Assembly (NCBI GenBank): GCA_046292765.1
Contig: JBKBQA010000009.1
Coordinates: 7,061 to 71,060, forward strand
Direction: 5' to 3'
Length of the DNA stretch: 64,000 nucleotides
Origin: Alcanivoracaceae bacterium
GTDB taxonomy: Bacteria; Pseudomonadota; Gammaproteobacteria; Pseudomonadales; Alcanivoracaceae
Shown here in pieces: positions 1 to 64,000 of this stretch. The notes under the pieces were generated by a model. That model had not been told where the DNA came from, did no database searches, and saw nothing but the letters and a program-made list of their open reading frames with translations. A program made the position numbers and the translations under genes. Numbering within the stretch: position 1 is the first letter of the stretch; every line of letters begins with the position of its first letter.

Positions 1-864
1 GACAGTCGGCAGGGTTTCCGCCTTGAAGGTGTCGAAGCGCAGCTTCATTGCCTCGACTGTGTCGTCGACACGACCGGAAAAACGGGCGCGGCCGAGAATG
101 CGCTGCTCAAGCACATCGAACGGGCATTCGAAATACAGCATGGTGGGCAGCTCATGATCTCGGCCAAAAACCTCATACCAGGCTTCCAGGTTCGACAGTG
201 AGCGGGGAAAACCATCGATCAGGAAGTTGCGTTTGCCGGTAGTCCGAGTGGTGTGCTCCATCGCATCTTTCAGCAAGCGCACAACGATTTCGTTCGGCAC
301 CAGCTTACCGGCAGCAATGTATTCCTTGATGATTCCCGTGGTCGGGCCACCGGCTTCCTGTTCAGCGCGCAGCAGGTCACCGGTGGAGAGATGGGTCCAG
401 CCAAGCTGGATTTCCGCCAGCTCACACATGGTGCCCTTGCCGGCGCCCGGGCCGCCGAGCACAAACACCACATTGGGTTCGGGACATGGCTGGCGCGGAT
501 CAACGTGGTAAATGGTGACTTTCGGCGCCGGCGCCTGGCCCATCTTGTAGACGTTCCACTCGCGGTCGATGGGAGGCAGCGCATCATCACAGGTCAGCTC
601 ATAAGCCAAGTGACCATCGAGTCGGCAGATACGCCAGGACTGGTAGCTGTTCGAATAGGAAATCGCAGGACTTCTCTCCGCCTTACCATCGGCGCGGTCC
701 CAAGCCATGCGGCCATTCCAGTAGCCCGAGCTCGACACCACTCCGGACTCTGACTTGGCTGGGGGGGCTTCCGACGGGATATACAGGCCATCCACTTCCG
801 GCAAACCGGCGCCGGAGACTTCGATATACAGGGTATTGGGTTTGCAGGTTTCTTTGTCGGTCAT
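1..864 (-). CDS. Eukaryote-type (short-LID) UMP-CMP kinase / adenylate-kinase-1-like NMP kinase with a ~130-aa unrecognised N-terminal domain; 3' end lies outside the window
   Basis: My own minus-strand translation; the ORF is open at the window edge and so absent from the track. ATG at 864-862 (MTDKETCKPNTLYIEVSG...), no stop down to base 1. The C-terminal half carries the P-loop VVFVLGGPGAGKGT, plus THLSTGDLLRAE, FLIDGFPR and a short LID (RFSGRVDD), as in AK1/UMP-CMP kinases. Confidence 0.75.
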   Translation of the reverse strand, partial: MTDKETCKPNTLYIEVSGAGLPEVDGLYIPSEAPPAKSESGVVSSSGYWNGRMAWDRADGKAERSPAISYSNSYQSWRICRLDGHLAYELTCDDALPPIDREWNVYKMGQAPAPKVTIYHVDPRQPCPEPNVVFVLGGPGAGKGTMCELAEIQLGWTHLSTGDLLRAEQEAGGPTTGIIKEYIAAGKLVPNEIVVRLLKDAMEHTTRTTGKRNFLIDGFPRSLSNLEAWYEVFGRDHELPTMLYFECPFDVLEQRILGRARFSGRVDDTVEAMKLRFDTFKAETLPTV

Positions 865-1232
865 AAGCTTTTTACTCCAGGCCCCTTGCCCGGCGGACAC
901 CGCCAGACAGGCCGTTACTGTACGGATGATCCGTCGGCGGCAATGCCATACCCTGGCCATATGAGCCGGGCCGGCTGGCAGCAAGACGTGGAGTGCCGAA
1001 TAGTTGGCGAGAGGATTTTATCACATTGTCGACAGTTTTGGGGCCAGCGCAGATCCTTCTTAACGCGGCCTTCGGAGCGGGAGCTCACCAGCCTGGGCAT
1101 GAACCAGGGGCTTATTGGGCATTTTGCAGGGTAGCCACGGGCTTGGCGGTGAGCTGCCTGGTATTGTTGCAAAGTCAGTCTTGGGTCTGGCTACTGTTCG
1201 GCCTTTCCCTGATATGTTTTGCCGACCATGTT

Positions 1233-1444
1233 TTACTCGAACCACTCTCCTATTTCAGAGAACGTTTCCAAGGATGAATCAAAGTCCACTCGTTCATCAT
1301 CACTAGCATAGGACATGGCATCGACAAACCTTATGTACTCGGCACGATATTCATCATCGCTTGCCAGAGTTTGCGCAGCTGTCCTTATTGACTCTCCGAG
1401 TGTCGCCTGGGTATCACGCTTGGCTGTCTTCTGGTCCCCCCCTC
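1233..1444 (-). pseudogene. C-terminal fragment of the IS-disrupted AbiEii toxin gene
   Basis: Track ORF 1233..1514 crosses the IS left end. The part outside the IS (...GGDQKTAKRD...FSEIGEWFE*) is in frame with the AbiEii ORF at 3111 upward once the IS is removed by joining 1444 to 3111. Confidence 0.6.
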
Positions 1445-1512
1445 TGTCAGGATAGTTGTCGCGCCTATTTTTTAACCAACCTTTAATCGGAGGGGCGGCA
1501 GGAGAGGAATCC

Positions 1513-2010
1513 ATGCCGCGTTACAGTCAGGGCTTTCAGGAGCGAGCTGTGCAAATGATGATGCCGCCGAATGCGCGTTCGGTGGCGGAAGTGAGTCGGG
1601 AAACGGGCGTCAGTGAGCAGACGCTGTACAATTGGCGCAATCGAGTCCGCAACCAGGGTGTCGCTGTGCCAGCCGATCCGAAGAACCCCGATCAGTGGAG
1701 CGGGGAAAACAAATTGGCTGTTGTCATTGAGACGGCGGCCTTGAATGAAGAGGAGCTGGCGGCGTACTGCCGGCGCAAAGGGCTCTATGTGGAGCAGATT
1801 CAGCGTTGGCGAGACGGTGCCAGCGCAGGCGCCGGAAGTGACAGCCCGCTGTCGGCGGAAGAGCGCCGAGCGCTGACGCAGGAGCGCCAGAAAAGTCGCA
1901 AGCTGGAGAAGGAGCTCAAGCGCAAGGAAAAGGCCTTGGCGGAAGCGGCGGCGCTGCTGGTGCTGCAAAAAAAGGCCCGAGCCATCTGGGGGGATGCCGA
2001 GGACGATTGA
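1513..2010 (+). CDS. IS3-family transposase OrfA (HTH)
   Basis: ATG at 1513 preceded by GGAGAGG. MPRYSQGFQERAVQMM...SVAEVSRETGVSEQTLYNWR is a typical IS3 OrfA helix-turn-helix, followed by a coiled-coil C-terminus. Confidence 0.9.
   Translation: MPRYSQGFQERAVQMMMPPNARSVAEVSRETGVSEQTLYNWRNRVRNQGVAVPADPKNPDQWSGENKLAVVIETAALNEEELAAYCRRKGLYVEQIQRWRDGASAGAGSDSPLSAEERRALTQERQKSRKLEKELKRKEKALAEAAALLVLQKKARAIWGDAEDD
1968..1974 (+). other. Programmed -1 ribosomal frameshift heptamer A-AAA-AAG (OrfA to OrfAB fusion)
   Basis: A7G run at 1967-1974. In the OrfA frame it reads caA AAA AAG. The -1 frame is open from here into OrfB (2007..3080). Confidence 0.7.
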
Positions 2011-3080
2011 TCGCCCCGGCGGATCGTCAGGTGGCGATTGAGTTGATTGCTGAAGCGGTGGCCGCCGGTGCGCGGCGACACAAGGCCTGTGGCGTATTGG
2101 ATATTACCGTGCGCACGCTGCAACGCTGGGAATCTGCGCTGCAGGCGGGCTCTCTGGACGATCAGCGCAAGGCAGCGGGCGCTTGTCGCACGCCGGGTAA
2201 CAAGCTCAGCGAGTCGGAGCAACAGCGTGTGCTGGAGATCTGCAACGAGCAGGAATATGCCAGCTTGCCGCCGAGTCAGATCGTCCCGCTGTTGGCGGAT
2301 CGAGGCGATTATGTGGCTTCTGAATCGACCTTTTACCGGGTGCTGCGAGCGGCAGATCAGGTGCATCGGCGAGGCAAGGCAGCAGCGCCGAGAGAAGTCG
2401 CCAGGCCGCAGAGCTATCTGGCCGAAGGGCCGAACCAGGTATGGAGCTGGGACATTACCTTTTTAGCGTCGAGCATCAAGGGCATGTTCTATCGACTGTA
2501 CCTGGTCATGGATGTGTTCAGCCGCAAAATTGTTGGCTGGGAAGTGCATCCTGATGAAACGGCCGCGCAGGCGGCAACCGTGATACGCAAGGCCTGTCTG
2601 GCGGAAGGCGTTCACGAGGGCGGACTGGTGCTGCACTCGGACAACGGAGGGCCGATGAAAGGCGCGATGATGCTGGCAACCTTGCAGAAACTTGGCGTGG
2701 TGCCTTCGTTCAGTCGGCCGTCGGTGAGTGATGATAATCCCTACTCCGAAAGCCTGTTCCGAACCATGAAGTATCGCCCCGAATATCCGGCGAAGCCGTT
2801 CGAGAGCATTGAGGCAGCAAGAAAGTGGGTGCATGCCTTTGTGCAGTGGTACAACCACGAACATCGACACAGTGGGATCCGTCATGTGACACCGGGCCAG
2901 CGTCACAGCGGAGAAGAAAAGCAGATATTGGCAGCGCGCCAGGCGCTATATCGAGCCGCCCGGCAGCGTATGCCGGAGCGTTGGTCAGGTAAGATCAGGA
3001 ACTGGAACCCGGTGGCGGCCGTCTGGCTGAATCCACCGAAAGAACATCAGGCTGACTCACAGCAAAATGAGGCAGCCTGA
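2007..3080 (+). CDS. IS3-family transposase OrfB (DDE/rve integrase core), probably made as an OrfAB fusion
   Basis: Lies in the -1 frame relative to OrfA. DDE region: WSWDITF ... LHSDNGGPM ... DNPYSESLFRTMKY ... WYNHEHRHSGI. Confidence 0.9.
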   Translation: MIAPADRQVAIELIAEAVAAGARRHKACGVLDITVRTLQRWESALQAGSLDDQRKAAGACRTPGNKLSESEQQRVLEICNEQEYASLPPSQIVPLLADRGDYVASESTFYRVLRAADQVHRRGKAAAPREVARPQSYLAEGPNQVWSWDITFLASSIKGMFYRLYLVMDVFSRKIVGWEVHPDETAAQAATVIRKACLAEGVHEGGLVLHSDNGGPMKGAMMLATLQKLGVVPSFSRPSVSDDNPYSESLFRTMKYRPEYPAKPFESIEAARKWVHAFVQWYNHEHRHSGIRHVTPGQRHSGEEKQILAARQALYRAARQRMPERWSGKIRNWNPVAAVWLNPPKEHQADSQQNEAA

Positions 3081-3107
3081 TTGGTAGACGCGACAACTAC
3101 GTTGACA

Positions 3108-3825
3108 ATCGCCGGTCCTCGGCGAACGATGATTCTACTGTCTCGACAAAAGCGACCCGGTTCTCGCGTATTACCGAGATAAGAGCAGCAATATCGTGGA
3201 GGTGGCGGATCATCGCCGGATCGTCTGCGGCCAGAGCCCTGTCGCGCTTCAATACACGCCAAGTCAATGCGCTAAACTTATCAGCAGCGGTTTCTACCGG
3301 TGACAAATACAGAATCTCTACCTCAGGCTCCGCCCCGGAATACTGCGCTACAAATGAGTGAATCTTTCTGGACTCAGCCTGAAGTCTAGGCTGTGTAAAA
3401 CTAAACTCGATTTTCAGGCCGGCACGCAAAGCAGGGTTTGCTTCATGATTTTGAGGGTAACCAAGATCAAACTTGACGTAGTTGCTGGCTGCGGCAACAC
3501 GCACCCTGTCCAACACCAGCAAATCGACAGCCTCAACCGCATCAAGAATACCTTCACGATAATCCCTTCTGGCCCTCTTCATCTCGCCGCCAGTTCCTGA
3601 GCGCAGAGCAAGGCAACGAAAGTCCATATCCTCGGAAAAGCGCTGTATCAGACCATAGGCCTTTGAGAGACTTGTTCCGCCGGAAAAAATTGTACGGAAG
3701 CCATCACTTTCATGAGCAGCAATCGCCTTAAGCGCCTGTACGGAGTACCAGTCCTTCTCTACAAAGGCAGAACTGATACCCATCTCTGCCGCGACTTCCT
3801 CAACAACTTCGGGATCAGGAGACAT
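3108..3825 (-). pseudogene. N-terminal ~240 codons of a nucleotidyltransferase AbiEii/AbiGii-family toxin gene, truncated by the IS
   Basis: MSPDPEVVEEVAAEMGISSAFVEKDWYSVQALKAI...FSGGTSLSKAYGLIQRFSEDMDF is the AbiEii (DUF1814) N-terminal signature. The track ORF reads 11 nt into the IS right end and stops there (..RRLST*). The start could instead be 3849 (MASQ). Confidence 0.8.
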
Positions 3826-4228
3826 ACTGATACTTGATTGACTTGCCATCGTAGGACATCTTCCGGGACACACGTCCCTTCACAGCTATCAACCGCCCAG
3901 TCGGCACCTGCGTAGACTGCCCGCTGTTGTAGCTTGTCTGCTCCTGAGACGAAACCACCTCAACCCCCAGCTTCTGGGTCAGCGCCTCACGGGCAAGCTC
4001 CGGCAACGGCTTCACCGGAACGAGCTTGTTACTGAAGGAAGAGCGTCTGGCCTTGGCATACAGCCCTCGCCCGAACTTGATCAATACTTCATCCCCCACC
4101 AACTCACGCAATACGCGGCCAACCTGGTCTCGATCGGAGAGGTCGCTAAAGTCAGCAGGAACAAAGACCACGCCCGCGTTACGGCTGATCCGATACTTGA
4201 TCTTTGATTTCAATGAGTTAAGAGCCAT
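3815..4228 (-). CDS. Type IV toxin-antitoxin AbiEi-family antitoxin (short form)
   Basis: ATG at 4228 preceded by GGAGGTGG. MALNSLKSKIKYRISRNAGVVFVPADFSDLSDRDQVGRVLRELVGDEVLIKFGRGLYAK is AbiEi-like. It overlaps the downstream AbiEii start by 11 nt. Confidence 0.75.
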   Translation of the reverse strand: MALNSLKSKIKYRISRNAGVVFVPADFSDLSDRDQVGRVLRELVGDEVLIKFGRGLYAKARRSSFSNKLVPVKPLPELAREALTQKLGVEVVSSQEQTSYNSGQSTQVPTGRLIAVKGRVSRKMSYDGKSIKYQYVS

Positions 4229-4405
4229 AACCACCTCCCGGCTATCCGGAACCACGCTTTGCAAATATACGACATTAGATTCCACGAGAAAATAGATATT
4301 TAACATTTAAAATCATATGGTTATTTTACTTAATCAGGAATCGCGAAATTGATTCATCGGCCCTCAGAAGCTCCCGCCCATTCCAGCGCAGCAGGCACCG
4401 GGGAT

Positions 4406-4465
4406 TGTCAATGTTGTTGTCGCGTCTACCAATCAGGCTGTCTCTTTTTGCTGTGCGTCATGTTC
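4406..4465 (-). mobile_element. Vestigial right end of a related IS3-family element, inverted relative to the intact copy
   Basis: tgtcaatgttgttgtcgcgtctaccaatcaggctgtctctttttgctgtgcgtca aligns to the reverse complement of 3053..3107 with 5 mismatches in 55. It then diverges after a 5-bp gap. Confidence 0.7.
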
Positions 4466-4473
4466 AACACCGC

Positions 4474-4844
4474 CCAAAATTGACCCGCCGGAGGGAATAG
4501 CTTCCATCCAAAACGAACCCACTGAATCGACTGGCCTGCTCATTTTTCGAGCGGGGTACGGAGGAGATGGGCGATGCCCAATGACCTGACCTCTCAGTTG
4601 AAGACTCTCAAAAAAAGGCGGGGCGGTTCCCGGCTTGAGTCGATGAGGCCCCGGTGCGACGCCTGCACAGTGGCGAGTTCATGAACAGCGCCTGCGGCAA
4701 CAGCAAGCGAAGAAAAGCCACCTCAACCACAATCGAAGAAGGAGACACCACTCCCGAAAAGACAGACTTATCCACAGACGCCTAGTTATACTCGGCACCT
4801 ATAACCCGGGTCAGAACTGGATGGAAACCCCGGGTCAGTTTTGG
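4474..4844. repeat. MITE-like / deleted transposon remnant with nested terminal inverted repeats
   Basis: Left arm CCAAAATTGACCCG...TTCCATCCAAAACGAACCC (4474-4520). The reverse complement of the right arm is CCAAAACTGACCCG...TTCCATCCAGTTCTGACCCG (4844-4807). About 285 bp of non-coding sequence lies between the arms. Confidence 0.4.
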
Positions 4845-4899
4845 ACGGCAATCAGCATTTATTTGTTTTACACCCTAAAAACGGGGCTAGAGCCTTGAT

Positions 4900-7464
4900 A
4901 TGAAAAGTGACGATTTTTCGCAACACACCCCAATGATGCAGCAGTACTTACGGATCAAATCCGAGCACCCGGATCATCTGGTGTTCTATCGCATGGGTGA
5001 CTTTTACGAACTGTTCTACGGCGATGCCGAAAAGGCGGCACGATTGCTGGATATCACCCTGACTTCCCGCGGGCAGAGCGCGGGCCGGCCGATTGCCATG
5101 GCCGGCATTCCCCATCATGCCGCCGAGGGTTATCTGGGCCGGCTGGTGCGGCTTGGCGAATCGGTGGTGATCTGCGAGCAGTTCGGTGATCCGGCTACCA
5201 GCAAGGGGCCGGTGGAGCGCCGCGTGGCGCGTATTGTCACGCCGGGCACGGTCAGTGATGAGGCGTTACTGGACGAGCGCCGCGATACCCTGCTGTGCAC
5301 AGTATCTGCCAATGGCGAGCACTATGGCGCTGCCTCGCTGGATCTGGCCGCGGGTCGTTTAACAGTCACCCGGGTGGATAGTCGCGAAGCGCTGCTGGCC
5401 CTGATCGAACGCTGGCAGCCGGCGGAGCTGTTGTATGACGAAAGTGCTGCTTTACCGGAATCGCTGCGCAAGCGTGCCGGTGCCAGAGCGCGGCCGGTGT
5501 GGGAGTTTGATCCGGACACCGCGCAACGTTTGCTGTGTAAACAATTCGGCACCCATGACCTGGCCGGATTCGGCAACCCTTCGGCGCTGGAAATTGCTGC
5601 CGCCGGCAGTCTGCTTGGCTATGCCCGCGAGACCCAGCGCAGCGCCCTGCCCCACCTGAACAGCATGGCGATCGAATCCCATGACGATGGCATCCAGATG
5701 GATGCCGCGACGCGGCGCAATCTTGAGCTGACCCACACGCTCGACGGCCGTGACACCCATACGCTGGCCTGGGTGCTGGATAGCACGATTACCGCCATGG
5801 GCGCTCGCTTGCTGCGCCGCTGGCTGCATCAACCGTTGCGCAAAAAAGAGCGCATCAATGAACGTAGCGAACGTATTGCGACGCTACGCGAAGGCTGGCA
5901 ATTCGAAAATACCCGCACGCTGCTGGATGACGTGGGCGATATGGAAAGGATTCTTGGTCGTGTCGCACTGCGCTCGGCTCGGCCACGGGACTTGACTCGA
6001 CTGGCTCGCAGTCTCGCTGCGCTCCCGGCTCTGCAAAATAGCCTTGCTGGCCATGGCCCTCTCGCTGCCTTGCGGGAAAAACTCGGTGTTTTCCCAGAAC
6101 AATGTGAATTGCTACAGAAAGCCATCATTGAAAATCCGCCAATGCTGATGCGCGATGGCGGTGTGATTGCCGATGGTTACAACAGTGATCTGGATGAACT
6201 GCGCAGCATCAGCGAAGACGCCGGTAGCATTCTGATCGATATTGAAGAGCGGGAACGGGCGCGCACCAGTCTTGCCACCTTGCGGGTAAAATACAATCGC
6301 GTGCATGGCTATTACATCGAGCTGTCACGCCGTGACGCCGAGCAGGTGCCGGCGGACTATATCCGTCGCCAGACGATGAAAAATACCGAGCGGTTTATCA
6401 CCCCGGAGTTGAAAACCTTTGAAGACAAGGCGCTGTCTGCTTCAAGCAAGGCGCTGGCGCTGGAAAAAGCATTGTATGAGGAACTACTTGATCGCCTGAA
6501 CGAGCAACTGGGCGCCTTGCAAGGCAGTGCTGCGGCACTGGCCGAGCTGGATGTGCTGGCCTGTTTTGCCGAGCGCGCCGAAGCACTCAATCTGGTGCCG
6601 GCATCGCTGGTCGATGAACCGATTGTAGAAATCATTGATGGCCGTCACCCGGTGGTCGAGCAGGTGCTTGAAGAAGCCTTTGTGCCTAACAGTCTGCACC
6701 TCGATAACGAGCGGCGCATGCTGATCATTACCGGTCCGAACATGGGCGGTAAATCCACTTATATGCGGCAGACCGCCTTGATTGTGCTGCTGACCCATAT
6801 CGGCTGCTGTGTGCCGGCGGCCAGCGCCCGCATCGGCCCAATCGATCGCATCTTTACCCGCATCGGTTCCGCCGATGATCTGGCCGGCGGGCGCTCCACC
6901 TTCATGGTGGAAATGACCGAGACGGCCAATATCCTCAACAATGCCACCAGCAAATCGCTGGTGCTGATGGATGAAATCGGTCGCGGCACCAGTACCTTTG
7001 ATGGTTTGGCCCTGGCTTGGGCAGCAGCCACCCGACTGGCCAGTGAGCAGAAAGCCTTCACCCTGTTCGCCACTCACTATTTCGAATTGACCCGACTACC
7101 GGATGAGCTGACAACAGTGCGCAACGCCCATCTGACCGCCAGCGAACATGGCGATGGCATTATCTTTCTGCACCGGGTTCAGGAAGGCCCGGCCAGCCGC
7201 AGTTACGGCCTTCAGGTGGCCCAGCTGGCTGGCGTGCCGGCCAGCGTGATCCGCGCCGCCCGGGCAAGACTGGCACAGCTGGAAAGCGGCCAGATGATAT
7301 CCGCTGGCGAGGGCCGCGCTGTCATTGCGCCCCAGCAGCCAGCCCAGGCAGAGCTGTTTCGCGCGCCATCGGCGCTGGAACAGCAGCTGGTCGCGCTGGA
7401 CCCGGACAGCATGACCCCCAAAGACGCCCTGGAAGCCCTCTACCAGCTCAAGCAACTCTTGTAG
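4900..7464 (+). CDS. mutS: DNA mismatch repair protein MutS
   Basis: 854 aa. N-terminal [31 protein letters not shown], Walker [10 protein letters not shown], and STFMVEM...[12 protein letters not shown]. Confidence 0.98.
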
Positions 7465-7677
7465 GGGCGTCCATCCTGGCGCGATAGCAATACCCGAATC
7501 AGGCACCATGCCGTCGGCCAGATGGTATGGCGTCGGATTGCCGCGCCACAGTCGGGGCTGCACTGAAATGTCGGCTTGCCGGGCAACACATCGATTTGCC
7601 TGCCCCCCGCACTGCCATTAGACTAGCGCGCCTGAGAGCACCCCAGCCCCGGAATTGAGCCCGACGAGGACCAGCCG

Positions 7678-8001
7678 ATGACGTTCGTAGTAGGCGAAAA
7701 CTGCATCAACTGCAAACACACTGATTGCGTGGAGGTCTGCCCGGTAGACTGCTTCTACGAAGGCCCGAACTTCCTTGTCATCCACCCGGACGAGTGCATC
7801 GACTGTGCCCTTTGTGAGCCGGAGTGCCCGGTCAACGCCATCTTCTCGGAGGATGAGCTGCCAGACGACCAGAAAGAGTTTGTCGCCATCAATGCCGAGC
7901 TGGCGGAAAAGTGGCCGAACATCACCGAGATGAAAGACGCCCTGCCGGATGCGGAGCAATGGGATGGTGTGGCGAACAAGCGCGAAAAGCTGGTGCGCTG
8001 A
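7678..8001 (+). CDS. fdxA: 7Fe ferredoxin (Azotobacter/Pseudomonas FdxA type)
   Basis: 107 aa. Cys clusters [14 protein letters not shown] and [12 protein letters not shown]. Conserved mutS-fdxA synteny. Confidence 0.95.
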
Positions 8002-8049
8002 ACCCCGGTCACCGCGCCGGGCAGCGTGGCACACTGCAAAAAGAAAAAA

Positions 8050-8074
8050 GGGTGGCATCCTGCCACCCTTTTTT
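8050..8074 (+). terminator. Rho-independent terminator after fdxA
   Basis: Stem GGGTGGCA / TGCCACCC with a 3-nt loop, followed by TTTTTT. An A-run precedes it, so it could act in both directions. Confidence 0.8.
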
Positions 8075-8567
8075 GTCGAGCATCCTTACCCGAATTGCGC
8101 TCAGTTAACCTCCATGTCTGCGATCCTTGCAGTTCCTTGTGAAGCAGTCCCTGTACACGAAGCCAGTCTAGCAAAGCACGGAGCCTCCGGAGTCCCCTGA
8201 ATGTGGGGGGATAATTTCTACATGGTCAGGGGAGACCAGCACTTCGAACCAATTCAATCAGTTATCCACGAAAGGGATACAATTCTAGCGATTATGCCCC
8301 TCGCTTTTCGTGCCATTTCCTACGCATTTGTAGGAGATATCTTACAAGCTCACAGTGAAAAACTGGCGGACTGGTACTTTTTACATACCCCGCAGGGTTT
8401 TTACAGACTTCCCCGGCCCTCTCCCCTACCATGGTTTCATGATGGGGCGGGCTGGATGCCGGTCTCTCAGGAACCACCTGCACTGCGCTCAGTACAGACC
8501 TCTCGCCGCCACCGGCGACCCCGACACCCCGCGCCGGTCTCCGGTGGCGGGGTGTTTCGTTATCGGT

Positions 8568-8909
8568 CTAGACCAATGAACGCAATGCCTCCATCGCCTG
8601 CTGATGGCAAGCAGTCAGTTCGTCCAGCAGATGCTGCAACTGGTCAGGCTGGCCGTCACCGGCCTTTTGCTCAATGGTCAGGCAGCAGCCAGACACCTCC
8701 AGCGCACCCACATTGCTGCTGCTGCCCTTCAGGCTGTGGGCCAGCTGGCGCAGTGTGTCCCGCGCGTCGCCCTCAAGAGCCGTGCGCATCAGGTCGAGCT
8801 TGCGTGCCGTATCCTGCTCATACGAGTCCACCAGACCGGCAAATCCCTCCGCCATGATGTCCCGCAGCTCGCCGACCAGATCCATGTCCAGTAGCGCCGA
8901 TGTATCCAT
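8568..8909 (-). CDS. Stand-alone Hpt (histidine phosphotransfer) domain protein
   Basis: 113 aa from MDTSALLDMD. Contains the Hpt motif AHSLKGSSSNVGA. Confidence 0.8.
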   Translation of the reverse strand: MDTSALLDMDLVGELRDIMAEGFAGLVDSYEQDTARKLDLMRTALEGDARDTLRQLAHSLKGSSSNVGALEVSGCCLTIEQKAGDGQPDQLQHLLDELTACHQQAMEALRSLV

Positions 8910-8920
8910 ACCCACCCCTC

Positions 8921-9547
8921 TTAAAGCAGATTCTCCCGGACCGCGCGCCAGTAATCCGCCTCGGTGTCCAGATCCCATAATAACGGCAGCATGGTGCTGA
9001 TACTGCCCTGCTGCTGCAAGCGCTCACAGGTGCGGGACAGCGCGTCCGCTCCGCCGTAGGGCACCCCAGAGAGCAGGCCTGTATCCTGCCAGCGCGCCGC
9101 CGCACTGCTGCCAAGCAGCCAAAAACCACCATCCTCAGCGGGGCCCACCACCACCTCATGTTCCTCAAGCGCCGCCAACGCCTGCTGCAGGTGGGCGCCT
9201 GTCAAGGCCGGGCAATCACAGCCAATCAATATGACGCGTCGGGCGACTCGATGCGCAACGAGCAGGGCCCGGATCATGCGCTCGCCGAGTTGCTCACCTT
9301 CCTGCAGATGAAAGCTGCCGGCTGCCTGCACTGCAAGAGCGGCCAGCGGCGTCGACGCGCCGGCTGAAAACAGCATCCAGGGGCAACCGGCCTCTGACAC
9401 ACGTGCCACAGTAAGCTGCAACAGGCGCTGGTATGTCTCCAGCGCGCGCTGATCGCCAACTGTAGCCGCCAAGCGGGTCTTGACCTGTCCGGCAACCGGC
9501 GGGCGGGCGAACACTGCGATGGCGGCGGGCAGCAGATCACTGGCCAC
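8921..9547 (-). CDS. DUF2064 / TIGR04282-type glycosyltransferase-like protein
   Basis: AVFARPPVAGQVKTRL, LIGCDCPALT and GPAEDGGFWLLG. GTG start at 9547 overlaps the stop of the upstream GT2 gene. Confidence 0.75.
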   Translation of the reverse strand: MASDLLPAAIAVFARPPVAGQVKTRLAATVGDQRALETYQRLLQLTVARVSEAGCPWMLFSAGASTPLAALAVQAAGSFHLQEGEQLGERMIRALLVAHRVARRVILIGCDCPALTGAHLQQALAALEEHEVVVGPAEDGGFWLLGSSAAARWQDTGLLSGVPYGGADALSRTCERLQQQGSISTMLPLLWDLDTEADYWRAVRENLL

Positions 9548-10232
9548 CGTAATACTCCCTGTGCAAGACGATGGGGTCGGCACCGAAGAAATAACGCGCC
9601 CGTAGCGACCACATTTGCCCCACCGTTCGCCACACGCCACGTTGACGCCAACGTCGGGTATTTATCACCAGCCGCTGGCGCAGACAAACCGGCGCGGCAA
9701 ACTGCTTCAAGCGCCGGCTGATTTCCACGTCCTCCATCAATGGCTGGACTGGAAACCCTCCCACGCGCTCGAACAGTAGCCGGCTGGCGAAAATGCCCTG
9801 ATCACCGGTGGCAATCCCGCTCCAGCGCGAACGCAGGTTCATCATTGCAGCCACCAGACGAAGGCGAATATCCACTACATCGGGAGCGACATCGAAACGC
9901 CCCCAGGCGTCAAACCCGCCCTCGCTCACAAGGCGCTCCAACGCCGCAACCGGATCTTCGACAAAGGTCGTATCGGCATGAAGAAACCACAACACTTTGC
10001 CACTGGCGGCCGCCGCGCCGCTGTTCTGTTGCAGCGACCTGCCCCGCTCACACTGCACCAACCGATCCACAAGGGGTCCTGCCAGCACCGCCGTGTCATC
10101 GTCGCTGCCGCCATCAGCGAGAATGATTTCCACGCCACGCCGGCGCCAGGGCTGGAGCAGCAGGAGCAGCGGGCGAATTCCGGCGGCTTCGTTCAGGGTG
10201 GGAATGACAATACTCAACCAGAGAACGGACAT
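9537..10232 (-). CDS. Family-2 glycosyltransferase (TIGR04283-like partner of DUF2064)
   Basis: LSIVIPTLNEA, ILADGGSDD and WFLHADT are GT2 motifs. Confidence 0.8.
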   Translation of the reverse strand: MSVLWLSIVIPTLNEAAGIRPLLLLLQPWRRRGVEIILADGGSDDDTAVLAGPLVDRLVQCERGRSLQQNSGAAAASGKVLWFLHADTTFVEDPVAALERLVSEGGFDAWGRFDVAPDVVDIRLRLVAAMMNLRSRWSGIATGDQGIFASRLLFERVGGFPVQPLMEDVEISRRLKQFAAPVCLRQRLVINTRRWRQRGVWRTVGQMWSLRARYFFGADPIVLHREYYGGQ

Positions 10233-10278
10233 CAGGGGTTCCGGACGGTAGAATTCGTGACGACACGGAGGCGGTGAG

Positions 10279-10284
10279 TATAAT
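10279..10284 (+). promoter_or_regulatory. Candidate -10 hexamer (TATAAT) for the tRNA-Arg gene
   Basis: A perfect TATAAT lies 19 nt upstream of the mature tRNA 5' end. I found no convincing -35. Confidence 0.4.
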
Positions 10285-10302
10285 GCGGCTCTCTGCTGAC
10301 AT

Positions 10303-10379
10303 GCTCCCGTAGCTCATCTGGATAGAGCGTCCCCCTCCTAAGGGGAAGGTAACAGGTTCAAGTCCTGTCGGGAGCACCA
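10303..10379 (+). tRNA. tRNA-Arg (anticodon CCT)
   Basis: Hand-folded cloverleaf: acceptor GCTCCCG/CGGGAGC, D arm GCTC..GAGC, anticodon stem TCCCC/GGGGA with loop CTCCTAA, T arm ACAGG TTCAAGT CCTGT, and an encoded CCA. Confidence 0.95.
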
Positions 10380-10390
10380 GTTTCGCAGCA

Positions 10391-11068
10391 TTACTGCTCA
10401 CTCTCCGGCCAGCCCGGCGGAATACGATAATAGCCCGTATCTTTCTGTCGGAACCGCTCCTGATCCGCTACCCGTTGAAACCGGCGCAATGAGAAATACG
10501 GGATATCACGCAGAATCAGGTTGGCAATCCAGGCGGGAATATAGCCACCCGGATCCAGCACCACCTCAAAGGTGACGTGCACTTCGCCGGGCTTCACCGG
10601 CATAAAACGGAGCATCCCTTTCAGCTCCGGCATGCGCACATAACCGGATTGCGGCGGCATCAGACTCTGCTCGGCCTCATAGGCAACCACCACGGCAAAG
10701 CTGTCGGGTTCCTGACTGATCTGCAGGTTCAGCGGTGCATCACGGTTGCTCACCGGCCAGGGCAACCGGGTGGTCACCCAGATGCGTCTCTCTACACCTG
10801 AGTCCCGACCCAGATCGGAGATAGACGAAATCATGTGCATCCAGCTGGCGACGAAGTCGTAATCGTCCACATGATTGCCGATGGCGCGGAAATCGGACAT
10901 CGGCACCACTGCTTCACCACGGAAAGTCTTGATCGGAGAGTCATCGTTGTGCGCCATGTAGACCCGGATGCCATCGCGATCGGTCACCAGTCGCCACTGG
11001 CGCTCTTCAGCCATGACAGCACTGGCAAAACTCGCCAGCAAAATGAGGCTGATCACCAGTTTGTTCAT
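10391..11068 (-). CDS. Secreted START/SRPBCC-like lipid-binding domain protein
   Basis: Signal peptide MNKLVISLILLASFASAVMA. W.LV.D.DGI.VY followed by ..LPWPVSNRD.. is the pattern of bacterial START-domain proteins. Confidence 0.65.
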   Translation of the reverse strand: MNKLVISLILLASFASAVMAEERQWRLVTDRDGIRVYMAHNDDSPIKTFRGEAVVPMSDFRAIGNHVDDYDFVASWMHMISSISDLGRDSGVERRIWVTTRLPWPVSNRDAPLNLQISQEPDSFAVVVAYEAEQSLMPPQSGYVRMPELKGMLRFMPVKPGEVHVTFEVVLDPGGYIPAWIANLILRDIPYFSLRRFQRVADQERFRQKDTGYYRIPPGWPESEQ

Positions 11069-11164
11069 CAGGTCTCCTGATACGGATATCGTATAGCTGA
11101 ATTATGCGGCGCTCTCCGCCACGAGGGCAGCCCTGCTGCCAATGGTTTTGTATTGATTCTGTCC

Positions 11165-12655
11165 CTATAGATAGGGCTCAAAAATATGGGCCAACGCATA
11201 GCCCACCCGACGCCAGCCCGGGAGTCGGGCATCGGTATCGACCTTCAGCGCTTGCGCTTGTCCGGCTCGTAAGTCGAAGCGCTGGTTAAGCTGTCTGGCA
11301 AGCGCTTCATCATAGCACTCCATATCGAGCTCAAAATTGAGGCGTAGACTGCGAGCATCCCAATTGCCCGAGCCGAACAGGGCCCAGCAGCCATCCACAG
11401 TCATCAGCTTACCGTGGTCGAACACGCCCTCACTGAGTCGCACATCGCAGCCCTTGCGTGCCATCCAGGGGAGTATGTGCATGGATGCCCAGTGGACGAT
11501 CTTCAGGTTATTGTGCCGAGGCACCAGAATCCGCACCTGTACGCCACGCAGGCAGGCCAGATAGAGCGCCATCTGCAATGTCTGGTCGGGGACGAAGTAC
11601 GGCGTCATGATGCGGATCTCCTGCTCTGCCCGCCCGATAGCCGCCAGCAGAGTCAGCCTGCGCTTTTCGAAATCGGCGTCCGGCCCGGCGCCGATCCCCC
11701 GAGCCAGCACTGGACCGACAACCGCCGGTCCCCGGTAGGCATCATCCAGCAACTCTGCAGCACTGAAATGCCAGTCAGTGGCGAAGCTGTGCAGCAGATG
11801 GCCCACTACAGGCCCTTGAATGCGGAAGTGCAGATCTCTTGCCAGCGGCGGGTCCAGCAGATAGCCGCCGCGCAGATTCATGCCGCCGGTGAAGCCGAGG
11901 CAACGGTCGACCACCAGCACCTTGCGGTGGTTGCGCATATTCATATAGCTCATGCGCCAGGGTGCCCACGAATAGAGAAAACGGGCGGTGGGGATGTCCG
12001 CTGCCAGCAGGCGGCGATAGGCCGTCGGAAACGAATACAGCAGCCCCATACCGTCAACCAGCACGCGTACGCGCACGCCTCGTTGATGGGCATCGCGCAG
12101 GGCGTCAATCATGCGATGTCCGGCAACATCATTGCTAAAGATATAGGTGCAGAGGTAGACCGATTCCCGGGCCTCCGTAATCGCGGCGATCATGGCCTCG
12201 AAAGCCTCTGCCGCCTCCATTGCGTCGATCCGGTTGCCGCCGGTAAGAGGCATGCCTGTGAGATTGCCTACCAGTGCCGAGAGCGCAAACAGGTTCTGCC
12301 GCGACGGCACCGGCTCGGCAGCCGGACGCCAGCCACTGACAGTATCGAGTGCGCCCCCGGTGAGCTGACGAGCGCGACGGTGAATCCGGTTGATCCCAAT
12401 CAGCAAATAGAGCAGCACGCCAAGCAATGGCACCAACCATACCAGCCCGGTCCAGGCGGCGGCAGCCCGCGACTCACGCTTGTGCAGCACGATATGGATG
12501 GTGGCGAGCGCGGCCAGCAGCACACTGGAAAACGCCAGCAACCCGGGCCAGTACCGTTCCCACGTCAGGAAAGCCATTTCCATCACAGTCACGGCAGCCG
12601 CCACTCCCGCCTCAGCAAGTGCATGGGTGGCATCGATGGAAAACGCCCCGGTCAC
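11165..12655 (-). CDS. cls: Cardiolipin synthase (PLD superfamily)
   Basis: Two HKD motifs (HRKVLVVD, HGKLMTVD) and two N-terminal TM helices. The start is uncertain: GTG at 12655 overlaps the PilZ stop, and ATG at 12583 is the alternative. Confidence 0.9.
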   Translation of the reverse strand: MTGAFSIDATHALAEAGVAAAVTVMEMAFLTWERYWPGLLAFSSVLLAALATIHIVLHKRESRAAAAWTGLVWLVPLLGVLLYLLIGINRIHRRARQLTGGALDTVSGWRPAAEPVPSRQNLFALSALVGNLTGMPLTGGNRIDAMEAAEAFEAMIAAITEARESVYLCTYIFSNDVAGHRMIDALRDAHQRGVRVRVLVDGMGLLYSFPTAYRRLLAADIPTARFLYSWAPWRMSYMNMRNHRKVLVVDRCLGFTGGMNLRGGYLLDPPLARDLHFRIQGPVVGHLLHSFATDWHFSAAELLDDAYRGPAVVGPVLARGIGAGPDADFEKRRLTLLAAIGRAEQEIRIMTPYFVPDQTLQMALYLACLRGVQVRILVPRHNNLKIVHWASMHILPWMARKGCDVRLSEGVFDHGKLMTVDGCWALFGSGNWDARSLRLNFELDMECYDEALARQLNQRFDLRAGQAQALKVDTDARLPGWRRVGYALAHIFEPYL

Positions 12656-12984
12656 TCATCAGCAAAACTGACGGCAAGATGCTCCAGCGCCAGTACCACC
12701 TCGTCAGGACAATGGATTATCTGATAGCCGGCATGCCAGCGCCCGGTATCGGTGTAATCGAGCCAGCGGCGCTCAACCTCCAGAGGCACCAGCTCAATAC
12801 CGTGCATCGGCCAGGGCAGTACCAGTTCGACGGTATGGATATCGGCCGACACCGGCGCACCCTGCCCCGACACGCTGAACCCACCCGGAGACAGGTCAAT
12901 CAGATGGCCGAACGGGGCGCTACCGGCGGGCTCTCTGACGCGCACATTCACGTTCAATGCATCCCGTTTGGTGCGATGCTTCAT
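12652..12984 (-). CDS. PilZ domain protein (c-di-GMP binding motifs present)
   Basis: MKHRTKRDAL...GHLIDLSPGGFSV (RxxxR and DxSxxG motifs). ATG at 12984 is preceded by GGAGG. The longer track ORF is probably over-extended. Confidence 0.75.
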   Translation of the reverse strand: MKHRTKRDALNVNVRVREPAGSAPFGHLIDLSPGGFSVSGQGAPVSADIHTVELVLPWPMHGIELVPLEVERRWLDYTDTGRWHAGYQIIHCPDEVVLALEHLAVSFADE

Positions 12985-13068
12985 GGCGCCTCCGAACATG
13001 ACCGACAGGTCTTCAGTCTGCGTCAGCTTCGGGTACCATGCAATCGGAGGGTCCCAGAGGTATGCGTT

Positions 13069-13650
13069 ATGTCTCAACAGGATGATGAGCTGTTTGCCAG
13101 GGAGATGCAGGGCGTCCGGCGGCTGCCCGACAGCCCGGTCTCGGTTGCGCCGGTTAAACAGGCTCCTTCACTGGCTCAGCTCGCCCGCAGACAGGCGGCG
13201 GACCAGGAGACACGCTCGCTGCGGGAGCCCCTCAGCCTGCCTGAACAAGTCCCCGAAGTGGGCCCGCACGACATTGTCGGATTGAGAAAAAATGGCGTCC
13301 AGGAAGGGGTCTATCGCAAATTACGACTCGGCAAGTATGACCCGCAGTCACGACTCGACCTGCACCGCGTCACCCTTCGCGACGCCCGCATCCAGGTGAT
13401 CGCCTTCCTGAACGACGCCTGTGCGCATGGCCTGCGGACCGTGCTGATCACCCACGGCAAGGGCTATCACAGCGTCACCCCCGGCCGGCTGAAAAGCTAC
13501 GTAGTGCACTGGCTGGAGGAGTGGGATCTGGTGCTGGCCTATCACAGCGCCAAACCCTGGCACGGTGGAGCCGGCGCTACCTACGTGCTGATCCGCAAGG
13601 CCCCCGAAGCCAGTCTGCGCAACCGAGAACAGTTCACTCAGGGACGCTAG
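13069..13650 (+). CDS. smrA: Smr-domain protein (SmrA-like endonuclease)
   Basis: Only the last 193 codons of track ORF 12427..13650 are credible. LDLHRVTLRDARIQVIAFLNDACAHGLRTVLITHGKG is an Smr domain. Confidence 0.85.
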   Translation: MSQQDDELFAREMQGVRRLPDSPVSVAPVKQAPSLAQLARRQAADQETRSLREPLSLPEQVPEVGPHDIVGLRKNGVQEGVYRKLRLGKYDPQSRLDLHRVTLRDARIQVIAFLNDACAHGLRTVLITHGKGYHSVTPGRLKSYVVHWLEEWDLVLAYHSAKPWHGGAGATYVLIRKAPEASLRNREQFTQGR

Positions 13651-13669
13651 GGAGTTATTCAGAGGTGCC

Positions 13670-15067
13670 CTACCGGCGCAACCGGTTCATTCCATTGATG
13701 GCTGCCACCCGATAGCCCTCGGCCATGGTCGGATAGTTGAAGGTAGTTTCGAGAAAATAATTCAGACTGTTGTGCGGCGCAGGCTGGCGCATGATCGCCT
13801 GACCAACGTGAACAATCTCGGTGGCTTGATAGCCGAAACAGTGAATGCCCAGCACTTCCAGTGTGTCGCGGTGAAACAGGATTTTCAGCATGCCAACCTG
13901 CTCGGCGGTGATCTGCGCTCGAGCCAGATTGCGAAAGAACGCCTGACCGACCTCGTAGGGAACATGATCCCGCGTGAGCTCCTGTTCGGTGCGCCCAACC
14001 GAGCTGATGCCGGGAATGGTATAGATGCCAGTGGGCACGTCCGTGACCTGCCGGGGCTTCTCACCACAGAGCGTAGAGGCACAGAAGCGCCCCTGATCAT
14101 AGGCGGCACTGGCCAACGACGGCCAGCCAATCAGATCGCCGACGGCGAAGACTCCCTCACAGGCCGTCTGATAACGATCGTCGACCTTGAGGTGTCCGCG
14201 CGAATCCGCCTGTAGCGCCACTGAGTCGAGCCCCAGATGCTGGCTGTTACCGGCACGCCCGTTTGACCAGAGCAGCGCATCAGCCCGGATCGCCTTACCC
14301 GACTCCAGATGCAGCGTGACGCCGTGATCATCGGCCTCGACCGAGGCGTAGTGCTCGTCATGGCGAATGGTCGCGCCCTGCTCGCGCAGGTGATAGCTGA
14401 GTGCATCACTGATTTCGGCATCGAGAAAGTCGAGCAGATGGGAGCGGGTATTGATCAGGTCGACACGGATACCAAGACCGGCAAACAGCGACGCGTACTC
14501 GCAGCCGATCACCCCGGCACCATAGATGATCAGGTGACGCGGGGTGTGCGGCATGGACAGGATGGTGTCACTGTCATAGACGCGCGGATGAGAAAAATCC
14601 ACGTCGTCCGGACGATACGGCCGGGATCCGGTGGCCAGAATCACGTAGCGGGTTTCAAGCAGCCATTGGCGGCCATCGGCATCCTCGACGTGAACCTTGC
14701 CGGCGCCCTGAAGCCGACCCCGGCCGCTGAAAACCGGAATCCGGTTGCGCTGGTAATACCCGGTACGAACCCGAACCTGCGACTCCACCGCCTCCCCGGC
14801 GCGGGACACCATGTGCTCCCAACGCATATCGGCGGGCGACAGGATATCTCTCAGTAACGGATTGCGGTGATGACGGATGACCTGACGGATCTGGTGTCGT
14901 AGTGCTTTCGAAGGAATGGTGCCGAGATGTGTGCAGCTACCACCGACCCGGGGCTGATCCTCCACCACCGCCACCCGAAAGCCGCTCTTGACCGCGCGCA
15001 TGGCGGCGGCCTCTCCAGCAGGACCAGTGCCGATGACAACCAGATCCCAACCGCCAGAAATATCCAA
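13670..15067 (-). CDS. sthA: Soluble pyridine nucleotide transhydrogenase
   Basis: 465 aa. [14 protein letters not shown], the redox motif [13 protein letters not shown], and a C-terminal dimerisation domain. Confidence 0.95.
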
Positions 15068-15151
15068 GACAACCCCGCTAGACTCCGGATCTGCAGCAGA
15101 TCATGGCGAACACTAACCCTGAAGGCAACTACCGCTGACGCGCCCTGAGCA

Positions 15152-18100
15152 TTAGCTACGACGCCTGATCAGTAGCAGACCGGAAAATAAGAGAGCCCAG
15201 AATGTCACGCCCCCCGCCAGCTTGTTTCTGTTCGGATAAACGACACGAAATTCTGCCGCCGTTTCAGACCCACACTCGTCAGCTATCGACAGCACAAAGC
15301 GATCATTAAACTCGGTTTCGAATGTTCGCGGAGTATAAGTGACAGTTCTAGCGACAGGATCCACAATCAGCCCGAGGCCCTCCAGCCCGGGCACGGGGCC
15401 ATCCGCAGAAGAGTCAATCGCACCAACCCCCTCGACCCCGAATACCAGAAACCTCTCCTCATCCACTCCCTCAATCTGAACCACGCGACGACTCACAGCT
15501 GCAAACTTCGGTGCCTCGCGCATAGTAATGGAGGTTAAATCCAAAGGCAGTCCCTCTGGAAAGGCAAGGTCGCCATCCGGGTCAATAGCATCAAGATCAA
15601 AAACCACCGACTCGCCAGCTCGAGAGTTCACAGTCCTCGACTTGAACTGCGGCGGCACATTAACAATTCGAACGGAAACCTCGGCCGGCTCTGAAACAGT
15701 CAAACCCGACACATCATTAAAGGAGTGAAACCTGTAACTAAACGTTTCCTGCACTCCGGCCTTTAGCTCCTCACATGTGAGAGGACCCGGGTCAAAAAGA
15801 ACAATACAATCCTCACTGTTCTGCGGAGAGCCTGGCTCGCCGCCACATGCAGATTCGCTTGCAGTGAGCAGGGTCCTACCGATACTTTGCTCGTCGATAA
15901 AGAGCTCAATTTCAACGCCATTCTCCGCATCTGATGTCCCAAATATCCTGAGAGCACCATTAGTGGTGATGAAATCATTGGAATCAGGACCGTCATCGTC
16001 CTGAAGCCCGTCGATACTGAGGAGGGAAGATGAAACAACCGACGGTCTATCTGACTCCAACGGCACCGCGCTAGACCGGACATAAACTGTTTGTCTCGCA
16101 CTAGCCACTGCCCTTCCGCTGCGATCACGCAGCAATGCGACAAGGTCGTACTCCCCTTCAGACAGCAACACAGCAGAGTGATCAAAGCTCCAGGTGCCGT
16201 TCGGCACACGCTTCACGGTAAAATTTCCGGTGCCATTGGATCTTGGAAAAGTAGCCAGCCCCGTTGTCGCGACCGTATCTGGATCGAGGTCAATCGCCCC
16301 TCTCAGCATAATGTTGGCAGCAGTGCCCCCGGCTCCATCCGGCACGCCATCGCCGACCAGATCATTGGCAAGTACATTGACTCTCGCTCTGCGATCAAAT
16401 CGAATCTGATTCCCACCCTGATCATCAATGGCCGTTGGCACCTGCAGCTCGTAAGCGCCACGATCACAAACCCCGCCCGAAAGTCGAGACTGCCCACGGA
16501 GGTCCAAAGAACGACAAGCTCGAGGGGTGCCATCGCCGGCAGCCAGATCGAGATTACTGTTTCCGGCATCCACCAAAAGCGGGAAAGCCGGATTGCCAGA
16601 CTCTAGAATCAAGACGGGAAAATGGGGAGGAATGAACGCGCCGTCAGCAGAGTATGAGTAGCCTGATAGCACCGCGCCATTAAGCACCGCCTCAATATCA
16701 GAAAGTGCAGCAACGTCGTTGCTCTGACTCGCCGCAGGCACCGCCGGGATACAACCAAGAGGGATAACAGAGTCGAACAGATTGTAATAACTCTCTTTCA
16801 ATAGAGCGCTACCAGAAGAACAATCTCCAGACCCGGCATAAACCGAGTTTGACATCTGTACATTGCCGAGTGTGTCGCCAAGCTCGATTGCCCCTGCGGC
16901 AGCGCCAGGATCATTGAGGATCGTAGAATTCAGAATGTATGCCGTGACGGAACTATCCAGTTGCTGGAGATCCATCGCCGCACCTTCCGCCGCGCTGTTG
17001 CCGGAAAAGGTGCTATTGATGACTCTCAAGCTACCCCCTTTGGGAAGGTTGATATCAAGAGCGCCGCCAGCTTGTGCAGCCGAGTTGGTTTCGAACGTTG
17101 AGGACTCGATACGAATATCATGCCGCTGGTTCTGACCAACCATTGACAACACGCCACCATTCGATCCAGCACTGTTGCCTACAAAATGACTGCGTCGAAG
17201 CAGAACCGATCTGCGAAGATCCGAATTGTAATTAAGATAAATTGCCCCGCCCGATCCAGCAGCCGCGCTATCACGCACGACAACGTTATCGAGAGTCAAG
17301 CTGGCATTAGTAAAGATAGCACCACCGTTGCCAGCAGAAGCACCGCCTTCCAAAGTTAAATTACGAAGAGTCATGCCTGAGCTGGCCAGAATGAGCCTAT
17401 CAAGACCGTTGCCAGAAATAGTTGTCTTCTCGGGCCCCAACCCCTCGATATCAACCAATGAGTTCTCAACCACTAGTTGGGCATCAAGCTGAATAGTACC
17501 TTCCACCTCGATGACAATCCGATCCCTGCCCGTCGCACCCGGCATACAATCAGGGACAAAGAAGGGCGATCGATCAATGCTGGCCCTCAACGCTTCCCTG
17601 AGGGTGCAAAAGCCATCAATATCATCATTGTCTGCAAGGCTATTCACCCTGATCTCAGCAGCCCCCACCGCACCAATTGCCAGCAAAGAAACGGCCGCCA
17701 AGACAAACTGCCTGCCAAACCATTGCCGCCAACGCAGGATCATCATTGCCACTCCAAATATCAGACCAAACCCGCCTGCGCCTGACAACGTTGAGATATT
17801 TTCTTTACTGGTGAGACCCGAGGCGGGCTGAACAACCAGATTAACGTTTGCTGAAGGCCCGACCCCTGCGTAGGTATCCCCTATCACTGCGAATCGGTTA
17901 ATCGTATAACGGAACTGATCTACGCCATGAAATGCGGGAACCGAAGTGTAATGCACCATGGGGTACCCTAACGGCACCACCTCACCATCAGCAGACAACA
18001 TCACGCCGTCACCGACCAGAACTTCCAGCACCCCCCGGGAGGGCATCAATGGAAAGACAACACAATCAACCTCTGGATTGAAAGGCCCACCATCGGCGGG

Positions 18101-20188
18101 ATCTACGAAAGCAAGCCTGCCGCAATCTATATCCAGATCTCCAATGTCGTTCTTGGCGACATCCACTACGCTACGAACCCCCTGAACGACCACAAACTCA
18201 TCACGCACACCGGCGGCAATCTGAAGCTCAATTGCCCCCGCATCGCATCTTGGCTCCCGATCAAGGTCCCGTTGATCGCGACTTTCACATACATTGGGTC
18301 CCACTGCATCTTCGGGACTACCAAAGCCAAATACCGAAGGCGCACCAAATGCTCTCGGTGCATTGTTTGGAAGAAAACCGATAAACCCGCCCTCGAACAC
18401 TCGAGGCAGGCAACCTACCGACCCGGGCAATGACGGATCACAGACAAATTTCCCGACACTCCCTGGGCTAGCGGGATCGACTCCGACAAGCAGACTGTAG
18501 TCAGCAAAAGCGTAATCAATAGTCTCCAGCGGGTCATCAGACGCAAACTGTTCGTCAAGGGGGCCACATGATGCTCCCGCACTTACAACATACTCGATCT
18601 GAGCGACATCAAGAGTGCTACCGTCATTAATCATAGCTGGGCCATCATCTGCAGCGCAGTCACCACCCTCATTTCCAAGAATTACACTGTTAAGTATCTG
18701 ATCCAGTGAGTCTGACATGGCGGTTGTTATGCCATAGGAAAGAGCCACTCCACCGTCATTTCCTGCAATAGTGATATTGTTCAGACGCGTCACGCGCGCG
18801 CTTGCTCCAACCCGCATTGCAGACCCGTCAACGGCTTGGTTTCCATAGAATGTTCCGTTGACCAGAAGCAGCGCTATACGATTCGGAGTGTCGGCCAGAT
18901 GAATCGCTCCACCCGCACCGGATCCCGCGACATTCCGGTAGAAGTGAAAACGTGCACCGCTTACTGAGCCTTCAAAGTCCGGAGATGTTGCTATGGCACC
19001 CCCATCTTCACTCGCCTCATTATTCTCGAATCTGGCCACCTCGAATGAAACATTTCTGTTCCCACCCGCATAGATGGCGCCGCCAGATCTGGCCCGCCCC
19101 CCTGAAAGAATTGCGCCTCTACCAACCTCTAGCGCCCCTTCAGTAAATACAAGCCCTCCATCCTGAGGTCCAATATCATTGTCGTCCGGATTTCCCACCA
19201 TGGAAGTGTTGTATACGAGCAAACTGGCACCAGGGAATACACGGAATACCCTGCTTCCCGTCGATGCAATAATCTCGACATTTTTCTTGGCGGCGTTATC
19301 AAATGGCGTTTCTTTTCTCGGCTCAATCCGCACCACGGGGCTTACACTATTGCCCGCAAGATTTAGCCCTCCTCCAACAGAAAGCTCTCCATCGACAAGA
19401 ATGTACTCAACCGCAGACTCATCAGAGCTCAGGGGAAAAGATTTGAGAAAAATAGAGTTTGACAGGGATCCAGCAGGGCACTCCGCCTCAACAAAGTACT
19501 CTATATCACTCTCGTTCGCGGGAGGAGGCACGTCTTCAGACGTGACCTCATTGTCACCCTTCTGGACCTGAATCTGAAAGACGACTTGCGCCGAGGCGCC
19601 CTCACGAATCAAACCAGGCACAGCATCAGGACTATCTTCTGCGAGACCCTTGGGACTGTTTATCTCCAAACCCGCCCCGGAGAGAGGGAACAACAGCCCG
19701 GGAAGATCCTCTACTGCACTTCCATTCAGCGTCGTTGACCCGGACAAATAAGTGGACTTGTAACCTTTAAAGTCTGGAAACAACGGGTTCTGATCAGGGA
19801 ACAGGTAGCCGATAGTAACCCCTTCCGCATCACCGAACCCAACCCTCGCTCTCACCGTAATCCGATACTCGATGGTGTCACCTCGTCGCGCAACAAGCCT
19901 CTCACCTGCGGTAACGAGCTGACTGCCGCGAGATACATTAATAACGCTTTTGGTAAACGCCAGATTGCCACCGGAATGGCTCAGCTCCACACCGAGGACA
20001 TCAGTGAAATGTCCGCCGATATGCCCTCGCTGCGTATTTATGGCCAGCAACGCCTCGCGGAGAGAGCAGAAGCCATCTTCTGCAATGACATCATCTCTGG
20101 TGCTGATCGAATAGTTGGTCGCCCATGCGCTCACGGACAACACAGAGAGGACAAGTGTAGCGACCAAAATTGAACTACGGTGGAACAT
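15152..20188 (-). CDS. Giant secreted protein of two tandem CSLREA/right-handed beta-helix modules, each with a GlyGly-CTERM-like tail
   Basis: 1678 aa. Signal peptide, DGFCSLREAL at residue 41 and DGFCTLREAL at residue 861, GGAI repeats, CDAGAIELQ / CDRGAYELQ motifs, and a final tail LAGGVTFWALLFSGLLLIRRRS. AT-richer than its neighbours. Confidence 0.85.
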   Translation of the reverse strand: MFHRSSILVATLVLSVLSVSAWATNYSISTRDDVIAEDGFCSLREALLAINTQRGHIGGHFTDVLGVELSHSGGNLAFTKSVINVSRGSQLVTAGERLVARRGDTIEYRITVRARVGFGDAEGVTIGYLFPDQNPLFPDFKGYKSTYLSGSTTLNGSAVEDLPGLLFPLSGAGLEINSPKGLAEDSPDAVPGLIREGASAQVVFQIQVQKGDNEVTSEDVPPPANESDIEYFVEAECPAGSLSNSIFLKSFPLSSDESAVEYILVDGELSVGGGLNLAGNSVSPVVRIEPRKETPFDNAAKKNVEIIASTGSRVFRVFPGASLLVYNTSMVGNPDDNDIGPQDGGLVFTEGALEVGRGAILSGGRARSGGAIYAGGNRNVSFEVARFENNEASEDGGAIATSPDFEGSVSGARFHFYRNVAGSGAGGAIHLADTPNRIALLLVNGTFYGNQAVDGSAMRVGASARVTRLNNITIAGNDGGVALSYGITTAMSDSLDQILNSVILGNEGGDCAADDGPAMINDGSTLDVAQIEYVVSAGASCGPLDEQFASDDPLETIDYAFADYSLLVGVDPASPGSVGKFVCDPSLPGSVGCLPRVFEGGFIGFLPNNAPRAFGAPSVFGFGSPEDAVGPNVCESRDQRDLDREPRCDAGAIELQIAAGVRDEFVVVQGVRSVVDVAKNDIGDLDIDCGRLAFVDPADGGPFNPEVDCVVFPLMPSRGVLEVLVGDGVMLSADGEVVPLGYPMVHYTSVPAFHGVDQFRYTINRFAVIGDTYAGVGPSANVNLVVQPASGLTSKENISTLSGAGGFGLIFGVAMMILRWRQWFGRQFVLAAVSLLAIGAVGAAEIRVNSLADNDDIDGFCTLREALRASIDRSPFFVPDCMPGATGRDRIVIEVEGTIQLDAQLVVENSLVDIEGLGPEKTTISGNGLDRLILASSGMTLRNLTLEGGASAGNGGAIFTNASLTLDNVVVRDSAAAGSGGAIYLNYNSDLRRSVLLRRSHFVGNSAGSNGGVLSMVGQNQRHDIRIESSTFETNSAAQAGGALDINLPKGGSLRVINSTFSGNSAAEGAAMDLQQLDSSVTAYILNSTILNDPGAAAGAIELGDTLGNVQMSNSVYAGSGDCSSGSALLKESYYNLFDSVIPLGCIPAVPAASQSNDVAALSDIEAVLNGAVLSGYSYSADGAFIPPHFPVLILESGNPAFPLLVDAGNSNLDLAAGDGTPRACRSLDLRGQSRLSGGVCDRGAYELQVPTAIDDQGGNQIRFDRRARVNVLANDLVGDGVPDGAGGTAANIMLRGAIDLDPDTVATTGLATFPRSNGTGNFTVKRVPNGTWSFDHSAVLLSEGEYDLVALLRDRSGRAVASARQTVYVRSSAVPLESDRPSVVSSSLLSIDGLQDDDGPDSNDFITTNGALRIFGTSDAENGVEIELFIDEQSIGRTLLTASESACGGEPGSPQNSEDCIVLFDPGPLTCEELKAGVQETFSYRFHSFNDVSGLTVSEPAEVSVRIVNVPPQFKSRTVNSRAGESVVFDLDAIDPDGDLAFPEGLPLDLTSITMREAPKFAAVSRRVVQIEGVDEERFLVFGVEGVGAIDSSADGPVPGLEGLGLIVDPVARTVTYTPRTFETEFNDRFVLSIADECGSETAAEFRVVYPNRNKLAGGVTFWALLFSGLLLIRRRS

Positions 20189-20308
20189 GCTGTGACTCCG
20201 GCCGTTACCGGCCTGTTCTGGTTGTTATTGTAAGACGCGCGACTATAAAGCCTTATGGCACACAGAGTTAGCGCACCGAGTGTATCCCGCCCTCCCGGGA
20301 GCCGGCTG

Positions 20309-21022
20309 TTATAGTTTTGTAAGGCTGATGCCGCCGGGCGCCGGCTCCACTGCCCGGATAAACGGAATCGTCAGGCGCCGCTGGTGAGCCATTGCGAGGC
20401 CATCCAGCCGGTCCACTTCAGCGCAGATGGCTGCGGCATTGCGGGCGGTGCGGGCCATCAGGTAGCGGGCCGCCTCATCACTGATATCCAGCCCCGCAGC
20501 AACCCCTCGCTGCCTGATCAGCGCCACCAGCCCCTCATCGCCCAGTGGTCGCAGCTGCCAGACCGGGCCAGCGGCCAATCGCGAGGCCAGATCCGGCAAG
20601 GCGAAGCCGCACCCGGCCGGCGCAGCTCTGGCGGCGAACACCATGGCCCCGCCCCGATCACGCACACTGTTGTACAGATGAAACAGGGCTTCTTCCCACT
20701 CCGGACGCGCCGCCAGCAGATCGACATCATCCACCGCGACCAGATCAAACCGCTCCAGCCCCTCCAGTACCGCCGGTGACAGCGACCGAAGCTCTCTGCC
20801 TGAGAGAAAACACCCCGTCTCGCCTCGCTCGCGCACCGCGCCTTCCAGCAAGTGGCTGCGGCCAGTGCCGGCTTCACCCCACAAAAACAGCTGGCCCTGG
20901 GCGCACTCGGCCAGCTCGGCAAGCGCCGCCAGCAGCAACCCGTTGTCGCCGGCAATGAAGGAATCGAGACTGCTTGCTCCACGCAGCCGCAGCGCCAGTG
21001 CCAGTTGAGGGGAGCGGCTCAT
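20309..21022 (-). CDS. hda: DnaA regulatory inactivator Hda
   Basis: 237 aa. LWGEAGTGRSHLL is an AAA+ Walker A. Conserved position next to DUF2066 and purMN. Confidence 0.9.
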   Translation of the reverse strand: MSRSPQLALALRLRGASSLDSFIAGDNGLLLAALAELAECAQGQLFLWGEAGTGRSHLLEGAVRERGETGCFLSGRELRSLSPAVLEGLERFDLVAVDDVDLLAARPEWEEALFHLYNSVRDRGGAMVFAARAAPAGCGFALPDLASRLAAGPVWQLRPLGDEGLVALIRQRGVAAGLDISDEAARYLMARTARNAAAICAEVDRLDGLAMAHQRRLTIPFIRAVEPAPGGISLTKL

Positions 21023-22056
21023 GGGCGCACGGTCTCGCGCCAGCAGAGCTGTACTGACGGGGCCCCGGCGTCAGCGGAAGCGGCAGTGTGAGAGCAAGGG
21101 CCAAGGCGTGCATCCAGAGACAGCAGCGCTCCCAGTTGCTCCGGGTGGCCACTGAAGGTCAGATCCAGTATCAGCCGGCTACGGTCGATCGAGGCAACCT
21201 GAAAATCCTTGACCCCGGCCAGCGACTGCACGTGCTGGGTAACTGCTCGCCAGTCGTCCAGCGAGCCGATCCCGTCAACCACCAGCCGCTGGGCGATGGC
21301 CTCTCCGGGACGGACAACGTAGCGCGGGGCGATCAAGCCGGTGACGCGGTCCACCAGCAACCTGATCGCCTCCTGCTCATCGGCGGCATCGATTTGCCCG
21401 CTCTCCTCGACCCGCTGCTGATGCAGCATGCGCCAGCGCAGCTGGGGAGCGGCTCCGGGGTAAAGCACTGCGGCAACGACAAAGGGGGCCCGATAGCGAT
21501 CAGAGCCCCGCATCAGCACCTGATCAAAATGCCCGCGGATATCCGCTGCCTGAACCGCCGCCAAATCCTCCGCGTCCATCGCTGGCATCACCAGCGGCAG
21601 ACCGCGGGCAGCGGCGGCGTCGGCGAGGACGCGGGCCGCCGGGTCACTGCTCTGACGAGACAGTATCTCGCCACTGACAGAACGCTGGATAACCAGCCAG
21701 AACAGGGTGTCGGGCCGGCTCAGGGTCCATACCGGGGAGCCACGCTGTTCCAGCTGTCGCATCAGCACCGGCACATCAAAGCGGATGGTCAGCAACAACT
21801 CGTCAGCTGAAGCATCGTAGGAAAACTGCTGTGCCCAGCGGGAGGCGTCGGCCAACAACGGCGCCAGCGAGGCGTCACTGGCACTGGCCCGGTCTCCGGT
21901 GAGGCGTACCAACACCTGCCGCAACCCCTCTGACAGCGCCTTCTGGCGCGCTTCGGTGCTGCGATCGGCCACCGCCACCCGGACTTCCCCGAGGGGCGAG
22001 GCATGGAGCCCCGGGACACAGCACAGCAGCAGGATGACAGCGAGCAGAGTTCTCAT
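21019..22056 (-). CDS. DUF2066-like secreted protein
   Basis: Start taken at MRTLLAVILLLCCVPGLHA (signal peptide). Conserved synteny between hda and purM. 4-bp overlap with hda. Confidence 0.7.
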   Translation of the reverse strand: MRTLLAVILLLCCVPGLHASPLGEVRVAVADRSTEARQKALSEGLRQVLVRLTGDRASASDASLAPLLADASRWAQQFSYDASADELLLTIRFDVPVLMRQLEQRGSPVWTLSRPDTLFWLVIQRSVSGEILSRQSSDPAARVLADAAAARGLPLVMPAMDAEDLAAVQAADIRGHFDQVLMRGSDRYRAPFVVAAVLYPGAAPQLRWRMLHQQRVEESGQIDAADEQEAIRLLVDRVTGLIAPRYVVRPGEAIAQRLVVDGIGSLDDWRAVTQHVQSLAGVKDFQVASIDRSRLILDLTFSGHPEQLGALLSLDARLGPCSHTAASADAGAPSVQLCWRETVRP

Positions 22057-22245
22057 GAATCCTTCGTCCGGTACAGGAAAGCGCGTCATTATCCACAACC
22101 GGGCCCAGCTGTGCAGCCGGTCCGATGCAGAGTCTGGGTGCTGAGAGGCAAAACCGGGGGCGATGGTTCAAATTAGCTGCACGACATGGCTGAAATCCGG
22201 CCCCGCGCTGCTAGAATAGCCGCCCTCGCCAACCCGGAGCCCAGC

Positions 22246-23292
22246 ATGTCAGACGCCAAGACCCCCCTCAGCTACCGTGATGCCGGAGTCGATATCGACG
22301 CGGGCAATGCCCTCGTCAAGCGCATTGCCCCGGTGGCGAAGCGTACCAGCCGACCCGAGGTCATGGGCGGTCTGGGGGGATTCGGCGCCATGTGCCGGAT
22401 TCCCTCGAAGTACCGCAACCCGGTGCTGGTGTCCGGCACCGACGGCGTCGGCACCAAGCTGCGACTGGCGCTTGAACACAACCGCCACGACTTCATTGGC
22501 GTCGATCTGGTCGCCATGTGCGTCAATGATCTGGTAGTCGGGGGCGCGGAGCCGTTGTTCTTCCTCGACTATTACGCCACCGGCAAGCTCGATGTGGATA
22601 TCGCTGCCCGGGTGGTGACCGGCATCGGTCTTGGCTGCGAGCAGGCCGGCTGCGCACTGGTGGGCGGCGAAACCGCAGAAATGCCCGGCATGTATGAGGG
22701 CGAGGACTACGATCTGGCCGGTTTCTGTGTCGGCGTGGTGGAAGAAGACGCCATCATTGATGGCCGGCGCGTTCAGGCCGGCGACAAGCTGATTGCCCTC
22801 GCCTCCTCCGGCGCTCACTCCAACGGTTACTCCCTGATCCGACAGATTCTGGCCCGCAGCGGCCACGACGGCGTGACCGTCAATGGCCGCCCGCTGATGG
22901 ATGCTCTGCTGGAACCGACCCGCATTTATGTCAAGTCCCTGCTGTCACTGATCGAACAGGTGGATGTCCGCGCCATGGCCCACATTACTGGCGGAGGCCT
23001 GCCGGAAAACCTGCCAAGGGTACTGCCTGACGGGGTCACCGCCTGGGTTGATACCGCCAGCTGGACATTACCGGAGCTGTTCCAGTGGCTGCAGCAGGAA
23101 GGTCAGGTCGAGCCGTTCGAGATGTACCGCACCTTCAACTGTGGTGTTGGCATGGTGGTGGTAGTACCGGATACCCAGCTGGATCAGGCACTGGCACTGC
23201 TCGAAGCCAGCGGCGAGAAGGCCTGGCTACTCGGTGAGATTCGTTCTGGTGACGGCGCCCCTGAGGTCATTCTGAGCGGAGTCAACGGGTGA
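22246..23292 (+). CDS. purM: Phosphoribosylformylglycinamidine cyclo-ligase (AIR synthetase)
   Basis: [21 protein letters not shown]...GTDGVGTKL...DYYATGKL. Confidence 0.97.
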
Positions 23293-23981
23293 GCCACCGC
23301 CTCGCGGTTTTGATTAGTGGCAGCGGCACCAATCTGCAGGCGGTTCTGGACGCTATTACCGAGGGAACACTGGCCGCCGAGGTCAGCGTGGTGCTCAGCA
23401 ATATAACCACCGCTGCAGGCCTTGATCGCGCGGTCGCTGCCGGCGTCGCCACCATCACGCTGGATCACCGCCAGTACAGCAGCCGCGAAGACTTCGATCA
23501 CGCCATGATCGCCGAACTGGACCGCTTCCAGCCAGAGACCGTGGTACTGGCAGGCTTTATGCGTATCCTGACGGCGCACTTCGTCCGCCATTTCCATGGC
23601 CGGCTGATCAACATCCATCCCTCGCTGTTACCCCGGCACAAAGGCTTGCACACCCATCGGCGGGCCTTGGAAGCCGGCGATCGGGAACACGGCTGCTCGG
23701 TACATTTCGTCACCGAGGAGCTTGATGGCGGGCCGGTTATCGCTCAGGCACGGGTGCCGGTGCTGGCGAACGATAGTGAGGAATCTCTGTCCAATCGCGT
23801 ACAGGCCCGGGAGCACCAGCTCTATCCCCGGGTACTGGAATGGCGAGCCCAAGGCCGCCTGCAACTGGGTTCTGAGGGAGTCCTGCTCGATGGCATACGC
23901 ATTCCTGAAACCGGTATTGATATCGACCAGCACCCTGATGCTCGGCCTGCTGCTGCCGATGGCAGCCAGCGCCTCGCCTGA
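23289..23981 (+). CDS. purN: Phosphoribosylglycinamide formyltransferase
   Basis: [15 protein letters not shown], the [12 protein letters not shown] motif, and a GTGA overlap with the purM stop. Confidence 0.95.
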
Positions 23982-24597
23982 CGGCCAACCGTTCCGTCAG
24001 GAGTTCCGTGTCTCCAGCTCCGGCGTCCCCGTCTCCATCAACGCCGAGCGGCGCTTGCGCCAGCTCGACGACAGCACCTGGCAAATGGAAGTCGAGGCGA
24101 AGAACCTGATCGGCCGGATCCGCGAAGTGACCCGCTTCGAGTGGCAAGACTGCACTCCGCTGACCACCTACTACAGCTACCTGCGTCAAGGCCTCGGCCA
24201 GAAGCGGGAGGCTTCCATGGTGCTCGACCGGGACAAGGGCGTGGCCGATGTCATCCGCAATGGCAGTGCGCGTCAGTATCCGATCGACCATGACACCACC
24301 GACAAGCTGTCACAGACGCTGGCCCTGCAATGCAAGCTCCAGCGCGGTGACACTGAGCTGGTGATGGACGTGGCCGACGAAAGGGGCCGGGAACAGCAGC
24401 GCTACCTGAATCAGGGTGAGGAATGGCTCCAGACCCCGGCCGGATCCCTGCGAACCGTGCGGGTGATCCGCGACCGTGATCCTCATGACGAGCGCCAGAC
24501 CTCGTTGTGGTTTGCCGTCGATCACAATTTCGCACTGGTGAAACTGGTTCAGGAGGAACAGAATCAGCGCCACGAGATGGTTATCCGGTCCCTGTGA
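23890..24597 (+). CDS. DUF3108-like secreted protein, copy 1
   Basis: Conserved partner downstream of purN. Signal-like [28 protein letters not shown]. The start is uncertain: 23890 overlaps purN by 92 bp, and 23938 is the alternative. Confidence 0.65.
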   Translation: MAYAFLKPVLISTSTLMLGLLLPMAASASPDGQPFRQEFRVSSSGVPVSINAERRLRQLDDSTWQMEVEAKNLIGRIREVTRFEWQDCTPLTTYYSYLRQGLGQKREASMVLDRDKGVADVIRNGSARQYPIDHDTTDKLSQTLALQCKLQRGDTELVMDVADERGREQQRYLNQGEEWLQTPAGSLRTVRVIRDRDPHDERQTSLWFAVDHNFALVKLVQEEQNQRHEMVIRSL

Positions 24598-25322
24598 TGC
24601 GACTGCTCCTGCCCCTTTTCCTGCTGCTCTCCAGCGCCGTCGAGAGCCAGACCCTGCAGCCTTTTCAGGCCGAGTTTCGTCTGCACGTCAGCCGCATACC
24701 CACCACTATCAAGGCGACCCTGACCCTTGAGGAGAACGGCCAACCGGGCCACTACCGCATGAGCATGGAAAGCCGCTCAATGATGGTGCGCAACCGAGAG
24801 CAAAGCGAATTCGTCTGGAACGACTGCGCCCCGCGCAGTGAAAAATACGAGCACCAGTTTCGAGGATTTGGCATCCGCCGCCAGCACAGCATGGTGTTCG
24901 ACTGGGACGCGCAGGAAATCATCTATAACGACAGTGACGGCGAAGGCCGCTATCCGATTGAAGAAGACACCCTTGACGAACTCACCATGCTGCTCAAGGC
25001 CCAGTGTCTGTTTGCAGAGGGGCTTTCCGAATTCAGCCTGAACGCCGCTTACGGTGATCGGCTGCGCGACCATACCTTCGTCATTACCGGGGAAGAGGAG
25101 CTCGACACTCCCGCCGGTCGCATCAATACGCTGGTGGTGGAAAAACGTCGCCGCAAGGACAGCGACCGACGCACGATTTTCTGGGTGGCGCCATCACTGC
25201 AATACATGCTGGTCAAGGCCCGCCACGTTGAAAGCCGGGCCCTGTTCGGGGAGTTGGTGATGCGAAGTTACAGCGGCCCGGCACCAAATGGCGAGCGAGT
25301 CCAGCTCGGCGAGCCGGACTAA
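24597..25322 (+). CDS. DUF3108-like secreted protein, copy 2 (paralog of the preceding gene)
   Basis: MRLLLPLFLLLSSAVES signal peptide. Shares with copy 1 the pattern QPF.(Q/A)EFR...W.DC.P......(R/H)..G......M..D.......I. TGATG stop/start overlap. Confidence 0.65.
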   Translation: MRLLLPLFLLLSSAVESQTLQPFQAEFRLHVSRIPTTIKATLTLEENGQPGHYRMSMESRSMMVRNREQSEFVWNDCAPRSEKYEHQFRGFGIRRQHSMVFDWDAQEIIYNDSDGEGRYPIEEDTLDELTMLLKAQCLFAEGLSEFSLNAAYGDRLRDHTFVITGEEELDTPAGRINTLVVEKRRRKDSDRRTIFWVAPSLQYMLVKARHVESRALFGELVMRSYSGPAPNGERVQLGEPD

Positions 25323-25889
25323 TCAGGCCTTCGGCAACGTTACGCCGAGCTGACCCTGATACTTGCCGCCGCGATCCCGGTACGACACTTCGCAGGCCTC
25401 ATCTGATTCGAGAAACAGCATCTGCGCCACGCCCTCGTTAGCATAGATTTTTGCCGGCAACGTGGTGGTGTTGGAAAACTCGAGGGTGACATGCCCTTCC
25501 CACTCCGGCTCCAGCGGCGTCACGTTGACGATAATGCCGCAACGCGCATAGGTGGACTTGCCGAGGCAGATAGTCAGCACATTGCGAGGGATACGGAAAT
25601 ACTCCACCGTGCGAGCCAGCGCGAAAGAGTTCGGCGGAATGATGCAGTATTCGCCGCGCACATCGACAAAGCTTCTTTCGTCAAAATGCTTCGGGTCCAC
25701 CGTGGCGGAATGAATGTTGGTAAACACCTTGAATTCATCCGCGCAGCGCACGTCGTAGCCGTAGCTCGACACCCCGTAGGAAATCACCTTGCCGCCTTCC
25801 CCGTTGCGCACCTGTCTGGGCTCAAATGGCTCGATCATGCCGTGCTGTTCGGCCATACGCTTGATCCAGCGATCCGACTTGATGCTCAT
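25323..25889 (-). CDS. dcd: dCTP deaminase
   Basis: 188 aa. [24 protein letters not shown]...VSSYGYDVR... Confidence 0.97.
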
Positions 25890-25952
25890 GATGACTCCCC
25901 TATTCTGTGTCGCCCTGCGGAGCGCGCAGTGTAGCGAGACACGCCCTGACTG

Positions 25953-27047
25953 TCAGTGTTCTGTATGGATCCGGGGAAACGCCCGCTGCCCCGCGCCGGT
26001 CAGCGACAGACGCGCTGCCATCCGGCGAGCCACCTGCCGATAGGCGACGGCCTCTGCGCCGGCCGGATCCGCGATCACGGTCGGCCGACCGCTGTCGGCC
26101 TGTTCCCGTATCGCACGAGACAAAGGCAGGCTGCCGAGCAGGCTCGTGTCATATCGAGCGGCAATCCGCTCACCACCGCCTTCACCAAAGATGTGCTCGA
26201 TATGGCCACACTGGCTGCACACATGCATGGCCATGTTCTCGACGATGCCAAGCACACGAATACCGGTCTTGCGAAACATCTCAATGCCCTTGATAGCATC
26301 AAGCAAGGCGATGTCCTGGGGAGTAGTGACCACCACCGCTCCAGCCACCGGCACGCGCTGGGCCAGCGTCAACTGAATATCACCGGTGCCCGGCGGCATG
26401 TCGACGATCAGATAGTCGAGCTGGTCCCAGAGCGTCTGCTCGACTAATTGCAGCAGTGCCCCGCTTGCCTTCGGGCCACGAAACACCACCGGTGTTCCCT
26501 CGTCGACCAGATAACCCATCGACATGGTCTGCAGGCCATGGGCAGGCACCGGAATGAACAACCGACCGTCCCTGACGCCAGGGCGAGTGCCATCCGGCAC
26601 GCCAAGCATCAACGGCAGACTGGGACCAAAGACGTCCGCATCCAGCACCCCGACCCGGGCGCCCTCCGCCTGCAACGCCAACGCCAGATTGACTGCCGTG
26701 GTGGACTTGCCAACGCCGCCCTTGCCGGACGAAACGGCGATGATGTTGCTGACCTGATCCATCGCCGTTAGCGCCTGCTGGGGGCGATGCGGTTGCACCT
26801 GCCAATCCAGCCGCAAATGCAATGCAACGCCCTCCAGCACCGGTGCCAGCGCCATGCGGATCTCTGCCTCCCGCTCTGCCTGCACGCCAGCGCAGGGGTA
26901 GCCCAGCCGGACCTCCAGTCGCACCGCATCGTCCAGCACCTGCAGCGCGCGGATGCAGCCGGCGCTGATCAGATCCACTCCCATCTCGTCCGGCACGATT
27001 CCGGCCAACACCTGTCTCAGCACCTGCTCGTTGACTGCCATGACCAC
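25953..27047 (-). CDS. apbC: Fe-S cluster carrier ATPase ApbC/Mrp
   Basis: Deviant Walker A SSGKGGVGKST, the CxxC motif VCSQCGH, and an N-terminal DUF59-like region. Confidence 0.95.
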   Translation of the reverse strand: MVMAVNEQVLRQVLAGIVPDEMGVDLISAGCIRALQVLDDAVRLEVRLGYPCAGVQAEREAEIRMALAPVLEGVALHLRLDWQVQPHRPQQALTAMDQVSNIIAVSSGKGGVGKSTTAVNLALALQAEGARVGVLDADVFGPSLPLMLGVPDGTRPGVRDGRLFIPVPAHGLQTMSMGYLVDEGTPVVFRGPKASGALLQLVEQTLWDQLDYLIVDMPPGTGDIQLTLAQRVPVAGAVVVTTPQDIALLDAIKGIEMFRKTGIRVLGIVENMAMHVCSQCGHIEHIFGEGGGERIAARYDTSLLGSLPLSRAIREQADSGRPTVIADPAGAEAVAYRQVARRMAARLSLTGAGQRAFPRIHTEH

Positions 27048-27177
27048 TCCCGCTCCAGACCGGCGCCATCATAGGCGTTGGCGACAGCGCCGTCATCGGC
27101 GCGCGGGCAGCAAATCAGCACTGTTCATCAACCACCGGTTTTCTGCACAATCAAACCATTGATCGGGAGTTCAACCT

Positions 27178-27891
27178 ATGAAGCGCACTCATCTGTTCGT
27201 CGTGGCGGCCGCCGTACTCGCCATGTCGGGCTGCGATAACCAGACCACCGGCAATACCACCCTGCTGGAATCTCAGCTGCCCTTCGTCGAAGTGCAGGGC
27301 ACGGCGGAAGTCATGGCGACGCCGGACCGGTTCCAGGTACGGGCGGCGTTCAGCGAGCTTGGTGAGGATGTGGGTGCCATGAAGTCCAGGCTCGACAGTC
27401 AGATGGCGGATGCCCTCGCTGCGGCCAAGGCGCTCGGCATCGACGATAGTAAAGTGCGAGCCTCCTCGCTCTCCGTCCAGCCGGAATGGCAATGGCAACC
27501 GGAGCGGAAGCTTATCGGCCAGCGGGTATCGCGCGACCTTCAGATCACGGTAGATGGCCTTGATCTGTATGTGGCCCTGCTCGACCGGCTCGCCGCCCTC
27601 GGCGTTAGCGAGCTGCATCAGGCCAGCGCTGAAGTCCGGGATCTGGCGGCACTTGAGGATCAGGTTCTGAAACAGGCAGTGGCCAATGCCCGCCACCGGG
27701 CTGCTCTGCTTGCTGGCGCCGCCGGGCGGGAACTTGGCCCCGCCATGGTGATTATTGAACAGGGCACCCAGCTGCCCGGTCCGATGCCCATGCGTGCCAT
27801 GGCCATGGAGGCCGCCGCCGACAAGAGCGCTTACAGCGCCGGTGAAACCACCGTGCGCAGTCAGGTGCAAGTGCGTTTCCGGTTGGACTGA
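27178..27891 (+). CDS. SIMPL-domain (DUF541) lipoprotein
   Basis: Lipobox LAMSGC. Overall SIMPL/26-kDa periplasmic immunogenic protein pattern. Confidence 0.8.
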   Translation: MKRTHLFVVAAAVLAMSGCDNQTTGNTTLLESQLPFVEVQGTAEVMATPDRFQVRAAFSELGEDVGAMKSRLDSQMADALAAAKALGIDDSKVRASSLSVQPEWQWQPERKLIGQRVSRDLQITVDGLDLYVALLDRLAALGVSELHQASAEVRDLAALEDQVLKQAVANARHRAALLAGAAGRELGPAMVIIEQGTQLPGPMPMRAMAMEAAADKSAYSAGETTVRSQVQVRFRLD

Positions 27892-27894
27892 ACC

Positions 27895-28932
27895 ATGACC
27901 GTTGACCTCGGGACCATTTCCGGCGCGGCACTGAACCAGTATCTGGTCAGTGCCCGTGCCGCCGGGGTCGACCCGGCGACGGGGATGGTTCACGCGGGCA
28001 TCGACCCGGCGCTGGCAGAGGACCCGGAAGCCCGCATTCCCGGCATCCAGTTCGAAAATCTGTTGTTGTGGCTTATCGAGACCTCCGGGGACCCGTTGTT
28101 CGGGCTGCACACCTCCCAGTTTGTTCAGCCTGGCTCTTATTCGGTAATGGGCTACATCGCCATGAGCGCCGCCACCCTGTTCGAGGCGCTGTCGAAGGTC
28201 GCGCTCTACGAAAAGCTGGTCGGCGACATGGGCGTAACCGAAACCGTGATGCGTGACGGACTGATCGAGGTACGCTGGATCTGCCGTCACCAGAAGCAGC
28301 CTGCCCGTAGACACCTGATCGAGAACGTACTCGGCTCCTGGGTGCTGTACTCCCGTTGGCTGGCCGGCAATCCTTCGCTGTCGCCGGAGCTGATGCTGTT
28401 CGAACACCCGGCACCGGAGAACCGTCGCCTGCTGGAAGACTACCGGCGCATCTTCGGATGCGAAGTGCGCTTCAACCAACCCTACTCGGCGGTGGTGTCA
28501 CATCCGGACATGCTCCAGCACCGATTACGGCAACCGGACCCGCAACTGCACTCCACCCTGGAAGCGCACGCCGCCAGAAAACTGCAGGCCCTCGGGATCG
28601 AAACAACGCTGGCGCAGAAAGTCCGCAACCGAATCCTGTCCTCCCTGAATGAGCGCCTGCCGCGCAAGGAACAGGTGGCGGAGGATCTTGGCATCAACGT
28701 CCGCACCCTGCATCGGAGACTTCAGGAAGAGCACACCAGCTGGCAGGACATCCTCGATGACCTGCGCCAGGAGCTGTCGCGCAGCTACCTCCGCGACACC
28801 CCCCTGACCCAGATGGAGATCGCCGAGCGGCTCGGCTATTCGGACATCCGCTCCTTCCAGCGCAGCTTCAAGCGCCACAATGGCAGTACGCCGGGCGAGT
28901 ACCGGGATACGAACAAATCATCACAAAATTGA
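27895..28932 (+). CDS. AraC-family transcriptional regulator (OruR/ArgR-like ligand domain)
   Basis: C-terminal double HTH: VRTLHRRLQEE...QMEIAERLGYSDIRSFQRSFKRHNGSTPGEYR. Confidence 0.85.
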   Translation: MTVDLGTISGAALNQYLVSARAAGVDPATGMVHAGIDPALAEDPEARIPGIQFENLLLWLIETSGDPLFGLHTSQFVQPGSYSVMGYIAMSAATLFEALSKVALYEKLVGDMGVTETVMRDGLIEVRWICRHQKQPARRHLIENVLGSWVLYSRWLAGNPSLSPELMLFEHPAPENRRLLEDYRRIFGCEVRFNQPYSAVVSHPDMLQHRLRQPDPQLHSTLEAHAARKLQALGIETTLAQKVRNRILSSLNERLPRKEQVAEDLGINVRTLHRRLQEEHTSWQDILDDLRQELSRSYLRDTPLTQMEIAERLGYSDIRSFQRSFKRHNGSTPGEYRDTNKSSQN

Positions 28933-29013
28933 CCCCATTTGTCGGACAGAAGTACAGGGGGGTCGATGGCAAAGCGCTATACTCCGGGCACTGTCGCATT
29001 CACAGGTGTCTGA

Positions 29014-30477
29014 ATGAAACGCGCCCTGAAACAGCTCGAGAAAGCCATTGATCACGCCACAACCTACGAAGAGTGGCGTGAAGCCAGTCTGGAACATGAC
29101 CGTCTTTCCGGTGCCGATGCCTGGAAGGACATTGATCGCTCCCCGCATTACGACTACGAACTGATCCGCAATCGCCTTGCCCAGATCCGTCAGGCTCGGG
29201 AGCGTAACGACGTCAACAAACTGGTATTCCACTTGCACGAGGGCCTGCACGGCAATCTCGGCAAGATTTCCAATCCGGCCCTCTACAGCTACGCCCGGGT
29301 CGGCACCAAACATCTGATCGAGCGCTATCTGGCCGAGGTCACCGCCGCCCTCGATTACCTCTGCGACAACGAATTCGAAGGCTTCCCTTTCAAGGAAAAG
29401 CTGGATTTCTTTCAGACCACCGGTCAGGCCTTCGGCCAGAGCTGCCTGATGCTGTCCGGCGGCGCCGCCCTCGGCCTGTTTCACATCGGCGTGGCCAAAG
29501 CGCTGTGGGAACAGGGTCTGCTGCCACCTGTAATCTCCGGCTCCAGTGCCGGCTCCATCATCGCCTCGGTGGTGGGCACTCACGACGATTCGGAGCTGCT
29601 GACCAAACTCGAGCCGGAGAACATCTATCTGGAAGCCTTCAAGGTCGTAGGCTGGAAGGGCACACTGCGCGGCAAGCCGGTGCTGGATGGTAATTATCTG
29701 GAAGCCTGCCTGGAGGAAAACATCCTCGACCTGACGTTTGAGGAGGCCTACCGCAAGACCGGCCGAGAAATCAACATAACCGTCAGTCCCTACGACCGCC
29801 ACCAGCACGCCCGCTTGCTAAACTGGCGCACTTCTCCGAACGTGCTGATCCGCAAGGCTTCGCTGGCCTCCTGTGCAATCCCCGGCATCTATCCACCGGT
29901 GACCCTGTGGGCGAAAAACATTGATGGCGAGAAGGTGCCCTATATCCCCAGCCGCAAGTGGGTAGACGGGTCCATCAAGGATGACCTGCCGATCCACCGT
30001 CTGGCCCGTCTGTACGGCGTTAACCACTCCATCGTCAGCCAGACCAATCCTCACGTGGTGCCGTTTCTGGCCCGCAAGGGCGGCGGCCGGATGCTGCCGG
30101 CACTCGGCAATCTGGCACTGCGCAATATCACCATGAATGCCCGCTTCGTGCTCAATCTGGCCCAGCGGCAGGTGCAGTCGAACGACGTCGGCCTGATCCT
30201 CGACAAGGCCGAATCAATCCTCAAGCAGAAGTACTTCGGCGACATCAACCTCATCCCGCCACGGCGGCCGATGAATGTGCTCAAGGTGCTGAGCAACCCG
30301 ACGGTGGAAGACGTGCGCGACTTCATTCGCAACGGCGAACGCACCACTTGGCCGAAGATTGAGCTGGTCCGCAACACCACCAGTATCAGCTGCACCTTCC
30401 GCAGTTGCCTGCAGCGACTCGACCGACTGGAAACCGAAAAATTGCGTCACCTGCGACTGATCCGCAAGGAAGGGTAA
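29014..30477 (+). CDS. Patatin-like phospholipase with N-terminal DUF3336-type region
   Basis: LMLSGGAALGLFHIGV (oxyanion Gly-rich loop), the nucleophile elbow GSSAGS, and a catalytic Asp region WVDGS. Confidence 0.85.
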   Translation: MKRALKQLEKAIDHATTYEEWREASLEHDRLSGADAWKDIDRSPHYDYELIRNRLAQIRQARERNDVNKLVFHLHEGLHGNLGKISNPALYSYARVGTKHLIERYLAEVTAALDYLCDNEFEGFPFKEKLDFFQTTGQAFGQSCLMLSGGAALGLFHIGVAKALWEQGLLPPVISGSSAGSIIASVVGTHDDSELLTKLEPENIYLEAFKVVGWKGTLRGKPVLDGNYLEACLEENILDLTFEEAYRKTGREINITVSPYDRHQHARLLNWRTSPNVLIRKASLASCAIPGIYPPVTLWAKNIDGEKVPYIPSRKWVDGSIKDDLPIHRLARLYGVNHSIVSQTNPHVVPFLARKGGGRMLPALGNLALRNITMNARFVLNLAQRQVQSNDVGLILDKAESILKQKYFGDINLIPPRRPMNVLKVLSNPTVEDVRDFIRNGERTTWPKIELVRNTTSISCTFRSCLQRLDRLETEKLRHLRLIRKEG

Positions 30478-30810
30478 CCAGCGGACGCCCAAACGTATAC
30501 CGCCCGTCGGCTGCTCCCCTGTTTCAGGGTTGTCTGGGGGCAATCTCCTGCCTAGGATACGAATATCGTCCTAGGCAGGAGGCTTCCCGTGCAAGGAATG
30601 TGCACAACGACACGGATTTCAATAGGGGCCATGAATAGACTGCCGCCCCCCGGTGGTTTGTTATACTCTCCCCGCGGCAACGACCCTGTCCCCAAGCCCC
30701 TGCTTCTTTTGCAACCTGGCCGGACCGGCGGCGGTGATTACCAGGTGGCTGGCTTCGATCTCGCCAGCAGGGATTGTGTATCCAGACAGGCCCATGGAGG
30801 GTCCTGAAGC

Positions 30811-33126
<2,316 letters not shown>

Positions 33127-33195
33127 TCCCCCGCTCAACACTTGCCCGCCGATCCGGCCACCCCGATAATGCCGGCCGAATCAGCGGAGACCCCC

Positions 33196-33675
33196 ATGAC
33201 CATCGAAGCCGGCAAGGTTGTCCAGTTCCACTACGACCTCTACATCAACGACGACAGAATCGAGAGCTCCCGCGACAGTGATCCGATGGCCTACCTGCAC
33301 GGTGCCGGCAATATCATCAGCGGTCTGGAGAAGGCCCTGGCCGGCCGCCAGAGCGGCGACCATGTCGACGTCACCATCGCCCCGCAGGATGCTTATGGGC
33401 TGCGTGAGGAGAACCGTATCCAGCGGGTGCCGGCAAAATACCTGAAGCACGCAGGCAAATTGAAGCCCGGTATGCGCGTGCAGGTAAACACCGATCAGGG
33501 CCAGCGCCTGGTCACAGTCATCAAGGTTGGCCTGAAGGCCGTGGATGTCGATGGCAATCACCCGCTGGCCGGCGAGACATTGCGCTTTGTCGTCGACATC
33601 GTCGATATCCGTGACGCCAGCGCCGAGGAGAAGGCCCACGGTCACGCCCATGGGGTTGGCGGTCACCATCACTGA
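33196..33675 (+). CDS. slyD: FKBP-type peptidyl-prolyl isomerase SlyD
   Basis: MTIEAGKVVQFHYDLY..., NHPLAGETLRFVVDIVDIR, and a His-rich tail HGHAHGVGGHHH. Confidence 0.9.
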   Translation: MTIEAGKVVQFHYDLYINDDRIESSRDSDPMAYLHGAGNIISGLEKALAGRQSGDHVDVTIAPQDAYGLREENRIQRVPAKYLKHAGKLKPGMRVQVNTDQGQRLVTVIKVGLKAVDVDGNHPLAGETLRFVVDIVDIRDASAEEKAHGHAHGVGGHHH

Positions 33676-33687
33676 GCCGGGAAATAG

Positions 33688-33714
33688 AAAAAGGCTGCCG
33701 TCGGCAGCCTTTTT
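33688..33714 (+). terminator. Rho-independent terminator after slyD
   Basis: AAAAAGGCTGCCGTCGGCAGCCTTTTT: a GC stem followed by a T-run. Confidence 0.8.
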
Positions 33715-33718
33715 AGTC

Positions 33719-33792
33719 TGGAGCGGGTGAAGGGAATCGAACCCTCGTATGCAGCTTGGGAAGCTGCCGTTCTACCATTGAACTACACCCGC
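33719..33792 (-). tRNA. tRNA-Gly (anticodon CCC)
   Basis: The reverse complement folds as GCGGGTG TA GTTC AATGGTA GAAC G GCAGC TTCCCAA GCTGC ATAC GAGGG TTCGATT CCCTT CACCCGC TCCA. Confidence 0.95.
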
Positions 33793-33881
33793 GTCGGAGC
33801 GCGATTGTGAAACAGCCCGCAGTACCGGTCAATCAGCAAGGGCGCTATTCTCACGGACTTGATCAACAGGCAGGAACCCGC

Positions 33882-34874
33882 ATGGCACGCACCGCGTTCG
33901 TTACTGGTGGCACCGGCTTTCTTGGCGGCCACATTATCGGCCAGCTGAAACGTGACGGCTGGCGTGTGGTCGCACTGCACCGCCCGGAAACGGATCCCTC
34001 CCCGCTGAAACGACTGGGCGCTGAACCGGTACCCGGGCGCCTTGATGATGCCGCCAGCCTCCTTGCGGCCGTGCCGGAAATGGCGGATGCGGTATTTCAT
34101 ACAGCTGCCAATACCTCCATGTGGCGTCGCCAGAACGACGCCCAAACACGCGATAACGTGGTCGGCACCCGCAATATGGTCAACACCGCCATGCGCAAGA
34201 ATGCCCACCGCTTTATCCATACTTCGTCAATTTCGGCTTGGGGCATCCAGTCGCAACGGATTGATGAGTCGACACCATCAAATGCCACCCACGACTGGAT
34301 CAACTACAACCGCACCAAGTACCTGGCCGAGCAAGAAGTACGTGCTGCCATCCGCCAGGGACTTGACGCCGTGATCCTGAACCCCTGCGGCATCATCGGC
34401 GCCGGCGACCGGCACAACTGGTCGCAGATGATCGGTCTGATTGATCAGGGCAAGCTGCCGGGTGTGCCACCGGGCAGCGGCAATTTTTGCGATGTGCGGG
34501 AAGTTGCCATGGCGCATCTTTCAGCCTGGGACCGCGGCGAGCGCGGCGCCAACTACATCCTGGCCGGCGTTGAGGCGAGCTTTCTTGAGCTGGCGCGTAC
34601 CATCGCCCACCTGCTCGAACGCCGGGCACCCCGTCATGCCATCCCCAAAGCTGTGTTACGTATTGCCGGTCATCTCTACCCGCTCGCCTCACTGGTGACT
34701 GGCAAGGAACCGGACCTGACGCCGGAAAAAGTGGCGCTTGTTACCAACCGGGTGGCTGCAGATGGCAGCCGTGCCGTGCGCGAACTGGGCTTCAACGATC
34801 AGGTGCCGCTCGATATCATGCTGCGCGAATGCATCGACTGGATGCGTAGCGAAGGCCTGCTGGCCGCTCGCTGA
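33882..34874 (+). CDS. NAD-dependent epimerase/dehydratase (extended SDR)
   Basis: MARTAFVTGGTGFLGGHI Rossmann motif and catalytic YNRTK. The upstream part of the track ORF overlaps the tRNA and is not credible. Confidence 0.85.
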   Translation: MARTAFVTGGTGFLGGHIIGQLKRDGWRVVALHRPETDPSPLKRLGAEPVPGRLDDAASLLAAVPEMADAVFHTAANTSMWRRQNDAQTRDNVVGTRNMVNTAMRKNAHRFIHTSSISAWGIQSQRIDESTPSNATHDWINYNRTKYLAEQEVRAAIRQGLDAVILNPCGIIGAGDRHNWSQMIGLIDQGKLPGVPPGSGNFCDVREVAMAHLSAWDRGERGANYILAGVEASFLELARTIAHLLERRAPRHAIPKAVLRIAGHLYPLASLVTGKEPDLTPEKVALVTNRVAADGSRAVRELGFNDQVPLDIMLRECIDWMRSEGLLAAR

Positions 34875-34899
34875 TCATCATTGCCCCTGACGGACCACC

Positions 34900-36087
34900 A
34901 TGACAGCCGGCCCGGTTGCCCGATTCTGTTTCGATCACCTTGATGAATTGCTGAGCCGCTGGCAGTACCTGTGGCAACCGGCACCCTTTATCGATCTCGC
35001 ACCAGAGTGGGCGCGCAAGCATCCACTCCTGTATGACAGCCTGCTGTCGCTTGGTGACGCCCACTACCAGCATCTTGTCGCCGACGAGGCGGCCTGCCTG
35101 AGATGGCTGACGACCCTGCTGCCAGCGCTGGGCGAACTGTCATCCTCGCGTCTGGAACAAGAACCTGAGCCGGCACTGCCCCTGCCGCTGAGTGCCAGCG
35201 TACCCGGACGCAAGCAGGGTCAGGTAAGCGCGTTTGTCGCTGCCACAGCGCCAGCAGGCTCTCACTTGCTGGAATGGTGCGCTGGTCAGGGATGGCTGCT
35301 GGAGGGACTGGCGCGGCGCTACCCGGCGCGAGTTCTGGAAGGTGTCGAGTGGCAACCGCGACTATGTGCGCAGGGCAACCTGCGACTTCAGCACGTCGGC
35401 ACCCGAGCCCGACTCTATTGCGGCGACGTACTTGAAGGTGGTGCGGCACTCACCCCGGCCTATTCGGTGCTGGCGCTCCATGCCTGCGGCCATTTGCATC
35501 AGGCACTGGTGAGGCAAACCGTTATCGCACAACCACGGGATATCGCGCTGTCGCCCTGCTGTTTCCATCTCGGCGAACGCCACGCCCTGTCACAGAAGGC
35601 ACAACAGGCACGACTCGATGCCGCCAGCATCGACCGTCATCTGGCCGTGCAGGACACCAGCATCGGCCATGGCAATCGTCAACGGCGTGCGGAAAAAAGC
35701 AGCCAGTGGCGACTCGGCTACGAATTGATGCGTCGACATGTCACTGGCGATAACCATTATCGTCCGATGCCATCCTGGCCCGGGGAGCTTTGGCAGGGAC
35801 AGTTCGCCGACTTCTGTCATCACTGCGCCCGCCATCATGGCGTGTCCCTGAGCGCTGACATCGATTTTGAACATTGGCTGCGTCAAGGCGAACAGCGGCA
35901 TCGGTGCGTGCGTCGGCTGGAGCTGGTAAGGAGGCAGTTCCGTCGCTTGCTGGAATGGTGGCTAGTACTGGATCTCGGCTGGTATCTGGTCGAACACGGC
36001 TATGCAGTAGATATCCGGCCGTTCTGTGCTCCCTCACTCACACCCCGCAATCTGCTGTTGCAGGCGCGGCGGCGTGATGACGTCTAG
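34900..36087 (+). CDS. Putative class I SAM-dependent methyltransferase
   Basis: LEWCAGQGWLLEGL (motif I-like) and LALHACGHLH. The function is otherwise unknown. Confidence 0.6.
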   Translation: MTAGPVARFCFDHLDELLSRWQYLWQPAPFIDLAPEWARKHPLLYDSLLSLGDAHYQHLVADEAACLRWLTTLLPALGELSSSRLEQEPEPALPLPLSASVPGRKQGQVSAFVAATAPAGSHLLEWCAGQGWLLEGLARRYPARVLEGVEWQPRLCAQGNLRLQHVGTRARLYCGDVLEGGAALTPAYSVLALHACGHLHQALVRQTVIAQPRDIALSPCCFHLGERHALSQKAQQARLDAASIDRHLAVQDTSIGHGNRQRRAEKSSQWRLGYELMRRHVTGDNHYRPMPSWPGELWQGQFADFCHHCARHHGVSLSADIDFEHWLRQGEQRHRCVRRLELVRRQFRRLLEWWLVLDLGWYLVEHGYAVDIRPFCAPSLTPRNLLLQARRRDDV

Positions 36088-37076
36088 CGCACCGCTTGCC
36101 AGACCCGAAAACGACGGTTCTCCGCTAGCACGGATACCTGCCGAAAGGCCTGCTGCAACCATTCGCCGTAGGGCAGCCCCTGATTGGCAACCAGTATCAG
36201 ACGACCCTGCTCACGCAGATAACGTGGTGCGTCGAGAATCAACTGCTGGCTGACGGCTGTGGTCCGGTGCATACCGTCATGAAAGGGCGGATTCGTGATG
36301 ATCAGATCAAAACGCCCACTTATTGGCGCATAGAGATCGCCAGCCAGCACCGTAGCGCTGAGACCATTCGCAGCCAGCGTCGCCCGGGTGGCCGCCGCTG
36401 CCGTGGCACTGAGGTCCACCGCGGTCACCGATATTCCGGCGCGTGCCAGTACTGAACTGATAATGCCGGCACCACAACCGATATCCAGTACGCAGCTGCC
36501 GGCTGAAGGCATGGCCAGCTTGTTCAGGAACAACTTGTCCAGTAACAGTGTGTCCAGCAACAGCGCGGTCCCGTCATCCAGGCGCCCATGGCTGAATACG
36601 CCGGGCAGGCTTTCCACACGCAGGTTGTCGTACTGCCAATGGCGGCGAAACTCGTCAAGCGTGAATGGCGCCGGACGTAGCCGTGCACTGAAAAGCTTAC
36701 AATGCCGGGCGCTGTCCTCGGCCACCACCGTATCCGCATAATCGGCCAAATCGGAGGCACCTCCGCGGATGCCGCCTTTGGCCGCCCCCACCAGCCAGAC
36801 CGTTAGCGGCGCCCGAATCTGACCCGCCAGAGAGGCCAGCAGCAATCGTAGCCGCTCCCGCGATTTTGGCAGGATAACGATGGCGAGGTCCGTTCCCTCC
36901 GGCAGCACGGGCAACCAGTCAGGCTGCCGGCCAGGCAAACTGCTGTCGTCACTGTGCAGCGCCAGCGTACGAGTCGGCAGCTGCGCCACTGCCGGATCAT
37001 CGGCATCCACAATCAGGACTCGATGCTGGGCAAGCGTCGCCTCGTGGCGCTGCAACAGACGGGTGGTGTTCTCCAT
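36084..37076 (-). CDS. rsmC: 16S rRNA (guanine1207-N2)-methyltransferase RsmC
   Basis: Two-domain methyltransferase with VLDIGCGAGIIS and ITNPPFHDG. Confidence 0.85.
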   Translation of the reverse strand: MENTTRLLQRHEATLAQHRVLIVDADDPAVAQLPTRTLALHSDDSSLPGRQPDWLPVLPEGTDLAIVILPKSRERLRLLLASLAGQIRAPLTVWLVGAAKGGIRGGASDLADYADTVVAEDSARHCKLFSARLRPAPFTLDEFRRHWQYDNLRVESLPGVFSHGRLDDGTALLLDTLLLDKLFLNKLAMPSAGSCVLDIGCGAGIISSVLARAGISVTAVDLSATAAAATRATLAANGLSATVLAGDLYAPISGRFDLIITNPPFHDGMHRTTAVSQQLILDAPRYLREQGRLILVANQGLPYGEWLQQAFRQVSVLAENRRFRVWQAVR

Positions 37077-37180
37077 GACAGGGGTCCGGCCTAGTTAAAC
37101 AGGCGGCAGTATAACCCCGGAGGTCGCAGACCACAGCGCAACACCCTACACTCAGTGCCATTCCAGCCTGAGCCCCGTTC

Positions 37181-38581
37181 ATGATCCGAGCCGCCCAGCC
37201 CTCCTGCCTGCCGTTATTGCTTGTTTTGGTGCTTGTATCGGCACCTGTACTGGCGCTTGTGTTGATTAGCCCGCTGGCAGCGGCCGACAGTCTGGAGTGC
37301 CGGAGCTGGCTGGAGCAGCAGCGGACACAACTCGATGCTGCCGACATCCTTGATGCCGGCAGTGTTCCCGTCGAAGGTCATCCGCATCTGCGGGTCGATC
37401 GCTGGTTGGCATTCCTGCATGGTGAAGTCAAAACGCCGGCGGCCGAGCAAGTCTGGCTGAATCTTGCCGCCGCCGAAGGCCTGCGGGCCTGGCAGGCCGA
37501 ACTCCGACGCCTGCATGGCGGCGGCGGCGACTGGGAAGACCGGCTCGCGCTCTGCAGCCACTCGATGACGCGCCATACCAGCTTCTACGGCGTTTCAGCG
37601 CCATCGGTACCAGACAGCTATGCGACATGGCAACGGGTACTCGGGGTCTATCCGCTGGCAAAGATCGCAGCCAGCCCCTCCCTGCGTCGCTATCAACGTG
37701 ACATGACGGAGCGCTTCCACCGTCCGGTCCGGCTGCCGTTACACCACTACCTGCCGGAGCCTTTCAAAGGCAATGTACCCACCCCGGGTGAGTTGGCCCC
37801 CAATGCCCTCGACCTGCCCATTCCTCGCGGTGCCACTCGCGACGCCATGCTGGCTCACTATGCCCCGGTATTGAGCATCGCCGATCCCAAAGAAGTAAAT
37901 CGCCCTGGCACCGTCTATCTCGAGGGCGGCGTCCCCGGCATCGACAGCGAGCACGCGGTGGCCTACCAGTGGCTCAGCTGGACCCGCTACCGCGGCCACA
38001 ATCTGCTCCAGCTGAACTACCAGTTCTGGTTCAGCCGAAGACCGGCCAAAGGCCGCTTCGACATCTACGCCGGCGAGCTCGACGGGGTAATCTGGCGCGT
38101 CACCCTGAAGCCGGACGGCAACGTGCTGTACTACGACTCCATTCACTCCTGCGGCTGTTATCACAAGGTGTTCCCGGTTGCCCGAGGGCTCTATCCGGCA
38201 TCCGCTGGCGGTGACCGCCCGGTCTACTACCCGGAACTGGCGCCCGACGCGGCCAGAGAGCGGATCAGCCTGCTGCTGGAACCGGATACTCACTATCTGG
38301 TGCGAGTGGCTGCATTCCGCCCGGAGGGCGAGCTACATCGCTACCAGAGTCTCGACGCGGACCGGCTACGCCAGCTCGATGATCGCCAGGGTGGTTTTGG
38401 CAGCCTCTACGACCACCGTGGACTGGTTCCGGCATCGCGCCGACCGGAGCGCTTGCTGCTTTGGCCCCTCGGCGTGCCCTCCGCCGGCGCGATGCGCCAG
38501 CCCGGCCGACATGCTGTTGCCTTTGTCGGCAAGCGACACTTTGATGACCCGCAGCTACCGGACGCGCTGTTCCGTCGGTAA
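37181..38581 (+). CDS. Conserved-looking secreted hypothetical protein
   Basis: 466-aa ORF with an N-terminal hydrophobic signal/anchor. I recognise no motif. Contains HSCGCYHK. Confidence 0.6.
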   Translation: MIRAAQPSCLPLLLVLVLVSAPVLALVLISPLAAADSLECRSWLEQQRTQLDAADILDAGSVPVEGHPHLRVDRWLAFLHGEVKTPAAEQVWLNLAAAEGLRAWQAELRRLHGGGGDWEDRLALCSHSMTRHTSFYGVSAPSVPDSYATWQRVLGVYPLAKIAASPSLRRYQRDMTERFHRPVRLPLHHYLPEPFKGNVPTPGELAPNALDLPIPRGATRDAMLAHYAPVLSIADPKEVNRPGTVYLEGGVPGIDSEHAVAYQWLSWTRYRGHNLLQLNYQFWFSRRPAKGRFDIYAGELDGVIWRVTLKPDGNVLYYDSIHSCGCYHKVFPVARGLYPASAGGDRPVYYPELAPDAARERISLLLEPDTHYLVRVAAFRPEGELHRYQSLDADRLRQLDDRQGGFGSLYDHRGLVPASRRPERLLLWPLGVPSAGAMRQPGRHAVAFVGKRHFDDPQLPDALFRR

Positions 38582-38670
38582 AAGTTACGAAATATCACGG
38601 GACGCCGGCGTTTTACCGGCGTTATGATGATTTCTGTTGGTTCACACTTTTAGCTGCGGGAGTTTGCCCC

Positions 38671-40617
38671 ATGTTCGCCCCAATGATGCGCCGATGCCTT
38701 GTGCTCTGTGCCGCCCTGCTGCCCGGTATTTCTGCGGCAACAGCGGATGATCGGGCGAGACAGTTCGGGCTTGCACTCGAGGCTGCCCGTCAAAGCCAGT
38801 GGGCACAGCTTGATCGCCACCAGAAAGCCCTCGGTGACGACGTTGCCCTGCAGGGGTATCTTGATTTTCATCGCCTGCGTGCCCGCCTCCACAGTGCCTC
38901 GCTGGAAGAGGTGCTCGGCTACCTGCGCAAGTACGACGACTCACCGCTGGCCGACAGCATGCGTCGTGTCGCCATGGATCATTATGGTCAGCGCAAGCAG
39001 TGGGCATCACTGCAGGCAGTCAGCGCCGGCGTCCCGGGCCCGCTGGCGCTGCGCTGCTATTACTATCAGGCCATGCTCGCCGAAGAGCGCGAGCGGGCGC
39101 TGGAAGACGCGCACCAGTTGTGGCTGAGTGGCCAGACCCGTCCGACCGCCTGCGATCCGCTGTTTGATGCCTTGAAAGCGAGCGGCGAACTCAGCGACGA
39201 ACTGCTCTGGCAACGGTTTCTGCTCGCCGCCCGAAGCAACAATGATGGCCTGATGCGGTTCCTCCGTAGCGAGCTGCGCGATCCTGCGTGGCGCGCTCGC
39301 ACGGATAGTGTGTTCCGGTACCTGCAACACCCGGAACAGATTCGGCATCTGGATGTGGGCGCTCATCACGGCGATATCGTCGCCGTGATTCTCGATCGAC
39401 TGGCTGAGCGGCAACCGGAGGAGGCGCGCCGGGTGTTGCCCATGCTGGCGAAGCGGCATGAACTCAGCGAGCCACAGCAACTGCAGATCAGCGAGCGTAT
39501 TGCCTGGTTCTCAACCATTCGCGACCTGCCAGAGAACCGTGCCTGGCTGGATCAATATCTGGCCGAGCATGGCGAGCTTCGCACACTGGAGCAACGCGCC
39601 CGGCGCGCCGTGATCGAACAGGATTGGGATGGCCTCGAGCGCTGGGTCAATCGCCTGCCCGCTCGCGACCGCACCAGTCCACGCTGGCGTTACTGGCTGG
39701 CCCGCGCCTATGAGGCCCGCGACAATGACGAGATGGCCCAGCGATATTACCGCCTCGCCGCCAGTGGTCGCTCATTCTGGGGATTCCTCGCTGCCGACCG
39801 GCTGGGCCTGCCACCAGCCCTGAACCTGCGCCCTGCGCTGGAAGAAGACATTACCCTGAGTGAACGCGCCGAACGGGTGCTGACACGGGTCGATATGCTG
39901 CTCGCCATCGGCGAGGCCGGTCACGCCCGTGAAGAATGGCTGTTCCTGTTGCGTCACCTCGATGACAGCAGCCAGCAAGATGCACTGGCACGCATTGCGA
40001 TAGAGCGCGGCTGGCCGCATCTGGCCATCGAGACTGCACTGCACACCGGGCGTCATGACGTTCTCGACTGGCGCTTCCCGCTGGCACAGCAGCAGGCGTT
40101 TGAAGCAGCCTCGGCAAAATACGGTGTCGACAGCTGGTTGCTGATGGCTATCGCCCGCCGCGAAAGCGCCTTCAACCCGCAGGCCCGTTCCCACGCCGGT
40201 GCCATGGGTCTGATGCAACTGATGCCCGGCACAGCGCGGGACATGGCGCGTCAGGCGGGCGTTGCACTGCGTAACAACGACTCGGTGTTTGACCCGGCCG
40301 TCAACATTGAGCTGGGCAGTCGCTATATGGCCAGAATGATGCAGCGTTACGGCGGCAATCGTGTACTGGCACTGGCCGCCTACAACGCCGGCCCGCATCG
40401 AGTGGATCGCTGGCTGGATGAGAGCCACACCCCGTACGATGTGTTCATCGAGTCAATTCCATTCCATGAGACCCGCGAGTATGTTCAAGCGGTGCTGGCC
40501 TACCGGGTGATCCTGTCGCGTCATCAACCGGATCAACCGCTGTTGGCGCTGCTCAATGAACGGGAGACCGCTCGTCCCTACACCCCGATGCAACTGGCCG
40601 CCAACCAGGCACGCTGA
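38671..40617 (+). CDS. slt: Soluble lytic murein transglycosylase (Slt70 family)
   Basis: Signal peptide, a superhelical N-terminal domain, and the catalytic ESAFNPQARSHAGAMGLMQLMPGTA. Confidence 0.9.
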   Translation: MFAPMMRRCLVLCAALLPGISAATADDRARQFGLALEAARQSQWAQLDRHQKALGDDVALQGYLDFHRLRARLHSASLEEVLGYLRKYDDSPLADSMRRVAMDHYGQRKQWASLQAVSAGVPGPLALRCYYYQAMLAEERERALEDAHQLWLSGQTRPTACDPLFDALKASGELSDELLWQRFLLAARSNNDGLMRFLRSELRDPAWRARTDSVFRYLQHPEQIRHLDVGAHHGDIVAVILDRLAERQPEEARRVLPMLAKRHELSEPQQLQISERIAWFSTIRDLPENRAWLDQYLAEHGELRTLEQRARRAVIEQDWDGLERWVNRLPARDRTSPRWRYWLARAYEARDNDEMAQRYYRLAASGRSFWGFLAADRLGLPPALNLRPALEEDITLSERAERVLTRVDMLLAIGEAGHAREEWLFLLRHLDDSSQQDALARIAIERGWPHLAIETALHTGRHDVLDWRFPLAQQQAFEAASAKYGVDSWLLMAIARRESAFNPQARSHAGAMGLMQLMPGTARDMARQAGVALRNNDSVFDPAVNIELGSRYMARMMQRYGGNRVLALAAYNAGPHRVDRWLDESHTPYDVFIESIPFHETREYVQAVLAYRVILSRHQPDQPLLALLNERETARPYTPMQLAANQAR

Positions 40618-40635
40618 CACCGCCTCTCCATGGAT

Positions 40636-40661
40636 AGCGCGAGTTGTTAAGCGCGCTTTTT
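40636..40661 (+). terminator. Candidate terminator after slt, overlapping the stop codon of the convergent gene
   Basis: AGCGCG / CGCGCT stem followed by TTTT. Confidence 0.45.
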
Positions 40662-42425
40662 CGCGGCCATATAGGCGCGCCAGCCACCGAATGCCGTAAT
40701 GTCCTCGGCACCTTGTACTCCGCCCTGCTCACAGATAAATCCCGTCACCTCGCGCCCATCCTCCAGCAGCACCTTGCCAATCCCGAGTGGAGAGGGAATG
40801 CCGGCAACAAAGCTGCCGAGCTGCGCTTCGGGCAGAGACCAAACCTCGACCTCGATTGCTGCACCACCCGCATCACGCACCATTGCCGGACGAAAAGGCG
40901 GACCACCGGGCAAGGCATAAAGGCGGTAACAGGGCGCACTGCGCGTGGCAGTCACCAGCCAGCCGAACCGGGAAACAAGTTGATGATTGAGCGGCATGCC
41001 GGAAAGGTGGGCGCCACACACCGCCACTTCCACTCGTGCTGGCAACGAAAGCGGAGCCTGTGGACGCAACCGATGCCCGCAGGCACCGAGGGGCTGATCA
41101 AGCGCCAGCAGCCAGCGTTGCGCTAACGCCAGCAATGCCTCGTCGGTAAATGCTGGCGCCGCCAGCGTAACGCCAAACGGCAGGCCTGCGGATGTCATGC
41201 CGGCAGGCACCGCCAGCGCACACATATCCAGCAAATTCATAAAATTGGTGTAATAGCCCAGCTCACTGTTGCGCTCAATCGGTGCAGTCATGACCTCCTG
41301 AATGCGAAAGTGGCGGCCCGCCGTCGGTGTCAGCAGCAGGTCAAACTCCGCGAGCACGGCGCGAGCCTGTGCCCGCAACGCCATCAGCCGATACTCATGA
41401 CGAAAATAATCCGCAGCCAGCGGCTCGCCACCCGTTCCAATAATATCGCGGATCACCGGCAGCACCGTCTCCGGTGCATCACGCAGCGTTGCTTCAGCGG
41501 TGAGCCAGCGCTCCGTCACCCAGGGCCCTTGATAGAGCAGCGCCGCCGCCTCGATAAATGGGGAGAAATCCACTTCCGTCACACTGGCGCCGAGTGACTT
41601 CCAGCGCGCCAGCGCACTGGCAAACAGCTGTGGATACTCGGCATCGCCAAAAAAAGCCAGTTGGCTTTGCATGGGCACCGCAATACGGGGCTGGCGTATA
41701 TCAACCGTTCGCGGTACATCGGCACGGCTGTAGTCATCGTCCGCATCCTGTCCCTGCAGCAATGCACTGATGATGGCGGCATCCTGAGGATCAATCACAA
41801 ACAGTGACGGACAATCCAGCGTACGACAGGCCGGCACAATGCCGTGACAGGACCAGCGTCCCCGAGTCGGTTTGATACCAATAATATTGTTGAACGCCGC
41901 AGGCACCCGGCCGCTGCCTGCGGTATCGGTGCCGAGCGCAAAGGTGACCTCCCCCAGCGCCACCGCCACCGCCGAACCGGAGCTGGACCCACCGCTGATC
42001 ATGGCCGGATCAAAGGCATTGCGGGTAACACCATAGGGTGAACGGGTGCCGACCAGCCCGGTGGCAAACTGATCCATGTTGGTTTTACCCAGCGGAATGG
42101 CGCCAGCCTCGATCAGCGTGGCAACGATGGTGGCAGTATGCGATGGAGTGTAGGCAAAGCCCTTGCAGGCAGCGGTGGTTGGCACCCCGGCCAGATCAAT
42201 GTTGTCCTTGATCGCAAACGGGATACCAAACAGCGGCAGCGTGTCCGGCGAATGGCCATCAAGACGATCCAGTATCGGCTTCAATGCCCGATTATCGAGC
42301 ACCGTGATCCAACCATGGTGCTCGGCATGGGCCTTGATACGCAGCTGCAGTTGATCCACCAGTGCCCGCGGCGTCAAGGTACCCTGCCGATACAATTGAT
42401 GCAGGTCCGTAATCGACATCTTCAT
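40647..42425 (-). CDS. atzF: Allophanate hydrolase (amidase signature family)
   Basis: Start taken at MKMSITDL, 2 nt after the carboxylase stop. Amidase motif GGSSSGSAVAVA and a C-terminal allophanate-hydrolase extension. Confidence 0.9.
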   Translation of the reverse strand: MKMSITDLHQLYRQGTLTPRALVDQLQLRIKAHAEHHGWITVLDNRALKPILDRLDGHSPDTLPLFGIPFAIKDNIDLAGVPTTAACKGFAYTPSHTATIVATLIEAGAIPLGKTNMDQFATGLVGTRSPYGVTRNAFDPAMISGGSSSGSAVAVALGEVTFALGTDTAGSGRVPAAFNNIIGIKPTRGRWSCHGIVPACRTLDCPSLFVIDPQDAAIISALLQGQDADDDYSRADVPRTVDIRQPRIAVPMQSQLAFFGDAEYPQLFASALARWKSLGASVTEVDFSPFIEAAALLYQGPWVTERWLTAEATLRDAPETVLPVIRDIIGTGGEPLAADYFRHEYRLMALRAQARAVLAEFDLLLTPTAGRHFRIQEVMTAPIERNSELGYYTNFMNLLDMCALAVPAGMTSAGLPFGVTLAAPAFTDEALLALAQRWLLALDQPLGACGHRLRPQAPLSLPARVEVAVCGAHLSGMPLNHQLVSRFGWLVTATRSAPCYRLYALPGGPPFRPAMVRDAGGAAIEVEVWSLPEAQLGSFVAGIPSPLGIGKVLLEDGREVTGFICEQGGVQGAEDITAFGGWRAYMAAKKRA

Positions 42426-42427
42426 AC

Positions 42428-45400
42428 TCACTCCTCCCTGATTACCAGTAACACCTGTCCCGGTGCAAGGGGCGTGCCGGGTTCGCACAGTACCCGCACG
42501 ACTTCACCGCTGATATGACTGTGCACCGGAATTTCCATCTTCATCGACTCGATAATGGCGATGGTGTCACCTTGCGCCACCCGTTGACCGACGGCCACCG
42601 GCACCTGCCAGAGACTGCCTGGCACACTGCTGCTGACCGCATGCTCGTTGTCGCCGAGTTGCGTGTCTTCGACACTGGCGCCCACTTCTTCAATGCTGAC
42701 CACATCCTGACCGGCCGCCGCCCAGCGTTCGCGCTCGGCGTCAAAGGCAGCCTGCTGACGGGTCTTGAAAGTACTGATGCTGTCCTCCTCACGCGCCAGA
42801 AAGGCGTTGTACTCGCGCAAACTGAAGCGGCTGTCCTCGATCTTCAGTGACGCCCGGCCTCGGGGGAAATCCTCGCGCCACTGCATCAGCTCTTCGTGGG
42901 ACACCGGATAGAAACGCAGCTGGTCAAAAAAGCGCAGCAACCAGGGCGCGTCCTTGCTGAACTCGGCGGTTTGATGCCAGCTGTTCCACATCTGGATGGT
43001 GCGACCAACAAATTGGTAGCCACCTGGCCCCTCCATACCGTACACGCACAGGTAGGCGCCACCAATGCCGACCGCATTTTCCGGCGTCCAGGTTCGGGCA
43101 GGATTGTACTTGGTGGTGACCAGACGATGACGGGGATCCACCGGGGTCGCCACCGGCGCACCAAGATAGACATCCCCCAGCCCCATCACCATGTAGCTGG
43201 CCTGAAAAAAAATCTTCTTCACTGCCTCGATATCATTCAGACCATTGATGCGCCGGATAAACTCGAGATTGCTCGGACACCAGGGCGCATCCTTGCGCAC
43301 AGACTGCATATACTTTTCGATCGCCAGCCTGCACTGTTCGTCATCCCACGAAATCGGCAGGTGAACAATGCGCGATGGCACTTCCATGTCTTCGATGGCG
43401 GGCAGCGCGCCTTCCGCCTGCTGCAGAAGATCAAGCAATCTCGCCTGCGCCAAAGTCAGGTTGTCGTAGTTCACCTGCAACGAGCGTATGCCGGGGGTGA
43501 GCTGGACAATGCCGTCGATATCCGCCCGCTGCAGCCATTCCATCAAGGCATGGACACGAAAGCGCAGATTCAGATCGAGCATCTGTGGCCCGTACTCGAC
43601 CAGAATGTTGTCATCGCCGGAGGCGCGGTAAACCACCGCGACTTCACCGTCCGCACGGGAAGCCAGCACCGGTGAAGTACGACCAACGCAGATCTCCACC
43701 GGCTCAGGCTCGCTCAGCGCCGCGATGGACTCATGCTGCTGGCGCTCCAGTGCCTCGGCACTGGCCTGATCCACCGGCACAAAACGGATCCGGTCGCCGG
43801 CACGCAACTGGCCCAGCACCCACAGATCCGCCTTGATGATGGTGACCGGGCAGACAAAGCCCCCCAGGCTCGGGCCGTCCGGGCCAAGGATCACTGGCAT
43901 ATCACCGGTAAAATCCACCGCGCCAATAGCGTAAGCATTGTCGTGAATGTTGGACGGATGAAGGCCGGCCTCACCGCCATCACGACGCGCCCAGTCCGGC
44001 TTCGGACCAATCAGGCGGATGCCGGTGCGACTGGAGTTGTAATGCACCTCCCAGTCGGTGGCAAAGAAGGTGTCGATATCCTCTTCGGTGAAAAAATCCG
44101 GCGCGCCGTGCGGGCCATAGATCACCCGCAGGGTCCAGTGGTCGGTCAGCGTCGGCTTGAGGTTCTCCGCCAGATTTCCCGGCAAATCGGACGCCAGCAC
44201 AGATGATATTTCACCGGGATGCAGCACATCACCGGCCCGCAAGGCCCGACCTCCATGGCCGCCAAACTTGCCGAGGGTAAAGGTGCTGCGCGAACCGAGA
44301 TAGGCAGGCACATCGATGCCGCCGGCAACACAGAGATAGGTGCGACTGCCCGCCCCTTTAACCGTGGCAAAGTTTACCTCGGCACCGGCAGGAATCTGGT
44401 GCACCTGGCCGTTGGCCAGCGCCGCACCATTGCAGCGGGCCTGCATGTCAGCACCGGTGATGGCGATTCGGGTGGCATGACGAAAACGCAACCGGGCGCC
44501 GGTCAGGGTCATTTCCAGCCCGGCGGCCTGTTCATCATTGCCCAACAAGCGGTTTCCCAGTCGCAAACTCAGGGCATCGCAGGGACCAGAGGGCGGCACA
44601 CCCACATCCCAGTAGCCGACCCGACCGGGCCAGTCCTGCACCGTGGTCAGGGTGCCGCCATCCAGCACCTCAATGGCGCGGGACAGAAACGGAAAGTCAT
44701 TCAGAAAGGCAGTGGTCTGTTGACCATTCACAAAGCTATCGCTGACCACCACCTGACGCAGCCAGGCCAGATTGGTTTCGATACCACTTATACGGCTGTC
44801 ATTGACCACCTGACTAATGGCCGCAAGGGCGCGGCTACGGTCCCGCTCATGAACAATCAGCTTGGCCAGCATCGGATCATAAAATGCCGGCACCTCAAGC
44901 CCGGCCGTGGCCCAGGTATCCACGCGAATATGGTCGGGAAATTGCACCTCGGTCAGCAAGCCCGCCGCTGGCTGAAACTGTTTGCCCGGATCTTCGGCAT
45001 ACAATCGGACCTGAATCGCATGACCGGTCGGGCGATAAACGAAACCATCAAGGAAACTGCTGTCCCCGGCCGCAAGCCGCACCATCCATTCGACCAGATC
45101 CACACCACTGACCATCTCGGTAACCCCATGCTCCACCTGCAGCCGGGTGTTTACCTCGAGAAAATAGAATTTTTCGTCGGTATCGTCGTAGATAAACTCC
45201 ACGGTTCCAGCGTTACGGTAGCTTACCGCTTCGCCAAGCCGCACCGCGGTCGCACACATGGCCTGACGTACCGACTCGGGAAGATTCGGCGCCGGCGTTT
45301 CCTCCACAACCTTCTGGTTACGACGCTGCAGCGAGCAGTCACGCTCACCGAGACTGACCACCCGCCCCTCACCATCGCCGAAAATCTGCACCTCGATATG

Positions 45401-46024
45401 GCGGGCGCGCTCGACAAATTTTTCCAGAAACAGCCCGTCATTACTGAAGTTATTGCGGCTCAGACGCTGCACCGAGGAAAACGCATCACGCAGCTGGGCG
45501 GCGTCATAGCAGCGCTGCATGCCGATACCGCCTCCGCCGGCAGTGCTCTTCAGCATTACCGGAAAGCCAATCACAGCGGCGCGGGCAACAGCATCCTCGA
45601 CATCAATCAATAGCCCGGAACCGGGCAGCAATGGCACACCACTCTGCTGGGCCAACGCGCGCGCGGTATGCTTGAGGCCAAAAGCAGATATCTGCTCGGC
45701 CAGGGGGCCAATAAAGACAATCCCCGCCTGCTCACAGGCTGCAGCAAAGTCCAGGTTCTCACTGAGAAAGCCGTAGCCGGGATGAATCGCCCCGGCACCG
45801 CTTTGCCTCGCCGCAGCGATCACCTTGTCAAATGACAGGTAGGTGTCCACCGCCAGCGCCTCACCGAGGCAGATCGCCTCATCGGCCTGCTGCACATGGA
45901 GCGAACCGGCATCGGCGCGACTGTACACAGCCACCGATGCAACCCCCATTTTCTTCAGGGTACGCTGGATGCGGACGCTAATGGCGCCACGATTGGCAAT
46001 CAGCACTTTTCCGAACATGGTCAC
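42428..46024 (-). CDS. Urea carboxylase family enzyme; guanidine carboxylase by context
   Basis: 1198 aa. Biotin carboxylase N-terminus (KVLIANRGAISVRI), KipA/KipI-like carboxyltransferase region, and a biotinyl motif IIESMKMEIP. It lies in a guanidine-I riboswitch operon. Confidence 0.93.
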   Translation of the reverse strand: MTMFGKVLIANRGAISVRIQRTLKKMGVASVAVYSRADAGSLHVQQADEAICLGEALAVDTYLSFDKVIAAARQSGAGAIHPGYGFLSENLDFAAACEQAGIVFIGPLAEQISAFGLKHTARALAQQSGVPLLPGSGLLIDVEDAVARAAVIGFPVMLKSTAGGGGIGMQRCYDAAQLRDAFSSVQRLSRNNFSNDGLFLEKFVERARHIEVQIFGDGEGRVVSLGERDCSLQRRNQKVVEETPAPNLPESVRQAMCATAVRLGEAVSYRNAGTVEFIYDDTDEKFYFLEVNTRLQVEHGVTEMVSGVDLVEWMVRLAAGDSSFLDGFVYRPTGHAIQVRLYAEDPGKQFQPAAGLLTEVQFPDHIRVDTWATAGLEVPAFYDPMLAKLIVHERDRSRALAAISQVVNDSRISGIETNLAWLRQVVVSDSFVNGQQTTAFLNDFPFLSRAIEVLDGGTLTTVQDWPGRVGYWDVGVPPSGPCDALSLRLGNRLLGNDEQAAGLEMTLTGARLRFRHATRIAITGADMQARCNGAALANGQVHQIPAGAEVNFATVKGAGSRTYLCVAGGIDVPAYLGSRSTFTLGKFGGHGGRALRAGDVLHPGEISSVLASDLPGNLAENLKPTLTDHWTLRVIYGPHGAPDFFTEEDIDTFFATDWEVHYNSSRTGIRLIGPKPDWARRDGGEAGLHPSNIHDNAYAIGAVDFTGDMPVILGPDGPSLGGFVCPVTIIKADLWVLGQLRAGDRIRFVPVDQASAEALERQQHESIAALSEPEPVEICVGRTSPVLASRADGEVAVVYRASGDDNILVEYGPQMLDLNLRFRVHALMEWLQRADIDGIVQLTPGIRSLQVNYDNLTLAQARLLDLLQQAEGALPAIEDMEVPSRIVHLPISWDDEQCRLAIEKYMQSVRKDAPWCPSNLEFIRRINGLNDIEAVKKIFFQASYMVMGLGDVYLGAPVATPVDPRHRLVTTKYNPARTWTPENAVGIGGAYLCVYGMEGPGGYQFVGRTIQMWNSWHQTAEFSKDAPWLLRFFDQLRFYPVSHEELMQWREDFPRGRASLKIEDSRFSLREYNAFLAREEDSISTFKTRQQAAFDAERERWAAAGQDVVSIEEVGASVEDTQLGDNEHAVSSSVPGSLWQVPVAVGQRVAQGDTIAIIESMKMEIPVHSHISGEVVRVLCEPGTPLAPGQVLLVIREE

Positions 46025-46094
46025 TTTCCTGTTCGCCGGCAGGCCGTCCCGCCGTTATTGTTCTGCTCGCCGGGTCGTCCCGGGAGTATTCGCG

Positions 46095-46732
<638 letters not shown>

Positions 46733-46733
<1 letters not shown>

Positions 46734-47473
46734 CAGCAGTGCCCTCCACGGTGATGGCAACTACCATGGTGGTAGTGGAGGTTATTGAGGAAGCCGCGCC
46801 GGTTTTCATCGCAGCTGTCACGGCAAGGATCGCTATCGCCCAGTGGCGCGGCTTGGTACAGCTGATACCGCACTCGGCGTGCCGGCCACTCGGGGGCAAA
46901 ATTGAGCGGATGCGGGCAGGTGTGGAGCACTACCAGCGTGTCCATCTCGAAGCGAAGGTCAATATGGGCACCCGCCGCAGCCGGTTCCACCAAGGTCAAA
47001 TTGCCATCCGTGTCGGCCAAGACCTTGCTGAACAGATTCAGGTTGGCAACGATGTCTCGTCGGCCAAGACCATGTTTGGCCAGCTCGATCAGAAAGCTGT
47101 CACGGCCGTTGCGATGCATGGCATTGCGCGCCTCCTGATAGTTCTTGCTGCCCCAGCGCGACGCCACCAGCTCCGCATCGCAGGTGCCGCAGACAGCATC
47201 ATGCCAGCCGGCAGTATCTTCAATGATAGAGCACAACACCCGGCCCATATCCGTGTAGATGCAGTGCCCAGTGGTGAGGCGGAAGGTGTGCTGACATTTC
47301 AGCGTATCGGGGATGTTAATACGCTCCAGCAACTGCTCCGGGTTGTACATCAGCATGCCGACGTTGGCACCGCCCTCCTCATCAATCAGACGCAACACCT
47401 GACCGCGCGCGATACGAAATGACCAGTGGCAACCGCCGGGGATCACGTCTTCATCAAGCAAATCGCTGTTCAT
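46733..47473 (-). CDS. Urea-carboxylase-associated DUF1989 protein (first copy); candidate carboxyguanidine deiminase subunit
   Basis: 246 aa, with an ATGA overlap with the ABC ATPase stop. Family recognised from the conserved two-gene block preceding urea carboxylase. Confidence 0.85.
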
Positions 47474-48264
47474 TGGTGTGCTCCTGCCAGCAAATGGCGC
47501 GTTTGCGCCACCTCGTTGGCGATAGTGTCCCGGGTCGACTTGTCGGCCTGCTTCAGCGGCAGATCGTAGGTGATGGTGGCGCCATAGGCATTCGGGGCCT
47601 GAACGTCACGACGTACCTTGTCGAACACCATCAGTCGAGTGCCGAGTGAGAAACCTTCCTTGATGTCGTGGGTCACCATAAACACGGTGACACCCGTTTC
47701 TCGCCACAAACGCAGCACCAGCTCATGCATATCGGCACGAATACCTGGATCAAGCGCACCAAAGGGTTCGTCCAGCAGCAGGATGCGCGGCTTCATGATC
47801 AGCGCCTGGGCAATCGCCAGGCGCTGCTGCATGCCGCCGGACAGCTCAGATGGATAGCGCTTCAGCGCATGGCTCAGGCCCACGGCATTGAGCAGTGTCT
47901 CCGCCTCTAAGCGGATCGCAGCACGACGGGCGCCGAAAGCGCGACCAAGCACCCCGCCCAGCTTCAGCTCCGGGCCGAGCATGACATTGGCCAGCACGGT
48001 CAGATGCGGCATCACCGAGTAGCGCTGGAACACCACACCGCGATCCTCTCCGGGTTCAGCCGGCAGCGGATTGCCGTCCATCAGTATCTCGCCCTTACTG
48101 GGTTTTTCTTCGCCCAGCAACATGCGCAGGAAGGTGGTTTTACCACAACCGGAGGTGCCCACCAGCGTGCAAAATTCACCGGCGTTGACACTGAAGTTGA
48201 GCTTTTCCAGCACCACGGTGTCGCCATACTGTTTGCTCACCTGTTTCACTTCGATCAGCTTCAT
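47470..48264 (-). CDS. ABC transporter ATP-binding protein (nitrate/sulfonate/bicarbonate type)
   Basis: Walker A GTSGCGKTT, signature LSGGMQQR, Walker B LLLDEP. Confidence 0.9.
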   Translation of the reverse strand: MKLIEVKQVSKQYGDTVVLEKLNFSVNAGEFCTLVGTSGCGKTTFLRMLLGEEKPSKGEILMDGNPLPAEPGEDRGVVFQRYSVMPHLTVLANVMLGPELKLGGVLGRAFGARRAAIRLEAETLLNAVGLSHALKRYPSELSGGMQQRLAIAQALIMKPRILLLDEPFGALDPGIRADMHELVLRLWRETGVTVFMVTHDIKEGFSLGTRLMVFDKVRRDVQAPNAYGATITYDLPLKQADKSTRDTIANEVAQTRHLLAGAHQ

Positions 48265-49085
48265 GCTTCACCCTCCTGCTGGCGGTGAAACCAGGGGAAC
48301 ATCCGGCGGGAAAGCAGCCGCAGGCTGAGATCCATAAAGTAGGCCAACAAGGCAATCCAGAGCACATAGGGCAGAATCACATCCATGGCCAGATAACGGC
48401 GCACCAGGAAGATGCGATAGCCAAGCCCGTCGGTGGAGGCAATGGCTTCAGCTGCGATCAGGAACAGCCAGGCTGCGCCCAGCGACAACCGCAATGATGC
48501 CAACAAGCGCGGCAGTAGCTGCGGCAACACCACCCGAATCATCAGGTGCCAGCTGTTACCACCGAGGGTTTGCAGCTTGATGAACTGCTCGCGCGGCATA
48601 TCCAGCACCCGCTGGGCCATATCGCGAATCATTACCGGGGCCGTGCCGATCACGATCAGCACCACTTTGGATAGCTCCCCCAGACCGAAAACAATAAACA
48701 GGATCGGCAGTATCGCCATTGGTGGCACCATCGAAATCGCCGCCACCAATGGCCCCATCAGGGCGCGGAAAAACGGTAGTGTCCCGAGCAGGATGCCGAC
48801 CAGCAGTGCCAGCGATGCGGATACCGCCAACCCCTTCAGCAGCCGGTCGAGACTGGCGCGAGTGTCCATCCACAAGATGTACTCACCGCTACGCACATCC
48901 TCGGTAAAGGCAAGTCGATGGACGGAGTCCACCATGCTGTTTAACCCCGGCAGCAGTTTGTCGTTGGGGTTCTCGGCAAGACGCGTGTTGGAGGCGCTGA
49001 TATAGATCATCACCAGCAGCAGAAACGGCACCACAGCCAAGGCAAAGGCCAATGGGCGGGAGGGTTTCAGATTAATCAGCCTCAT
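48261..49085 (-). CDS. ABC transporter permease (same importer)
   Basis: 274 aa with six predicted TM segments. 4-bp overlap with the ATPase gene. Confidence 0.9.
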   Translation of the reverse strand: MRLINLKPSRPLAFALAVVPFLLLVMIYISASNTRLAENPNDKLLPGLNSMVDSVHRLAFTEDVRSGEYILWMDTRASLDRLLKGLAVSASLALLVGILLGTLPFFRALMGPLVAAISMVPPMAILPILFIVFGLGELSKVVLIVIGTAPVMIRDMAQRVLDMPREQFIKLQTLGGNSWHLMIRVVLPQLLPRLLASLRLSLGAAWLFLIAAEAIASTDGLGYRIFLVRRYLAMDVILPYVLWIALLAYFMDLSLRLLSRRMFPWFHRQQEGEA

Positions 49086-49147
49086 GCGTCGCGCTCCCGA
49101 TGGGCAGCGGCATTCAGGCCGAAATGGATGCGATACTTTTCGGGCAT
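49082..49147 (-). CDS. Candidate 21-codon leader ORF (MPEKYRIHFGLNAAAHRERDA) between riboswitch and permease
   Basis: ATG at 49147 is preceded by GGAGGAG with a 4-nt spacer. Its TGA overlaps the permease ATG (ATGA). Not in the track because it is under 60 aa. Confidence 0.3.
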   Translation of the reverse strand: MPEKYRIHFGLNAAAHRERDA

Positions 49148-49206
49148 GGTTCTCCTCCTGCAGCGCAAGCGCCGGTTACACGGATGACCGGAACGTCTCG
49201 GTGATG

Positions 49207-49302
49207 CTGGTCTCCCGGGCTTTTATCCCGCCGTGTAACCTCTCCGCAGGAAAGGCCGGCAACTCTCGGACCAGACATCGCGCCGCGACCGGAACCCTAG
49301 TT
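49207..49302 (-). promoter_or_regulatory. Guanidine-I riboswitch aptamer (ykkC motif)
   Basis: The minus-strand RNA reads CUAGGGUUCCGG...CUGGUCCGAGAG...ACACGGCGGGAUAAAAGCCCGGGAGA. These are the three conserved ykkC blocks, in the right order and spacing. Confidence 0.85.
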
Positions 49303-49356
49303 GCTCTGTGCATCACCCGGCAGGATTGCTCCGCGCCGCGTTTCCATTCAGGGAAT

Positions 49357-49372
49357 TGCAGAATCCGTGCCA
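49357..49372 (-). promoter_or_regulatory. Sigma-54 (RpoN) type -24/-12 promoter
   Basis: Minus strand TGGCACGGATTCTGCA versus consensus TGGCAC-N5-TTGCA. The GG and GC dinucleotides are correctly spaced. It lies about 55 nt upstream of the aptamer. Confidence 0.55.
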
Positions 49373-49459
49373 CCCACCCATGCCCGGATTCGCATCGATT
49401 TGCCCCACTGCCCGTGATACGCAACGCAATCTGCGCACCAAAGCAGGGCGCATGCCCCA

Positions 49460-50473
49460 TTAGCGGGCGAGCAAAGCCTGCAGCGCTTGCCACAGCTGGA
49501 TCATGGCCTCCGGCTCGCGCCCCGGCCCACCGGCGCAATGCCCCCAGTCGCTATGCAGCACCCGGAAATCCACCACGGGCATCTGCTCGGCGTCCTGCTG
49601 CGCCTCTTCCACAAGAAAGTACTGGTCCGTCGCCGAGGGCATCATCAGCACCGGCATCGTCAACCGGGACAGTGCCGCACCAGCGCCGGCGGCAAAACGG
49701 GTGTTATCGGCAATATCCGCCCGCGCCCACATATCCAGAACACACAGCAGATCATGGTGATTCATGGCCAGATGATCCTGCTCCCACCACGCCAGCAGCG
49801 CATCGATGCTGTCGAAACCGAGTCGCCGATAATCCTGCCGACGCAGAAACCCCGGACCGTAGGCGCGGCTGGCATAGACTCGGGCGAAAGCGCGCAGTCC
49901 CGCCTCCGGCGTGCCCCCCTGGGCGTAGCGCGCATCCGCCTCCAGCGCCGCCCGCAAGCCGATCAGGAACAAACGGTTATGGGGATAGCAGCGCACCCCG
50001 GAACACCAGGCCGCAAGCCGTTTCACCTGATTCGGATAAAGGGCGCCCCACTGCAAGCTCTGCATCCCCCCCAGCGACCAGCCGGCCACCAGCGCCAGTG
50101 ATACCTCGCCCCACAACAGCGCCAGCATGCGACGCTGGGCTTCCACCTGATCGGCCAGATGCAACGCCGGAAAGTGCGCGCCGCGCTGATCCGGATGGGC
50201 ATTGGACGGCGAGGTGGATTCTCCCCCACCGAGCATGGCGGGAATAATCAGACACCAGCGCGGGTCTGCCAGCGGACTGTCGTCATCCGCCAGCGGCCGA
50301 TTGCCTGCCATTGCACCACCGTAATACGTCGGCAGCAGCACGATGTTGTCTTTTGGTGCATTCGGCTGCCCCCTTTGCAGGTAGCAAAGCGTGACATCCC
50401 GCAGAATCTCGCCGCTTTGCAGGGCCAAATCCCCCAGCCCGATTTTGTTTTCAACCCATTGTTCAGAATACAT
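49460..50473 (-). CDS. Alpha/beta hydrolase of the homoserine O-acetyltransferase (MetX-like) family
   Basis: 337 aa. Nucleophile elbow GWSLGGMQSLQWG and a C-terminal His region SDWGHCAG. Confidence 0.8.
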   Translation of the reverse strand: MYSEQWVENKIGLGDLALQSGEILRDVTLCYLQRGQPNAPKDNIVLLPTYYGGAMAGNRPLADDDSPLADPRWCLIIPAMLGGGESTSPSNAHPDQRGAHFPALHLADQVEAQRRMLALLWGEVSLALVAGWSLGGMQSLQWGALYPNQVKRLAAWCSGVRCYPHNRLFLIGLRAALEADARYAQGGTPEAGLRAFARVYASRAYGPGFLRRQDYRRLGFDSIDALLAWWEQDHLAMNHHDLLCVLDMWARADIADNTRFAAGAGAALSRLTMPVLMMPSATDQYFLVEEAQQDAEQMPVVDFRVLHSDWGHCAGGPGREPEAMIQLWQALQALLAR

Positions 50474-50605
50474 TTTTAATCTCCTCGCGCACCCTGTGGC
50501 AAAGCCCCCTTTTGCACTTATACATACACACTGGCATGTATATTGAATGAAAGTTTCGTGCCAGCGGCAAACCCGCTTTCATTCAACACTCCGGAGAAAC
50601 TGATC

Positions 50606-51964
50606 ATGTCATCGGCTAACAGCAACCACAGTCTTGCCACCCGTCTGGAGCAGGCCGGCGTCAAGTACGCCATGGCCAGCTATGTCGATATTCACGGCCG
50701 CATCAAGGGCAAGCTGGTGCCGCTCAATCACCTCGACAACATGCTCGCCGGATCCGAGCTCTACACCGGCGCGGCACTGGACGGCGTACCGCAGGACATC
50801 AGTGATAACGAAGTGGCCGCCATGCCGGACCCGGCCACTGCCACCCAGTGCCCGTGGAATTCGGAGCTGGCCTGGTTTGCCAGCGACCTGTATCTGGACG
50901 GTGCGCCATTCGAGGCCTGCTCACGGGTGATCCTCAAGCGTCAGACCGAAGCGGCAGCGAAGATGGGCTACCTGTTCAACCTTGGCATCGAAACCGAATT
51001 CTTCCTGTTCCGCGATCTTGGCAACGGCAAGTTCGGCCCGATTAGTGACCGCGACAATCTCGGCAAGCCCTGCTACGACCCGTGCGCGCTGATGGATAAC
51101 CTGCCGATCATCGACGAGCTGGTGACCGCGATGAACAGCCTCGGCTGGGATGTCTACTCCTTCGACCACGAAGATGCCATCGGTCAGTTCGAAACCGACT
51201 TCACCTATACCGATGCCCTGAACATGGCCGATCGGTTTGTGTTCTTCCGCATGATGGCTAACGAAATTGCTCGTAAACACGGCGCTTTCGCCAGCTTTAT
51301 GCCCAAGCCCTACGTTGATCGTACCGGCAGTGGCGCTCACTACAATATGTCACTGGCAGACATCGGAACCGGCAAAAATCTGTTTGTCGCCAATGGCGAT
51401 GACAACCATGAGGTTGGCGTCTCCGCCCTCGCCTACCACTTCATTGCTGGCGTACTGAAACATGCCCGCGCCATCTGTGCAGTGATCGCCCCCACCGTCA
51501 ACAGCTACAAGCGGCTGGTGCGGCAAGGCTCCATGTCCGGCTCCACCTGGGCGCCGGTGTTCTGCTGCTATGGCAGCAACAATCGCACCAACATGATCCG
51601 CATCCCCAGTGCCGGCGGACGGGTCGAGTGCCGCGCCGCGGACATCAGCTGCAATCCCTATCTTGGTGCAGCCATGATTCTGGCTGCCGGCCTGGAGGGC
51701 ATTCGTGAGCAGCTAGACCCAGGCAAACCACACCGCGAGAATATGTACAACTACAGCGATGCCGAAATCGCCGCCCAGAATATCCAGTTCCTGCCGCAGA
51801 GTCTGGAAGAGGCCATTGATGCCTTTGAAGCCGACCCGCTGTCGCGGGAAGTGTTCGGTGAGCGCATGTTTACGAGCTTTATCGAGTTCAAGCGGGCCGA
51901 GTGGCGCAGCTACCACAACACCGTCTCGGCCTGGGAAATCGACCGCTACCTGAAAATGTTCTGA
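50606..51964 (+). CDS. Type III glutamine synthetase-like (GlnT / gamma-glutamyl-amine ligase family) protein
   Basis: Start at MSSANSN. GS catalytic motifs NLGIETEFFLF, GSGAHYNMSL and NRTNMIRIP. Confidence 0.85.
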   Translation: MSSANSNHSLATRLEQAGVKYAMASYVDIHGRIKGKLVPLNHLDNMLAGSELYTGAALDGVPQDISDNEVAAMPDPATATQCPWNSELAWFASDLYLDGAPFEACSRVILKRQTEAAAKMGYLFNLGIETEFFLFRDLGNGKFGPISDRDNLGKPCYDPCALMDNLPIIDELVTAMNSLGWDVYSFDHEDAIGQFETDFTYTDALNMADRFVFFRMMANEIARKHGAFASFMPKPYVDRTGSGAHYNMSLADIGTGKNLFVANGDDNHEVGVSALAYHFIAGVLKHARAICAVIAPTVNSYKRLVRQGSMSGSTWAPVFCCYGSNNRTNMIRIPSAGGRVECRAADISCNPYLGAAMILAAGLEGIREQLDPGKPHRENMYNYSDAEIAAQNIQFLPQSLEEAIDAFEADPLSREVFGERMFTSFIEFKRAEWRSYHNTVSAWEIDRYLKMF

Positions 51965-52017
51965 ATACTGGCGCGTAACTTGCTAGCAAAACACTGTCAT
52001 CACGTTGGAGGCTCACC

Positions 52018-53091
52018 ATGAAACATACCATCCTGACCCGTATTACCGGCGCCCTGATGGCCGGCCTGCTGCTAATCGCAGCGCCGGCGGCGCTGGCCGC
52101 GGAGAAGAGCAAGTTCAAGATCGCCTGGACCATCTACGCCGGCTGGATGCCGTGGGAGTATGCCGACAAGTACGGCATCATGAAAAAGTGGGCCGACAAG
52201 TACGGCATTGAGGTCGAGATTGTCCAGATCAACGACTATATCGAGTCCATCAACCAGTTCACCGCCGGCCAGTTCGACGGTGTGGTCAGCACCAGCATGG
52301 ATGCGCTGTCGATCCCGGCAGCCAGTGGCGTTGATACCACTGCCCTGATTGTGGGTGACTACTCCAATGGCAACGATGGCATCGTTTCCAAGAAAGCCAA
52401 ATCGATCAAGGACCTGAAAGGCTCACGGATCAATCTGGTCGAACTGTCCGTATCCCACTACCTGGTGGCTCGTGCGCTGGAGAGCGTTGGACTGCGCGAG
52501 CGCGATGTCACTCTGGTTAACACCTCGGATGCGGACATCGTCGCCGCCTTCCAGACCCGCAGCGTCAATACCGTCGTGACCTGGAACCCGCTGCTGGATG
52601 AAGTGGCAGCCCTGCCGGGCAGCACACGGCTGTATGACTCCAGCCAGATTCCCGGCCACATCAAGGATCTGACCGTGGTCAACACCAATACCCTGAAGGC
52701 CAACCCGAAGCTGGGCAAGGCACTGGTGGGCGCCTGGTTTGAGATGATGGCCATCATGGAAAGCGATAGCGACGAAGGCAAAAAAATGCGCGCCTTCCTC
52801 GGCGAAGCGGCCGGTACCGATCAGGCCGGTTACGAATCTCAGCTTGAGGGCATGAAAATGTTCTGGAAACCTGCTGATGCCGTGGCCTTTACCAAGAGTG
52901 AGCAGGCCTTCAGCGCCATGGATTCGGTTCGCCAGTTCTCCTTCCTGCACGGGCTGCTCGGCGAAGGCGCCCAAAATGCTGATTTCGTCGGCATTGCCTT
53001 CCCCGATGGCAAGGTGCTTGGTGACAAGAGCAACATCAAGTTCCGCTTCGATACCAGCTATATGGAAATGGCTGCAGCAGGTAAGCTCTGA
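52018..53091 (+). CDS. Periplasmic substrate-binding protein of the urea-carboxylase-region ABC transporter family
   Basis: Signal peptide ending ALAAE. FKIAWTIYAGWMPWEYA... resembles the NMT1/SsuA-like SBPs that normally lead urea/guanidine carboxylase operons. Confidence 0.8.
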   Translation: MKHTILTRITGALMAGLLLIAAPAALAAEKSKFKIAWTIYAGWMPWEYADKYGIMKKWADKYGIEVEIVQINDYIESINQFTAGQFDGVVSTSMDALSIPAASGVDTTALIVGDYSNGNDGIVSKKAKSIKDLKGSRINLVELSVSHYLVARALESVGLRERDVTLVNTSDADIVAAFQTRSVNTVVTWNPLLDEVAALPGSTRLYDSSQIPGHIKDLTVVNTNTLKANPKLGKALVGAWFEMMAIMESDSDEGKKMRAFLGEAAGTDQAGYESQLEGMKMFWKPADAVAFTKSEQAFSAMDSVRQFSFLHGLLGEGAQNADFVGIAFPDGKVLGDKSNIKFRFDTSYMEMAAAGKL

Positions 53092-53115
53092 GTCCACTCT
53101 CCCTCAGCCAACGGA

Positions 53116-53139
53116 ACGGGGGCGCAAGCCCCCGTTTTT
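53116..53139 (+). terminator. Rho-independent terminator after the SBP gene
   Basis: ACGGGGGC GCAA GCCCCCGT followed by TTTTT. It ends 5 nt before the TetR start codon. Confidence 0.75.
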
Positions 53140-53143
53140 CATC

Positions 53144-53743
53144 ATGCGCCGAACCAAAGAAGAAGCCGAACAGACCCGACAGAAAGTCATTGAGGCCGCG
53201 CTCAAGCTGTTCAGCCGCAATGGCTATTCGCAGACCACGCTGGCGATGATCGCCGAGGACGCCGGCTACAGCCGCGGGCCAATCTATTGGCACTTTCGCA
53301 ACAAGGATGAGCTGTACGAAGCAGTATTGAGCTACTCACAGTCACCGCTCCAGACGCTGGTCGAACAAGCTGATCAGAGCGCAGATCCGCTGAATGCGCT
53401 TGAGGCCTTCATCGATGAGTGGTTTCGCCTGCTGATCGAGGACCGCTGGTACCGGCAGTCATTTGAGATCCTGCTCAACAAAACCGAAATGACTGACGCC
53501 CTGTCACGCACCATCAAACGCGAACGGCAACTGACTCGCAACATCATCTCGGTGCTGGGCCGCCGGGCCCATGAGCTGAACCCGCGACTGGAGCCACAAT
53601 CCCATGGCCTGCTCTGCTATACCTTCCTGATGGGCATCACCCAGAGCTGGCTGTTCTCGCCCCGGCTGTTCTCATTGGCCGACCTGCGCGGACAGTTTCG
53701 CCAGCGGCTGCTGCTGATGCTGGAGCTGCCTGCGCGGCCCTGA
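53144..53743 (+). CDS. TetR-family transcriptional regulator
   Basis: MRRTKEEAEQTRQKVIEAALKLFSRNGYSQTTLAMIAEDAGYSRGPIYWHFRNKDEL is a TetR HTH. Confidence 0.9.
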   Translation: MRRTKEEAEQTRQKVIEAALKLFSRNGYSQTTLAMIAEDAGYSRGPIYWHFRNKDELYEAVLSYSQSPLQTLVEQADQSADPLNALEAFIDEWFRLLIEDRWYRQSFEILLNKTEMTDALSRTIKRERQLTRNIISVLGRRAHELNPRLEPQSHGLLCYTFLMGITQSWLFSPRLFSLADLRGQFRQRLLLMLELPARP

Positions 53744-53750
53744 CCCGGCT

Positions 53751-54761
53751 TCAGCGCGAAAAATCAAAACACAATTTCCCGATATGCCCGGCACCCTGCA
53801 GCGTCTTCAGCGCCAACGGCAAATCATGAAAGCCAAACACCTCGCCAATCACCGGTTGCAGACGATGCAGGGCAATGGCCCGATTCATTTCAGCAAATTG
53901 CTCACGGTTGCCGACAGTGATCCCGCGAACAGTGACATTCATGGCCATGATCCGGGCCGTACTGATCTGGCTGGCCAGCCCGGTCAGCACACCGATCATG
54001 GAAATATGGCCGCCAATACGCACCGCCTCCAGCGACTCGGCAAGGGTGCCGGCGCCACCGACTTCAACGACCAGATCAACACCCTCACCGCTGATCTCGC
54101 GCACCATCCGCCCCCAGCGCGGCTCGTTACGGTAATTGATCAGATGGTCTGCCCCCAGCTCCCGGGCTCTCCCCAGCTTGACATCGGAGGATGAGATGAC
54201 GAAGGTTTCCGCCCCCAGCAAGCGGGCGAACTGCAGGGCGAACAGGCTGACCCCGCCGGTGCCCTGAATCAGCACCCGGTGGCCCGCCTTCACCTGCCCT
54301 TCGGTCACAACTGCCCGCCACGCTGTCAGGGCGGCGCAGGGCAAGGTCGCGGCTTCAATGTGGCTGAGATTGGCCGGTGCGGGAATCATTGCACTCGCCG
54401 GCACCAGCAGATAATCCTGCAGGGCGCCGGCAATGGTTTCGCCGGTGACCCGCCGCAGCACTGGCAGGGATGGGCGCCCCGCCTGCCAGTCGGGGAAGAA
54501 CAGCGTCGTTACCCGGTCGCCCACTGCCAGCGACGCCACTCCCTCGCCGAGCGCCACCACCTCGCCGGCACCATCGGATAGCGGCACCTGTGGTAACGGC
54601 ATCTTCGGGTTGGCGAAGCCCAGCGCGGTGGCCAAATCATGGTAGTTGAGCGACGCCGCCTGCATGCGCACTGCAACTTCACCCGGCCCGGGCGCGCTCT
54701 CGGCCACCTCGCGGACACTGATACCGTCGAGCCCGAACCGGGTAAGTTCTGCCTTGCGCAT
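53751..54761 (-). CDS. Medium-chain (zinc-type/quinone) NAD(P)-dependent oxidoreductase
   Basis: 336 aa. GroES-like N-terminus and a Rossmann motif LIQGTGGVSLFALQ. Confidence 0.85.
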   Translation of the reverse strand: MRKAELTRFGLDGISVREVAESAPGPGEVAVRMQAASLNYHDLATALGFANPKMPLPQVPLSDGAGEVVALGEGVASLAVGDRVTTLFFPDWQAGRPSLPVLRRVTGETIAGALQDYLLVPASAMIPAPANLSHIEAATLPCAALTAWRAVVTEGQVKAGHRVLIQGTGGVSLFALQFARLLGAETFVISSSDVKLGRARELGADHLINYRNEPRWGRMVREISGEGVDLVVEVGGAGTLAESLEAVRIGGHISMIGVLTGLASQISTARIMAMNVTVRGITVGNREQFAEMNRAIALHRLQPVIGEVFGFHDLPLALKTLQGAGHIGKLCFDFSR

Positions 54762-54975
54762 GATTGCTGTCTCCTGATGAACGGGCCCGCCATAATGCGA
54801 CAGCCGCGCCAGTGGACAAGGACAGGGATGACCAGCGGCATCGACATTTCAGTCAGGTAACATCTTGAAACAGGTTTCACGCCCCACCCTGTCCGACCCC
54901 GGCATGTCTCTTTCTGTTTAAGTTCGCCGCCGTTGTTTACACTTTCACCCTGATTTCACTGAATAACGAGAACTC

Positions 54976-57453
54976 ATGAGCCCTTGGCTTGGTCTGGACA
55001 AACTGGTTTTCGCCATCGCCCGTCTGATCCTCAATCTTTACACCCGCGCCACCGAACAACTCGACGACCTTAGCGACCTCGGTATTCATGCCAACAGTCC
55101 GGTGGTCTACGTGCTGCGGGACGCGGCCATGAGCGACATGCTGGTGGTGGAGCGGGAGACCCAGCGAATGAAGCTGCCGTCACCACTGGCTGCAGTAGAC
55201 TTCGGCAACCAGCACCTGCGCCGACGCAGCTTCGCCATCTACCGCCGGCCTGTCTTCGGTCGGGAGCGGGTCAGCGCCAGCCCGCAACGTCTTGAAAATC
55301 TGGTTGCCGCGCTACGCACGGACCCGACTCTGGATGTCCAACTGGTGCCGGTGTCTGTTTTCTGGGGACGGCGGCCGGAAAAGGAAAATTCCCTCTGGAA
55401 AATCGTTTTTTCCGACAACTGGTCCTCCCCCGGCTTTCTGAAAAAAATGATTATTGTGTTGACGCAGGGTCGCCAGCTGCTGATCCAGTTCAGCCAGCCG
55501 ATGTCGCTGCGCCAGCTGGTGGATGAAAGCGACGACAACCAGCGTGTCTCTCGCAAAGCCCAACGCATCCTCCGGGTTCACTTCCGTCGCCAGCAGGAAG
55601 CGATTATCGGCCCTGACCTTTCGCACCGCCGCACGCTGGTCAACAGTCTGGTAGACAGCGCCCAGGTGCGTGCAGCCGTTGAAAGCACCGCCCGGGAAGA
55701 AAATACCAGCGAGGACAAGATCCGTGCCCGGGCGCGCAACTACGCCCGCGAAATTGCCGCCGACTACTCCTATACGGTGATCCGTTTTCTCGAGGTGTTG
55801 CTGAACTGGGTCTGGAACCGCCTGTATGCCGGCATTCGTCTCTACAATATCGACAAGCTGCGGCAGGTGGCCCGGGACCACGAGGTGGTTTACGTGCCAT
55901 GCCATCGCAGTCATATCGACTATCTGCTGCTGTCGTTCGTGGTCTATCGCAATAATCTGGTGCCGCCACATATCGCCGCCGGCATCAACCTGAACATGCC
56001 GGTAGTAGGCAGCGTCCTGCGCCGGGGAGGTGCCTTTTTCATGCGCCGCAGCTTCAAGGGCAACCCCCTGTATGCGGCAGTCTTCAACGAGTACTTGCAC
56101 ACCATCATCACCAAGGGCTTCTCCATCGAGTACTTTGTTGAAGGCGGCCGCAGTCGCTCCGGGCGTATGCTGCAGCCCAAAACCGGGATGCTGGCAATGA
56201 CCATGCGCTCGTTCCTGCGCGATGCCAACAAACCGGTGGCCTTTGTGCCGGTCTATATCGGTTACGAGAAAGTGATCGAGGCGCGTTCCTACATCGGCGA
56301 GATGCACGGCGCCCAGAAAAAGAAGGAGTCCCTGTTCGGCCTGATTACCTCATCGGTATCCCTGCTGCGCAGCCATTTCGGTGAAGTGCATGTCAACTTC
56401 GGCGAGCCGCTGGCGCTGTCTGACTTCCTCGACCAGCAGCATCCTGGCTGGCGTCAGGACGGCGATATCGGTGATAGCTCGCCCGAGTGGTTCAAGCAAT
56501 CCGTGAGCCGACTCGGTGACGAGGTGGTGACCCGCATCAACAGTGCCGCCGTCGCCAACCCGGTCAACCTGCTGAGTCTCGCGGTGCTTGCCACCCCCAA
56601 ACACACCATGGATGAAGAGCAGTTACGCCGCCAGCTGGCGCTGTATCTCACCCTGCTGCAGGATGCCCGCTTTGCGCCAGATACTGCCATCGCCGAGCAT
56701 GAGCCGGAGGCCATCATCCGCTACGGCATTGAGCATGAGTTTATTCGTCGTATCGAACATCCGCTCGGCTCGCTGGTGGCCACTGACCCGATCACGGCGC
56801 TGCAGATGACCTACATCCGCAACAACAGTCTGCATCTGTTTATTCTGCCCGGGCTTATCAGTGTGCTGTTCGACAGTGCCAGACGTATCGAGCTCGCCCA
56901 GCTCTATCGACTGGTGAACCTGCTTTACCCGTTTTTCCGCACGGAGTATTTCCTGCCATGGCAGGCCGGCGAGCAACTGGACGCCATGACCGACAGCACC
57001 ATTGCCGTGCTGGTGGAACAGGGTCTGGTGAGTCGCGACGGCGATTGGCTGAGTGGCGCACCGCTGCACTCAATAGAAGCAGACCTGCTGGATCATCTTG
57101 GCCAGACGGTCCTGCAGGCGCTGGAGCGCTTTTCCCTCACCATTCGAGTGCTGGTACAGCATGGCAGTGGGATTCTCGACAACGAACGGCTGGAAGAGCT
57201 GGCCCATCAAACCGCACAGCGGCTATCACTGCTGCACGAATTCAATTCACCGGAGTTTTTCGACCGTAACGTGTTGCGCAACTTTATCACCCAGCTGCGC
57301 CATCACGGTCTGGTATCTGCCGAGGAAGACGGCAAGCTGGTGTTCGATGATCGCCTGCAGGCGCTGGACGAGGAAGCCAGCCGTATCCTCAGCGTGGAAA
57401 TCAATCAGGCGATCCTGCGCATCACCCGTCTGCCGGTAGCCGCAGCCGCCTGA
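54976..57453 (+). CDS. plsB: Glycerol-3-phosphate 1-O-acyltransferase
   Basis: 825 aa with the acyltransferase motifs PCHRSHIDYLLLS, FFMRRSF and YFVEGGRSRSG. Confidence 0.97.
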   Translation: MSPWLGLDKLVFAIARLILNLYTRATEQLDDLSDLGIHANSPVVYVLRDAAMSDMLVVERETQRMKLPSPLAAVDFGNQHLRRRSFAIYRRPVFGRERVSASPQRLENLVAALRTDPTLDVQLVPVSVFWGRRPEKENSLWKIVFSDNWSSPGFLKKMIIVLTQGRQLLIQFSQPMSLRQLVDESDDNQRVSRKAQRILRVHFRRQQEAIIGPDLSHRRTLVNSLVDSAQVRAAVESTAREENTSEDKIRARARNYAREIAADYSYTVIRFLEVLLNWVWNRLYAGIRLYNIDKLRQVARDHEVVYVPCHRSHIDYLLLSFVVYRNNLVPPHIAAGINLNMPVVGSVLRRGGAFFMRRSFKGNPLYAAVFNEYLHTIITKGFSIEYFVEGGRSRSGRMLQPKTGMLAMTMRSFLRDANKPVAFVPVYIGYEKVIEARSYIGEMHGAQKKKESLFGLITSSVSLLRSHFGEVHVNFGEPLALSDFLDQQHPGWRQDGDIGDSSPEWFKQSVSRLGDEVVTRINSAAVANPVNLLSLAVLATPKHTMDEEQLRRQLALYLTLLQDARFAPDTAIAEHEPEAIIRYGIEHEFIRRIEHPLGSLVATDPITALQMTYIRNNSLHLFILPGLISVLFDSARRIELAQLYRLVNLLYPFFRTEYFLPWQAGEQLDAMTDSTIAVLVEQGLVSRDGDWLSGAPLHSIEADLLDHLGQTVLQALERFSLTIRVLVQHGSGILDNERLEELAHQTAQRLSLLHEFNSPEFFDRNVLRNFITQLRHHGLVSAEEDGKLVFDDRLQALDEEASRILSVEINQAILRITRLPVAAAA

Positions 57454-57469
57454 ACCCGCCAGTTAGCTG

Positions 57470-57745
57470 TGGCGGGGCGATCTTGCGCACAGGCCGGCCA
57501 ACGGGGCGGCCCTGCATTTTCCCGTTTTGCGGATTCTGGAAAGTATCGCGAACGTGAGGACTGAGAGGTGGGTAGCGCCTCCCGGGACTGTGTGAGGCAT
57601 GGATGCCGAACGCAAGCCTCCAGGGATGGATTCACGGCGTGTCCCGGGAGGCGCTGCCCACCTCTCAGGCCGGGGGTTCACTGCCGTGCTATTTCGGACC
57701 GTCGCCCTGCGGTGGGCGGGCTTCGCTGCGAGATCGCCGCTCCCT
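57470..57745. repeat. Large imperfect palindromic (highly structured) intergenic element
   Basis: Core arms CTGAGAGGTGGGTAGCGCCTCCCGGGAC (57561-57588) and GTCCCGGGAGGCGCTGCCCACCTCTCAG (57641-57668), 27/28 complementary, with a 52-nt loop. Weaker outer complementarity: GGCGATCTTGCGCA at 57476-57489 versus TGCGAGATCGCC at 57727-57738. Confidence 0.6.
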
Positions 57746-57766
57746 CTGGCAGATTGTGACGGGGAA

Positions 57767-58486
57767 TCAATGCTTCACGGGATAGATATCGAAACGCACC
57801 GTTTTGCCCGCGAGCGATGAGGCCGGCTTACGGCCGGCGAGATCAGGTGCCCGCAGTGGACGTTTAACCACCACACGCCGGCGAGCGGTACCGAGCGCCG
57901 CATTCAGCAGTGCCTGCTCGCCGGCAGCGGAATCCATCCCACACAACCACTGCAACCAGAGCAACTCCTTCCTGATCGCGGCAGATTTTTCCCGCTCCGG
58001 GAACATCGGATCAAGATACACCACCTCTGCGCTATCGGGATGAGCCAGCAACCAGGCAACACTGTCCACCGCCTCCAGCGACATTTGCCCGGCCATTTCC
58101 GGCGAGCGCGCCAGCCCGTCCGCCAGCAACGCCTGCAGTACTGGCTGACGCTCCAGCATGACAACCCGCCAACCTGCCTGTGCCAGCAGTGCAGAATCGC
58201 GCCCCAGCCCCGCAGTGGCGTCCACCACCACACCGTTATCCATGCATTTGCCCACAGCCCGCACCAGACGCTCATGACGGACGCGATCCACTGCAAGTCG
58301 ATAGCCGAGCGCACCATGGTCAAAATCAACGCTGAGCGGCGTCTCGTGCCCGCCTGGGCGCCATAGCGACAACTGCCCGGCGGCCCTGCCAAGAATCAGT
58401 TCGGCGCCACAAGCGCGGGCAGCGTCCTCATCCCCCACGCGCAGGGCGCCAACGTCAGGGGTATCAGGGAGGGCTACGAGTTTCAC
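57767..58486 (-). CDS. rsmJ: 16S rRNA (guanine1516-N2)-methyltransferase RsmJ
   Basis: 239 aa. VVDATAGLGRDSALLA SAM motif and VVYLDPMFP. Confidence 0.85.
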   Translation of the reverse strand: MKLVALPDTPDVGALRVGDEDAARACGAELILGRAAGQLSLWRPGGHETPLSVDFDHGALGYRLAVDRVRHERLVRAVGKCMDNGVVVDATAGLGRDSALLAQAGWRVVMLERQPVLQALLADGLARSPEMAGQMSLEAVDSVAWLLAHPDSAEVVYLDPMFPEREKSAAIRKELLWLQWLCGMDSAAGEQALLNAALGTARRRVVVKRPLRAPDLAGRKPASSLAGKTVRFDIYPVKH

Positions 58487-59280
58487 AGGAAGAACAACAC
58501 CAGCACCGTGCCAAGCGCAAGCCGGTACAGCACGAATGGCAACATGCCAACCCGGCTGACCAGTCGGACAAAGAAGGCGATGGTGAGGTAAGCGACGACC
58601 CCGGACACCACACAGGCCATCAGCAACTGGGTCAGGGTGTAAATCTGATCCGCTTCCGCCACGTCAGGCAGCATTAGCACCACCGCCCCGAGAATCACCG
58701 GAATCGAGAGCAGAAAGGAAAAATTGGCCGCGTCTTCACGACGTAGTCCGAGCAGCAGCGCAGCGGTGATGGTAATGCCGCTCCGCGAGGTACCGGGAAT
58801 CAGTGCCAGCGCCTGCGCCAGACCAATCAGCGTGGCAATACCGAAGCCCACCGCCACCAGTGGCAAGCGGTGGGTGCCGCGCGCATCCGCGAACCATAAC
58901 AGGCCGCCGAACAGGAGGGTGGCACTGGCAATCACCGCCACCGATCGAGTCTGATCAGCGATCATATCCTTGAACAGAAATCCGCACACCACCACTGGCA
59001 ACGTCGCCCACACCAACAGCAATCCGAGACGCAGGTCGTCGTTCAATTCGCGGCTATGCACGCCGCGCCAGGCGCCAGCAGTCATACTGGCAAGATGCCG
59101 ACGGTAGTACCACAACACAGCCAGCAAGGTGCCAACATGCACCGCCACGTCAAACGCCAGCCCCTGATCATCCCATCCCAGCAGCTGCGCGGGCAGGATC
59201 AGGTGGGCAGAGCTGGATACCGGCAAAAACTCGGTCAAGCCCTGAATCAGCGCCAGCAACAGCAGCTGCAGCCACTCCAT
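58483..59280 (-). CDS. uppP: Undecaprenyl-diphosphate phosphatase
   Basis: LIQGLTEFLPVSSSAHL, the PGTSRSGITI motif, and eight TM segments. Confidence 0.95.
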   Translation of the reverse strand: MEWLQLLLLALIQGLTEFLPVSSSAHLILPAQLLGWDDQGLAFDVAVHVGTLLAVLWYYRRHLASMTAGAWRGVHSRELNDDLRLGLLLVWATLPVVVCGFLFKDMIADQTRSVAVIASATLLFGGLLWFADARGTHRLPLVAVGFGIATLIGLAQALALIPGTSRSGITITAALLLGLRREDAANFSFLLSIPVILGAVVLMLPDVAEADQIYTLTQLLMACVVSGVVAYLTIAFFVRLVSRVGMLPFVLYRLALGTVLVLFFL

Positions 59281-59730
59281 TCAATCGTCTTCCCGGCCGG
59301 TAATGGCGTAACCATCAATAAACTCCGGCGGCATGCGACGGGGCTTGCCAGAATCAATCGCCACGCACACCCAGCGGGTACGTCCACGCAGCAGGGTGAC
59401 GCCATCGGCGGGACGGCGGATCTGATAACGCCGCACCATGCTGATACGTTCATCGTTCGCGACAATCCAGGTACCGATTTCCAGCGCGTCGTCCTCGAAA
59501 GCCGGTGACAGATACTCAAGTTCCGTATGCCGCGCGACCATGCCGCGATTGAGCGCCTGATAGGCTTCCCAACCCAGCCCCAGTGCCCGGGTATGATCCC
59601 AGGCAATCTGTTCCAGCCAGCGCAAGTATTCGACGTTATTGGCATGGCCCATGACATCAATGGCCGAGGCCGGCACCGTCATGGTGAGGATATGGGGGGT
59701 GGGCAGATCCCATTCGGACGGCTTGCTCAT
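59281..59730 (-). CDS. Hot-dog fold acyl-CoA thioesterase (4HBT/YbgC-like)
   Basis: 149 aa with IDVMGHANNVEYLRWLE. Confidence 0.8.
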   Translation of the reverse strand: MSKPSEWDLPTPHILTMTVPASAIDVMGHANNVEYLRWLEQIAWDHTRALGLGWEAYQALNRGMVARHTELEYLSPAFEDDALEIGTWIVANDERISMVRRYQIRRPADGVTLLRGRTRWVCVAIDSGKPRRMPPEFIDGYAITGREDD

Positions 59731-60401
59731 CGTATAGCTCCCTGAATCACCTGATCGCGCAAGTACACCGGACGCGCCTGCTCTGCAGGGACCGCCCGAC
59801 CAGCGCGATGTTCCTCAACCGCCAATGCCGCCACTGAGCTGGCGCGAGGCAACAGGTTGGCATCCCAGTCACCGAGTTCAGGCCAACCGGCGCGTAGCGC
59901 CTGCAGATGGACCACACCGCTGCCTGCACCACGCCACGCCCCCTGAGGCAGGGCGGGCAAGACAGACGGCGCCACCACGCAGTCCCGCAATAGTCCCTCG
60001 ACAACGCCATTAGCAACCCTGTAGCCACCCACATAGAGCTCTGCCATGCGAGCATCGAAGGCAATCAGCCAATCACCGTCACCATGAAGCAGGGCCGCGC
60101 CATGAGCACAGGCCGCCAGTGTCGAGACACCGATCAGCGGCAGATCTGCGGCAAAGCCAAGGCCCTGAGCCACCGACACGGCCACACGCACGCCGGTGAA
60201 CGCACCCGGCCCCCGCCCGAAGGCAATGGCATCCAGCTCCCGTAACCGCCGACCACTCTCGGCCAGCAGCTCCTCGACCATCGGCAGCACTCGCTCGGTC
60301 TGCCGACGCTGAGCAGCCTCGAAGCGCTCCAGCACGGCGCCGTTATCCCACAGTGCCACCGAACAGCTGTCGGTGGCAGTCTCAATCGCCAGCAGTTTCA
60401 A
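59727..60401 (-). CDS. tsaB: tRNA t6A37 biosynthesis protein TsaB
   Basis: MKLLAIETATDSCSVAL...GPGAFTGVRV. Confidence 0.9.
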   Translation of the reverse strand: MKLLAIETATDSCSVALWDNGAVLERFEAAQRRQTERVLPMVEELLAESGRRLRELDAIAFGRGPGAFTGVRVAVSVAQGLGFAADLPLIGVSTLAACAHGAALLHGDGDWLIAFDARMAELYVGGYRVANGVVEGLLRDCVVAPSVLPALPQGAWRGAGSGVVHLQALRAGWPELGDWDANLLPRASSVAALAVEEHRAGRAVPAEQARPVYLRDQVIQGAIR

Positions 60402-62355
60402 TCGTGCCCCGATTCTCGATATAGCGAAAAAACCGCTCCACCACGTCGGCTTTGCGAGTTCGTGTCATGCCAGGCAGGCTGTCCAGAAACAGCTTGCCGT
60501 AACTCTTGTCGATCAGACGCGGATCGGCAATCACCAGCACTCCGTGGTCCTGCACGTCACGAATCAACCTGCCGGCACCCTGCCGTAACGTCAACACCGC
60601 CTGCGGTAACTGGTAATCACGGAACGGATTGCCGCGATCGCGCCTGATCCGCTCAATGCGAGCGGCTGCCACCGGATCACCGGGTGACGCAAACGGCAGC
60701 CGGTCGATTATGACACAGCTCAACGCCTCACCCCGCACATCGATACCTTCCCAGAAGCTGCTGGTGCCAAGTAGCACCGCGTTACCCCGCTCCCGAAAGT
60801 CCTCCAGCAACTGGCGCCGCCCTGCCTCTCCCTGAACCAACAGCGGATAATTGATCCGGCCGCGCAACAGCTCCGCCGCTTCGCGCAAAGCCCGGTGACT
60901 GGTAAACAGAAAAAAGGTGCGTCCGCGGGCGGACTCAATGACCGGGACCATGTTGTCCACCAGTCGGCGGGTGTAATCCGGCATGTCCGGGGTCGGTAAA
61001 TCCTCAGGCACGTACAACACCGCCTGACGGCGGAAATCGAACGGGCTTTCCAGTCGCAGTGTCTCCGCATCACTGATACCGAGGCGCTCGACAAAATGAC
61101 GAAAATCGCCCGCCACCGACAGGGTCGCCGAGGTAAATACCCAGCTGCAGCGCTGTCGAGCGCGATGGGCATCAAACATGTCCGCCACAGAGAGCGGCGT
61201 TGCATGCAGGTTGAAGGCACGCTTGAAGGTCTCGAACCAGAACACCAGATTGTCATCGTGCCCGGACTGGAACCGCGCCAACGCGGCGCGCTGATCGGCC
61301 GCCCGGCGGTGACAGGACTCCATGCCGCGACTGCCACGACCGTGCGGCTCCAGAAAGGCTTCCAGTGCCGTCAGACTGGATTCGAGGCTGTCCATGGCGT
61401 CGATAACTGCCTTGTCACCGGCTGCGGCCGACCAGGGATCCTTGCGCCCTTCGGCACCGAGAGCTATTCGCAGATCTGCCACAGCGCGCTCAAGCGCACT
61501 GCAATGATCAGAGAGCTGCGGCACATTAACGGCACTGTGAGCGGCCTCACTTAGCGCATCCCGGCACAGTTCCTGCAGTTGTCGCGAGCTCAGGGTCGAA
61601 CCAAAAAACGCCGCCGCCACATCCGGCAGCTGATGCGCCTCATCAAAAATTACCGTGTTGGCACTGGGCAGCAACTCGGTGACGCCTTCCCCCCGCAGTG
61701 CCGCGTTGGCAAAAAAGAGATGATGATTGACCACCACCAGATCCGCCTCCTGCGCCTCCTGACGGGCTCGCATGACCGGACAGCTACCAATCTCGGGACA
61801 ATCCTGACCAAGACAGTTCTCCGCCGAGCTGGTCACCCAGGGCCACACCGGCGCGTCCTCGGGAATCTCTCTCAACTCCGCCACATCACCGGTGGACGTA
61901 CGTGCGGCCCAACGCGCCACCACCTGCATCTGCAGCGCAGTGTCGCGAGTCTGGAAACGGGCCTCTTCCAGATGCAGTTTCATCCGGTAGGGACAGAGGT
62001 AGTTGGCGCGCCCCTTGAGTAACGCCACCCGCCGATGAACCCCCAACGCCTTCAGAACCACCGGCAGATCACGAAAGAACAGCTGCTCCTGCAGGCTCTT
62101 GGTGCCGGTAGAGATGATGGTCGGTCCGTCGGCAAGCAACGCAGGGACGAGATAGGCAAGGGTCTTGCCGGTCCCCGTTTCAGCCTCCACCACCAGCGCA
62201 GAGTGCTGCTCAAGGGCCTTCTCCACCGCTCTGGCCATCGCCAACTGCGGTGCTCGAGGGGCAAAACCGGGAATCAGACTGGCGAAGCGCTCGTCATCGC
62301 ACAGCACACGTTCAACACGACTCAATTGTGGACCTCCATGACTGGCGCAGAGCAT
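60382..62355 (-). CDS. yoaA: DinG-family ATP-dependent DNA helicase (YoaA-like)
   Basis: N-terminus IPGFAPRAPQLAMARAVEKAL...VVEAETGTGKTLAYL, a Cys cluster, and the VIFDEAHQL box. Confidence 0.85.
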   Translation of the reverse strand: MLCASHGGPQLSRVERVLCDDERFASLIPGFAPRAPQLAMARAVEKALEQHSALVVEAETGTGKTLAYLVPALLADGPTIISTGTKSLQEQLFFRDLPVVLKALGVHRRVALLKGRANYLCPYRMKLHLEEARFQTRDTALQMQVVARWAARTSTGDVAELREIPEDAPVWPWVTSSAENCLGQDCPEIGSCPVMRARQEAQEADLVVVNHHLFFANAALRGEGVTELLPSANTVIFDEAHQLPDVAAAFFGSTLSSRQLQELCRDALSEAAHSAVNVPQLSDHCSALERAVADLRIALGAEGRKDPWSAAAGDKAVIDAMDSLESSLTALEAFLEPHGRGSRGMESCHRRAADQRAALARFQSGHDDNLVFWFETFKRAFNLHATPLSVADMFDAHRARQRCSWVFTSATLSVAGDFRHFVERLGISDAETLRLESPFDFRRQAVLYVPEDLPTPDMPDYTRRLVDNMVPVIESARGRTFFLFTSHRALREAAELLRGRINYPLLVQGEAGRRQLLEDFRERGNAVLLGTSSFWEGIDVRGEALSCVIIDRLPFASPGDPVAAARIERIRRDRGNPFRDYQLPQAVLTLRQGAGRLIRDVQDHGVLVIADPRLIDKSYGKLFLDSLPGMTRTRKADVVERFFRYIENRGTIETAGD

Positions 62356-62429
62356 ACCAACCGGCCATCGTGGAGACCATCAGAGAGCACCGCCGGGCCA
62401 TGGCAGTTATCCGCGACTGCCCCAGAATG

Positions 62430-62458
62430 CAGAAGGCCCCGCGTAGCGGGGCCTTCTG
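62430..62458 (-). terminator. Candidate terminator hairpin after the Ala/Lys-rich protein gene
   Basis: 13-bp perfect stem CAGAAGGCCCCGC / GCGGGGCCTTCTG with a 3-nt loop. The weak U-tract keeps confidence moderate. Confidence 0.5.
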
Positions 62459-62475
62459 GTTAGCGCAGAGAAGAA

Positions 62476-63282
62476 TTACTTCTTGGCGCGACGGACTGCT
62501 TTCTTCTTGGCAGGCGCCTTGCGGACTGCCTTTTTCTTGGCAGCGGCCTTGCGCGGAGCCTTCTTGGCAGCAGCTTTACGCGGAGCTTTCTTGGCAGCGG
62601 CCTTGCGAGCCGGTGCCTTCTTCGCTACGCGCTTGGCTTTTACCTTGCCTTTGCCTGCAGCCTTCTTGGCTTTGGCAGCGGCTTTCTTGGCAGCAGCTTT
62701 CTCTCGGACAGCGGCCTTGCGAGCAGCAGCCTTGGCCTTGGCAGCGGCCTTTTTGGCAGCAGCTTTCTGCTTGGCGGCCGCCTTACGGGCAGCTACTTTC
62801 GCTTTGGCAGCGGCTTTCCTGGCAGCAGACTTCTGCTTGGTAGCGGTCTTGCGAGCAGCTACTTTCGCCTTGGCAGCGGCTTTCTTGGCAGCGGCTTTGG
62901 CCTTGCGATCCGCAGCACGGTGCGCGGCCTTCAGGCGCTTGGCTTCACGGCTGGCAGCGGCCTTGGCAGCACGCAGCTCCTTGCGCAGATCGCCCACGGC
63001 GTCACGCAGCGACTTCAGCTGCTGGCGCATGGTGGCGATACGAGCCTTGGCGGCGGCGGTAACCTTGCCTTTGGCAGAGTCACGCTGAGCTTTCAGCTTG
63101 GCGGTGGCGGCGGCAACCTTCTTGGCTTGCACATCCAGTTTGGCTTCGACAGCAGCGACTGCCTTGTGGGCGGCGGCGGCGGCCTGCTCTTTCAGTTTGA
63201 CCTTGTTATCAGCAGCAACCTTTACTGCCGGTTTGGCGGCTGCTTTCCGTTTCGGTGCGGCTTTCTTTTTGGCTCGAGCCAT
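62476..63282 (-). CDS. Histone H1-like / AlgP-like Ala-Lys-rich basic protein
   Basis: 268 aa. Coiled-coil-like N-terminal half, then four 22-aa AAAKAK..ARKAA.KQKAAAKK repeats and KKAPRKAAA repeats. Confidence 0.8.
   Translation of the reverse strand: MARAKKKAAPKRKAAAKPAVKVAADNKVKLKEQAAAAAHKAVAAVEAKLDVQAKKVAAATAKLKAQRDSAKGKVTAAAKARIATMRQQLKSLRDAVGDLRKELRAAKAAASREAKRLKAAHRAADRKAKAAAKKAAAKAKVAARKTATKQKSAARKAAAKAKVAARKAAAKQKAAAKKAAAKAKAAARKAAVREKAAAKKAAAKAKKAAGKGKVKAKRVAKKAPARKAAAKKAPRKAAAKKAPRKAAAKKKAVRKAPAKKKAVRRAKK
62650..62900. repeat. About four tandem 66-bp coding repeats inside the Ala/Lys-rich gene
   Basis: The motif GGCAGCG recurs at 62674, 62740, 62806 and 62872, an exact 66-bp period. 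Confidence 0.85.
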
Positions 63283-63746
63283 GACTGATCTCCTAAGCTA
63301 TAGCGTTGTTTTTACTGCGACCGAGGAAAAAATAGCATAAAAAAAAATCAGGTGGTACATAATTTGTTCACCCCCCTTTCTCGCAACCCCGCTCTCCCCC
63401 CGGAAAAACAATTTCAAAACGGATGCGCTGACACCGCGAAAACCTGTGCTCGGCAAGCGCCAAAAAATGCGATTGGCAATTTTTCCGCGAGAAAAATGCA
63501 CTTCGTCGGGAATTGTCGACGCTGACCACGTGCCAGCGACAATGTCATGAGACGACATTTGAACGGGTTCAGGGGCGCAACGAGCGGACGAAAAAAAAGT
63601 CCTCATCACCTGCTTCAAACGGAGCAGAAACGGGGTCCGGTAATGCCGACACCGTAAAAGTGTTACCTCCGTAACACTTTTTGGAGGGGAATCACGCAGC
63701 AGTCTGGAGGAGAAAATTGTCCCTCGGAGCAGCTCTGCGCCAGATT

Positions 63747-63792
63747 GAACGGCATAAAAAAGGAGGCCGAAGCCTCCTTTTTTATGCCGTTC
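63747..63792 (-). terminator. adk terminator: 21-bp perfect stem with a UUCG loop, potentially bidirectional
   Basis: GAACGGCATAAAAAAGGAGGC CGAA GCCTCCTTTTTTATGCCGTTC, located 13 nt after the adk stop. Confidence 0.85.
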
Positions 63793-63804
63793 AGGGTGCG
63801 AATA

Positions 63805-64000
63805 TCAGCCGCGCAGGGCAGCCAGCACCTTGTCGCGGATCTGCTCCATGGAGCCAATACCCGGAACACAGACATAGTGCGGCGAATTTTCTCCGCCCTT
63901 GGCGGCCAACCCCTGATAGAAATCCACCAGCGGACGGGTCTGTTGCTGGTACACCTCAAGGCGCTTGCGCACGGTTTCTTCGCGATCGTCATCGCGCAGC
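63805..64000 (-). CDS. adk: Adenylate kinase, C-terminal 64 codons (5' part outside the window)
   Basis: My own translation: [64 protein letters not shown]. This is a typical bacterial Adk C-terminus. Confidence 0.9.

Follow-up and report, generated by a model that had tools for sequence, protein, structure and literature searches.

On the minus strand of the window (the whole 64-kb stretch of DNA analysed), positions 15152..20188 hold one gene for a two-module precursor of 1678 residues; every feature given below lies on that strand. The gene begins with an ATG at 20186-20188, 7 nt downstream of a Shine-Dalgarno-like GGAG seen in the sequence (20196..20199), and closes with a stop codon at 15152-15154. 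The N-terminus of the protein, MFHRS, is conserved among homologues. Translation of the ORF gives two colinear modules with an identical order of elements: a signal-peptide-like start, a CSLREA motif, a beta-helix of GGAI repeats, a CDxGAxE motif, beta-sandwich domains and a tripartite tail. An earlier note on this DNA had listed these elements and proposed two complete CSLREA/choice-of-anchor-Q modules, each with its own export start and tripartite tail; all of the listed elements were found in the translation, and the proposal is supported. In current annotation such genes bear just the names 'CSLREA' or 'choice-of-anchor Q domain-containing protein', with no description of the internal junction.

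Module 1 opens with a signal-peptide-like segment at residues 1-23 (20120..20188; MFHRSSILVATLVLSVLSVSAWA, followed by T24), a sequence pattern kept in 20 homologues, after which we infer cleavage (SAWA|T24). The passenger, residues 24-801 (17786..20119), is supported by an AF2 model, a fold match and HMMs, and consists of a CSLREA helix, an inserted beta domain of about 280 residues, a right-handed beta-helix of GGAI-type units (GGAIYAGG, GGAIATS and GGAIHLAD), the closing motif CDAGAIE, and a beta-sandwich with a linker. Its CSLREA motif, DGFCSLREAL, occupies residues 38-47 (20048..20077), with the cysteine at position 41, and the choice-of-anchor-Q closing motif occupies residues 648-654 (18227..18247), within CDAGAIELQ at residues 648-656. 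The AF2 model of this module has a pLDDT of 78. Its best fold match in the PDB is rhombotarget A (RbtA; 9cdv/9cdu), with an E-value of 1e-5, a probability of 1.0 and a TM-score of 0.55-0.56, and the modelled N-terminal beta-helix domain has an RbtA-like fold.

The passenger of module 2, residues 844-1656 (15221..17659; AF2 model and HMMs), has a CSLREA helix, a beta-helix of GGAI-type units (GGAIFTN, GGAIYLN and GGALDIN), the motif CDRGAYE and several Ig/cadherin-like beta-sandwich domains. The second CSLREA motif, DGFCTLREAL, lies at residues 858-867 (17588..17617), its Cys861 being residue 47 counted from M815, and the second closing motif at residues 1241-1247 (16448..16468), within CDRGAYELQ at residues 1241-1249. 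The model of module 2 (pLDDT 84) has weak fold matches to beta-helix depolymerases and lyases and to cadherins; RbtA is absent from its top matches. A tblastn search of plasmids with module 2 returned unrelated choice-of-anchor-Q and IPTL-CTERM proteins only.

The domain assignments made in the earlier note hold at the level of the whole protein, where both models score above their cutoffs of 25 bits and each does so in two stretches: CSLREA_Nterm (TIGR04214), just after the signal peptide, with 39.1 bits and choice_anch_Q (NF041518) with 37.8 bits. The POMP/Chlam_PMP repeat models also match the whole protein. When the modules were scanned singly, module 2 exceeded each cutoff, with 25.7 and 25.2 bits, whereas module 1 fell short at 17.0 and 15.1 bits, despite carrying an exact CSLREA motif. 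The homology of the two halves is shown by BLASTP (E 6e-9, 27% identity over the beta-helix), and their signal/CSLREA starts and CDxGAxE ends match in separate alignments. The halves have no repeat in common at the DNA level and just 27% protein identity, on which grounds a recent tandem duplication of the modules was rejected.

RbtA, whose gene adjoins that of a rhombosortase, has the TIGR04212 layout of a signal peptide, an N-terminal CSLREA region, a right-handed beta-helix, a C-terminal domain and a tail made of a Gly motif, a hydrophobic segment and a basic cluster. Each of our modules has a like layout to RbtA of Acinetobacter baumannii (PDB 9CDV/9CDU), and the RbtA model (GlyGly_RbtA, TIGR04212) scores 86.7 bits on the whole protein, 46 bits on module 1 and 53 bits on module 2. 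However, the whole-protein score falls short of the equivalog cutoff of 295 bits, the identity is only 18%, and there is no sequence-level PDB match; searches of the PDB with the protein and with the family profile gave nothing useful. The present protein also differs in joining two such units, plus extra domains, into a single chain, and in that its gene is not beside a rhombosortase gene at the loci examined.

Where the two modules meet, a sorting-tail-like segment runs directly into a signal-peptide-like one. The first, as read from the sequence, spans residues 802-822 (17723..17785) and consists of SGAGG, 12 hydrophobic residues (FGLIFGVAMMIL) and RWRQ, so that SGAGG-FGLIFGVAMMIL-RWRQWFGR covers residues 802-826. 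The second spans residues 823-843 (17660..17722) and consists of the basic WFGR, the hydrophobic FVLAAVSLLAIGA and VGA, followed by A844; its hydrophobic stretch covers residues 828-843, and signal peptidase is predicted to cleave at VGA|A844. Residues 819-843 have the Sec/signal peptidase I pattern of a basic n-region, an h-region and small residues at -3 and -1. The Arg cluster between the two stretches reads as both the basic end of tail 1 and the n-region of a second signal peptide. At the other end of the protein, residues 1657-1678 (15155..15220; LAGGVTFWALLFSGLLLIRRRS) form a second sorting-tail-like segment in the sequence, with LAGG, VTFWALLFSGLLLI and RRRS. This second tail is at the extreme C-terminus, ending at residue 1678, and the first is internal, with 850 residues beyond it.

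The junction pattern is kept in 34 of 34 distinct family members although its sequence varies: a Gly/Ser motif, about 12-15 hydrophobic residues, an Arg cluster, a hydrophobic stretch of 15-21 residues and AxA|A(D/E). Measured from the last basic to the first acidic residue, the internal signal spans 15-21 residues in these 34 proteins, with a median of 17. The predicted -1 site, two residues before the acidic one, is Ala in 28 of the 34 and Ser in 4; the remaining 2 are register shifts that by inspection likewise have Ala at -1. Position -3 is A, V, L or I in 31 of the 34. Like a sorting tail, the segment ahead of the Arg cluster has a short hydrophobic stretch, 12 residues long in the window protein, that follows helix-breaking Gly. 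The tripartite arrangement of Gly/Ser motif, helix and basic cluster is present in both tails of the window protein and in all 34 internal and 32 terminal tails of the family. By inspection, the internal and terminal tail motifs covary between clades (GSxGW/GSxGY versus LGxxG/DFLG).

The two-module fusion is a conserved gene architecture and not an error, because one uninterrupted two-module ORF, always with this junction, is found in more than 30 homologues (25-73% identity) and also in raw DNA from 11 species-level genomes. Twenty of the homologues are full-length at 43-73% identity, and more are found at 25-39%. They have two CSLREA motifs, mostly two CDxGAxE motifs, the internal hydrophobic pair and the terminal hydrophobic stretch. 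Stop-to-stop ORFs are 1426-1755 residues long in the 9 named or MAG genomes that hold the whole gene on a contig, and two more run off the end of a contig. In no family member are the modules separated by a stop codon. That two adjacent genes were merged when a stop codon was lost through a sequencing or assembly error has nothing in its favor beyond the unusual architecture, and we rejected it with near certainty: an identical protein is encoded on an independent Logan contig, and the same ORF recurs, in assemblies made independently, in more than 30 homologues with identities as low as 25%. The earlier note did not address whether the fusion is real; its conservation is the main finding of this analysis.

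A single ORF could still yield two products if module 2 were translated separately from M815/M816, with the long frame resulting from read-through of two overlapping cistrons. The window gene does have GGAG (17752-17755) 5 nt before an in-frame ATG ATG (17741..17755), a possible internal start in this genome only. From there, MMILRWRQWFGRQFVLAAVSLLAIGAVGA|AE would make a textbook signal peptide, and one family member (P0023) retains a fossil-looking 'M-ARRLMSS...AQA|AE'. None of 11 relatives, however, has a Shine-Dalgarno sequence with a start codon at the junction, and three have no ATG there at all, which rules out a conserved internal start; module 2 must therefore normally be exported within the full chain. 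Since there is neither a conserved start nor, in any family member, a stop between the modules, full-length translation still occurs and must be dealt with. We consider separate translation of module 2 improbable.

To which class of sorting signal the tails belong is a matter for the family as a whole. The earlier note had placed both in the GlyGly-CTERM class; that model is indeed the best match to tails at both positions across the family, but the two tails of the window protein fall short of it, with no match even at E<=10. At E<=0.1, GlyGly_CTERM is the top sorting model for 11 of the 34 internal and 10 of the 32 terminal tails (21 of 66 in total). When homologue tails were tested singly, 4 of 10 passed the cutoff of 15.5 bits (16.2, 18.4, 18.1 and 22.6 bits). 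As a control, we removed the Gly/Ser/Ala residues before the hydrophobic core; the matches fell from 21 of 66 to 1 of 66, so the match depends on the Gly/Ser motif.

These results can also be explained if the tails serve some other sorting system, known or unknown, with the polyprotein logic otherwise unchanged. Both tails of the window protein, like two thirds of those in the family as a whole, are below the GlyGly_CTERM model; some family tails weakly match the MYXO-CTERM, GC_trans_RRR, LPXTG and PVV-CTERM models; and a distant clade has a distinct conserved terminal motif, LG(I/L)DFLG. Against this, GlyGly_CTERM is the most frequent match at both positions, other GlyGly-CTERM family tails (SVAGG, MprA_tail and RbtA) match too, and the fold and HMM similarity to RbtA points the same way. 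The MYXO-CTERM motif has an invariant Cys. On inspection, Cys is all but absent from the motif region of the family tails, and LPXTG, PEP and IPTL motifs are absent altogether. A system other than rhombosortase seems to us distinctly unlikely.

We propose that the gene encodes a single precursor that acts as an exported polyprotein, moved by Sec and cut by signal peptidase and a rhombosortase into two surface proteins, a reading to which we give a probability of roughly 0.55. The N-terminal signal would carry module 1 across the inner membrane via Sec; tail 1 would halt transfer, with its Arg cluster staying in the cytoplasm; the next hydrophobic stretch would re-insert N-in/C-out and restart translocation, now of module 2; and tail 2 would halt transfer once more. 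Signal peptidase I would then cleave after A23 and after A843, and a rhombosortase-type intramembrane protease encoded elsewhere would cleave each tail at its Gly motif, in the way that RssP cuts VesB, possibly with attachment of lipid. Both passengers would go to the cell surface, probably by type II secretion, in a fixed 1:1 ratio, leaving a hairpin of about 40 residues (about 807-843) behind in the membrane. All of these cleavages are predicted from sequence patterns. The stronger claim, that signal peptidase I and a rhombosortase-type protease together resolve one Sec substrate into two separately anchored surface proteins (a 'sorting polyprotein'), we hold more tentatively, at a little under even odds. 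Several observations weigh against the polyprotein model: only about a third of the family tails match GlyGly_CTERM, those of the window protein not among them; tail 1 is not C-terminal, and about 25 residues would still follow it after the signal peptidase cut; no rhombosortase was found in the window or beside the gene in the relatives examined; and Alcanivorax borkumensis SK2 was absent from the carriers in a pattern-based scan. An adhesin or a glycan-acting beta-helix is the candidate role of both passengers.

The same chain might instead stay whole in the inner membrane as a protein of about 175 kDa, with the three hydrophobic stretches after the signal as permanent spans, the junction as a helical hairpin and the two domains tethered in the periplasm. 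Such a topology is self-consistent, with the Arg clusters inside and both passengers outside, and it agrees with the failure of the window tails to match GlyGly_CTERM, processing being deduced from sequence. The details of the junction, however, fit a permanent hairpin poorly: the first stretch has just 12-15 or so hydrophobic residues after a Gly-rich motif, and the second has the length of a signal peptide (15-21 residues) with a small-x-small end conserved in 34 of 34 members, which a plain span does not need. The GlyGly_CTERM matches are motif-dependent, and proteins of the RbtA type are surface proteins (PMC12643943). We regard an unprocessed membrane protein as unlikely, if the least unlikely of the alternatives to the exported polyprotein.

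Parts of the exported-polyprotein arrangement have counterparts elsewhere. Viral envelope polyproteins such as bunyavirus Gn/Gc and flavivirus prM-E-NS1 have a stop-transfer helix and, after it, an internal signal peptide that host signal peptidase cuts. The logic is like that proposed here, with a stop-transfer span, a short basic loop in the cytoplasm, a re-insertion signal, a small-x-small site on the lumenal or periplasmic side and two ectodomains from one chain, but those proteins belong to the eukaryotic ER, are non-homologous and are without a sortase-like second cleavage. Among bacteria, the Bradyrhizobium FbcH cytochrome b/c1 precursor is a membrane polyprotein that signal peptidase splits at an internal signal peptide; it is unrelated to the present protein and has no sorting tail, and its products remain in the inner membrane. 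Repeated CSLREA...CDxGAxE units in one polypeptide are also found in choice-of-anchor-Q concatemers of three (P0032) and four (P0033) modules. In contrast to the two-module family, no hydrophobic junction lies between their modules, which are connected directly (..CDIGAVE-linker-..CSLRDA..), and the concatemers look like single multi-domain proteins, not precursors of several. GlyGly-CTERM cargo such as Vibrio cholerae VesB likewise has a Gly-rich motif, a short membrane helix and a basic cluster (PMC3237569, PMC6219818, PMC13393428); known cargo, however, has one tail at the extreme C-terminus, whereas here one of the two lies within the chain, with a second signal peptide immediately after it.

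The enzyme that would cut the tails is not encoded nearby. As the earlier note had stated, the 64-kb window holds no processing enzyme, and we found no other tailed cargo or rhomboid-like ORF within it. A search for rhombosortase (TIGR03902) found none in the window and none in 660 kb of related loci, the sole match being the Shewanella plasmid used as positive control, and no relative's locus that we examined has a rhombosortase next to the gene. An rrtA query, recovered by tblastn on plasmids from a 15-residue peptide printed in PMC3237569, found Shewanella only and no Alcanivoracaceae, and a search with a GC-rich rhombosortase representative, which lies on a metagenome contig, likewise found no Alcanivoracaceae; the 150 representatives examined carry no taxon labels. 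RssP cuts VesB after Gly-Gly, and the cargo is displayed on the surface through the T2SS (PMC13393428, PMC6219818). According to PMC3237569, rhombosortase accompanies the GlyGly-CTERM signal in 104 of 108 genomes, and the 4 listed as lacking it do not include A. borkumensis SK2, which has 3 GlyGly-CTERM proteins. SK2, the one Alcanivorax with documented GlyGly-CTERM proteins, was absent among the carriers of the two-module gene in a pattern-based scan that also missed I. indicus.

The literature on bacterial internal signal peptides and polyproteins yielded nothing relevant to sorting signals. To our knowledge, position at the very end of the protein is what defines C-terminal sorting signals (LPXTG, PEP-CTERM, GlyGly-CTERM and others), and each known cargo has one gene, one signal peptide and one tail. 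We are aware of no other sorting signal, whether for a sortase, an exosortase or a rhombosortase-like system, that lies inside a protein, and of no other means by which 1:1 co-display of two surface proteins is built in. In our reading, a whole family has kept a pair of cargos within a single reading frame while diverging to as little as 25% identity. If the chain is processed as we predict, a GlyGly-CTERM-type signal is recognized away from the C-terminus and a rhombosortase-type enzyme acts on a non-terminal tail, giving bacteria a counterpart to viral envelope polyprotein processing and a simple route to equal amounts of two surface proteins. The family would be a ready-made natural substrate for probing rhombosortase recognition.

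The composition of the gene sets it apart from its surroundings: its GC content is 0.532 and its GC3 0.508, compared with GC of 0.61-0.67 in the neighbors and GC3 of 0.64-0.76 in 23 other genes of the window. The earlier note was right that the gene is lower in GC than its neighbors, but the adjacent DUF2066 gene is at 0.655, not 0.68 as given there. From this contrast, and from the position between sthA and hda, the note had concluded that the gene looks horizontally acquired, a conclusion that does not survive comparison with relatives. No tRNA (the nearest is 4.8 kb away) and no flanking repeats are present at the borders of the gene, and the low GC3 is common to the orthologues in all 8 relatives measured, which counts against recent transfer. 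The note had held that the same gene in the sthA-hda slot of all relatives, at native GC content, would refute its reading; the slot is indeed shared, which is essentially that case, although the GC3 of the orthologues is low and not native in all 8 relatives measured. Synteny and the shared GC3 depression together rule out recent transfer. The gene occupies a conserved DUF2066-hda-X-sthA slot across Alcanivoracaceae, directly after DUF2066-hda in 12 related genomes and with sthA downstream in 9; the set comprised Alcanivorax sp. 1008, Isoalcanivorax indicus, A. profundi, A. nanhaiticus, Alcanivorax sp. DP30 and several Alcanivoracaceae MAGs. Even on a contig whose copy is only 26% identical, the gene is again directly after DUF2066-hda. 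The Alcanivoracaceae that carry it are oil-degrading marine bacteria.

The minus-strand ORF at 15152 to 20188 (1678 codons) has GGAG 7 nt upstream of its ATG, and its N-terminus, MFHRS..., is kept in all close homologues. An earlier note, made from the sequence alone, had described two CSLREA/beta-helix proteins within this one frame, and we found each element it claimed in the translation, twice and in the order claimed: signal-peptide-like starts (residues 1-23 and 815/819-843), DGFC(S/T)LREAL motifs (Cys41 and Cys861), GGAI-type repeats in both modules, closing motifs (CDAGAIE at 648-654 and CDRGAYE at 1241-1247), beta-rich domains in each module, and tails made of a Gly motif, a short hydrophobic stretch and a basic cluster (802-826 and 1657-1678). 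Two NCBIfam models, CSLREA_Nterm (39.1 bits) and choice_anch_Q (37.8 bits), exceed their cutoffs (25 for both) on the full-length chain with two stretches each, in line with the family proposed, and an HMM scan also matches POMP/Chlam_PMP repeats. Scanned alone, module 2 (residues 844-1656) is above cutoff for both CSLREA (25.7 bits) and choice-of-anchor-Q (25.2 bits), and module 1 (residues 24-801) is below it for both (17.0 and 15.1 bits). The homology proposed for the two modules is borne out by a match across the beta-helix at 27% identity (E 6e-9); no DNA-level repeat was found between the two halves of the gene. Judged by their sequences, the halves are homologous but old.

Our main result is that this fusion of two modules is real and conserved. 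A homologue search that took in 5.8 billion proteins returned about 20 full-length relatives (43-73% identity, 1670-1770 aa) and two further clades, one shorter (31-36%, about 1430 aa) and one distant (25-31%). Motif and hydropathy scans gave the same order in every relative, namely signal, CSLREA, CDxGAxE, hydrophobic pair, CSLREA, CDxGAxE and terminal hydrophobic stretch; the strict CDxGAxE pattern overlooked one or both copies in four members. In a pattern-based scan of one genome per species, which missed I. indicus, the gene was present in Alcanivoracaceae MAGs, Alcanivorax sp. 1008, A. profundi, A. nanhaiticus, Alcanivorax sp. DP30 and one unclassified Pseudomonadota MAG. The two-module protein is 54-57% identical in the closest named genome, and SthA from the window is 84% identical to SthA of several Alcanivoracaceae members. 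We give practically no weight to the idea that the long frame is an artefact, since it is uninterrupted from stop to stop (1426-1755 codons) in the raw DNA of the 9 of 11 genomes in which a contig spans the whole gene, the gene running off the contig end in the other two, and since the identical protein occurs on an independent Logan contig. In no family member are the modules separated by a stop codon. We regard both the architecture and its conservation as secure.

With the family alignment as input, AlphaFold gave confident models of both modules (pLDDT 78 for module 1 and 84 for module 2). The top PDB match of module 1 is the crystal structure of rhombotarget A (RbtA) from Acinetobacter baumannii (9cdv/9cdu; E 1e-5, probability 1.0, TM 0.56, 18% identity); RbtA is described as residing on the cell surface and as having a beta-helix domain at its N-terminus (PMC12643943). 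Module 2 is modeled as a right-handed beta-helix followed by Ig/cadherin-like domains, with weak structural matches to tailspike depolymerases, PL6 lyases, AlgE epimerase and cadherins; there were no sequence-level matches to solved structures. Each module thus looks like an RbtA-type surface protein. Although module 1 shares the RbtA fold in the model, we rejected membership of the two-module protein in the RbtA equivalog family, because the whole protein scores 86.7 bits against the rhombotarget-A model, far under its 295-bit cutoff.

The gene is AT-richer than its surroundings, as had been noted earlier, with a GC of 0.532 and a GC3 of 0.508 against a GC3 of 0.64-0.76 in 23 other genes of the window. 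The horizontal acquisition proposed for it, however, did not survive comparison with relatives. With X standing for the two-module gene, the order purN-purM / DUF2066-hda-X-sthA is kept in Alcanivorax sp. 1008 and I. indicus, hda-X-sthA is kept in seven further genomes, and in a relative with just 26% identity the gene lies directly after DUF2066-hda. GC3 of the orthologues is 0.45-0.61 against 0.65-0.73 for hda, and is depressed in all eight genomes measured (loci L007, L009 and L011-L016). Given the conserved slot, this common depression, and borders that hold no tRNA or repeat, we rejected a recent insertion; in this gene the low GC is old and has been maintained. The DUF2066-hda block, which is immediately before the two-module gene in every relative examined, lies at 20309-22098 on the minus strand, divergent from purM-purN, and its two genes overlap by 4 nt (21019-21022). 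Elsewhere on the minus strand (40647-46024), the gene for an allophanate hydrolase shares about 60 nt, as listed, with a urea carboxylase-type gene of 1198 codons (42428-42488); the GTG start of the upstream ORF was probably called too early.

We compared 34 distinct junctions from the family and found that the sequence is nearly free to vary while the pattern is fixed. A linker (..EPxSGLT..) leads to a Gly/Ser motif, after which come about 12-15 hydrophobic residues and an Arg-rich cluster. Then follow another hydrophobic stretch and AxA|A(D/E)I.VN, which in most members lies about 14-25 residues ahead of the second CSLREA Cys. The distance that separates the last basic residue from the first acidic one is 15-21 residues (median 17, 34 members). 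The predicted -1 residue is Ala in 28 of 34 and Ser in 4, the other two being register shifts of the count with Ala at -1 by inspection, and 31 of 34 members have A, V, L or I at the predicted -3 position. By these features the second hydrophobic stretch matches a Sec/signal-peptidase-I signal peptide in both shape and length, and does not match a stable membrane span. Beyond the predicted cut, AEIRVNSLADNDDIDGFCTLREA aligns to CSLREA_Nterm from model position 2; in ordinary CSLREA proteins, that model starts where the mature chain starts. The first stretch has 12 residues in the window protein and is preceded by helix-breaking glycines, as in sorting tails. The predicted topology is coherent, with module 1 out, the Arg cluster in, module 2 out and the terminal Arg cluster in; in it the one internal Arg cluster has two roles, forming the positive-inside end of tail 1 and at once the n-region of signal 2.

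In one homologue, P0023 from a MAG of Alcanivorax sp., the junction is extended by about 25 residues and includes 'M-ARRLMSSVAVLMLCAGAQA|AE', which resembles a relic start codon followed by a complete signal peptide. Because of this relic-like start codon, we suggest that two neighbouring genes fused to give rise to the family. While CSLREA/choice-of-anchor-Q beta-helix proteins, GlyGly-CTERM-type tails and the RbtA-like fold were already known, what appears to be new is their conserved head-to-tail fusion via a junction of sorting tail and signal peptide; we found no description of one in the full-text literature on rhombosortase/GlyGly-CTERM, CSLREA, rhombotarget or internal signal peptides of bacterial polyproteins. 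Two other multi-module CSLREA proteins, P0032 and P0033, carry CSLREA...CDxGAxE units in 3- and 4-fold concatemers without hydrophobic junctions, and concatenation of modules is therefore common in the superfamily and only the junction is special. At its C-terminus P0033 has one Gly-Gly, then a hydrophobic stretch and a basic cluster.

The best-supported reading, to which we assign a probability of roughly 0.55, is that the protein is an exported polyprotein, with processing that we infer. Sec export would begin at signal 1, tail 1 would halt transfer and signal 2 would resume export. Signal peptidase would cleave after A23 and A843, and a rhombosortase-type protease at both Gly motifs, in the manner of RssP, which cleaves VesB at its Gly motif (PMC13393428). 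The outcome would be two surface proteins at a fixed 1:1 ratio and a residual hairpin of about 40 residues; viral envelope polyproteins would be the closest mechanistic analogues of such a precursor. We think an unprocessed inner-membrane protein with three spans unlikely, because the first stretch is short and flanked by Gly and because the AxA site is conserved. Independent translation of module 2 from M815/M816 would draw on GGAG 5 nt before an in-frame ATG ATG (17741-17755, minus strand), inside the first hydrophobic stretch; we hold it improbable because none of 11 relatives has a Shine-Dalgarno sequence with a start codon at the junction, and three lack any ATG there. As this arrangement was seen in the source genome and in 0 of the 11 relatives, a separate module 2 product is possible in the source genome.

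The GlyGly-CTERM class proposed for the tails is the best-matching sorting class at the level of the family but not for the window's own two tails, which GlyGly_CTERM (TIGR03501, cutoff 15.5 bits) does not match and which give weak PVV-CTERM and MYXO-CTERM matches instead. Across the family this model is the commonest sorting model at both positions, matching at E<=0.1 11 of the 34 tails that are internal and 10 of the 32 that are terminal, and 4 of 10 homologue tails tested singly reach its cutoff (16.2-22.6 bits). Tail regions of other GlyGly-CTERM families (SVAGG, MprA_tail, RbtA) match family tails too. As a control, we replaced only Gly/Ser/Ala among the eight residues that precede the hydrophobic core, leaving the helix and Arg cluster intact; matches dropped from 21/66 to 1/66, so the match depends on the motif and not merely on 'helix plus RRR'. 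By inspection, nearly all family tails lack a Cys in the motif region (Cys is invariant there in MYXO-CTERM), and LPXTG, PEP and IPTL motifs are absent from all of them. Also by inspection, internal and terminal motifs co-vary between clades (GSxGW with AGSxGY; LGxxG with DFLG in the distant clade), as would be predicted if a single enzyme reads both tails. That the polyprotein logic holds with a different sorting enzyme seems to us rather doubtful, slightly more so than the three-span protein. Distant-clade members (P0028, P0029, P0034, P0041 and locus L017) have a conserved acidic stretch and ..DDL(S/G)D.LG(I/L)DFLG.. ahead of the terminal tail, where the main clade has GSxG; this may be a variant signal or another kind of sorting signal.

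As the earlier note had stated, the processing enzyme is absent from the window, which contains neither a rhomboid-like ORF nor any further tailed cargo. We scanned 724 kb, including the gene flanks in all relatives, with a rhombosortase HMM built from 30 sequences, and the sole match was the positive control, the annotated rrtA of a Shewanella baltica plasmid (E 6e-70). Haft and Varghese reported that genomes with several cargos have the cargo genes far from the enzyme gene (PMC3237569), and a lack of rhombosortase near the two-module gene fits that distance. Searches of protein databases led to no Alcanivoracaceae rhombosortase. The one pointer to such an enzyme is the literature on A. borkumensis SK2, which has three GlyGly-CTERM proteins and is absent from a list of four genomes without rhombosortase (PMC3237569); SK2 was not among the carriers found by the pattern-based scan that missed I. 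indicus. On a metagenome contig (L085), a rhombosortase (P0263, 6001-6651) lies divergent beside a gspG-N type II secretion operon, an adjacency that fits the reported type II secretion dependence of GlyGly-CTERM cargo. On the 117 kb plasmid pSbal01 of Shewanella baltica OS155 (L005), the annotated rhombosortase gene lies at 2689-3285 between queC and uvrB, which are usually regarded as chromosomal housekeeping genes.
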